The notes under the pieces: generated by a model
Databases searched by the model: none
Seen by the model: the letters and a program-made list of their open reading frames with translations, nothing else
What the model was told of the DNA's origin: nothing
Shown here: one piece after another, positions 1 to 64,000 of the stretch
How the letters are laid out: every line of letters begins with the position of its first letter
How positions within the stretch are numbered: position 1 is the stretch's first letter
Source: Tubiluchus corallicola
Taxonomy: Eukaryota; Animalia; Priapulida
Reading direction: 5' to 3'
Length of the DNA stretch: 64,000 nt
Assembly (NCBI GenBank): GCA_030141605.1
Contig: JAQGDQ010000001.1
Location: forward strand, 2,790,001 to 2,854,000
Position numbers and translations under genes: made by a program

Positions 1-20
1 TTTGACATTTCTAAAAAAAT

Positions 21-61
21 TGGGGGGGGGGGGCCGGGCCCCTATGGCACTACGCCACTGC
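21..61. mobile_element. End of a hAT-like MITE (element runs off the left edge of the window)
   Basis: G-run followed by GGGCCCC...CTACGCCACTG; the reverse complement CAGTGGCGTAG resembles termini of non-autonomous hAT elements. The other end is not visible. Confidence 0.4.
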
Positions 62-1056
62 CACTAAACCATATATTTTTAAGACAAAGAAAATCATGTG
101 TTTAATTATATTGCTAACGTATCTCTCACACTTTAATCAAACGCAGAAATAAATAACAGCCTGGACAGACAGACATTGGAAGTTATCAATTTCCTGACCT
201 GTAGACATTTTAGCATGTTGGAATTTTTCGTCCGTGTGTGTGGTTTGGGAATTAAAAAAAGGGGTCTTGTGGAATACTTATCGTGTCTGTCTTTGGTATA
301 GCAAATAATTCAACAAACGAGGTTATGCGCTTTAAAATAATTCGTTTTTAAGCGACTTATTATATTAACATATTTTAGGAATCAATTATATCATGCGTAC
401 AACTGTTACTAGCTGTAACGGGCGTACCAACAAGACTGGCAGGCGGAGGTTTTACATATTACTCCATCTTTGTTTCAAATCGCCTTATTCACTGACTGCA
501 GAATCAAGTATTCCAATCAAGCAAAAAGTAATCTTGACATTACAATACAGCCAGGGCAATAAAAGCAGTTTTGCAGCTATAAACAGAGCGCTCTCCAGAG
601 CATTAATCACATTACGCCACACTAATTAAGAAAATAACAGCTTCCGCGCAAAGGCTGTGACAATTATAAGCAACCCGCTTGCGCCTAATTTGCACAATTA
701 TAGATGGGTTAATAGCGTTTGATTTGCTTTTCTAATGCAGCGGCGTCTTAAATGACTTATCCTGGCAAAGCTGCTAAAATATTCATTATTTTGAGCGTTA
801 ATCTTTGCTACTTTTGAAATAAAATCGTTTATGTGGCATGAAACAAGGTCACAAAAATAATTTTTACGCTAAGCAATTACAGTATCGGCAAACTGAAAAC
901 AGGCACTTCTACGAAAAAAAGACAACAAGGTTTTTGCAATAGTATCACTTAAATTCTTATTACCAATTGACCCTATTTTTGTTGTAATTGTCGTCTGTTG
1001 TTATTACAGTGAGTAAAATACTTGAACATTTAAAACAATAAAAAAAACAAAATTAT

Positions 1057-1117
1057 AATGATGATGAAGATGAAGATGGTGATGATGATGATAATAATAA
1101 TAATAATAATAATAAAA

Positions 1118-1197
<80 letters not shown>
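1057..1197. repeat. Compound trinucleotide microsatellite (ATG/GAT)n then (TAA)n
   Basis: Directly visible; it explains the spurious poly-I/Y/H ORF at 1004-1255. Confidence 0.97.
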
Positions 1198-1198
<1 letters not shown>

Positions 1199-3339
1199 CA
1201 TCATTATTGTTACTAATGGTGGAAGCAGTGACAGCAGTAAGGACAAGGAAAACAATACCAGGAATTACAAATTTATATGTGTTATCTTATGTCTAGTCTT
1301 AATATTTTGGCTTGTCATAACAAATAATGTCTGGGTTGGGTGCTTTCTTGTTACTTTGCAGTAGATATAACTCCTGACGTTATAAAATACCAACCAGTGC
1401 TTCAAAAGTTCAAATGAATGCAGCATTTCTTTTCCATTTTTGAGATAGTAGTATGACGAAATATTCGTGTGAAATTCGTTTAAACAAGGAGATTCCATCT
1501 GTACCACCATTTGAAAAAAAGCTAAACAAATTATAATAATGACATTGTTTATTAACAAACAAATTCTTATACCTAGTTTTTATTTTTTCAAGCTTTATGA
1601 AGAAAGGATAAATAAGTTTTTATCACAAGCCATAAAACAACACTAATTAATTCTGCATGCAGTTTCAATGCTAACGTACTTAATAATTCCATTTGAAAAA
1701 GTTTCTTCAATCCTGTTTGACAGAAATGACATACTGAATGGCGTATGTAACATAACTTCTTTGTAATCATAATCAAAAACAGGGCTGACCACATGCAAGC
1801 ATTACAAATTTGTGTAACATTTACATCAGGTAGTGGTAATGAAAACAACGACATCATGTTACCTTAGCACAGGTCTAAGCAGAGGATGAACATAATCCAG
1901 ATGTACTTGCCAGACACATCAATTATACATTGTACAAACTGAAATTTACCTTAAGTCACCTTCCAAAACTATAACTCCAAAAAATAAAAATATGGAATCA
2001 CAACAATTATAGCTCAGGCATTTTGTGAAAAATAAGGGAAGAGCCTTCCACTAATTGCGAAAAAAAATTTCAACTGATCTGTCGTCATAAATTCTTAAAA
2101 ACGTATGAGATAGCCCAAGAAATTCTCATGGCAAAATGTTCTAAAAATGTGCCAATAAAGAAAAAAATGGAACCTTCCTCAAAGGGCACCACTCTAAAAA
2201 GATTCCGCAACGTTCTTAAATTTTTTACATAGCTGGCAGTGGTGAGTTATGACATCATTAATTTTGACATTTTCAGCACTTTCACTATGTGGATTTTTTT
2301 GTGATTTTTGGTAGGTTTTTAAGAATGTGTTCACAATGCTGGATCAGTTGAAAAAACTGTGTTGCAGTTAGGCATAGGTCTTGTTATATATATTTACTGG
2401 AATACTAATCCCATAAGACAATTAAAGTCAACATCAAATTAAATTTTCACTTTATGTTACAAATGATATCCAACAAAAATTGTTAGATATGCACCAAGAA
2501 CGTGTTACAGAATTCAGTACAAAATGCTGCTGTTTCTATTCTACTAAAAGTTTTTAAAAAATCAATATTGTTCTAATTCATTGAAAATATTGTCTGTATA
2601 ATTTAGTTCATACACATAGACTTAAGCCCTGCTACGCAATTAATATTACTTCTGTCATTAAGAAAAAAACATTACAAAAATTACATGTGCAATACTGTTA
2701 CGAATTTTACGTATTTAGCAAATAATTTTACTCTTCATCTGTAGTGTGATTAAACTTTAACAGAAGCTTATCCAAATATCGGACAACACAACATTGTCAG
2801 ATATGTAAGTACTTGCAGTTCTGTGCAAATATTACTTAATAGTACTTTATTTTGCATAATTTACTTTACCAGTTCATAGTATATTGAAAATCAATTAAAC
2901 CAAATCATTTGACCTCAACATTAATATTTCTAAGTAATAGAAGGGTAGGGCAGTCAAAAAAGCTGCTAGACTAAGTGGACACAGCATCACTGTGCATTAG
3001 GAGCATACTACTAGTCCAAATGTTCACTTAGCAAATCAAGCAATTGAGGACATATCACAGATGCCATCACAAATAAAAGATTTCAGTTTCATTAAATTTA
3101 TCTGCAAACTGTCCATCGAAAAATATATGTATTCTCCCTTTAGAATTGCTTTAGCACTGTATAATGGTTAGATTTAATATTGTTGTTTCTATATTAATGT
3201 GTAGGGGCTCAAAAACAGTGTAATTCTCAAACTGCTACTTGCATGTTGCACTATTCATGCTTTACAATATATACACTCATCACTGTACTGAAATAAATAA
3301 GCCCTGCATACAATTGTAGGACGTTACATTGATTATAGT

Positions 3340-4410
3340 CTAGGAATTGACAGAGATTTGTATTACATCTTGCACACAAAAGGTTTGAGTGCTGGAATCC
3401 ATTGACAGTCTATTGGGCATCTTTTTATTGATCACCCTTAAGTTTTGAAACTGGTGCCTTAGCTAAAGGGCACCCCTAAGATATCCCCAAATGAATGTAA
3501 ATCATATTTTGAGGATATCAATGAAACATTTTGCAAAAATTTTCTTTAAACTTGCATAATTGACTCAATTTTTTGCTTCAGGTACTTAAAATAAGACACT
3601 AGTGTATGATCAAGAAGTTTTAACTACATTTACGCCATCTTTACTTCGTTTCTGAGCACTATGGCATAATAACTTATGGTTAAACAATCATGTTAAGTAC
3701 CGTTTTGTTAGAAAGGAGGTACGTTTATCATGCGCTATTATGCTAGCCAGCGATTTTGCTTTGAATCTGTCATTGGCTCGTCCGCTGAAATTTGTGGAAA
3801 CTAAACTTTTAATCACAAGCCAAGTGGTTTGTTTTGGAAGCTTTGGCTGCTTTGGACAAATCGCTTAATCACTTAACTGTTGCTGTTATACCACCGTTGT
3901 AGCGGCAGTAACAAGCCAATCTTCTCTGCGACTTTACAATCGTAAATGTCATAGAGCAACTAACAGTGCTCTTGGAGACAATTCTGTAAAATACAGAAGA
4001 GCATAAGCATAAAGACCTAATATTTAAGGTTCTTGTCACCTTTGCAGTACATACTAATCTGATAAATGACTCGTACTTCTATACTAATAATACTACGCTC
4101 ATTGGCTAATAGATCAAATCGGTTAATCGGGTCAAAACAGTTCCATCCTAAAGTTTAGAGGAACCTACTGTATTTAAGAATCACTGGTCTTTATTCAATA
4201 AGATCTAAAAAAGACTTTACAAAGTTTCACTGATGTACTCAAAGTGTAATTTAAATTGATTTGGGGGTTTTAGGAGCACCTTCTACTAGGCTACCAATTT
4301 GAAAGCTTGAGAATGACCACTATAAGTAATCTCCAATGTCTCCAATGGATTCCAGGACTCGCACCTTTTGTATGCAAGGCGTAATATAAATCTCTGTCAG
4401 CTCTTGATTT
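3340..4410. repeat. Diverged long inverted repeat, arms about 3340-3540 and 4210-4410 (old foldback/MITE-like)
   Basis: TGACAGAGATTT 3348-3359 pairs with AAATCTCTGTCA 4388-4399; CTGGAATCCATTG 3392-3404 pairs with CAATGGATTCCAG 4343-4355; collinear similarity continues to TGAAAC 3522 / GTTTCA 4224. Confidence 0.8.
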
Positions 4411-4628
4411 ATTAGAAGCACACGTAAAATTTGCACATTTTCAGTATTACTTACTTATAATTAACATAAGTCTCCATAGGACTACTTCAGTACCTTAGGG
4501 AGTGCAGCTTCAGTTTGAATAAATTTAACTTATAATAATGCTTGCTGTACCAAATATTTACATATAATAAAACAACAACATTTTACCGAACTTGAGATGC
4601 TAGACCCATCAGGAAAAGAATTTTAGCA

Positions 4629-7600
4629 TTATCGTTTACCATTGTTATATGCCATCGAACGCATTGGTATCTTAAAATTAGCAGCAGCCTGTTGTTGAAG
4701 CTGATATGCCATTGGATGAATTTTAAAACCAAACAACCTGCAATGAACAACATAATAATATATATATCAGTAAAAACGAGTGGACCAACTTAGTTTTTTT
4801 TTGTAAAAGTAAACGGTATAAACAGTACAAAAAGTAAAAACCTTTATGTAAAATATATACAATTTAATGAATAACAAGAATAAAGAATGGGGAGGCTCAA
4901 GTACAGAAGGTTAAAGGGGACAACCAAAACTTTTACGAGTTTCTCGGCTTAATCCAGCTAGGAGTATATATTTCAGTGCCTATATACCTCGGTCTGCATA
5001 AATATATATATATTCAACTTGTCTAATTATATTTTCCCCCAAAATATTTCAATTGCATGTTTGGCCGCCAGATGGCGCCACATGTTTCTATTAACTACAT
5101 GTCACAGGTTACATAGGTTACAAGTCACATGTTACATATGACTATTTAATAAACTGTTATAAGCTGTGTACTTTTGTTGCTGTTGGTTTGTATGTATTAT
5201 CGTTAGCTTTTCAAAATTTCATTTCTTAAATTTTTGTATTATTTGCAAATGCGCTTCTCGTTTCACTCATGCATTGAGTAGCAGTTATTCATGTGTCGTA
5301 GGTCACGTCATTACCATTAACTAAATACATCTACTTAATTATATAATGTCTAACATCACTAATATCTGCTACGCCAGCATACAATAATATATAATTATGC
5401 ACCTTGGCACAAACTGATTTGCCGGCCGTTTCGGTCTGTATTCGGGATGAACCATAAAAAGCATATGAGGAAAGCCAGTACCAAAGTAAGCACCATCCGT
5501 ATGATGATGACGAGATGATTTTGGTGTATAAACATCCATGCACTTTGGACAGTAAAGTTTCACCATGGCTTCACCGGGTACATCACTCAAACCTAGATGC
5601 ACAAAATCAGAGTTATTATTTCATTAAAAAGATGATGCCTGCCACGGAAACACAATCAAAGAGGCAATGCTGCATGGTAATGGGTGAATACAAGCACATA
5701 AAACATACATAGTAGCAGCTTTGGCAAGATGGTAAAAATCCTTAATGTTGGACATAAATTTTGCACCATTGTTTGATACATATGTATTACTATGGACTTT
5801 CCATTAGTCTTTTACACTTATATGCAATCTAAATTTTAATGGAAATGACAAAAAATTCCATTACAAATAATTCTGTACTTTCCAATACACAGTTTAAAAA
5901 TAAACTTGGTGAACCTGTAATAAAAAAAACAAGAGAAGCCTAAACAAAAGTGTAACAATAAGAAAATGGAATCGTGTTTAAAGGACAAGAAAAGGGGTAC
6001 CTGAAGTAGGTTTCAGAAAAATCGCCTTAAAAAACTGTTTGTTTTCATTTGTTGTTGAAATTGTTTGTTCTCATTTTAAATCTCCGGTAATACAGTTCCT
6101 ACAGCGCTATTACATGGCGTCATATACACGCAACATAAATCAGGGGAGAAAAGGAAATGTTCAACTATGTCCCAAAAAGCTTTTCATACAAAGTTATATT
6201 ACTTAGCAGGATGCTTACCTGTTTGAAAGACTTAGGTAACTAGAAAACAAAATTATTATTTAAAATGTTTTAACCAATTGGTAAAATGTCGTTGACTCAC
6301 CTCCAAGGTACGCTACTGACTAACCAAAAAAATGTATTTTTAATCTTAATGACAGGATACAGTAATTTAAAATTTTACTTAGTTAGTGACGTGTGGGCTA
6401 CAAATACTGATTATTTTTCAAACTTTACTCAATGTTATATAAACTCTTTTCAAATGACTTATCGTCAAAATGGCTACATGTAACGGTCATCGCGAGAGTT
6501 TAAATTTACGTTTTATATAGCATTACTGCTGACGCAAGCCCCATACGCAAATCAGCAGCATGTAAGTGACATAAAATTTGAAGACGAATTTTTTAAGCTT
6601 TATGTTAGTGGAGGATTTTCTTGTGGTTTAAACGTTAATGCAATAAAAATTATTTAATGGCCAAAAAGAAGCTACATCCATGCTATTTTCAAACTACCAT
6701 GCCTATATTGTCCTGCGGTTAAAGTATTTTATGAATCAAACTAAGAAATTCTGTAACACACGAGCTCATGACAGATTACTTATCTTTACTCTCTTGCATT
6801 TATTCGGTCGTGCACTTGCTATATTCATTAATACAGTGGTGATAATGAAACAAGTATAACATAATTACTGTACTTTTTAAAACGAATGGAGGCCACAAAA
6901 CTTATTCCTAATTTTGGCCATATTTTAGATAATAGTTGATTTGGCCAATAATTAGTAATTGATTATGGTGATTCAGTAACTGTTTTGTTTCTGCACAATG
7001 CAGTGTCCATCTTCCTAGAATAGTTCTCATCAAAAAGATTATTTGGCTATTGGCTACTAACTATTTACCAAGGAATGACTGCAGCATTAATTTCTCAGCA
7101 ACAACAAAGTGAGTCAAACTGGGCCATGCAGATTGGGTGTGATGCTTTGATGCCTTATTAGATTAAATTACTACTTTCTACTTATTATTTAAAGTAGCCC
7201 CCCCCCACATAGCGGGCAGATCACTAGCCAAAATAATTAATCTAACACCAACATGAATCATATTGTCAGCCTGAGAATGATTTTAGTGCAGTAGCTAGCA
7301 AACTTAGCCTGTGAAAAGCTAGTAGCTGCTGTTATTTAGTGAAGAGATAAATAACTAATGCTTCAGAATATTTGGTATTTTTTTGTTTTTTCTATTGATT
7401 TGCAATATTGCAAAAAAAAAATATTGGACAGCAAACATAAGGTTAATATTACATTACCTATAGGTAGCATTGGTGGGTTCTCACAATAAACTCGTGGACA
7501 ATGTCCGAAATCACCCTGCTGATACTTTTCCAGCTAAACAACAAGAACAGAATATAAAATATCCAAACAAAAATAAAAAAAAACTATAACAAAAATAATA

Positions 7601-8795
7601 TCTAAAAAGTGTATTATAATATAATAAATTTACCTATAAATAGTGTATATTTTCTTGCAAATAGGCATTTTATTTCAAAAATCAGCAAAATAGATAGACT
7701 CCACCAAAAATCAGTTTCTGGGTTTGAGAGTAAAGTTTCATTTATCGTGCACTCCATTCAGTAAAGAAGTTTCTGATGTTATTGGAACTTACCATTTGGG
7801 CTATTCCACGGTTTGTAAGGATATATCGAGCATGTATTAGGCCATACAACATCTCAGCTGCCTGCTCTATGAGATCGCTTTGGTTTGGATTATCTTCAAG
7901 CTCATCATCTTAAGAAAATAAAAGAAACGAAAATTATGCTATCTACAGTAATTTGACATAAATGTAAGACGTGGACAGGTTTTAGCCAGTTCTTCACAGG
8001 TTAAATAACCAAAAAAATGCAACAAAGCATTCAAAAGCTATAGTGTTCCATTTTACTGTGAAAACATTAACATATTGCTGTACATAATACTGTATAGTAT
8101 CATGCTTTCAAATGTGAACTGTTTTTAAACATATCTACAAAATAGTTGGTAGGGATAAAATTCCGCAAAAATGTTGAAATTTTAGATAATGAAAATGTTC
8201 AACATTTTACCTCCTAAATTTTTGTATAGTGATCACTTAAACACCAAAAAACCTACTGTTAAAAACTAAACATACCTGGTTCCAAGTCCAGTATCATATC
8301 AAGAGCATGTCTGTAATGGGGTACCTGCTCATTCAAACCAGTTAAATTAAATTTATCTTGTATATAGTCTTCATCAACCTAAATAATGTTCAAACAGTGA
8401 CACATTACTTTTTGAAAATTATAAAAAATATATGTACTGATAAAATAGCATTTAACATCTCTGGTAACGGATAAACTCATCTCACCATATAATAGTTACT
8501 AAATTACAACAGGCAATTGATAATTAAAGCTTATTATTTATAAAATTTCAAAAGCAACGTTTTTTACTTGCTTGCCTGACTGTGTGATATCTAACAAAGG
8601 GAGCTTATAAAGTGGTTTGGCTCTAATTTAATTTAATAAATGTAAATTGTATTTAGTGGAAGAAAAAGCAAAATATCAGTCAATTTGGTACACTTTACAT
8701 AGTTCTGAGTATATTTCAATTACCTCGCAGAAAAATTCATTGCCTCTCAAACCACAGAACCAGGATATCCACGAAACCTCCTCTGAGCTGCTCAT
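4629..8795 (-). CDS. CSNK2B: Casein kinase II subunit beta, 221 aa, 6 coding exons
   Basis: Exons 8724-8795, 8276-8378, 7793-7908, 7458-7533, 5403-5592, 4629-4737 (all GT-AG, 666 nt, frame-consistent). Translation [39 protein letters not shown]...CPRVYC...[43 protein letters not shown]...YNNGKR* is unmistakably CK2-beta. Confidence 0.98.
5063..5081 (+). promoter_or_regulatory. CTCF-like motif in the last CK2-beta intron
   Basis: GGCCGCCAGATGGCGCCAC closely matches the CTCF core consensus CC(A/G)CYAG(A/G)(G/T)GGCGC. Confidence 0.5.
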
Positions 8796-10117
8796 GGCTG
8801 AAACTTTGCACCAGCAATATCAGACCTTCTGAATCTTCTAAAACCAACAGATATAACAGCAACTGAGAGACTAATTCATCAGAAATACAAAGGCGAGTTT
8901 TAGACACTGTCTATGTGCTCTGCCTATGCTGATTTCCAATGGCGTTGTTTCAGTATTGATAACCCTTGTGTGACATGACTAGCACTACTACACACATACT
9001 ACTCCACACTACTACATGACTGTGCCAGCTTAATTACACTACCATACTTACCGCATCATCACACCATTTAGATTGTCAAGAAATTGCACCTCACAGGAAT
9101 ATCAAAATGAATAAGCCCATAGAAAGTGTTCGGGTGTTCTGAGTCCCACAAAAGTTCAAAAAATTATCCGAATTTGTATACGGGCTGAGAGCACAGACCT
9201 CTACTTTATGGTCACCGAGAAAATGAGTATCGGTCGGCTCAACCAGTTAGTCAGTTACTACCTGATCTGTGCTGTAACAAAATTCTGGTAGCTAGCAAAT
9301 TTCGACTCCACTCAATCAAAGTTGCAGGGTGTGAAGTAACGCTTTAGCCAATGTACCGCAGTTGTGCTACAACGCGTACGCAAAATTGTAGAACCAATGT
9401 GTTACATGGCTGCCAAAATACCAAGAATTTTGACAAATTTTTGAAAATCCTACGAAAGTTAGTTCATTTTACAAATTCTAATGTCGTTCAAGACAGAAGA
9501 CAAAAAGTGAAACGAGACAAAACAAATAATGACATACTTTAATGAAATATTGGACTTGCTCAAAAAGCCAACTTATTTCACATCAAAAGACTAAGGATTC
9601 AAATAGGAAAGGCTATTTACATCAAAACTGTACTGAAAAGTAACTATGTTATTACTTATGCTAAAGTTAAATTTAAAAAATTTACGAGGTAACGTCTAGA
9701 ATTTGGCACCTTTCTGCAACTGCCTAGTCTGCCTGGTGGTAGGGCCGGCCCTGTGTACGATGCAGAAAAAAATGAACGGGAAACTAACCACTCTTAGTCT
9801 TAACTGTTTTGTTTATTCATTGTTGTCAGCTTCTTAAAACTTTATTTTCACAATTACACACAAATTGGTTTTCGGAAAACATACTTTACTGCTCTTGCTA
9901 CATCTGAATTAGTTGACAGAACACTAGAAAATGTTGATAATAAATTGTATACGTACGTGCGGATTATTTCTGGATCCACAAAAAGCATTTGATACTGTCC
10001 AACACAATATACTGATCGATAAACTTAACCACTACGGTATAAAAGGCTGTTATAAGTCTGTACCCCAATCGCCTGTTAGTCTTAATAACTTTGTTTTTTT
10101 CTGTTAGGCATGCATAT

Positions 10118-10213
10118 TTGTGTGTGTGTGCATGCGTGCGTGCGTGTGTGCATGCATGTATTTATATATATAATATATGTATGTGTATGTATATATATAT
10201 ATATATATATATG
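10118..10213. repeat. Compound (TG)/(TGCG)/(TA)n microsatellite
   Basis: Directly visible. Confidence 0.9.
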
Positions 10214-10847
10214 TAGCCATCAGTACTATGTACTATTATAATAATGTAATTTATTTTGTAGCAGATAGAGGCCTCATGACAATGTAGATGCCATACTGGA
10301 AATGTGTTATATGCAGTACTAACATGTAAATGAAAGTTGAGAGGTAAGACAATTCTCTCTGCGTAATATCTACACATCTCTATGTACATTGCTTACCATG
10401 TCAACATTATATGTATTTATTAAGTCTTTATGTCCTTAATATGTACGTTAAAATTTAAACCTACATTTCATAAGTTCAATCTTAGTACACTAACCATTCC
10501 CTTACTTACTTAAGCAACTTGGTAATGCTCCATATGTAAACTTTTATCACACCTAATTCTGAAAATTTCGTCAAGATAATTGCGCACATAATTAATTACT
10601 AATAGCAACATTACTTACAGGGTGGTTGACCTCGATAACTTTTAGTTCTTCGCCACCCCTTCACCAATCAGTTGAATATCATATCTCAGATAAATTAATC
10701 ATTATAATTTTGTCACATTGTATCATATTATCGTTTCATGCACTGTGTTTTCTTGTAAAAAGTTTATAAATAAAGATACTTACTTACATGACTACTAAAG
10801 AACTTAGTTGTAATTAATACGAAAAATGACAAAATACGAAAATTTAC

Positions 10848-11135
10848 CTGAATATCTGTCAAAATAATCCAAAAGTTTAGACAAAAATTTCTCTTTGCAG
10901 GAACCGTTACGGGTTTCGTGAAATCTGTGGCGTTCTCTTGTGGCAGAAAAAATATCGGTTTTAAGTGTCAGTTTGGCCACGAGAAGCCGCTTATTTGTGT
11001 GCATTTCGGGTTATTTCCCGCTGTTGGTGTTTGGTAGTATTTGTCGAGTATGAAATTCTACGAAAATTTTTTATATTTTTATTTTCTCTGATAATAATAA
11101 TCGAATTGAAAATTTGAACTGTAGCATTTTACAGA
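10848..11135. promoter_or_regulatory. Putative bidirectional promoter and 5'UTR exons of CK2-beta (minus) and POLE3 (plus)
   Basis: Minus-strand donor CAG|GTAAAT at 10848/10847 implies a non-coding first CK2-beta exon. The POLE3 ATG is under 300 bp away on the plus strand, with a CpG-richer stretch at 10900-11030. Confidence 0.6.
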
Positions 11136-14100
11136 ATGGCCGAAAAACCAGAGGATCTAAATCTCCCAAATGCCGCGATTGTTAAGATTGTTAAAGATTC
11201 GGTATGTGACGACTGCTCTATAACATACAGCTTTACAGGCTTATTCGATAGTGTTTGTCTGTATTGATATCTGGGCAACATGTTAGTTGCTAACTGTTAA
11301 TTGTTATATCGATAGTAGGTAAAAGGATAGAAGAGAAGACAGCTGTGAATTCTGCCTACATTTTTTTCCAAGTTTGTTATGGGCTTTATCACGTTATAGT
11401 AAATTATATACCATATTTTTACGAACAGGTAGAATAGTGATATAATAAAATTAATAATGCTGATTTTTCTGTTATTTTTTGCGTCTGTACTGTTAACATT
11501 TGGCAGTACTCATACTGTAGATACACACGATCTTCTTCACCAAAATGATAATCGTAATTGATTACAAATTTTGCTATAATTGTAATTGTAATTGTTTTTA
11601 TAAAACGCTATAAATTCTCAGTTACAAATCTAATCTAGATAGTGATCGATGTGTTTTCTGTAATTGATTTATAAACAGTAATCCCATGTTTTATTAAATT
11701 TATTTTAACAAAATGTTTTTTACGGAAATGCCATCGAAAGCATTTAAACTCGCGCAAACAGATGTAGATGCACATGTCTTTGCGTGTGCCAACCCGTAAA
11801 CCTTTCTGCACAACTTGCATTTTTCTATACATGTAAGGCCAACCACAAAAAAATTATCTCTGTCTTACCTCATGAACTCAAAAGACGTCTGTAGGGAGGG
11901 AGGTAAAAAAAATTTTCAAAAGCTTCAAATTTTTTTAAAGCTTTGTGAATGTTTAATTTGTCCTGAATCATGTAATATTTAAAATCAGTCGAAATCAAAG
12001 TTTGTTTAGTTACCCCTGGTTAGCAGTAATGTCTTAAATTTTTCAATGCACGTTTTTCACGCTTTGTTTTTTTAGTTTCGCATTACTAAATTATCGTATA
12101 ATTATTAATTATTATATAGTCTGTTTTTGTTTTATGAACGTGTATGTTCTGATAATTATGGTATATAGGGCAACAAAACTCGGCCGTTACTACACAAATT
12201 TGGCAGAAAATTCTATGCTTTTAGCCTTCAATACAATGAGCATCATACAAAATGGCAACCCTGCCGAAATTTAGCCGTGGAAAAACATTTTCGCATCCTC
12301 CGTTCCGTGAAAGAACGATGTTATAATAATTATAATAAATTAACAAAAATATGCTTCTTATGAATGCGTCAAGAAAGTATATGAACGTAAATGTAAAATT
12401 CCCGGCCAGGTGTGCGATAAAATATATTATCCGGGCGATTAGACGGAAACAGAAATTTTTTTATTATCGGCCTAACTTATTGCACAGAAAAGTTATTACC
12501 AATGTACCGCAAATAATTATGGGTATTTTTGTATAATCGTTAGTAGAACTTTTCAGAATTTATTTAAGAATGTACAAAATATGGAATGGAATAAAACACG
12601 CTGAGAAGATGTGACATAGTAAATGAAATAAATGTCAGTTAAGCTTTCTGCTTAAATCAGTGCATTAATACAAAATTGAACGCCTAACGATATTTAAATA
12701 ACTACAAGTATAAGTAAAAAATTTATGGTGAAATATCTGCTTTAGTTTTATATCTCACTGAAATGGTAAAAACTATGCCCTACATCACACACTCTACCAT
12801 TCACTAAAGTGCCTAGATGCCAGATAAACAAATAATAATATCAGAGACTGTCAAAAGACACAGACCTTTCTTGTCACAAACGTGGATTAGGATTTATTAA
12901 CTTTATTGTTATTTTGTAAATATATTTAATCTTTTAGCTTTTTGCAAAAAGTCGTAATTTTAGATGTATGTGGGATTAATAGGTGACTGAAAACCCTAGT
13001 TTACGTTTATTTCCGCAGGTAGAAAATGTATATGAATTCAATTTGTTGATAGTGAAATTCTAGGTGATTATAATGTTTACTACCAATAAAAAACAAGACC
13101 GATTGATTTAAAAATATGTGCATAGTATGTAATTTAACACATATATCTGAGTTTTATGGTATCTACAATGATTGATAGGCAAAAAGACAACAATTACATG
13201 AGTAATGGAAATGTTATGATTAAATACAGCTAATGCTACTTTATCAAAGTAAAAGCCATTGGTATGTTATAAGAATGTTACATATAAATGAACATGAGTG
13301 AAAAGAGCACGTTAACCTTTGCACAGGGTTAAATGTGTACTATGCAAGGGCAGATTCATGTTAAATAGAATAAGATGTAGGTAACTGATGACTGAATTAC
13401 AATTGATAATAATAAATGAACAAAATAACAGCAAGTAAAACCACTGACTGCCGCTATGCACAGTCGCCATCTCATACAGTTAATGTAATTGTAATCTTAT
13501 CCATTCGTAGTCATAATTGTAATCTTACTGTATTCATAGTCGTAAGTGCAATTGCACTGTCGAAGTTTAAAGGTAATTGTATTCTACTGACTGTAATCGG
13601 CCCCTAGGCCAGCTCACATCCAGACCTGCAATTATGCATCCTTTAAATGCTACATGTGCTATAGTAATTCATTTGGAAATTTACAAGTTTTCATAATCAC
13701 ATAGCAAAATATTCCTGCCATGCTACCTTTAGTGTTGTATTTCAAGTGCATCAAATTATCTAAACTTGGCCTTCATAATAGAAATTATACCACCATCTGA
13801 TACTAAGATTGAGAGGACATTTTCTGTGATGGCTTAAATAAAATCTGACTGAAGGAACTAGCTTAGCCAAATGCCAGAGCATTCTTGGACCAATTGAACA
13901 TTTTGATTCTTCATCATGCACAAAAGATTTTTTCTTTCTGCTGTTAGAAAGCCTTGAAGTGCAGTCTTAGTGGACGAAATGAAACATGGGTCTCAAAGAA
14001 GAAACATTTTCTTCTGAGAGCAAACAAAAATAATACTATTGAGCACAATGAATAGCTAGAAAAAATTGCTCACATGTGATGTGATAATCCTTAATTGGCT

Positions 14101-16561
14101 TTGCATACATAGTGCAGAAAAAGTTTCAGACCACAGTAAGCCGTTGCTGTATATCGATGTATGTAAAATATTTTAATATTCAGTTTTAAAATACTTTTTC
14201 AGTTACCTCCTGGTATAAATATCGCCAAGGATGCAAGGCAAGCTATAGGAAAGGCAGCAAGCATCTTTATTCTGTATTGCACCTCATGGTAAATTATTAT
14301 AAATCCTATGATTTCCACGCATTGCATCAGATTACCAGTAATATTAAATGGATGCATTAAAGTTAGTCATTGCTTAATCCAGATTTTGTAAATTGCCAGT
14401 TACACACAAAATGATGTCATGTATGCATTCCTATATAAATAATTGTAGTGTAGTATAATGCAATGTGTTAAAAATGGATGAGTGGCTTAATTTCAAACTC
14501 TTTTGATGCAACAACATTTGATGAGCTTGAATTTTGTAAAATGCGAAGTTTGACCTTAGAATCTTGTGCACGGCTAAATTTCAAAACCTTAGCTCTAAAG
14601 ATGGCTGTTTTAACGATTTCTTCAAAATCAGATGCTACACATTCTTTGCTTACTCATGACATTCTGAACAGTGACTTTTCTTTCATCAACAGAGCTTGTC
14701 TCTTGAAACTTTTTTATAGAATTCCTCTGTGTCATTGCTCCATTGTTATAGGTTGTTATTTTCTAGACATTTTGTGGACTGCAGTGACAGGTTTTGACTC
14801 GGCCAACCAAATAACACAGTCTACTCTTCAAAGAAGTTTAAACCTGAGGTCATCTTACTATTCTGCAAAGAATTTTGTGATTGCAGATTTGCAATAATTC
14901 AGAAATTTTATAAATTCTGGCAAAATTGACAAAAAGTGTAATTTGTATGCTGAGGAGCTAAAGTGATGTGTAACTACCAAGAGAGTTTTCAGTTCAGTTA
15001 TCCTTACCAATGTGAAACTAGCTAGCTAGTAACCTGCCTGTAGGAGAAAAGACTAAAGCATTGTTTAATAACATAGCACATGTGAATGCTCTTTGTAGTA
15101 CAATCTCAACTTTTTGTATTATCATCTATCCAATTCCACCTGAGTGTATCACTAGACTCACTATTCTATCCACAGCCTGTCAGTTACCAGGTTCAATCTG
15201 AGTTCTTTGCACCGCTATTTGATGCTAGCTTCTGTTTAATTAAGAAAGTTTTTGAAAATTACAAGAAAAATACGTACTGTATTTGTTTCAAAATTATCTG
15301 TAGGCATGTCCATGATGCCACTGCGGCGAGGTGTGTTAACAAATACTTAAAATAAAAATTGTAGCCGTTGCAATTGCATGTAATAATATATAATAAAAAC
15401 TTGCAAGCTAAGTTTTCTTCTGGCAGCCCACTGTCTTTATGATCATGCTTTTAATCTACATATGTAATACTTGTCATGAATTTTGAATTGTTTTTAGTGC
15501 TAACAACCATGCCTTACGAGGAAAAAGGAAAACATTGACAGGCCAAGATGTGCTGGATGCTTTGGAAGAAATGGAATTTGAGCATTTCATACCACAGTTG
15601 GAAAAATGCTTGACTGGTAAATCACATCAATAGAAAATTCAATTACAAAGATATTTTTATACATCATTGGTTTCTTAATAAAGTAAGCACTCTGCCCTTG
15701 TGATTTAATTATCACAGTAATGCGATGCTAATGAGAATTGTCGTTAAATAAAGCCAAACATTCCACACTGAAGTCAAAAGTGGTGCTATTATGGCGTCTC
15801 ATTGATTCTAAGTATAATTCAAATGTTTTACTTATTATAACAATTATTGTTTACATTTATGTTACCTTTTTGTATTGATATTGTACACTGATACATTGAA
15901 AACACAATTTGCATAAAATTACAGCTAAATTTGCAGCTATTGTTGCACATAGACAAAGTCAAACATATTAAGTGAGGAAATGGGTAATAAAATTTCAGCA
16001 TCTTCAAAATCAATTATCGCTAAACATATGGAAACAGTCTGCTAACAATACCCGTAATTGTATTTTGAGTTTACCTTCGATCTCCATTCTAGTAAATTTC
16101 TTCTTAAACTGTGTTTCTTGTATGTGTAGAACTTTTCAGCTTACATAACAGATCAGAAATGGTTTTGAAATTTTTCAGCTTACATAACAGATCAGAAATG
16201 GTTTTGAAATTTTTCAGCTTACAGAAGAGATCAGAAGAACAAGCGGGATTTTATGCAAAAACGGAAGTCTGCGGCACAAAACAGCAGCTCACAAAACGTG
16301 CAAACTTCAGTAGAACAAGACCTTGAGATTGAGGAAATCATTGTCGATTCTCCAGCAGATAATAACGATATGTTCGTAAGTGCAGTTGCAGACCCTTCCA
16401 TGCCACCTGCTCCAGAACTTTCCAGGTCACACATCATGAGTGCAGCACCGGGACCTTCTAGACCACGTATGAATGGCAGCATTCTTGGATCAGCACAACA
16501 ACCACTAATTATTGATCTTGAAGATGGCATGAATGGTGAAGACGAAGAAGCAGAAAGTTAG
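11136..16561 (+). CDS. POLE3: DNA polymerase epsilon subunit 3 / CHRAC17 histone-fold protein, 204 aa, 4 coding exons
   Basis: Exons 11136-11201, 14203-14288, 15498-15616, 16218-16561 (615 nt). [99 protein letters not shown]... matches the POLE3 histone fold. Confidence 0.95.
11545..13606 (-). mobile_element. hAT-like non-autonomous element with (ATTAC)n subterminal repeats, interrupted by a nested MITE
   Basis: Segments 11560-11780, 12700-12870 and 13480-13606 align collinearly, in reverse orientation, with the element at 43630-44354; the end reads TAGGGGCCGATTAC on the minus strand. Confidence 0.7.
11837..12472. mobile_element. MITE with GGCC termini and TAA target duplication (PIF/Harbinger- or Zator-like)
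   Basis: TAA|GGCCAACCACAAAAAAATTATCTCTGTCTTA ... TTAGACGGAAACAGAAATTTTTTTATTATCGGCC|TAA; imperfect TIRs with TAA on both sides. Confidence 0.7.
16133..16236 (+). repeat. 39-bp tandem triplication spanning the POLE3 last-exon acceptor
   Basis: TTTTCAG|CTTACA recurs with the AG ending at 16139, 16178 and 16217. Confidence 0.95.
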
Positions 16562-18023
16562 CAACTAAAATGTTAGTTCTTTCTAAATTGTTCTTGACAC
16601 TCTTGGTCACATTTGCAGTGTTGCATATGTATAGAATGTTGATGATGAGGTTTGTGATGGGTTTGTGTATTTAACTAAAATAAAGTCGAATTCTTAAATG
16701 TGAATTTCAGATTATTTTATTGATATGAAACATTAAAATAGTAACAATGTATATAATTCATGTGCAACTTATTGTTTGTATTATTCAAATATATTAATTT
16801 GTTTAATTTTTAAAAAAAACCTAATATGATTATAATAACAAACTTGTATGTGCAAACGCTAGAATTTGTAACTAAATTCTGAATTGCTCGAAAAATTGAT
16901 GGGATAACTCTGATTTTCCAAGTTATAGAAATCTATACTTTCTCATGCATAATCAGTTTCGAAAGTGCATATCTGATATGAAGATAAACTCTTGTACTAA
17001 CATCAATCGTAAAATTAAATTTCTCTGAAACAAATAAAAAATTGACAATTCTCACAACACATCCATCACATCTAGAGATAAAAAAAATTGAATATGTATG
17101 ATTAAATTTCATCATATGTCACTTATTAGAATTGCTATGTAACGTAGCTGTAAAATGTGTTTCAAAAAAATTTCATCTTACCTATAAAATTTCAGTACAT
17201 TCTTAAAACAAAATATTCCAAGTGTTTTTAAAAACAGAAAATTGATGTTTGTGTTGCTTCACATAAATCTTAAAATTAAAAGAAGTAACAATTGTAAGCA
17301 GTATAACCCAATACTGTTATTCTAATATTGCGTAGCATTAATAAGCAGCAGTAGAAAACTAAGATAGTCAACTAGTGCTGCAAGCAACAAAAACACACTA
17401 TAGAATAAAAACCTAATACTGCAAACAAAACAGTCAAAAATGTTGGTGATCAATTTGCTTGGTGATCAATGTAAAACTAAAACTGCATTTTTGTGTAGTT
17501 TCAAGTTTTGTCTGCATTTATAGAGAATACAGGCATAATTTGGCCTCAGCAATTTTGCAAAAGTAGTAAAAACACTCATCATATACATAATAATAAATAA
17601 TATGTGTCATGTTTGAGATATTTCAATTATAGCTGTAATAATTATAATAGTAACCACTTTTTTAAAACAATAGGTATTTTAAATGAACATATAGTCATCG
17701 ACTATAGTGTAAATTTTTAAACAAATGATCGAACAAAATACATAAGACTTACCTGCTCGGAAGACAAGGAACAAAGTTACGTACTCTATTTAGTGTAAAG
17801 AATAGTGTGGTAAATACATTGTTTGTGTTTTATAAAGTGATGGTAATAACAATGTTTTCACCCATAAATTTTCACCCTAAGGTTATATGCATTTTTATGC
17901 ACCAAAATGCTCAGAATTATAACCTGAAAACCAGGTTTAACATTTAAGCTTGTAAACACACTGTCAGTTAACAAAAATCACACCAAAGACAAAGCTAATG
18001 AAAAAAATCATCCTTTCTTCTTG

Positions 18024-21000
18024 TTACTGGATGACACTCAGCTCTATGCGCTGTTCAATGGTTCCTCGACACAGAGGGCAGAGCGACAAGGGTGCTGAAC
18101 ATTGACTGCAGCAGCAAACGTGGCCGCACATCAAAAACACTACCGTACACTGAAAATAAATTGATTTCACGGTTTAATTCTGTTATTTTGGCAGACTAAA
18201 AAAACGCAGCTGTGTAATTAGCATGGATGTAAGCAAATAAATTAGAAAACAAAAAGTTTCAGTGGATTTTGAATGCACTGAATCTACTCATTGTGTACGT
18301 ATGGCAATTATAACATATTAAACAATTAAATAACAGAAAAACTTCCACTATTTATGCTCAGAAACAAAAAAGCAATTATACGAGTCATACTTATTAAGAA
18401 GAGGGTGAAAGTAGAATAAGTCCAACTTCATGTGTTCAATGAAATGCTTACTGGAATTAGTTTAATTGGAGTTCTTATGTGCAGTTTTAATTAATCATTA
18501 TATTATAGTGTGCTCGATTGGGTTGTCCTAGGAGAGCTGTTTCAGCATTCATTTTTTTATTAATCATGCATTGTTGTGCATTTGGCCATGCCCGCAGGGT
18601 TTGAAGATAGAGGAAAAGTGGTTAAAACCAGAATCCTGTTCAGATTTCATGTCACGGCTGCTAAGTTGGTGCGCTATGAGTGTGATGTAAATAATGTGTG
18701 TAGTCTTGACAAGTCTGCAGTTCTTTTGATATTTGGGCTCAATATCATGGTAGGAATGTCTTTAACAGAATTTGTAACTTTTATTACCTGATTATCTAAG
18801 CACACGACACATTCTGCATGCACCCTTGCTACCAGACTTGGTGGTTGTACGTCTGGTACACCAGGTACTGCTGGTGCTGAAGCACTAACTTCTTCCTCTG
18901 GAGGAGCCGATGGTGGCCTTGACTCCCCACTAGTTCCACTTAGAGGACTTTCAGGTCCAGTTGGACTGACTGCAAAAAGCTTGTCAGCTTTCTGTTTTGC
19001 AGTCTCCTCTTCTTTGCGACGTTCATCAGCCACACGAAGAATAGTTTTGCGTATTCCAACTTTGCCAATGCCAATCTAGACAATGTATATGTGCCAGACA
19101 CCAATTTGTATTCGTGTGTATCAAGTAATAATACAATAGGATCAAAAGCAGAAATAAAGTAAAATGTACTGCACTCACACAAGCACATATTAATAAACAT
19201 AAGCTCACTCAGGGTCATCTTCGGGTTTCAGCTGGCTTTCTGCAATATAGCATTAGTGGCTTTATATTAAGAAATGGTTAAGAATATTCCTAAAAGAGTG
19301 GAATGTCTGTATCACACTTGAAGCGCCAATGCAGTCTTACAGTTTTGCAATCGACTATCCGACCTTGCATGAAAGTACTGAAGCTGTAAGGCTGGTGCCT
19401 CAGCCTGTTAGCATCATCCGCTTGACAAATTAGAGAACTGTACTATCAATCTGGTCAATCTCTTCAATCTTTATTAGTTTCTAAATGCCAACATATTTTA
19501 CACTAGACATTCCTAGATGTTGAACAATTTATAAACCCAGTTTTTGGATCTGCCACGAAGTTAAAAGCTATCACAGACCACAGTTTTTATTATAGAAGGT
19601 TGGAATTTTGCATGAAGATACAATGGGCTGTTCTATTAAGCAAAACTACCCCGGGGATCATCCACATATAACGAGTTTTTTGTCGATTTCGAAGACCTAC
19701 CTTCCTTGCATTACAATGTAGCTTTTTGTGCATTTCATTCTTCCTCCTCCCAAGGAAGGCAACGACATCACTTACAGTGGGCAGTTTCCTATGAAACTAT
19801 AGGCAGTTAACACTTAACAGTGTGTAAATTCCCAATTAGCGTATATCTGGGAAAAGCCATGGTGTGTTCATTTTTAGCCGTGGTGGCTGTCAGATAACGA
19901 TCGATATCAGCACTAAATCACCTACCTAACTTGCTTTATAATGGTGTTATCATGTCTCCTGCTTCCTACCTACCCTAAACTTGATATCATTATATATGGA
20001 TGGTCCCAAAGGGGTCTTGGAGGGTTACAAATTACCACACACTACGTTTTTTGTAAGGAATTCTATACAGAGACCCATTAGGCTATATAACAGTTGCAAA
20101 ATTGCAATAAGGCCGCAACTATGATGCCTAATGGGTAAGGTGAGCGACTTTTGAGATAAATCAGTATATTCAAGTTTGAATACCAATTGGTGAATTTTTA
20201 TACTCCACAAAATTATATTTGATGATCGACAAAAGTAGCAAACAGTATCTCAGTGCCTGCAAAACACATTAGTGCTTCCAGTCTTATCCCTCCCCCCTCC
20301 CCCAATTTCAGATATGTAGATTTCATTTTCAGGAAAGTTATTTTCTGGCTAAATATAGTTTCACTTATTTCATAAGTAGTATTAAAATATACTTCCTATC
20401 ACAAGAAAGTATCACAAGAACTGCATTTTTCTACACCTTTAATCAAATTTTCCTTTTCTAACTACCTCGTGTCTCTATTAGACTCAACCAATTACAATTA
20501 AGACTTACTGTAATGCCAGGTTTTTACAGTAATATATCAAAGGGTTCTAAAACTGCAAAACAAAGCACGGTATCCAAACTATCTATAACATACTAATTTT
20601 TTTAAATTTTTAATACTAGCAACTATGCCCGGCCTGCAATCATATTTTAGTGAAGTATATAAAAACTAAGCAATTTGTAAGCAGACTGCACACGCTACAA
20701 TAATTACCATCATACATGAATGTTTTAGATATTAATGGTCAGTTAGTGAACAATAAATGAACAAACCTCACTCAAATCCTGATCAGTTAGTTGATACATA
20801 GTCTCGATTGAAATCCTGTGGCGAGCAAACATAGGTATGTACTCAGTTGCCTGTGCTTCCTCTAGTATATACAAAACTGCCCATTCCAAATGAGTCTCCT
20901 AATTTAAATATTAGGGAATCACTTGTTATTCTCTCTACACATTCACAATTTCATGGGATACAGCTTAAATATTATAATGATACACCAGTAGGCCTAGCCA

Positions 21001-24000
21001 CAAAGCTAAGAAAAGAAAGCAGTCCTGTACAATGAGACTTCATATAGCATTACGTCACCTATTCACATTCAGAATACCTAACTAGAGACCAAAAAACCAA
21101 CAAACACATATTATAAGTACATTTAATTAATCGAAAAATTAAATTTGTATAAAATCTAATAGCAAAATTAAATTCAGTATATTTCTAATGCAATGAAGAA
21201 CTAACTTTAATTAACATCTCATTAATAACACAGTGCACAATTTTTCTCAAACAGTGCCAAAGGCATGAAAAACACAAATATTGAAATTTCACTAACTTGG
21301 TCAACTAAGTCCTGTGGTTTACGATCTAACAACCGCTGATATTGGATAAGCCAGTAATCTTTGACATCATCTTTCCTCCTCTGTTCCATCTCCACCTGGA
21401 TTATAAAATTAATACAATTAATACATGTGAACTTGCCCTCATACAAGGATAGCGGATGGCTGTTTGGAACTGTACCTAACATATTTTAAGGAACATTAAA
21501 TCAATGTCAAAATCCAGAAAATGATTTAATGAAGGTAAATTGCACAGATATTCAGACTTACTCTGAACACTTACTCACAGACTACGCATTCCGAAAATCA
21601 CAGATTCAAATTCAGCAAACCCAAAGAAAAAGAGCTTTTTAATTATTTGCTTCAATATTATTACTAATGAAAAAATGAATAATTTGATTTAGAAACCAAA
21701 CTTGTACGAAAGAAAGGAAATGAAAATTTCAGAACAGAACTTAGATGACGTGATTACTGGGGCAGTCTAGCGGTGATGGCACTCACCTTGCAAATGGAAG
21801 GTCCGGGTTCAAAACTAGGCTCTGATTGCCCTTTCCATGTTGTCTTTCTTTTGGATGGGTTTGGATTAAAAATTTAATATATACGGGTTCATGCCAATGT
21901 TAATACATTTATTATTCTTTCTCATAATCTCATACTCATTTTTAATCAAACCTGTTTATAGTTACTACCATCCATGCAAGTAGTGACATGTTTTACACAA
22001 CAAATACACTAAAGTACGACATGCTACATTTTGATGCTCGAATGATTCACACAAGCTTTTTAATGCATGTCTAATACTCATAAAAAAAATATGACACTTT
22101 GCACTTTATATCCAGTGACTAACAGAGTGTATTTGTAAAAGCAAAATTCAAACAACATAAGCTATTTTTGATAGGAAATAACATAATAAAACACACCATC
22201 AAGTTAATCTAACAATCAATTAAATTATATTAAGGTACGAGTGCTTTTGGAAGCAAACCGATGTTCATAAAATAACTAAAATGACAATACGCTCATAGAT
22301 CGGTTTGCCGGACAAAAGCAGGGCAAGTTGGTACAAATTTGCAGACGCAGATCGTCTGCATTTACCAATAATAAGCTTCTATAGTAGGTGCGGTGCATTA
22401 AACTCACGCTAGAATCAATCGCCTAAATGTCTTAAATACATCTAGTATGGGCTGCTCCTATGCAAAAGCATATAAAAACTGTCGGCAATTGACTCAAACA
22501 ACTCCGCACAATTTACTCTAGATTTTTTCTGCACATGCTTAAATAAGATACTTTTGTGTGTCCAATTGGCTTTTACTATTTTTATGTCATCTTACTTTGC
22601 GCACTACAGTATGCGTAGAAACAATCACATTAAGTACAGTGTCGTTACATGCTGCTTTGTTTCATTGATGTAGCAATGTAAACAAAGTGACTGCCTGCGA
22701 ATTAGTGGTCAGTTCACGAAACTACGGACTGTGTTCGTAGCAGGCGAGACTCTTTAACGGTTCAGATTTTATTCGATTCTTTGAATATCCGTGAAAGCGA
22801 GGTCCGGCAAACCGAGATATGGGCGTAGTTACAATGTGATCTACCTTGTGAAAACCCAGTAGAAGCAGTAAAGTCAAATCAGTTCTACAGTGCTCATATT
22901 TTAACAGCCTACTGCGTAATTTAAACAATGGTAAGCTTTGGTAAACATCTGTAGTCCTCTTTCATAAGCATAGTGTTAAAAGAGGGTTTAAATGAACTAA
23001 TATAAAATTCTTTAAGAATGACAATGTCAAAAGCACACCTGCCTTTGTCCATTACAGAGGAAAGAAGAAAAAATGTATCGGAAGCACCATCGCACTGCAA
23101 ATAATACTAGGTGATTTATGTTCATGCATGCGAGTAAGACAACATCTTCTTGTCTGACCAAAGTAGTAGGCTTCACAGTCTAGACAGTAACATTTGCAGA
23201 CCAGGCAAGAAGACATCTTACCTTCTCGTCTGGTCAAAGTAGTAGGCTTCATAGCCTAGACAGTAACAGTTGTTAACCGGGCAAGAAGACATCTTATCAC
23301 CCCAAAAACAAGATCTTAATTTTGATGTGGCAGAAACCACTCTGATGTTATCAATTGCAGAAAGTAATTTCATAGTTCCGCAAACTTGCCCATTCTCTAC
23401 CAAAAACGTTGGTGCTTACCAGGCGTTTTGCTAGTTCTTTTTCCCTTTTTTCTTTCTCTGTCATCAGCTGCATCAACATTTTAGTTAACTGCAGTCTCTT
23501 CTCTTCTAATAAGAGCTAAAATATGCAAAAAATATTAAAAGGTTAGTAGAGTCACCGCAACTAAACTACCAGCCAAAAGTTAAAAATATGCCATAAAATT
23601 TCGACAACTATTATTTTATACACTCAGCAAACTTACAGTCAGAAGGCAAGTTTATTTTGAAAAGTTTATAAGCAATGAACAGGAGATTAATTAGGTCAGT
23701 ACTTCAATACCAATTGATTAGTTTTATATGCAATCAAGTAACAAATACCGATTGAGTTTCAGACTGTGAATATCTTTTTCCCACTTCTACGACACTCAGC
23801 TGTTCCAGCTCCACAGAAAGCATGGCAATCTAATAAAAAAAACGGTTAATTTTACTGTTGAACAAAATCTTACTGCTGACAAACCAGAAATATCTGGTGT
23901 TTATAACGAAAGCAATTCTAACTAGTAACAGTTTATCTTGCACATGTAAAATAAGATTGATTGATAATAAGACAAATATGAAAACTCCAGCTAGCATTCC

Positions 24001-27000
24001 CTCAGATATCTGAGCTAATATTTTTGTTTTAATATGGTGGTATAATAGGACTCTCAAGCAATACCTTTCCTCCACTAACTTTTCTAATGAACCTTTCTAA
24101 AAGTTTACTGAGAGGGCATATAATTGCTATAGAATATATCTAGTATACAACATCTAGTCAGAACATAACAAAAAAAATTTGAACATTTTCTGTCGCATGA
24201 TACCTTGAAACCAAACAAAACTTTCTCAAAAAACCTTATTTTAAAAGAAAAAAATTCGTTTCTAAGACTTTCCTGGCTAACGACCTGTGCTTATCTAAAT
24301 AACCATGCCAGTATTCAGATAAGGAAAAAGCGGTAAACTAACTGTTATACTTGATAATAAAAAATGATGAAAATTTCTGAAGCGTAAAAGAAAAAACTTA
24401 CCTCATTGGTTAGTCTCTGATGGTGAACATCTTTTTGACGTTGCAATACTTCAAATGCATTACGCTGAAATTCTTCTTGTTGCATGAGCTGCAGCACCAA
24501 AGCATGCTGGGTTTGCTGAGTAATAGCTAATTTCTTATTTAACTCATCACTGTCCTTCATCGAGCTACAACAACAACATGTGGTTTAGTAAAACAGAAAT
24601 TTTGCATATGCAATATATATCAGAACAATTGCTCACGGGGGTATTTATTTTGTCCCACACTTAAATTCACAATTTTACAAATCAAAAAAATTTATGTAAT
24701 GAAATAAAGTAATGCAATGACTTTATGTCAGCCTAAATTGTCAAGCACCAGTCTCTAGTACTTGCACCAACATACAGACATGCTCTACTAATGTTTAGCA
24801 AATCTTGGGATCCACAACCACCATGAGAAATAATTAAACACAGCACTGTATTGTGATGTTGTTAAAAGAACATTGGCAAAATGTTGAATAAAGCTGCATA
24901 CACTTTAATTTAGGAATGCAAGGCTGCCGTTCTAAAGAAATGTGAGCAATGGGTGCTGCATTAATTGCAGAAATACCATTTAAAATAAGTGGAACTTTTA
25001 AGCCAACTGTTTTTATTTTAAATAAACAGCTTACCCCATGAGTCCTTGTCGTGCCATTTCAATTCTACTATCTTCATATGATTTACGAAGCTGTTCAAAC
25101 GTATTATTATTTGCCAGCATCAGCTCCATATTCTGCAAAATGTCCTTCTCTCGCAGATTTGCAGCTTCTTCGTGACGAACCAAAAATAGTTCCTCTGCCT
25201 CCATTCTGTAGTAAGATAATTTCATCAGATTTTACTATGCCAAAAGTGGTGTAGTTGGACAGCATAAAATTTTTTTACTGATAATTTTGTATCTTTACAT
25301 ACTATACTTGTGCTTAACTGACTACAGTGATGCTGATGAAGCTGATAGCAATATGATGATGATGATTGCAGTCCGCAGTTATTTTCATAAGAACAATTTA
25401 CTACTAATTGCAACCAAATCATGGTAACATGGCTTATAAAAGTAAAAATACTAACCTTTCTTTTTCCATAGCTTCCAAAATTGCTTCTTTTTTGCTAGCA
25501 GCTGCATTCATTGTTATAAGATTGTTTATTAGGTCAGTAGCGCTTCTTTCAACTGTAAAAACACAGAAATACAGTTAACCTTGAACACAGAATATGAGCT
25601 ATCTTTTAACAATGAATGCAAAAAACATCATTCTATAAGACAAAATGCGTAACTAACCATCATGCAGAGAAATGAGTAATTTTTGTCGTTCAACATCTTT
25701 CTTTTGAGCAACTTTTTCTATGTCACTAGTCATCTTTACATGATCCTGAAATGAAAATTAAAAGAAAATGAAAAAAGAAAACGTAAATTTCTCCATTCAT
25801 CATTTCAATACTTACAATAGACAATGATATTTTTATACTGTTGCTAAAACATTTATAGTACTTGCAGCCTAGTAGTTACTAACAGTAGACAATATTCCTT
25901 CCAGATACATGTGTATGATTTATAAAATAATATAAAAATGAAAAAAACAACAATTAAAAAACATCACGGTTTAAAGTGCAATAAGAATAATATTCAACAA
26001 TCACGTACTTTCTGTCATCTCTAGAAAATCAACAGAATTTATAAAAATCCCATATTGTAATTTACTTACTTCTGCCAGTGTATCTAAAATTTTACTTTTC
26101 ATTTTATTTGACTCTGATAAAAGCCAAGTCTGTTGTCTTGATGCTTCTTCTAATTCTTTCTCAATTGCTAAAGCTTCCTTTCGTTTCTTTTCCTAAAACA
26201 ATAATTGTATCTATAGATATACAGAACATTTATACTTATGAACAAAATTGTTTTGCCAAAGAAATGTATAAACAAAAGCAAGAAACATGTAAACAATCTA
26301 GCAATGCACTGTTTAGGCAGTTACCTTAATACACACTTATTATAAATTAAAAAAAACTAATAATATAACTTATAAGAAATAAATTTAAACCCATATTCAA
26401 AATATTTTAATATGAAACATAAAAACATGCTACCAAAAGATGAATCAATGATTAACAACCCCTATGAAAAAAAAATCTACATGCAAAATCACATACCTTC
26501 AGTGATTCATATTCAGCCACAGAACTCTGAAAGAAGAAATACAAATTTAAACAGCATTTCAAAGTTTGCTAACTCAGCTAATTCATGCACCACATTTAAG
26601 ACTTTAAATATCCTAATTATTTATGATTAGTATTACATTTACTACAAATAACTGTATGGAAAATATTGCAAAATGCTTTGAGATTTTCAATTAGTCCGAC
26701 TGAGAGAGTCTAAGTCTTACAGAAAAAGTAACATTATAAATGTTACAGCAGCTATAAATGTTACAGAGATTTTGCAAATTCTCAAAATGCGTTCTTAATG
26801 CGAAAACTGCACAACAGTAAAAATAGCCAAAAAAGCATAATAATTACCACCAAAGCTGCTGTATTTTCTAACAAATGTTGGGCAGCATGTTTTGATGGCG
26901 ACACTGTTGTTGGCTCTACTACAAATTCACACGGTGGGATATACGTAACTCCATTCTCTAATGAAACAACAAAACAGACAAAAGTAGAAATAGTTTGGTC

Positions 27001-30000
27001 AACTTCATTAGATAAATTAGTTGGTGATATAGAAGAGAACATGCTTGAATCATGTGAATGCAAAAATACTTGGATAAGGTTATCAATAACAAAAAGTAAT
27101 GCAGAAAAGTGAACAAGATTATTGTGATACAGATTACTGCACAAACATGTACAAATTTATAGTAATTATCTGTATAAGTATTGAGCAGCAATGACATATC
27201 TCTGTAAGTCATACATTCACTGAGAAAGACAACAGCTGCAAGAATAAAAATCGTAACACATTTAAATGATCAGCCAAATGTAGGAATTTCTATGCCTATG
27301 TGCCACAAACAGAAGCAACTGTCATAACTGCAGACTACTATTTCGGCACTGTCATGGTTTAGGCTGACAAGCACAACGTTCCAATTCTGATATTCTCCAA
27401 TTTAACAACCTGGCAAGGTAATTACAGGGAGGGTTACATTCACTAACCTGTAATCTCCTTGAAAGACAACACTAGAGTAGACTGATAAATGTTACTCAAG
27501 CCATTATTAACCATCATTTCATTACCCACAATATTAACTATTCAACAAAAAAGTCATATATAATGATGAAACTGTAATACTCAAAATTTATTGTCTTCTT
27601 CCTGCTATGGTGCAAGAGCTTAGATAATGCACGTGTACCCTGAACACTTAAATCACCTTCATGAAGACAGCAAATTACGAAACTGTTATTTACAAGAACC
27701 TAGGAACACCACTCTGCAAGCCTGCGTGATTCTAGTTTACTAACTTACTTACCAGTACATAAAAACTGCTTAATGCTCTCAGTACTTCGAAGGCAAACAC
27801 CTGTAACAACAAAAATCACTTTAATAACTACAACTCTATAGTAAAACGTGACATAACTAAATAACCAAAACTTAAACTAATGAAAGGAAATGGTTAAGTA
27901 AATATATAAAAAAAGTTTTTATACATAAAGTAAATTAGAACATTATTAATTATGGCAAATACTGTCCTACTCAAAAAATACACTTATCTACCCATTTACC
28001 ACAAAGTGAACCTCTCAGTCACAGCAAAAACAGTTTCTGGTGTTGGAAATATAGTTATACGTATATATCTATATAATGTGGTACTATGATATCTTTAGAG
28101 TAGCAGGCAACAATATTAGCTTTAGCAGTTATCATGCTTATTTACCTGAAGCTGGATATTCCATAATATCTGCATCCAACACTAATACCTCTAATGTACG
28201 TATCTCTGAAAATGACTTGTCCAAAACTCTAATTTTATTTTCAGAGATGTCCAGCATCTTTAAACGCTTCATTTTATTGAATGTAGAAGGCAGACATTGT
28301 AACGAATTTCCTGCAAACAAAAACACCAGTGCTACAACTATCTTTTTAGTTTAACATAGAAATAATGGTCACTTATGAAAACTGAGTTTAGTTTAAGGCA
28401 AAATAAAGGACTGAAACTTCAGTTACAGAGTGGCCTATAAAAACCTTGGTGGTAATAATTACCACACTCACAGTGACATTAAATATAGTAGATTACCTTA
28501 AAAACAAGATATACACTAAAAATGTGAACAATTCACTATCATTTGCCTTGCAAAAGTTAAAACACAATAAAAATACAAAGTGTTGTATAATTGTTTTGGT
28601 GTTTCACAAGCCATCTGGTAATGTGAACTGATCTGTTTTATCAGACAGAAAGATGTAACGAAAAATTTTACTTGCACACCATTCTTATGACAGCCTATAA
28701 CTGTGGTCAATTTTGATTGTTATATTATATTATATTATATTTCATTATATTCATTTCATTTCATTATATTCATTTCATTTCATTATTTCATTATATTCAA
28801 CAACATCAAAAACACGTATGTAGATGCAAAACTTATTAACAGACTGACTTCACTGTAGAGGTACCACAAAAAAAAATCATTTTTTTTGGTAGCAAGTGTC
28901 CACAAGTTGAATTTATGAACCAAGAAGATATTCCTTTAAATTTTTCGTACATGTCTTTTTATTGCTAGCAATGGCAGTCATCATTTGAATTGAGGTTGTT
29001 GCAGAATTATATCACTTTACAAATGCTTGCTTACTGAATTATTTCTCATAAACTATGCAAATACCTGTTTGATGTTATTATTAAAGTACCTTTAACATTT
29101 AGTTTTTGAAGATGCTGCAGCTGACTAAGGCTATCTGGCAATGAACACAGTCGATTATTTTGCACATTTAACACCTAGAAAACAAGCCAAATTAAAAAAC
29201 TTAAATACGTAATTATTAAACAATGCAAAAGAAGATTATCAACATATCCAGCATTTTCATCCACTTTGTATTAATTTGAAACAATTAAAAACAGATTTGT
29301 AATAAAACACCACAAAGCCGAAAAAAGTATTTTGCTACAGAACCAACCTCTTTTACAGAAATTAACAAGATAGTTTTCTCATAACATTTTGAAAGCACAA
29401 TCATGTTTATGTGTTTTATAATTCAAGTTAAATCATTGTATAACGTAATGCAATAGCCAAAACACATTGCTAGAACACATGAGAAAATTAATTAAACTTA
29501 ATTTAACTAGCAAAAAGTAGTAACTACAACTTTGAACTCAGCTTTGAAGCTACGGACTCAGCTTTGTTGCTGGGTGTACCTCATTTGCCCATGTGCATAT
29601 TGTTGTGGGCGGTTTGTAGAACAATTGAGTATTTTCTAAAAAGATACTTGAAATACTACAAAATTATTTGGACTGATCTGTAACCATAGCCACCTTTCTG
29701 TAATGTTTCGGAATCGCCTTTAGTTATATAAGACTGTTTACAGGGTGATATAGGACAGATTGACTGGCTGGTATGTGTAATGTTTTTTATTGTTTGAATT
29801 TTGACTTTCATATGCGTATGCGTTTTAAATAACTGCCATTAATATACTGTTTATTCCTTATGCACTGTAATAATTATATTAATTATTGTTTGCGTAATGT
29901 GCCCTTTATTTTTATTTTGTGGAGTCAACGGCCTCCGCGTTCTGATATAATTTTTTAAGTTTTTCAATAATATTTGCTTTGTTGGTAAAGAATTTAACCT

Positions 30001-32629
30001 TACTTTTTCTTCGCTTTCTTTCTCAAAAAGGGATCTACTTTATTCTGTCCTGATACTTAACGTATAAGAAAACATACACAACAATTTCATCAGTGCATAA
30101 CATTTGAAATGTTTGGTTTTTCATGTCAAAGAAACATTACAAGTGCTTAAGCATAAATCCAGCAAAATATAAACTATTCATTACAAAACAACCAAAAATA
30201 AATAAAATATAAAGTTACAGTCAACCCAAAGTGAGCAGAAATATGTGACTCACAAGATTTACCTCTAAAGAAGAGAGTTTACTTATTTGTTCTGGTAGTG
30301 ATGACAGGCAATTATTATGAACATCTAGTACCTGTAAAATGTAAACAATGTTATTAAATGCAACAATTCCATCAATAAATACCACTTTACTGGCAATATA
30401 TTCGTTACTTACAGAAGCAAGATGTCAATTCTTTGTGTCATTTGTAGTAAACCTTTTAATTTTTATGTGATTACAAATAACTCTAATGGCTGACAATAAT
30501 CACGTAATTATAGTTTTAATACTTAAATTTTGTTAGTCTATGTTGCAGTATTTATTCACAAAACAAGCTGATGTTTATCTAAAAGGATAGTTATTCACAT
30601 TTGTTGATGTTTATTTAATTTATTATTGCCAAAATAATAAATCAAATACCAAATTTATCAGTAGAGGTATCTTGCAAATGTTGAAAAACTTAATTCTAAT
30701 CGTGAATAAAATGTTGTGCTAACAATTTACATGTCAAGATAAATTAATGCAAAACTGCTACAAAAATTAAAAATACCAGGAAATAGTTTCCCTAAAAACA
30801 CACTAAAGCAAACATCAAAAACAAATACGTGATATAAAATTAACTCAAAATCAATAAAAATACATAAACAAAAAAGCAGAAATTCTTTTACCAGTATGCT
30901 AATTTACTAATGTTATTTTTATGGCTATTAAATAATTTATAAGTCTATTAATAGCCTGTTACTATAAAAATGATTAGAAAAAGTGTAAAAGTAGCTTTTT
31001 AAAAACATTGACATTTTAAAATACGTACCCGTAACATCGACAAGTCATTCAGCTTCCCACCACCGGTCAATGATTTCAGCTCGTTATCACATATCAGCAA
31101 ACTCTGCAAAATAAAACAGAACTTTAAATTTGCACTTATAAATATAAAAGGAAAAACTGTAAAATAAACCAAAATAAATCTTTAATTTATTTTAGTTTAC
31201 AATAGGGCCAGGACAGAGCTAAGTACCTTCACAAGTTACTGCCTACTACGCTTAACAAAGAAAACAATTATACTACTATGACAAAGAAAATAATTATACT
31301 ACTATGGCACTCACCTCTTTCCGAAGCACCTTACATAAAGAAAAAACGCCTTCAGGAACATCACTTAGATTACATGCCGCAATATCAAAAACTGGTCCTG
31401 GTTTTTCTTGAGCCTAAAGTAAACCTTGCTGTATTAAAAGTCTATGCAGAACAACAAATAGATTATATGAAGCTTCGAATATTTTTTATATTCGGATAAT
31501 AGATTACAATTCAATTAACCAATGTACACTATATTGACCACATGTTGAATGTCATCCGTTCATTTGCAGAAGCGAAAAACGTTGACACTGACAAGCATCA
31601 TTGTCCCAATAAAAATAAATTGGCCTTATATAATGCTGTATAGCAGAAAAACAATTATTTCACTGTCAGGACATTTCACTTCTCAGGTAACTCACTAGGA
31701 ACTCAGGTCAACTAATACCATACACATTTACTCGAGGTTATCGTTATGGTATCAAAGAGCTTCGTATGGGAACACTTTGACAAAATTAATTCAAACATAT
31801 AGTGGCCTGTTCAAATGTACAAAAACTTAAGTGATCAAAAATCAACAAACTCGACATTAAATCATTCACACGTACAGCTCATTTACAAGTTTGTAGTGCA
31901 GTAGTTAGTGATACAGTTCAGTCCAGACTCCAAACAAAAGTGCGGGTACAGGCAAATTTAACTTGCTGCTCATCATAGTTGCGTCTCAACAATTAGCAAC
32001 TAGTTTAGCCAATACAGTAATGGTTGCATAAAAGAATTCATTCAATACAGCTGTATTAATCTTTATCTATTTCCATCCATTGCAAATTATCGTTATGAGG
32101 GTGAACGAAGCACATTTTCCAGGGTAGAACTAGAATAATCTATTATTTGAACAATTATTTCTGGAATAATAAATTATGCCAAATTCTCACCTGTACTAAT
32201 CATTGGCTAACTTATATTAGAAAAGTTACAGCATCTTAGTCAGCAAGAAAGAGTATAAGAAAGCAGAAACACAACATGCCAGAATGACAGATGTCTTCTT
32301 GATTATTACAAAAAATCACGTAAACAGGTAAACTATCATACTTATTATATGTTATATTTCAAGGTACTGTCAGCTTGTCCACCTCATAAACTCGTTTATA
32401 TGTTAATGAATGGTGCACCTGCCCTTTGAAACTACTGAAAATTCTATAAAAGAATTTAGTGAAAGACAGATGATTTACCTGTAGATAAAGCATTCAAAAA
32501 GTAAAAATGACCATATTAAAAATAAAATATATTCTTAATACTTCAACAATTTACCAAGTAAAGTTTATGCGCCAGTTTTTGCTTATCATTCTCAGTCTCC
32601 TTTTGCTTCTTCTTTCGGAATAGAGGCAT
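18024..32629 (-). CDS. LRSAM1: E3 ubiquitin ligase LRSAM1/Tal (LRR, coiled coil, SAM, PSAP, C3HC4 RING), about 739 aa, 20 coding exons
   Basis: Exons 32555-32629, 31315-31413, 31029-31103, 30263-30331, 29090-29174, 28146-28310, 27753-27800, 26848-26957, 26497-26526, 26070-26192, 25658-25745, 25456-25552, 25035-25205, 24402-24564, 23749-23829, 23420-23515, 21297-21395, 20767-20898, 18788-19075, 18024-18149 (GT-AG, 2220 nt, phase-consistent). Features: MPLFRKKK start, LRRs ([16 protein letters not shown]), [18 protein letters not shown] ([11 protein letters not shown]), PPSAPP, RING CVVC...[10 protein letters not shown]...CPLC. Confidence 0.93.
19654..20007. mobile_element. MITE remnant with 20-bp terminal inverted repeats
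   Basis: Left GGGATCATCCACATATAACG versus reverse complement of right GGGACCATCCATATATAATG (17/20 identical). No target duplication is preserved. Confidence 0.6.
21759..21840 (+). mobile_element. tRNA-derived SINE head or tRNA pseudogene
   Basis: A-box-like TAGCGGTGATGG, anticodon-arm-like CCTTGCAAATGG, and B-box GGGTTCAAAAC at tRNA spacing; the acceptor stem is not intact. Confidence 0.55.
22242..22320. repeat. Short inverted repeat (mini-MITE-like hairpin)
   Basis: TGCTTTTGGAAGCAAACCGAT ... ATCGGTTTGCCGGACAAAAGCA. Confidence 0.55.
23100..23400 (-). mobile_element. Penelope-like retroelement remnant (GIY-YIG endonuclease) with an internal tandem duplication of about 75 bp
   Basis: Minus-strand translation [34 protein letters not shown] resembles the PLE motif (S.VVY...C..C...YIGQT.R.L..R..EH); a second copy reads [23 protein letters not shown]. 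Confidence 0.8.
28720..28798. repeat. Pentanucleotide microsatellite (ATTAT/ATTTC)n
   Basis: Directly visible. Confidence 0.85.
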
Positions 32630-34152
32630 ATCTAGGACTGAAGATGAAGAACCCATTAAATGGATTAAAAGAAGCAGGAGCAGCAGAGCTTTTTATTCCA
32701 CTTCTTATGCATATCTAGTTTGTCATTGGCATGTTTACTGCTGATGCAAAATGAGACAAACAAAAACTGTAAAATGATCTGACAACGGCCTCTGACACTT
32801 GTTCTTTTGCAGTTGAAATGTGCGATATTATTCATAAAGTCCTGAAAGAAACAAGAAAGACATCGCACAATTTGATGACACAAAAATGATGACAAATGTG
32901 ACAAAGATGACAACTTTGTCCAATAAAGTCAATGACAGTCAAAAAGTCTGATGTGGCCATTTTAAAATACAACACTCAACAAGCACATAAATTTCCAAAA
33001 GTTATTTCATTATTTTTGATTAGTTATCGTCTGCACTGCATGCGAAATATTTATAAACAGAATTGAGTTGGGGTGGCTGATACGATAACACATGTTTTTC
33101 GCCACCCCTTCCCACTTGATTGGCTATTATAATTATGCTACTAAGCTTTAATCGATGTTGTATGCGAGAAAAACAATAAATGATTTGATTTATTAGAGCA
33201 GAAGAAAAGAATCATTTTCATTGTAAATTATTGATCATGAATAAAATAAGATAGGCCTACATGTAAGTGTAGATAAGTTTCTCAGCCCCGCTTACTTTAC
33301 CTCACTGGAAAGGTAAGCACTTTATAACAGCTTGAGCTCTTTTAAATACATCCGGTTTTGAATAATAGACGAGATTCACATTTGGAAAATTCATTTCAGT
33401 CATCAGCAACCTAACATTATAAGACGCAAAAGTAATACTACAAAAATGACAATAACTATGAAGCACTATTCGCCACGAGAAACAATCGTACTTGCTACAC
33501 AGAACGACGTAAACGCCTTACATAACTCGCCTTTCCAATTTCCAGTCAATTTCGCGATTCGGAGTCCGACTACAGTCACGCGTACTATGGGAAATCTGTA
33601 AGAAAGTTTTATTTAGTTTGTTTTTATTTTACATCACCACACTTGCACACCAACTATATTAAAGCAGGGTGAATATTTACTTATTATAGTTTATTACGGT
33701 GCATTTTATATTTTCATCACAAAACAGCAAAACGTTAACAACTAAAATGCAGCTGATAATACTGAAAAGCCATACAAATGGACTGTAACAGGTCTATAAT
33801 GTAGGGAGCCGAGTAACCCATTAGCCCAAGTAGGACACTTCCGGTAAAAATCATTTGCTAAAAGTAGTGTCCTGCATGGGCACCCCAAGTAAGACACTAG
33901 CAATTTTTGTCGGGAATCGGTAATTTTGTCAAATTTTTAAAAGTTCTGTGAAATTTCTTCATTTTATTAAAATTGTGCTTGTTGGTTGAGTTGTCGTCAG
34001 TTTGGCGTTATGAAAACTTGCTTGACCAGGTGTTTAACTCAGCTTGCAGTACGCAGGTATTGTTTTGCGATGACTTTTGTAACTCGTTCACTGAAAGAGA
34101 GTTTGTTTGGTAACAAAGCAGCTCATTTAGCACTCTAGCATTGTTCAGCAGT

Positions 34153-34800
<648 letters not shown>

Positions 34801-35929
34801 TCTTTTAGAAATGGATATTCCTTGGCAATTTACAAATGCATTTTTTACAATAATTTCGTCATTATGATTAGCTCCATTAATATCATCATAACATTAAACC
34901 TAATATCTAATGTTTTAAAGAGAGAAACTCTGCACACAGTTATTACGGAAATAATTGCAAATTTAAAAATGAGACAGATGCTGCTAAGCCTTCACAACAC
35001 CAAAAAGTAATTTTTAACATTTAGGAAAAGCAAGGTTAATTAGTTTTAATATTATCAGTAGTATTGTAACATGTAGGGCACTGTCCTACATGGCTCGCTA
35101 GCCCATGTAGGACACATAGATCGCTAGAACGTTTACTTATAAGAAAACAATCATTTGCCCAAGAGGTCGTGAAACGGATCACCTGTTTGTGAAGTGAGAC
35201 AAAATCAAAAATGATATACCTTAAACAAATGTTGAATTCGCAAAAAAGTGGTTTTTTTCACTTCAACAACATTAATATCGAAACCAAATTTAATATTGTC
35301 CGTTCTACCAGCTCAGAATAAAATTCTTTTATTTTATTAGATGTATGATAAATTATTCAACGTGTACTAACGTTTTTAATTACTATTATTACATAAACAA
35401 GGACAACGGACGGTGTCAGTACACTTAACGACTCAATTCGCGACCTGTCTCTAGTGTCCTACTTGGGCAGCCCATGTACGCCGCCACCTACTTGGGCTAG
35501 CACATGTACGCCGCGTCCTAGCCCAAGTACGCCAATTGGTCTACTTGGGCTAGTGGATTACTCGGCTCCCTACATAAATCACTATGACAGACGACAAACA
35601 AGCGTACAAGAGATCAGCAGAGAAAATATAAACATTTGCAGTATGAAGTATACCTAATTGCAAAAGCTCAAAAAACAGTACATGAAACCATACAGAAAAC
35701 TATGCTTTCCAGATCTCCTTTACCATCACCAGATGAACCTTAAAGATGGTCTGCAAGACACGTTGCTGGTTTAACTGCACACAATCGCATGTGTATGTGC
35801 CTTCAAAATGCTGAGTATATTATAAAGGCTCAGTTATCTATGTTTCCATATCTCTGGTAAATTGTTATAGAGAAAAATTGGTTTTGAGTGGCGTTTATGT
35901 AGCATGCAGATTGCGAATGCAGATGTGTT

Positions 35930-36340
35930 TTCCACTTATGGAACAACCTGCAGAAAAAAAACAATAGGAAATACGCACAGAAATACGTAGGCTGCATAAA
36001 AAACGCGTGCATTAAAAACAATATAAACCGATTTTATCTATTCCACAACCCCAAACGCATCCGCATCCACTTCAGACAGTGACTAACGATCTCAATTAAC
36101 CCATGTGTGATTCTTGTGTGAATTTTGCGATCTCCTATGTTTCAAAATTAGATTAAAGTGGCGCTTCCCTAGCATCCAGAATGCGTTAGTTATGCATTAT
36201 CCACTTGCGGAATATAGGTAGAAAAAACATAATAGGAAATAATTCCAGAAAAAAATAATGCATAATGCAGGTCTGATAAACGGGTGCATTGAATACAATA
36301 TAAACCGTCTTTATCTATTATGCATCCGTATTCCACACGC
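35930..36340. repeat. Diverged direct duplication of about 130 bp
   Basis: GTGCATTAAAAACAATATAAACCGATTTTATCTATT (about 36007) and GTGCATTGAATACAATATAAACCGTCTTTATCTATT (about 36284), each preceded by CCACTT...AATAGGAAATA. Confidence 0.7.
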
Positions 36341-37316
36341 CAGGTAAACGCTACTTAATAATTACTTTATCTGATTGGTCTTCATTTTGTGGCGAGCCAT
36401 AAAAATCAGCTGCCACTCTCCTTCTTTTATACGTTAATTTTTAGTTTTGTTTTAGCCACTATTTGCAATGAAACCAACGTTATAATTTTTGCAGTTCATA
36501 ACAACGGTTCTTCTTTACAGAGTACATCGTGCTAATAATTCTTTGCAGTGGTTTGACAATGGTTAGCGTTCTTCTGAAATGCTTAAAATGTTTGACTAAT
36601 TTGATTGTTGATATAGTGTGATATTTTAAAATCGCTTTTTGATCTCTGATATATTTGCTGGTTTGATGTGATTAAGCTAGTCTATATGATGGACCTAACT
36701 TTTGCTTATGCTAACATTGCTTTAATTTATCGTTGTTGATTTGTTGAAGTTTATATTAACTTATTATAAAGTATAATGGCAAAATGATTTGATTGGTGTG
36801 TCTTTTCTCTTTGTTGGATAATTATACTTTTATTTTGAAAGCGAATATTGAAAGTACAATCAAATGACATAAAGTGCCTATATGCCTTGATAGTAATATT
36901 ATTACATTTCACATTTCACACCCAAAATAGCTTCTTCTGTGAGCAGGCATAATAGTTTGGCCTACTGCATGATTACTCTCCCAACTGACAGGCTATAACT
37001 CGTAACAAACGAATTTAATAATTTTTATTCAGCCTCTCCACAGTTGCTAAATTCCCATGAAATTTCAAGCAGCGGCTTTAAATTTGAATATCCGCAAAAT
37101 ATTGACATCAATAAAAATACCGCCACACTGGAACAATGTGGCGTCATCCATGGAACAAGTTAGTGAAACACAACATCTATTAATTTCCTCATTAAAAGAT
37201 CAGTCTTTGTCAATTTAGTGTCTTCGCTGTCTTCGTAAAGGTGTGAAGAGGCGGCAAAGCTTGTTATAGTAATTGCATGCAGCATTATACACCGTCCGTC
37301 CCATGTCAGGAATCAA

Positions 37317-37532
37317 CCAATCAATCACTGTATCGGTGGGGAGTCCTGGCTGTTTTAATTATGTGTCCGACTCATTGAATGTATTATTTAACTTCTTCAC
37401 TGACGAAGCTTCCAATTTTTGAGATGTAAACATAAACGCCTTTGTCAACGCCGAATATTAGAGAGCTGAAGCCTGAAGCCTGAAGCGTTGGAGCACCCTC
37501 CGCCCTTCGCCATATCAATACGCATGACGTCA
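37317..37532 (+). promoter_or_regulatory. Putative Sp-gene proximal promoter: CCAAT, (GCCTGAA)-type triple repeat, GC box, CRE
   Basis: CCAAT 37317-37321; GCTGAAGCCTGAAGCCTGAAGC about 37465-37486; CCCTCCGCCC 37496-37505; TGACGTCA 37525-37532; all 270-480 bp upstream of the ATG. Confidence 0.55.
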
Positions 37533-37799
37533 CCTTTACTGCTAACGTTTTTACGGTCTTGATGCTTTCGTAGTTTGTTTTACATTACAGCTTATAATCT
37601 GCTTTATGTTTTGTTGCATAAAGGCAGCATTTGTATGTGCATAAATTATTAGTACACGTTTGAAAATGCAAGCATTATAATGGGTGTGGCGAACTATTTT
37701 TAAGTAACATACGGTGAGCGGTGATTAAACGCAGTTGCCATTTGCTGAAAAAGAAACGGAGGTCGTGGCTATTACAGAGAAAGACTAGTATTTTTTAAA

Positions 37800-46512
<8,713 letters not shown>

Positions 46513-47925
46513 TACTAAATATTTATTAATACTTTGCTCACACTGTCCAGGCTAATTAAGTAGTTAATCAGTTAGCTGGTAACTCAGTAAGCTGAATTAT
46601 TTAGTCAGTTTGTTAGTGTACAGAGACTACAGTACTATTGTTTAATTCTTATGTTGACAATAAATTTTATGTATATGATGAATCATGTAATAAATTTTGC
46701 AATTATTATTACTATGTATGTCATACAGACTGAATCACTATTTCATTTTTTGGCTATAAGTTTTTATCATGCATCGCCTGCTCTGTAATATTTTCTAATC
46801 ATGCACAAGTGTCTTGAAACTTGTCTGTCTCACTTTAATTATTTTGTGAATCACTTGTAACTTGTTTTTGTTTCTAAGAATTATGACATTTTAAATAAGA
46901 TGCTCAGTTGTTGAATTGATGATCGATGACATAAATTGACTTGACCAGATTTTTTTATTGAACTGATATTAAAATTATTAGAATACAGAAATATATCACG
47001 CTGTCTATATAGTTTGGAAGGGACTTGATAGAAAAAAGGTTGAACTTCAAAATTTTTTGTGTTCTAATTATGCAGCAAGTCTAACTGTTTATGAGTTCTA
47101 AGGAATATAGATTATTTTTTGTACTATTGTTTGTGAAACGAAACCAAATTCGTTATAAATATTGTACTGTACATATTGTTGTTTGTCTCTCTCTGTGATT
47201 TGTGTACATAGTGCATAGAATTTTCTGTACATATTTTAATATAATTACTATTATTTAGTTATTAATATTAGTATGTACACATTATACAGCAATAATGTTT
47301 TATCTGTATACTACATATAGCATAATGTCTTGTATTTTTGTTGTTTTAGTGAGTTTATCAAATTTCAATGTAAAATTTATTAGTGACATAGTGATGACCT
47401 TGGTGAAAAACACATTTGAGCACAATACCTTATTTTTCTAATTATTAGTTGCTTTGCAGCTTATTCAAATTGCAATTTACTTGGCTAGCAAATTTACCTG
47501 ATGCAGTTGGGAATTTTGCACCCTGGAAATGGCTTCAGGCCTCTTTTGAGCCTATCGATGGAGTTCATGTTAAGTCCGTAAAACAAGCAACATAAAAATG
47601 ACACGCAGGTTAGCTAATCAGCAGTCAAAGTATCACACGAAGTTGGCTCAACCAGCTCAGTTACTTATGGTCAAAGCTATTGATTTCTTAATTACAAAAG
47701 AAAGTCATTTTGTATAATAAAAGTTTTCAATTTATTTTAAAGAGTAATTTTTGTGAGCTTAACACAAGCTCATTAATAGAGCAAAAAGTTGCAACTTTTA
47801 CTGTGATTGATTGGATGCAGTGAATTAGCATCAGTCAGTTCAATAATAATTTTAGTAAATGGGGATCCCGCCATTGTAACAGCATGTACAGAATAGTAAG
47901 TTTTCTCACCAAGTAACGCAGACGT

Positions 47926-48147
47926 GTTCAGACTAGAGAGTAAATCTTGCTGCGAGTTATTCTTCGACAGTAAGCGTGAGCTGACACTCCCTTCTGTATT
48001 CACTGTGAGCAGTGGCGAGAGTAACTCGCCGAGCCATTCACATTAGATAGTAACTGTAGAGAGTTTGCAATAACTTGCCGACAATAAGTCGCAATGCAAT
48101 TAATGCTTGTGAGTTTGCTGTCAAAGAGAAAACTCGCTAGTCTGAAC
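47926..48147. mobile_element. Small MITE remnant (Harbinger-like)
   Basis: GTTCAGACTAGAGAGT ... ACTCGCTAGTCTGAAC inverted repeat (15/16) with internal GCGAG/CTCGC motifs. Confidence 0.6.
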
Positions 48148-48706
48148 TTGCTGTAAATGATACTGGCAGGAGTCTGTGGTTAGACTAGATTAATCGCAGA
48201 GCAGTTTCAAATTTGATTATTAGAGTAAAGTAAAAGCTACCCTGAAATAACATAATGCATACTTCTCATTTCCTTTGTGGTCCTATTACTTTGTGCATAA
48301 GCTGGTGACTTTAGTTATAAAATGTAATATACTGAGTAAACATAAAATGGTGCACTATGAAAGCTAATAATGGCGATTTTCTCAAACCTAACTACTGTAG
48401 AATGAATTTGCGCACTATTATTTTCAATAGTCGTACTAGGATTTTATTTATAGCATAAGCGTTTTGTCAAAGATTTGCAAAGTTCAATACAAGATTTTTC
48501 AGAAAACTGGAAGCAGTTTTCTTTTCTATAACTATTCTCCCACTATCTTACTATGGCAGGAGTGCATTCAAGACAGAGTATAGTTATGCTTATACTGCGA
48601 TTTTTGTATCAGTATACTATATCTTAACATTTGTCTATGTAAATAACTTTACACGCAGCCTATTGTAATTTTTTCGGTTTATGTAGTGTTTAACGTGTAT
48701 TGCTTT

Positions 48707-49465
48707 TGTTGGGAGCCGAGTGGACCACTGCGCCAAGTAGACCACTTGATGCGCTAAAAGTAGTGTCCTACATGGGCAGCCCAAGTAGGACACTAGCGAT
48801 TTTTGTCGAGAATCGGTAATTTTGCCAAATTTTTGAAAATTCTGTGAAAGTTTCTTCATTTTATTATTTACAGAAATAATTGCAAATTTAAAAATAAGAC
48901 AGATGCTGCTAAGCCTTCACAACACCAAAAAGTAATTTTTAACATTTAAGAAAAGCAAGGATAATTAGTTTAACACTAAGAAAAGCAAGGATAACAAGTG
49001 TAACATGTAGGGCACTGTCCTACATGGCTCGCTAGCCCATGTAGGACACATAGATTGCTAGAACGTTTACTTATAAGAAAACAATTATTTGCCCAAGAGG
49101 TAGTGAAACGGATCACCTGTTTGTGAAGTGAGACAAAATCAAAAATGATATACCCGGTACCTTAAACAAATTTTGTATTCGCAAAAAAGTGGTTTTTTTC
49201 ACTTCAACAACATTAATATCGAAACCAAATTTAATATTGTCCGTTCTACCAGCTCAGAATAAAATTCTTTTATTTTATTAGATGTATAATAAATTATTCA
49301 ACGTGTACTAACGTTTTTAATTATTATTATTACATAAACAAGCACAACGGACGGTGTCAGTACACTTAACGACTCAATTCGCGGACCTGTCTCTAGTGTC
49401 CTACTTGGGCAGCCCAAGTAGACCAATTGGTCTACTTGGCGCAGTGGTCCACTCGGCTCCCAACA
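48707..49465 (+). mobile_element. TIR DNA transposon, internally deleted copy (759 bp) with a 5-bp target duplication
   Basis: Perfect 38-bp TIRs TGTTGGGAGCCGAGTGGACCACTGCGCCAAGTAGACCA; flanked by GCTTT on both sides (48702-48706 and 49466-49470); the body matches 33856-33969 and 34940-35470. Confidence 0.93.
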
Positions 49466-49865
49466 GCTTTGCCAGTGTACGTTGTATGTATTTGTGTAAA
49501 TAAAACGGAATTGAATTGAATTGGATTGAATATTAATTGCAAATTGCCTACGTTCCTAGCCCATACACATTTCAGTGTTACATTGAATTAAGTATATTAT
49601 TTTGTAAATCTTGCTAATTTATTTTTGGCTTAATTGAGTTCTTGGCACGCCAAAGTTAAAACTGGTCCTAATTTACTTAGGATTGCTTTATCTTATTACT
49701 GTAGCTTACAAGAGCAAGCGATCAAAGGAGATATGTAATTTTGCAAATAAAATATCAAAATAAGTGCTTTCAGTTTCACAGATCTATAATAGATTCAATA
49801 ACCGTGGTGTGCTCGTCGGAAATCTAACTTTCTGTGCACAGACTGGTCGTTCACCAAACTTCAAA

Positions 49866-49873
49866 TCACGTGA
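49866..49873. promoter_or_regulatory. CLEAR/E-box motif TCACGTGA just upstream of the IER3IP1 start
   Basis: Palindromic TCACGTGA 23 nt before the ATG; a full GTCACGTGAC also occurs at 51450-51459. Confidence 0.5.
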
Positions 49874-49896
49874 GGTTGGAGTCACAGTCAGATGAC

Positions 49897-51822
49897 ATGG
49901 CGTTTACTTTGTATTCTCTTTTTGAAGCTGTTTTACTTTGTATAAATGGTGTAGCAGTATTAAACGAGGAAAGATTTTTGGCAAAAAGTGAGTGTAACTA
50001 ATCCGTTCTTTCATTTTCTAAAGATTTTCATTGGTAATTTTGCGTGATGTTAAATAGTTACCTATGGAAGGATCAAGAATTTTATTATAGGCAGTGGCTA
50101 GAGGTACGGACCCGTATTCGTAGCTATTGCAACAAATACGGAACCGTGCTTTTTGTGACATTTACAAAACATACGGATTTTAACCATTTTTACGACATAT
50201 GGCGTTTGACCATTTGCCCTGCACATCATTGAAAAGTACATGCCCACTTCATGAAAATGGTGATGTGCCATTATACAGCCTGTAGCCGTACCGATTTTCT
50301 TCGGTACCATTTCTCTTCGTGATATAATAGTTACACTAAATATTAGTTAGTCTCCTTTTATTGTCTTACAGATTGTTAGCTTTGATATTGTGCTGTGTGT
50401 TGCATAGCCTACAAATTAATAGTTTGTTTAATTTATTTTGCTTAATGTTACAAAAAACTTTAGTCTATTTTGATGTGTAGTAGACCAGCTACCAAGAGTT
50501 TAAGCCTTAAAGTGTTATGAATTTCTTAGTGTGTTGTAATGTGCTGACCTACTAGTCCGTATTTTTTTATAGAGTCCTGTGAATGTGATAACCTACTAAA
50601 CTGTATTTTTCCTTAGTTTGGGTTGTGATTTATTGACTTTTTGAACATAGCGAAATTTTTTAGTATTTATGTGATATACAGTAAGTGCAGTTTATAAAAG
50701 CACCTGTTGCCAAATAATTTATGTTGCGAATATTATAGCATGCCTGTATTACTTGCTTGATTTATTATTTTGTTTGTCATTGTAAACATTTTAAAGCATC
50801 TTTATGTGAGCCAGGTCCCATATTAATTAGTTATTTTATTATTTTGTTTATCAAAGCTGTACTGCAATCATTGACTGCCATATTCCAATTCAATTTTTGT
50901 AGTGCTTTATACGTCATTTCTATTAAAATGTAAAAAGGCCATTTTACAAATTTGCATTTAACTGAAGGCTGCAGTAAGTATAATTACGTTTGATTGTCAC
51001 AATAATCCACTTTATATTGAGTTAAAACATCAAGTTTGCAGCATTCAATCTGTCTAATAAACTTCTTTATGATCTGTAATGAATTGCCTATTTTTACATT
51101 ATTAATTCTGCAGTTCTAAACTTTATTGAACACAAAATCACCCTGTAAATAAATCTAGTTTGGTAATTTAACTAATTTATACAACATTCCCTCAAATTAA
51201 TAAGATTGAGATTAATTAAACTAAAATGATCTGTTCATAATGATTCAAAATAATACAAAAATGATATATTTACTTAATATCTAGTTTTTAGTATTAAGCA
51301 AATCTACTATTGACCAATATATCTGACAAAATATACCACTGTCACTGTGAAAAACTACTTTGTCATTACCAAGGTAAAGAAGCCTGTTAACGTCTATCAA
51401 CTAACTCGCTTGCCCATGGTAAAAACAGATATGCACAGGTGAGTGACATGTCACGTGACCCACAAGATATTTGATGAAATTCCCTACAAAAGTATTTTAT
51501 ATTATGCAAACAGCAACAACTTAAATGTGTGTCATGTTAATTGTGTCATGTCAAATGTATATGCAGTGTAAATGTCATGTAAAATTTAATGTACTTTTGT
51601 AGTATTGTTTTATAAAAATATTTTAATATCGTGCTTGTAAACATGTCCATTAATTGTAAATAATTAGACCTTAGTTTTGCTCTTTAGTTTTTTTAGTCTA
51701 GATACACTTGTCTTGAACAGTGTTGTTATTTTAACATTTCGCTGAGGCTTACTCAATTTTGTTATAATGAGTGAACATTTTAATGAAAAATAAAGAATAG
51801 ATATAGATATATTAATTCTTTA

Positions 51823-51861
<39 letters not shown>

Positions 51862-54800
51862 TGGTTTGAAGTGTGAAGGGCATGAAGTGGTTGAATGATG
51901 TACTATGTACATCGTGCTGTGTGAGTTGTCGTTGAAGGTTTACAAGCAAAATTGGGGTCTGGCTAGCAATTTATTATTGATTCGCGATTATATTTCCTAG
52001 CTTCACATTAAGAAACAGTTTTCAACAATACAGCACACATACCAAGCCTAGTTAATTTGTTGCCCACATTTTTTGCGGATACAAGGATATTCAATTTCAC
52101 TCAATCCGTGGATTTTACAGATGCATTTATTTACAATTGTGGATTTTGCGGTTGCTAATAAACAAGAAAGTGATATCCGCCCATCTCTGACGGCGATCCG
52201 TAGAGTTTCTCGTCAATATCTTTTGTGGTGCAGCGATCCGTATTTTCTCGTTTTAATATCTTTCGCGGTACGGATCGATCCGTACTTTCTAGTGAATGCT
52301 TTCGAGATACGGATCCGTATTTTTAGTTGCTGCAGTCCGGATACGGATCCGTACCTTTAGTCACTGCCTTTATTATAATTTATTATTTTACATTTATACA
52401 CTTTATATTTATAGTTAACCTACTAGTCAAGCTAGTGTGCGATCTACATGCACAATTTTTGACCTGTCATTTGAACGTGCAGTATTTCATTAAAACTCAC
52501 AACACTGCGAAACTCACGCATTCTCAGGTTGTTTTGTCCACTTATGTCTGTGGCGGGGCTACGGGAGGGGAATGCACTGAAAAAGTTGATTCTGTCGGAA
52601 CAGTCGGAACTGACATAATTTAATTATCCACGAAGACCATTGCTTATAGTGCTTATTGCGGAAACTAAAAAAAGTTTCAGGTAAAGGAAGGTGATAACAT
52701 ATAATTAATAATTCCTTAATTGTTATTAATTTAATAGCTCTGAGATATTCACGTAGTGGCCTTTCATTCCCTGCTTTCAAGTTTCTGTGCAGTACATGTT
52801 TCGTGTTACATGACTTTGTGCAATACACGTTCATACAATCTTTGCTGCTTTGATTTGATTTTTACATTTTCCCATACATTGGTCTTCGTTTTGTTTGGCT
52901 TGTTTCAGTATTAATGTATCACACATGTACTGTTGTAAGTTGCAACTTGGAGCAGTTTAAAATAATTTTTATTGCCATGCTGTTTGATTTTATTCCATCA
53001 TTAGTTTACTAAACGTATTCAAAATAAAAAGAAAATATGCGTATATGTTTCATCAGTACATGTATTAACGAAATTAAAATATTATATTTGATTTTTTGAC
53101 GTTGCCAGTGTCTTAGTTCTGCTTTAGGCAGTACTGCCACAAGAGATAGCCAACCTTAAAGTGTGTGGACTATTTAGGTATGCATGCCTTATTGTGTGGT
53201 TTCAATTTCTATCTGCCGTGTCTTGAATATTTTAAAATGAAAATTAAACAAAAACTTGAAAATTGTCTGGTGAGTTAATTAAGATATTTGTTGACAATTC
53301 CCAGCATGAACTGAATATGTTTCAAACTCACACAATGCTGCACTATATCCAAAAAAATGTTAGGCATACTAAAATCTAAAAGCTTTACTTCCTTGCTACA
53401 GATGGAAGTCAAAATTCAAGTAAAAGACTAATTTTTTTGCATAATACTGTGAATTATCAGTGTACTCAGAATTAGTTGCCGCACTCCTAGTTTTCAAACA
53501 TCTAAAATCTTCCTACGTAAGAATGTTGCTGCTTAAGGTGTTGTAGCTTAAGTTGGGGGGGGGACAAACTTAGCCTCAATCTCTAGATATGCTACTGACT
53601 TATGTATGGTAACAGGTTTTCACTTAACAAGTTTTGTTGACTTCTTTTGAACTATATGTTGAATTCGCTTCTATTTTTCCCTTTTGTGTTAGTAATATAC
53701 TAATATTAATCTTGTGCACAGTACAGCTTAATAAAGAGGTATAAAGACTTGGTGGCAAACAAATCATACAGTCATCTACTCTAGCCACCCAATGTAATTT
53801 TAATTATGTACTGTTTACCAACTTGCACAAACCATACAGTCATCTAGTCTAGCCATCCCTAATGTAATTTTAATTATTTACACTTTACCAACTTGTGAGT
53901 TTGTATAAATTTGTTGTGAGTGTATTTCAAGGCTGGAATCTGTGTGATAAATTTGGTGTATATCCGTGTGCAAAAATTTGCATTGGCGTGAGTGCGGTCA
54001 TATGCACCGTCGATATTTGTCATTTCAGTTTTTATTATGACTTACATTATGTCAGTTAAATATCAACATACATTTAGTTAAGAATTTTATAGTGACTTCA
54101 TGAAAAACTGGATGAATTACTGAATATGGACATCTGTGGAAAGCGGCATTACATTGCATGGCACTTTATTATCACATAGACATTAGTGTATGGCAGAACA
54201 TGTTATCCAGCCAGGCATTTCTCAATGACTTTGCATTTCAGAAAGTTGTTTGGGAATGAGATGCCGACATGTTTCTTACATTAATTTAGAGCCGTGATGC
54301 CAGCATTTCCTCTTTGCTTTTAATATAGAGTGTGCAATGTAAAACTCAATGTAAAACTCAATTCTAGATGCTATGGATAAGTAATTGTAAATCAATCTAC
54401 CCACTTTTGCTTGTCGGTTGTTGGACAGGTGTCAAATTCTTTAAGTTCCTAAATTAGATACAATAGATTCTGCATAATTGCCAGCTGTGTAACATGGATT
54501 ACTGATCATTTGGATAAACTCAGTGGAACACAAAAAAACTTAAAAGCACTCAATTAACAATTCTATAACCTTATGTCTGTGGCTGCTATTATATTATTAC
54601 AGCTAATACAACTTTTGGGCATTCTCGGTACATTAACGTTCAGAATGCAGGTCTTATTTAAACAATGGCAGTCGTAAATGAGAATGACAGAGCTTCATGG
54701 GCTACCTATTAACTGCCCATCATCAGCAACTGATGCCGTTAATGGCCTGACATCATTGACAATGAACATTAGTGATATTAACAGCCCATTGTCATTAGTA

Positions 54801-57800
54801 ACAATTGACTTCTACTAAAAAATAGAAAAGTGACAAAAAATAAGCATTCTAATGCCATTAATTATTACAATAACAAATGTGCATTAAATAAATTTATTGC
54901 GTTTTAAATTAAGATAGTTTTAATAACAGTGTAATGCTAGTTCTATTTAGAAGTATCGTAAACATTGCGTCCCTCGGTCTTTCATTTGTAACCCTTTGAG
55001 CTAACCTCAGTCATTAATGACACCATCGGCCTGCAATATAAAAAACCTCGGGCCACAAATTTTCAAAATGACCGATAGTATTATTGTTATACATTATTTT
55101 GCAACTTTGTATAAATTTTTAGAGCACTAACTGCAGAACCCATTGTATTTACTCTGCTCATTTCAAGTATTCATAAAGAATTTTGTGAACACTGTGTTAT
55201 CTAATAGTGATCAGTACTAACATTTCAAAAGAATATAATTACAAATTACTGTACACAAAACACTAACTATATTGTATACTCCTATTGAGGAGTTTGTCTT
55301 GTACTAGGGCTATAATAGGTTTGAGCTTGTGCAGCTGTGACTACTTGATTGCACAGGTGAGGTGTTTGGCTGACTCTCCAGTTGTCCTTATCTTATTTAA
55401 TAGTTAAATCCTCGCTAACCAGTTATTAAAAATTAGTTCTGATTAGCTTACATTCAGTTCTATGGAAACACAGTTTTATATTTTCAAATAAACCGCCATT
55501 GTTCAGAGCAGATCAGTTACTACACTTGGCAAAGTGAACAAATTACAAACTTTTCAGTTATATGAACTTACACAGATTTTGGTACATCTACAAAATATCT
55601 TCTAAAATTGTTTAGATAAGTAAATGAAAAATCAAACCTTACATAAATTATTAGGCCTGCAACATAATTTGCAAAATAGACTATTTTCTGTCAAGCAGTT
55701 CATGTTCCAGTTGTGTTTAGTTATTGTAGATCTAGGTTATGCTTGTAAAGGACATGTTCTACTTTAGGTTTATTTACTATGAATAATTGTCATTAACATG
55801 CACAGTGTAAGTATGCAGGTTGTAATAGGTAAATAGGGCACGACGTATTTATAGCTTGCCCTATAGCATTCCTATTTGTATATCAGCATTTGTGGTAGAC
55901 ATTCTAATAATAATGGGTTCTAGAAAAGCAGAACTCTTGTACAACTTTATATGTAGGACTTAAGTCCACTTTTTAGGGACACAAACTCAGGTGTGAAGTT
56001 GAACTCCAACTTGATAGTCCAGAAGTTGACTAGGCCTATAAGTATAAACTTAAATTGCTGGTTATATTACCAAGCATGTAGTAAAGTCAAATGAGTAAAA
56101 ACTGAAGCAGAACATCATTATCAATAAAATTTGTCACCGTAAATATTAAATGCGGTAAGCAGACTTCAGACATGCCAGTATTTTTGAACTCTACAATGAA
56201 ATTTTTCTTTAATGGTTTATAGAATTGTTTTGTAGCTTACACAAATGATTTAAAGGTGGTCCTTGAGGCAAATCCTCATTTTATGATGGAATCAACAAAA
56301 ATTCTGCCTTAATCGCTAATGGAAGAAATTAATGATGATATGGGTCGGATTATGACATTTTGGGGCCCTAGACTAATGAAATTATGGGTCCCCTCAGACT
56401 GAGCAACGCTTTAATTTGTCCGCATATGTCTTAGATATTTTTACTGGTGATATATTTTAGCGACATTTTAATAGCTTGAAGTAAACTTATTGCAAATTCT
56501 TTAAATAAACTAGAGTAACTATCTTTTGTTAGCCAACAAAAATACTGTTTAAAAAATACTACCATGTTGCTCTTTATTGCAAAGTAAAATTAGCTCATAC
56601 TTCAACACAACCGTGGAGGAAAAATTGTTGTTGAATGCTAGGCTGAAGCCTATTCTAGCTTATAGGATAATTTTGCCCTGATGATGACCAGTTTCCTTGT
56701 TTTCAATTCACAATAATTTACGTCAGAAGGCCGAAAATCTGTATTAGTTTTTACACATTATTTTGTTTTCATTTTTGTTACTTTCAATTCTGAGTTCCAG
56801 TTCTAAGGATTCTTTTAGTGCTCACATGGAATTCCTAGTTGACTAATGCAAATCCAACAATGTATGTAGCTGTACTACCTGTACAAAAAAGTGCACATTG
56901 ACCTTCGTTCCATATACGAATATCACATCTTAGACATTTACACACAAGCAAAATTTTACCTAGGTAATAATGAGGTCATCAGATAATAGCAAGGTTAAAC
57001 AAAGTTTATCCTCAAGTGCCCATTCTTGTCAGTTTAGAGAATTTGTTCATAAATATGATATCTTGTTCGATTGATATGTGTCATACTCATGTTGTCTTTT
57101 GTTAGTTGAAATAATATATATTTTTTAGTATTATTGCTACAGCTTATATTTGTGAATGTTTTGTGTCATGGTGTTTGCTAGTTTAGATATCATTATTGCC
57201 TAGTTTCTTTCATTTAATAGTTTGTAAGTCTTCTAAGCAAGCATTTAAGGCTACTAGTAATACAATTGATTAGTGCACAGATTTCGTAACATATAGCATG
57301 TGCATATTTTCTTTTTACTATGCCGTCTGCATGTTACAGCTTTAAACCTTTTCTATTGTTTGCTGTCGTACGTTAATTTTTAGATATACCTATATTTCAT
57401 TTTATTATTTTGTTTCTTTCAGTTGGTTGGGGAGTTAACAACACTCAAGGATTTGGTGAAGAGCCTGGCATGAAAGCACAGCTTATTAACTTAATTCGTT
57501 CTGTACGCACTGTTATGAGAAGTGAGTACAAAGTACTAAATGCGTCTCAAATTAGTGCCAGTCCATTTATAAACAATAATAGTAATAACAAACAATAACA
57601 CTAATGCAAGCTGCTGAAATTAGTAGCCAGAATATATCTTTACTAGCATTATTGCAACAAAGTCTTTGTAGTGGTTTCGTTTTTCGGCTTTTGTTTTTTT
57701 AACAGATTTTCCACACTATGTACAAGCTTAAGTCCAGTACGAACATATGCATATAATTGTAATAGACTAATACTTACCTTTCTTAAATGCCTCGACCTTC

Positions 57801-58359
57801 TGTTATTTTGCTTAACATATTAAGTTGTCAGCAGTTTATGTTAGTGTTGTTGTAAAATTTCTGTGCATAATGATTGCTCAACTATTATTTTAATGACTGT
57901 TATTATAGGGCCTATATATGCTATATATTTCTTTCCTTTTAATGCAATTTGTTTAATAAAAACATAATTACTTGTACAGGAAATTTTTTAAATACACTTT
58001 TTCTTATATATATTTTTACAAACTTTATGGCAATTCAACTAAGTTTTGCTTATATCTGTTTTTGCTACTTAATTAAATTTTGTCTCTGCTAATTTTGAAT
58101 TAGTTAAACTGCTCAGTAACAAATAGTTTGCTAATCACTTTGCAGATAACGAGATGTGTTATGTGCATTTTGAGATACCCATAGTGAGTAATAAAGTAAA
58201 TTATGCATAAATACAAAGCATGAACTATGTTTAGTGCACTGACAAGAACAACGGAACTTACTTTGTGTTAAAAAAGTTTAAAGCTTTTTTGTTTTTCTTG
58301 CAGTTCCTCTGATATTCTTCAACATCCTTACGATTTTCTTTGAGATTGTTCTGGGATGA
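49897..58359 (+). CDS. IER3IP1: Immediate early response 3-interacting protein 1 (Yos1 family), 81 aa, 3 coding exons
   Basis: Exons 49897-49987, 57423-57521, 58304-58359 (246 nt, GT-AG, phase 1/1): MAFTLYSLFEAVLLCINGVAVLNEERFLAKIGWGVNNTQGFGEEPGMKAQLINLIRSVRTVMRIPLIFFNILTIFFEIVLG*, which is recognisably IER3IP1/Yos1. Confidence 0.96.
51829..51858. repeat. (TA)n microsatellite
   Basis: Directly visible. Confidence 0.85.
52075..52355. repeat. Cluster of CGGAT/ATCCG(TA) motifs, likely the subterminal region of a hAT-type element
   Basis: More than ten GATCCG/CGGAT units, e.g. GATACGGATCCGTA twice; termini not identified. Confidence 0.5.
53757..53895. repeat. Tandem duplication of about 70 bp
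   Basis: CATACAGTCATCTA.TCTAGCCA...AATGTAATTTTAATTAT...TTTACCAACTTG occurs twice. Confidence 0.9.
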
Positions 58360-58499
58360 AGCAGTCACATCAGAACAACAGCGTCTTGTGCATTGTGACA
58401 CAGCATTACAGCTGACCGTAAAACTATAATGTTTATGTGAAGCACTTATATAGTGTGAAGTTTTTTTTGTGATCAGTGATTAGAAACTGTATATTTAAA

Positions 58500-60119
58500 A
58501 TGTCTGAACGAAGTGAACGTGAACCTCTTTTATCTAGAAATCGCTTAACTGGGGATTTAGATAGTCCTCCCAGGAGAATATCTCGTGTGTCTTCGAGTAG
58601 ATCCCTTGAGGCTGAAATTGAAATAGAAGGCTGCGGTGGCTCCATCTGTTGCCATCCTGGAAAAGTTGTTCATCGATTTCTCATTCTTATTCTTATGTGC
58701 TTTTTGGGATTTGGCAGTTATTTTTGTTATGACAATCCTGCTGCCCTTCAAGACCAAATGAAAAAGAACTTACGCATTACCACAAGTCAATTCATGTCAT
58801 TGTATTCATGGTACTCTTGGCCAAACGTTGTGCTATGCTTTTTTGGTGGTTACCTTCTTGATGGATTTTTTGGAATTCGTCTGGGAACTGTCATATTTGC
58901 TTTATTTGTACTAGTAGGACAGTTGGTCTTTGCAACAGGGGCACTCATTGATGAATTTTGGTTGATGCAAGCTGGACGATTCATTTTTGGTATTGGCGGG
59001 GAGTCCTTAGCTGTTGCTCAAAATACTTATGCAGTAAACTGGTTCAAGGGCAAAGAACTGAACATGGTATTTGGACTTCAGCTAAGTTTTGCAAGAGTTG
59101 GTAGTACAGTTAACATGAACCTAATGGGCCCTGTATATGAATGGGCAGGTGAGTGGTTTGATGTTGACGGATACAGGCAGCTGGGAATCTCTTTATATCT
59201 AGCTGGTTTCACATGTGTACTTTCACTGGCGTGTGCGCTTGGACTAGCGTTTTTTGATATAAGGGCTGCAAAGCTGCTACGAAAAGATGAAAATAAAACT
59301 GGCGAAGTAATTCACATCACTGATGTGAAAGATTTTGGCTGTTCAATGTGGCTTTTGTGCGTTATCTGTGTGGCCTACTATGTGGCTATCTTTCCATTCA
59401 TTGGTTTGGGTGTTGTGTTTTTTGAGAGTAAATTCGATTTTACGAACTCCAATGCTAAAGCAGTCAATAGTTTGGTGTACATAATCTCAGCTATAGCATC
59501 TCCCCTACTTGGTTTTATGGTAGACAGAATGGGGCGAAATGTAACGTGGGTGATAGTAGCAATAATAACAACTATGGTCTGTCACGGATTACTTGCTTTC
59601 ACTTTTCTGAATCCATATGTAGCAATGAGCATCTTGGGTATATCATATTCACTTCTTGCTAGTGCTCTTTGGCCAACAGTTGCATATGTTGTAGCTGAGC
59701 ATCAATTAGGTACTGCCTACGGCATCATGCAAGCCATACAGAACTTGGGATTGGCGATTATATCATTACTTTGTGGTATTATAGTTGATAAGAAAGGCTA
59801 CCTAATATTAGAAGTGTTTTTCCTGGCTTGCCTTTCCATAGCACTAATTGCAGCTGTAGCTCTGTACCTCATAGATCAGGCAAAAGAACTGAATCTGAAT
59901 CTTTCTGCCACTGTACGCTTGCGCATGGAGCAAGCAATAGAGGAAGAAGAAAGAGAGAAAGTGGAACGACTAGGAGACATTTCAGCTGCTCCTGATCTTC
60001 TTCGACCTCGTAGCGACTTTTATTTCCGTAATCGATATTTGTCAAGAATAGGCGCAAAACTTCCAGAGCATTACAACGTATACACATCAGCACTTGTACG
60101 AAGAAGCTTACTTCAGTAA
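58500..60119 (+). CDS. MFSD1: Lysosomal MFS (dipeptide) transporter MFSD1, intronless, 539 aa from the first ATG
   Basis: Uninterrupted 12-TM-type ORF with MFSD1 signatures (LMCFLGFGSYFCYDNPAALQ, LYSWYSWPNVVLCFFGG, GRFIFGIGGESLAVAQNTYAVNWFKGKELNMVFGLQLSFARVGST, EHQLGTAYGIMQAIQNLGLA) and an N-terminal dileucine sorting motif EREPLL. Confidence 0.97.
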   Translation: MSERSEREPLLSRNRLTGDLDSPPRRISRVSSSRSLEAEIEIEGCGGSICCHPGKVVHRFLILILMCFLGFGSYFCYDNPAALQDQMKKNLRITTSQFMSLYSWYSWPNVVLCFFGGYLLDGFFGIRLGTVIFALFVLVGQLVFATGALIDEFWLMQAGRFIFGIGGESLAVAQNTYAVNWFKGKELNMVFGLQLSFARVGSTVNMNLMGPVYEWAGEWFDVDGYRQLGISLYLAGFTCVLSLACALGLAFFDIRAAKLLRKDENKTGEVIHITDVKDFGCSMWLLCVICVAYYVAIFPFIGLGVVFFESKFDFTNSNAKAVNSLVYIISAIASPLLGFMVDRMGRNVTWVIVAIITTMVCHGLLAFTFLNPYVAMSILGISYSLLASALWPTVAYVVAEHQLGTAYGIMQAIQNLGLAIISLLCGIIVDKKGYLILEVFFLACLSIALIAAVALYLIDQAKELNLNLSATVRLRMEQAIEEEEREKVERLGDISAAPDLLRPRSDFYFRNRYLSRIGAKLPEHYNVYTSALVRRSLLQ

Positions 60120-61788
60120 TGCCTTCATCATTGTTTTAAGCAGCAACTGAAAGTTTCATTTGAATACATATATAGCCCACAAATATTTCAATGGTTTTCT
60201 TTGTTAAGCAGAAGACGTGAGCTTTGTGTGGTTCTTTGTTAATAATAACTGGTCATTGTTTCAAAAACTGATGCTCATTGTAGACCTGATTTTCCAGTAT
60301 AAGCTGCTGTAGGTCTGAAATTTCATTTTAGTCTAGCCATGTAACAAAGTGCAAGGGTAACATGTTACACTAGTGCATTAATTATTACAATGTCATTTGC
60401 TTTTGTCTAAAGTAATTTGATTGATTTAATAGATGTGGACATAGATTTGTTTTCATTGTTTTTTACTATATAGTTGTAATGAGTAACAATGGCAACTATT
60501 TCTTCGCATGGGTGAGAGAACCTGAAAATCATGGATTAACTTGGTTTCTTTACTAACTATAATATTACGAAGTATAAGGATCGTGTAGTATTTTACCATA
60601 TACATATGTCATAATCTAATATAAGTACATAGAAGAGCAAACACAAAAGATAAACTAAACATTGCCTGCTATTGCAAAGTGTTTGTTTAAATAAGAGTGC
60701 ACCTATATTTGAACGAATGATTTTGTTTTAAAATTGTTATCTAACACCCAGGAATAGGTTTATTACAACATTAACATTATGTTTGCCAGCAAAAACCTGC
60801 TGTCGTATTTATAAAGTGCCATTTGCCTTTTCCTGGCTCTGATTCAAGGAAAATTGAGGCAATTATATTAGTAACAGCTTTGTTAATTAGTGATTATTGA
60901 TTCAGACTGTCAGTCTCTTTACAGTTGTTATGAACATTATCATTGCAAACAGTTCATACACGGTGGTGCCTATTTTTCTAGATACAGGAGCTAGTTCGTT
61001 AACATTTTTCTTGAAACGGATCAGGTGTAATTAACACGGAAATGTTTTTGGTGACGAAATTCACTGGTGGTTTTGTAAGCAGCCATTCAATATCTAGGAA
61101 TGCCCCGTCAGTGATAAGAATTCATGAAGCATCATCCGTTAGAGTGTGAATTGAGTGTATATCGCAACACATCTTCGATGACTAAGGATTTGTAGTATTG
61201 ACCCCCAAATGCGTCCCGACGAAGTAAAAACATGATTTTGCAACCTGCGAAGTGTGTCAAGGTATCGTGCAATGACAAGCCAGCCCAGATGTGACTGCAG
61301 TACTCTTTTTACTTACAATGTTCAATCATCTAAGGAATTCATTAATGTAACAGAAATGTACATAGGCCTACTTGTCTTGTCTAGCGCTAGAATGTGTCTC
61401 ACTTTAATTTGCATCTTTAGCTTTCATTTTGTTACTTGGTGACCCAATTTCATTGCTATTTTAGGCTTTTATCGTGAAATCTTTATTTTAGTTTTAAGAA
61501 AATTTAGTGACACAACAGAATGCAGTAATTTAATTTTCTAAAATGAGCTTAGAAATCTGACAGATAATTGTAGTGCCTTAAACTATTAAACTGCTTGTGA
61601 TAGCTTTAAAATCTTTGTATAAAACTTATAATTAAATTTTCTATTATAATATTAATGTAGTTTATTCACATATTTTTTAAACGAGCAAAGTTTATGATTC
61701 ATGAGGGTTTTACTTACTCTGCACCTGTTTGATTGTAAGCAAAAATTTATTTGTGTCATATAATGCAGTTTTTCAGCTGGGTCAACAC

Positions 61789-62072
61789 TAGGGGTGAGCA
61801 TTGAACATTCGCGTTCGAACGAGTTTTTTTTAGTTCGAATTCAATTCGAACCTAAAATTATAGATTTGAATCAAATTCGAAGTACCTACATTCAATTCGA
61901 TTGTTTGGTTCAATTTGAATTCGAAAGTCACAAATTCGATTCGAATTCTGGTAGATTTTGATTTTGATTTAATATTTTATTTCAAACTATACAAAGTTCA
62001 TATACACATCACAAATTAATATAAATAATACAATAAATCATGACACACAAGAATAGAAAATGCACACCCCTA
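61789..62072. mobile_element. hAT-like MITE with TTCGAA subterminal repeats
   Basis: TAGGGGTGAGCATT ... AATGCACACCCCTA TIRs; degenerate 8-bp flanks GTCAACAC / ACTAACAC. Confidence 0.75.
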
Positions 62073-62486
62073 ACTAACACTCACAGATCAATTTCAATTT
62101 AGTTTATTTGCACAAATATCCTTCTAGTACATTGGCAATACATATGTATAATACAATTTATAATTACACCAAAATATAAACTCGACAAAATATTCTAATC
62201 AATTAATTAAATAAGTATAAAGATCCATCATAAATATACCACGTAGTATGTTACAGTTTGCATATCTAATAATTATTCGTATAATAAGCCTAATTGACTG
62301 TTGTACTGGTATTTGACATGTGTATTATTATTATTATTGTCAATTTTGATTTTTTTATACATAGTTTGTGCTTATTATTATTTGGCTTATAAAGTATTGG
62401 ACAGTGCTGTAGCCATCGGTGAGGCAAAGTACTAAGCTTTGTTACAAGAGAGCATTCACAGATTTCACACGAAAATGAGAAGAAAT

Positions 62487-62594
62487 ATGGCGGCGACTGC
62501 TAGTGTTAAGGTTAATTCGTCTGATGTTTCCAAACAAAATTTCGACATAAGAACTAAATCTATTGAGCAAACGCTGGTGCCATTAGTCTCACAG
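62487..62594 (+). CDS. CTNNAL1: Alpha-catulin (vinculin/alpha-catenin family), first coding exon; gene continues beyond the window
   Basis: MAATASVKVNSSDVSKQNFDIRTKSIEQTLVPLVSQ followed by donor CAG|GTAAGA; the I(R/K)T.S(I/V)EQTL.PLVSQ block is characteristic of alpha-catulin. An in-frame ATG also lies at 62475. Confidence 0.82.
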
Positions 62595-64000
62595 GTAAGA
62601 TGAGGTTTAAACGAAAAATCGTCAATTGTTACCTTTTCCCTTTAATGTAATATTAAATGCACCTTATTATGCCATTTAGTTTATTTCTGACAGTTTTGAT
62701 ATTAAATAGTGTATATTTAAATAGGCATAGGCCTAAATTTATTATTATCCAGAGACATGAAATTTGTTTATAAAATACTTAAAAACATAGTTAAAGCAAG
62801 CTTGGTTAAACATTGATTGAAGGACTATGTAACCATGGTAATTTATTTTTTGGTATTGCATTTTATTTTTATCCATTTACTTTTGATTTAGTACAAATAT
62901 TACAATACATTTGCGGAAATGACAGTGCATTACAGTGCTATGAGCGTCCAGAAAAAGTTAACTTATAATCAACAGTTGTAAGTTAATTTCTTCAAGAACC
63001 ATCTAGACAAGTATTTTGTAGCTGTGAAATACAGCTGGACATACTGCAACTGCAAGGAACGCCTTGTCAGACAGCATTAAGTTTTTTTACCAGAACTGCA
63101 ACGAAGTCGATGTTCAAAGAAATGTTTTTTATGTGAATCCTCAAACAGGCAATAGCATGATTTTTATGTCAGAGTTTTCTCCGCTTTTAGGTTAGGGTTC
63201 CCTCACAAAGACACCAATTTAAAGATATTGCTATTCAGTACATGGCTATTTAAATTTAATTGATAGGCTATGTCATATTGCTTTACTACTACTTTGCTAC
63301 AGTTAAAAATTTAGATTTCATGTGACAGACTAGAATCTCAGGCAAGGATAATATCAACACTTGACAACCATGTGTCCATTTTTCAACCTGTTGAACAGTG
63401 GCCCTGCATACCTTCTAATTTCCAAAAAATAATTACGATGTAAAAAGCACTTGTAAATATTTTTAATAACTGACTGTTATTGCTAATATTTATTAACATT
63501 TTATACTGGTATTATATTATAATGTTGGTAGGCTGTAGGTTTTGCAAAACCATTACACTATGCAAGTGCGCAACTGCATGCATTCACGGTATTTTCCAAC
63601 ATGAAAACACACTCGTTACAATTTCAGACAGGGCTCTTGAAGGCGTGGCTTAATCGGAAATTGTCCAATCACAATTAGCACCAGCATTGTTTTTCCCAGG
63701 TCTATCTGCGAAAGAAATGCTGCTGTGTATTCAACTTGTGCTTTCTAGGGCTACATATCTACGTGCATCATATGGTTTGTTTGAGTCACTGTCTAATACA
63801 TACTGTAGTTGAATGTGTTAATTTCAGTTTTCAGCATGTCAGTATTTTTATTACTTTAGTATAGTTATCCGATCATAGGACTTTAGTGTAGTGTTAATGT
63901 AGTAGTTGGGCTTCAGTATGCGAGAAGTGCATGTGTGGTAAGCATTTTACATCGTTTCTAAATTAAAATTTTTAATTAGCTACGATGTAAGGGTTGGTTT

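What the first reader, a model, noticed from the sequence alone, without database searches (positions are those of the whole stretch)
49897..60119. IER3IP1 and an intronless MFSD1 appear to form one bicistronic or operon-like transcription unit
Seen: the IER3IP1 stop (58357-58359) lies 140 nt before the MFSD1 ATG (58500) on the same strand. The spacer has no AATAAA/ATTAAA and little room for both a terminator and a promoter, so MFSD1 sits in what should be the IER3IP1 3'UTR. Both ORFs are intact and well conserved. Established: IER3IP1/Yos1 acts in ER-to-Golgi cargo export; MFSD1 is a lysosomal dipeptide transporter; in vertebrates they are separate genes. Inference: a two-protein eukaryotic message linking an ER-export factor with a lysosomal membrane cargo. 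The IER3IP1 AUG has strong context (GACATGG) and several AUGs precede MFSD1, so plain leaky scanning is unlikely; reinitiation, internal entry, alternative splicing or spliced-leader trans-splicing would be needed. I do not know of this pairing being described.
Basis: partly seen in the sequence, partly recalled or inferred. Interest (0 to 1): 0.9.

Follow-up and report, generated by a model that had tools for sequence, protein, structure and literature searches.

The report
IER3IP1-MFSD1 pair, likely one mRNA
In this priapulid-like marine worm an intron-free gene for a lysosomal transporter (MFSD1) starts 140 bases after the stop of a small ER-export gene (IER3IP1); the two appear to be neighbours in a distantly related priapulid too and likely share one two-protein messenger RNA, a known but uncommon arrangement in animals that is untested here for lack of RNA data.

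Summary
A three-exon IER3IP1/Yos1 gene (81 aa) stops at 58359, and an intact single-exon MFSD1 (539 aa) starts at 58500 on the same strand. The closest named relative is Priapulus caudatus, where the two proteins share a 228,971-nt scaffold and have consecutive RefSeq accessions. MFSD1 identity is 73%, as for lizard versus fish, so the pairing is likely old. It is not adjacent in 15 of 15 outgroup animals checked. The layout matches the described retroposition-derived bicistronic mRNAs (human STREMI-SLC35A4): small spliced upstream ORF, intronless transporter behind it. Co-transcription is not shown, because no RNA data could be examined. Nothing supports a functional link between the proteins, or a fusion. 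Verdict: likely a new member of a known kind; the pair was not found in print. Odds: bicistronic 0.5, own promoter 0.28, trans-spliced operon 0.1.

The parts
49897..49987 (+). IER3IP1/Yos1 coding exon 1 (ATG in strong context, -3 G, +4 G)
   Evidence: Pfam Yos1 E=2e-9
57423..57521 (+). IER3IP1 exon 2
   Evidence: Pfam Yos1 E=2.2e-6; tblastn
58304..58359 (+). IER3IP1 exon 3, coding part, TGA at 58357-58359
   Evidence: tblastn E=0.006; alignment
58360..58499 (+). 140-nt spacer: none of 12 poly(A) hexamers, two ATGs (58429, 58435)
58500..60119 (+). MFSD1, single coding exon, 539 aa, N-terminal dileucine-type motif EREPLL
   Evidence: motif type from PMC6819133
49892..49945 (+). 17-codon uORF starting 5 nt before the IER3IP1 ATG (weak context, -3 C) and ending inside exon 1; candidate route past the IER3IP1 start (inferred)
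58356..58415 (+). 19-codon ORF whose ATG overlaps the IER3IP1 stop (ATGA); in the MFSD1 frame but closed 84 nt before the MFSD1 ATG
58447..58477 (+). TATA-like TATATAG (58447) and TCAGT (58473-58477; A at 58475), 28 nt apart: candidate MFSD1 core promoter (rival reading). AG at 58475-58476 after a T8 tract is also a mediocre candidate 3' splice site
   Evidence: consensus motifs recalled
49866..49873 (.). TCACGTGA E-box (CLEAR-like, consensus recalled) shortly before the IER3IP1 ATG; candidate lysosomal-regulon site on a shared promoter (inferred)
   Evidence: MFSD1 is a TFEB target in mammals per PMC6819133

Best explanation
An intact, intron-free MFSD1 gene lies 140 bases behind the stop of the three-exon IER3IP1 gene, and it likely arrived as a reverse-transcribed copy early in priapulid history and is likely transcribed as the tail of IER3IP1's last exon, giving one two-protein mRNA. 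Shown: both ORFs, the spacing, the lack of introns, and proxies for the same neighbourhood in Priapulus caudatus and for none in 15 outgroups. Inferred: (1) retroposition into the IER3IP1 3' UTR, the copy then serving as the working MFSD1; (2) transcription from the IER3IP1 promoter through MFSD1, with the 3' end after 60119; (3) stability of that RNA, because no exon junction follows the IER3IP1 stop; (4) abundant IER3IP1 and low MFSD1 translation. MFSD1 would be reached by ribosomes that resume scanning after the short 17-codon uORF at 49892 or after the IER3IP1 stop, and would probably rise under the integrated stress response as for SLC35A4. The pairing is likely a borrowed promoter, not a functional partnership.
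For: Gap of 140 nt against 3384 and 2367 nt on either side. No hexamer of 12 between the IER3IP1 stop and 58622; first AATAAA at 59292, inside the MFSD1 ORF; the neighbouring Sp-like gene has AATAAA about 150 nt after its stop. P. caudatus XP_014669907.1 (MFSD1) and XP_014669908.1 (IER3IP1) are on one 228,971-nt scaffold, at 73% MFSD1 identity. Unlinked or far apart in 15 of 15 outgroups. Mouse Mfsd1 has exons. Same anatomy as STREMI-SLC35A4, where 50% of downstream ORFs are intronless and several upstream ATGs do not prevent stress-induced translation. 140 nt lies within the -34 to 319 nt range of exclusively polycistronic fly loci. TCACGTGA before the IER3IP1 ATG, 2 in the window against 0.4 expected.
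Against: No RNA evidence was seen. Hexamer absence is common by chance (75% of windows for the two main signals, 30% for all 12), and MFSD1's own 3' region has no ATTAAA until 61585 and no AATAAA until 62032. Eight ATGs precede MFSD1, most with a purine at -3. A TATA-like/TCAGT pair in the spacer offers an ATG-free 25-nt leader. In Drosophila only 45 of 159 dicistronic loci are exclusively dicistronic. Strand, order, distance and intron state in P. caudatus were not seen. No poly(A) remnant or convincing target-site duplication was found, and no genome was available to look for a parental copy. The second TCACGTGA (51451) lies between 43-nt inverted repeats and may be transposon-borne.
Confidence: 0.5

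Rival explanations
1. MFSD1 has its own compact promoter in the spacer (TATA-like at 58447, start near 58475) or in IER3IP1 intron 2 and is translated from a one-protein mRNA. IER3IP1 transcripts either end just before it or overlap it as a silent 3' UTR.
For: TATATAG and TCAGT 28 nt apart; such a pair occurs 6 times on both strands of the window (0.7% per 140 nt) and in 10 of 5000 dinucleotide shuffles of the spacer, 27 of 5000 with a looser initiator. It removes all eight upstream ATGs. Most fly dicistronic loci (114 of 159) have a monocistronic alternative for at least one gene.
Against: The motifs were chosen after seeing the sequence. The pair fails the stricter TCA[GT]T[CT] test, and 28 nt is at the short end of the usual spacing (recalled). 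TCAGT alone occurs 0.22 times per 140 nt. Core-promoter grammar is untested in priapulids. There is no CpG or GC rise over the spacer. TATA promoters are atypical of housekeeping genes (recalled).
Confidence: 0.28
2. The pair is an operon. A common pre-mRNA is resolved by spliced-leader trans-splicing onto the AG at 58475-58476, giving a capped one-protein MFSD1 mRNA.
For: Intercistronic distance of about 100-150 nt and a T8 tract plus CAG 24 nt before the ATG. It would remove the upstream ATGs.
Against: The acceptor is mediocre: 26% of 399 intronic AGs score as high, on a crude eight-site matrix that itself separates real sites poorly. No poly(A) hexamer for the upstream mRNA, unlike nematode SL2 operons (recalled). 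The neighbours are kilobases apart. No Rfam match in the window. No listing pointing to trans-splicing in priapulids (listings only).
Confidence: 0.1
3. Alternative cis-splicing from the shared promoter. A donor upstream of the IER3IP1 ATG (GTGAGG at 49870) or the exon 1 or exon 2 donor joins the AG at 58475-58476, giving a one-protein MFSD1 mRNA or an in-frame IER3IP1-MFSD1 fusion.
For: Of 11 spacer AGs only this one is in frame with the phase-1 donors, and the MFSD1 frame is open from 58473.
Against: Weak acceptor. The four closest relatives are 539-542 aa with no Yos1 part, in a search covering 296-944 aa. No Yos1 hit exceeds 313 aa among the best 150 of 695, and the four longest-type hits scanned carry no MFS domain. 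RefSeq keeps two proteins in P. caudatus.
Confidence: 0.08
4. MFSD1 here is a silent or recent retrocopy, or the adjacency is an assembly accident.
For: It is intronless; no whole genome was available to exclude an intron-containing copy.
Against: Full-length intact ORF, 95% identical to an unnamed relative and in a 100%-supported five-protein clade with P. caudatus; the same neighbourhood by proxy in an independent assembly; no N in the window.
Confidence: 0.04

Closest known systems
Human STREMI (SLC35A4-MP)-SLC35A4 bicistronic mRNA, 'gene symbiosis' after retroposition (PMC13303939; abstract, sections 7, 11, 13 and passages read, supplements term-searched)
   Same: Small conserved membrane protein upstream (103 aa against 81 aa here); intronless membrane transporter downstream whose homologues have introns; both genes older than their linkage; extra upstream ATGs; no known interdependence of the two proteins.
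   Different: Different genes and phylum, so independent origin. There the bicistronic form is shown by long reads, ribosome profiling and reporters; here it is only inferred.
Drosophila dicistronic loci (PMC4528330; section 6 and passages read)
   Same: Ecdysozoan, unrelated genes on one strand, spacer within the -34 to 319 nt range of exclusively polycistronic loci, small ORFs over-represented.
   Different: The recalled fly gene ids CG32069, CG8602 and CG12194, and Yos1, were not found in 12 supplementary files; file 1 could not be searched and may be the list of polycistronic genes, so this is not an exclusion.
Other human bicistronic pairs MIURF-MIEF1, PYURF-PIGY, ASDURF-ASNSD1 (named in PMC13303939, section 7)
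   Same: Two conserved proteins from one mRNA.
   Different: IER3IP1 is an ordinary, independently expressed gene in other animals and has a strong start context.
Spliced-leader operons of Caenorhabditis (recalled)
   Same: Short same-strand intergenic gap.
   Different: No poly(A) hexamer in the gap, no strong acceptor, no clustering of the neighbours, no leader evidence.
Mouse MFSD1 (PDB 8r8q; PMC6819133, passages read)
   Same: Orthologue: E=5.9e-182 over residues 38-478, N-terminal dileucine-type motif.
   Different: The mouse gene has exons; in the vertebrates checked (Ascaphus, Nothobranchius) the two genes are on contigs of different length.

Membership tests
Retroposition-derived bicistronic mRNA (STREMI-SLC35A4 type) | Two full-length, conserved, non-overlapping ORFs close together on one strand | tested here: met
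   140-nt gap
Retroposition-derived bicistronic mRNA (STREMI-SLC35A4 type) | Downstream CDS intronless while homologues have introns | tested here: met
   single ORF; mouse Mfsd1 exon 3; intron state in P. caudatus not seen
Retroposition-derived bicistronic mRNA (STREMI-SLC35A4 type) | Both genes older than their linkage; linkage conserved within a clade | tested here: met
   By proxy only (contig lengths, accession order): linked in P. caudatus, not adjacent in 15 of 15 outgroups
Retroposition-derived bicistronic mRNA (STREMI-SLC35A4 type) | Most full-length transcripts carry both ORFs | not testable with these tools
Retroposition-derived bicistronic mRNA (STREMI-SLC35A4 type) | Both ORFs translated from that mRNA; upstream ORF controls the downstream one | not testable with these tools
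   needs ribosome profiling or reporters; ATG map only
Retroposition-derived bicistronic mRNA (STREMI-SLC35A4 type) | Direct marks of retroposition (poly(A) remnant, target-site duplication) | tested here: inconclusive
   none found; not expected to survive in an old insertion
Spliced-leader operon | 3'-end signal for the upstream mRNA inside the gap (recalled feature of SL2 operons) | tested here: not met
   none of 12 hexamers
Spliced-leader operon | Unpaired 3' splice site just before the downstream ATG | tested here: inconclusive
   AG 58475-58476, matched by 26% of intronic AGs on a crude matrix
Spliced-leader operon | Non-genomic leader on the downstream mRNA; SL RNA genes | not testable with these tools
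   no reads, no genome; no Rfam match in this window
Read-through or fusion protein gene | One reading frame across both genes | tested here: not met
   IER3IP1 frame differs from the MFSD1 frame and closes again after 12 codons; no fused relative seen
MFSD1 lysosomal dipeptide transporter | MFS domain, orthology to mouse MFSD1, N-terminal dileucine motif | tested here: met
   Pfam MFS_1 E=1.3e-41; 8r8q; EREPLL against mouse EDRALL; transport not tested
IER3IP1/Yos1 | About 80 aa, Pfam Yos1, two hydrophobic ends | tested here: met
   62 of 81 residues identical to P. caudatus

The most novel reading that the evidence does not exclude
IER3IP1-MFSD1 is a true operon conserved across priapulids and resolved by spliced-leader trans-splicing at 58477, which would be evidence of trans-splicing and operons in priapulids, a slowly evolving ecdysozoan lineage for which my searches found none.
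Probability: 0.1. Interest if true: 0.75.

Novelty: new member of a known kind. Interest (0 to 1): 0.4.

Why it matters
If confirmed, it is an independent, apparently ancient case of a retroposed transporter living in the 3' UTR of a small host gene, outside vertebrates and insects. That would support the 'gene symbiosis' route to animal bicistronic mRNAs as a general one. It would also be a natural test of how ribosomes reach a second ORF behind a strong start, an 81-codon ORF and eight ATGs, and of whether an apparently sole lysosomal transporter gene can be supplied that way. If the gap is resolved by trans-splicing, it would extend operons to priapulids. If MFSD1 has its own promoter, it is an ordinary tightly packed retrogene.

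Tried and rejected
No RNA runs or reads were examined and no whole genome is held, so transcript structure, a parental MFSD1 copy and SL RNA genes remain open. The metagenome scan gave 1 locus from 104 candidate stretches (L001, 63% identity); it has only about 30 nt before its MFSD1 ATG and is uninformative. That absence may reflect gene calling and is not used as evidence. Glandiceps has both genes on one 24.8-Mb contig but 736 accessions apart: rejected as adjacency. Stop-codon read-through: rejected, different frame. Restart at the overlapping ATGA: gives only 19 codons. Plain leaky scanning: unlikely with eight ATGs. IRES: the spacer folds at -25.3 kcal/mol with no shuffle control; no claim made. 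Fusion: see rival 3. GTCACGTGAC at 51450 (0.012 expected) is discounted, as it lies between inverted repeats. No complex prediction was run, since binding is not claimed. Literature, listings only unless stated: IER3IP1+MFSD1 gave 5 papers, none on this pairing by title or abstract start; bicistronic+MFSD1, 6 of 7 listed; priapul+operon, 19 of 22 listed; priapul+spliced leader, 3; dicistronic+retrogene, 4; a five-term search listed 40 of 2261, none containing IER3IP1; Priapulus caudatus+trans-splicing+genome+intron, 0. Most subscription journals are not covered.
Full report
Observation. IER3IP1/Yos1 has three coding exons (49897-49987, 57423-57521, 58304-58359) with GT-AG introns and encodes 81 aa. 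Exons 1 and 2 hit Pfam Yos1, and the Priapulus caudatus protein hits all three exons. MFSD1 is one ORF of 539 aa at 58500-60119, with Pfam MFS_1, a match to mouse MFSD1 in the PDB (E=5.9e-182) and an N-terminal EREPLL resembling the mouse lysosomal sorting motif EDRALL. The spacer is 140 nt. The upstream zinc-finger gene (Sp-like by my recall of the sequence; C2H2 fingers) stops 3384 nt before IER3IP1, and the next apparent start is 2367 nt after MFSD1. Only this one gap is tight.

Organism and conservation. The best named MFSD1 hit is P. caudatus at 73%. In a quick maximum-likelihood tree of 35 proteins, the window's MFSD1, P. caudatus and three unnamed records form one clade with SH-aLRT 100; the careful tree did not finish. 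Lizard versus fish MFSD1 is also 73% in that alignment, so the split is likely deep, though rates may differ. In P. caudatus, MFSD1 is XP_014669907.1 and IER3IP1 is XP_014669908.1, both on a 228,971-nt contig. Consecutive accessions on a small scaffold very likely mean neighbouring genes (inference from how RefSeq numbers genes; recalled). They do not give strand, gap or exon count. For 15 outgroup species with both proteins in my lists (3 hemichordates, 4 echinoderms, 6 spiders, 2 vertebrates), 14 have the two on contigs of different length, and Glandiceps has them on one chromosome-size contig 736 accessions apart. Different assembly versions could account for some length differences. The pairing thus looks priapulid-specific among the animals checked; kinorhynchs, loriciferans, nematodes and insects were not compared.

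Is there one transcript? No RNA data were examined, so this is inferred. For it: none of 12 poly(A) hexamers lies between the IER3IP1 stop and 58622, the first AATAAA is inside the MFSD1 ORF at 59292, and the upstream gene has AATAAA about 150 nt after its stop. The IER3IP1 stop is in the last exon and MFSD1 has no intron, so no exon junction would mark such an RNA for decay (established knowledge, recalled). A TCACGTGA box lies just before the IER3IP1 ATG, and MFSD1 is a TFEB target in mammals (PMC6819133, passage). This is weak, since other factors bind E-boxes and the second copy in intron 1 may sit in a transposon. Against it: 894 of 1191 non-coding 140-nt windows lack AATAAA/ATTAAA and 353 of 1191 lack all 12 variants, and MFSD1's own 3' region lacks both main signals for about 1.5 kb. 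The spacer also holds TATATAG 28 nt before the A of TCAGT, 25 nt upstream of the MFSD1 ATG. Such a pair arose in 10 of 5000 shuffles, but I chose the motifs after seeing the sequence and the stricter initiator fails. This keeps an independent MFSD1 promoter as a serious rival.

How would MFSD1 be translated? Read-through is excluded, since the frames differ. The ATG overlapping the IER3IP1 stop opens only 19 codons. An ATG at 49892, 5 nt before the IER3IP1 start and in weak context, opens a 17-codon ORF ending inside exon 1. Ribosomes taking it would skip the IER3IP1 start and could resume scanning, reaching further when initiator tRNA is scarce. This ATF4-like route is my preferred mechanism and is inference only. 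An AG at 58475-58476 behind a T8 tract is the only one of 11 spacer AGs in frame with the IER3IP1 donors, but 26% of 399 intronic AGs score as well on a crude matrix. No fused protein was seen among MFSD1 relatives of 296-944 aa (best 120 of 1274) or Yos1 relatives (best 150 of 695, longest 313 aa).

Comparison with what is known. PMC13303939 (abstract, sections 7, 11, 13, passages; supplements term-searched) describes 14 human bicistronic transcripts. Half of the downstream ORFs are intronless, and the authors propose retroposition into a host locus followed by read-through. Its main case, a 103-aa membrane protein ahead of the intronless transporter SLC35A4, has extra upstream ATGs, low basal and stress-induced downstream translation, and no direct functional interdependence of the two proteins. 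The present locus meets the genomic criteria of that class, while the transcript and translation criteria could not be tested. It therefore works like that class by anatomy, and membership is probable, not proven. PMC4528330 (section 6, passages) counts 159 dicistronic pairs in Drosophila, only 45 exclusively so, with gaps of -34 to 319 nt for loci producing only polycistronic transcripts. Its supplementary file 1 could not be searched. Earlier unchecked notes of this scan report three similar pairs in other animal genomes; I did not test them, but they suggest the pattern recurs, which lowers the surprise.

Functional link. PMC11335259 (passages) reports raised lysosomal activity and mis-secreted lysosomal enzymes in IER3IP1 knockout cells, but its main text has no mention of MFSD or GLMP; its supplementary proteomics tables were not searched and may bear on this. 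I find no support for MFSD1 being an IER3IP1 cargo and treat the pairing as a borrowed promoter.

Verdict. A real, apparently old and lineage-specific gene pair, not found in print in searches (listings only, open-access library). Most likely a retroposition-derived bicistronic locus (0.5); own promoter 0.28; trans-spliced operon 0.1; alternative splicing or fusion 0.08; silent copy or artefact 0.04. New member of a known kind, interest 0.4.

Noticed in passing
window 37800-46512 (+): Multi-exon gene with a long Gln-rich exon (39332-40393) and C2H2 zinc-finger exons (Pfam); Sp1/3/4-like by recall. AATAAA at 46659 and 46689.
   Followed up: partly
window 62487-62595 (+): Apparent first coding exon of the next gene; resembles the alpha-catulin N-terminus from recall, but Pfam and PDB gave no significant hit.
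   Followed up: partly
window 48707-49465: About 760-nt element with 42-nt, 98% complementary inverted ends, MITE-like, upstream of IER3IP1.
   Followed up: no
window 50078-52380: 43-nt inverted repeats 2.2 kb apart in IER3IP1 intron 1, enclosing a CAG/GTGAGT donor-like site at 51439 and GTCACGTGAC at 51450; possibly a DNA transposon.
   Followed up: partly
window 18674-19075 (-) and 16208-16561 (+): Exon-like ORFs of other genes; the first ends in a CxxC start of a RING-like motif (by eye); no Pfam hit.
   Followed up: no
proteins P0263 and P0372 (unnamed records): Yos1 joined to a RING/TRIM-like region (313 aa) and to Yae1_N (239 aa); these may be merged gene calls, hinting that Yos1 sits close to other genes in other lineages too.
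   Followed up: no
protein P0005 (unnamed record): Long-branch MFSD1 sister to P0003 within the priapulid-like clade; possibly a diverged duplicate.
   Followed up: no
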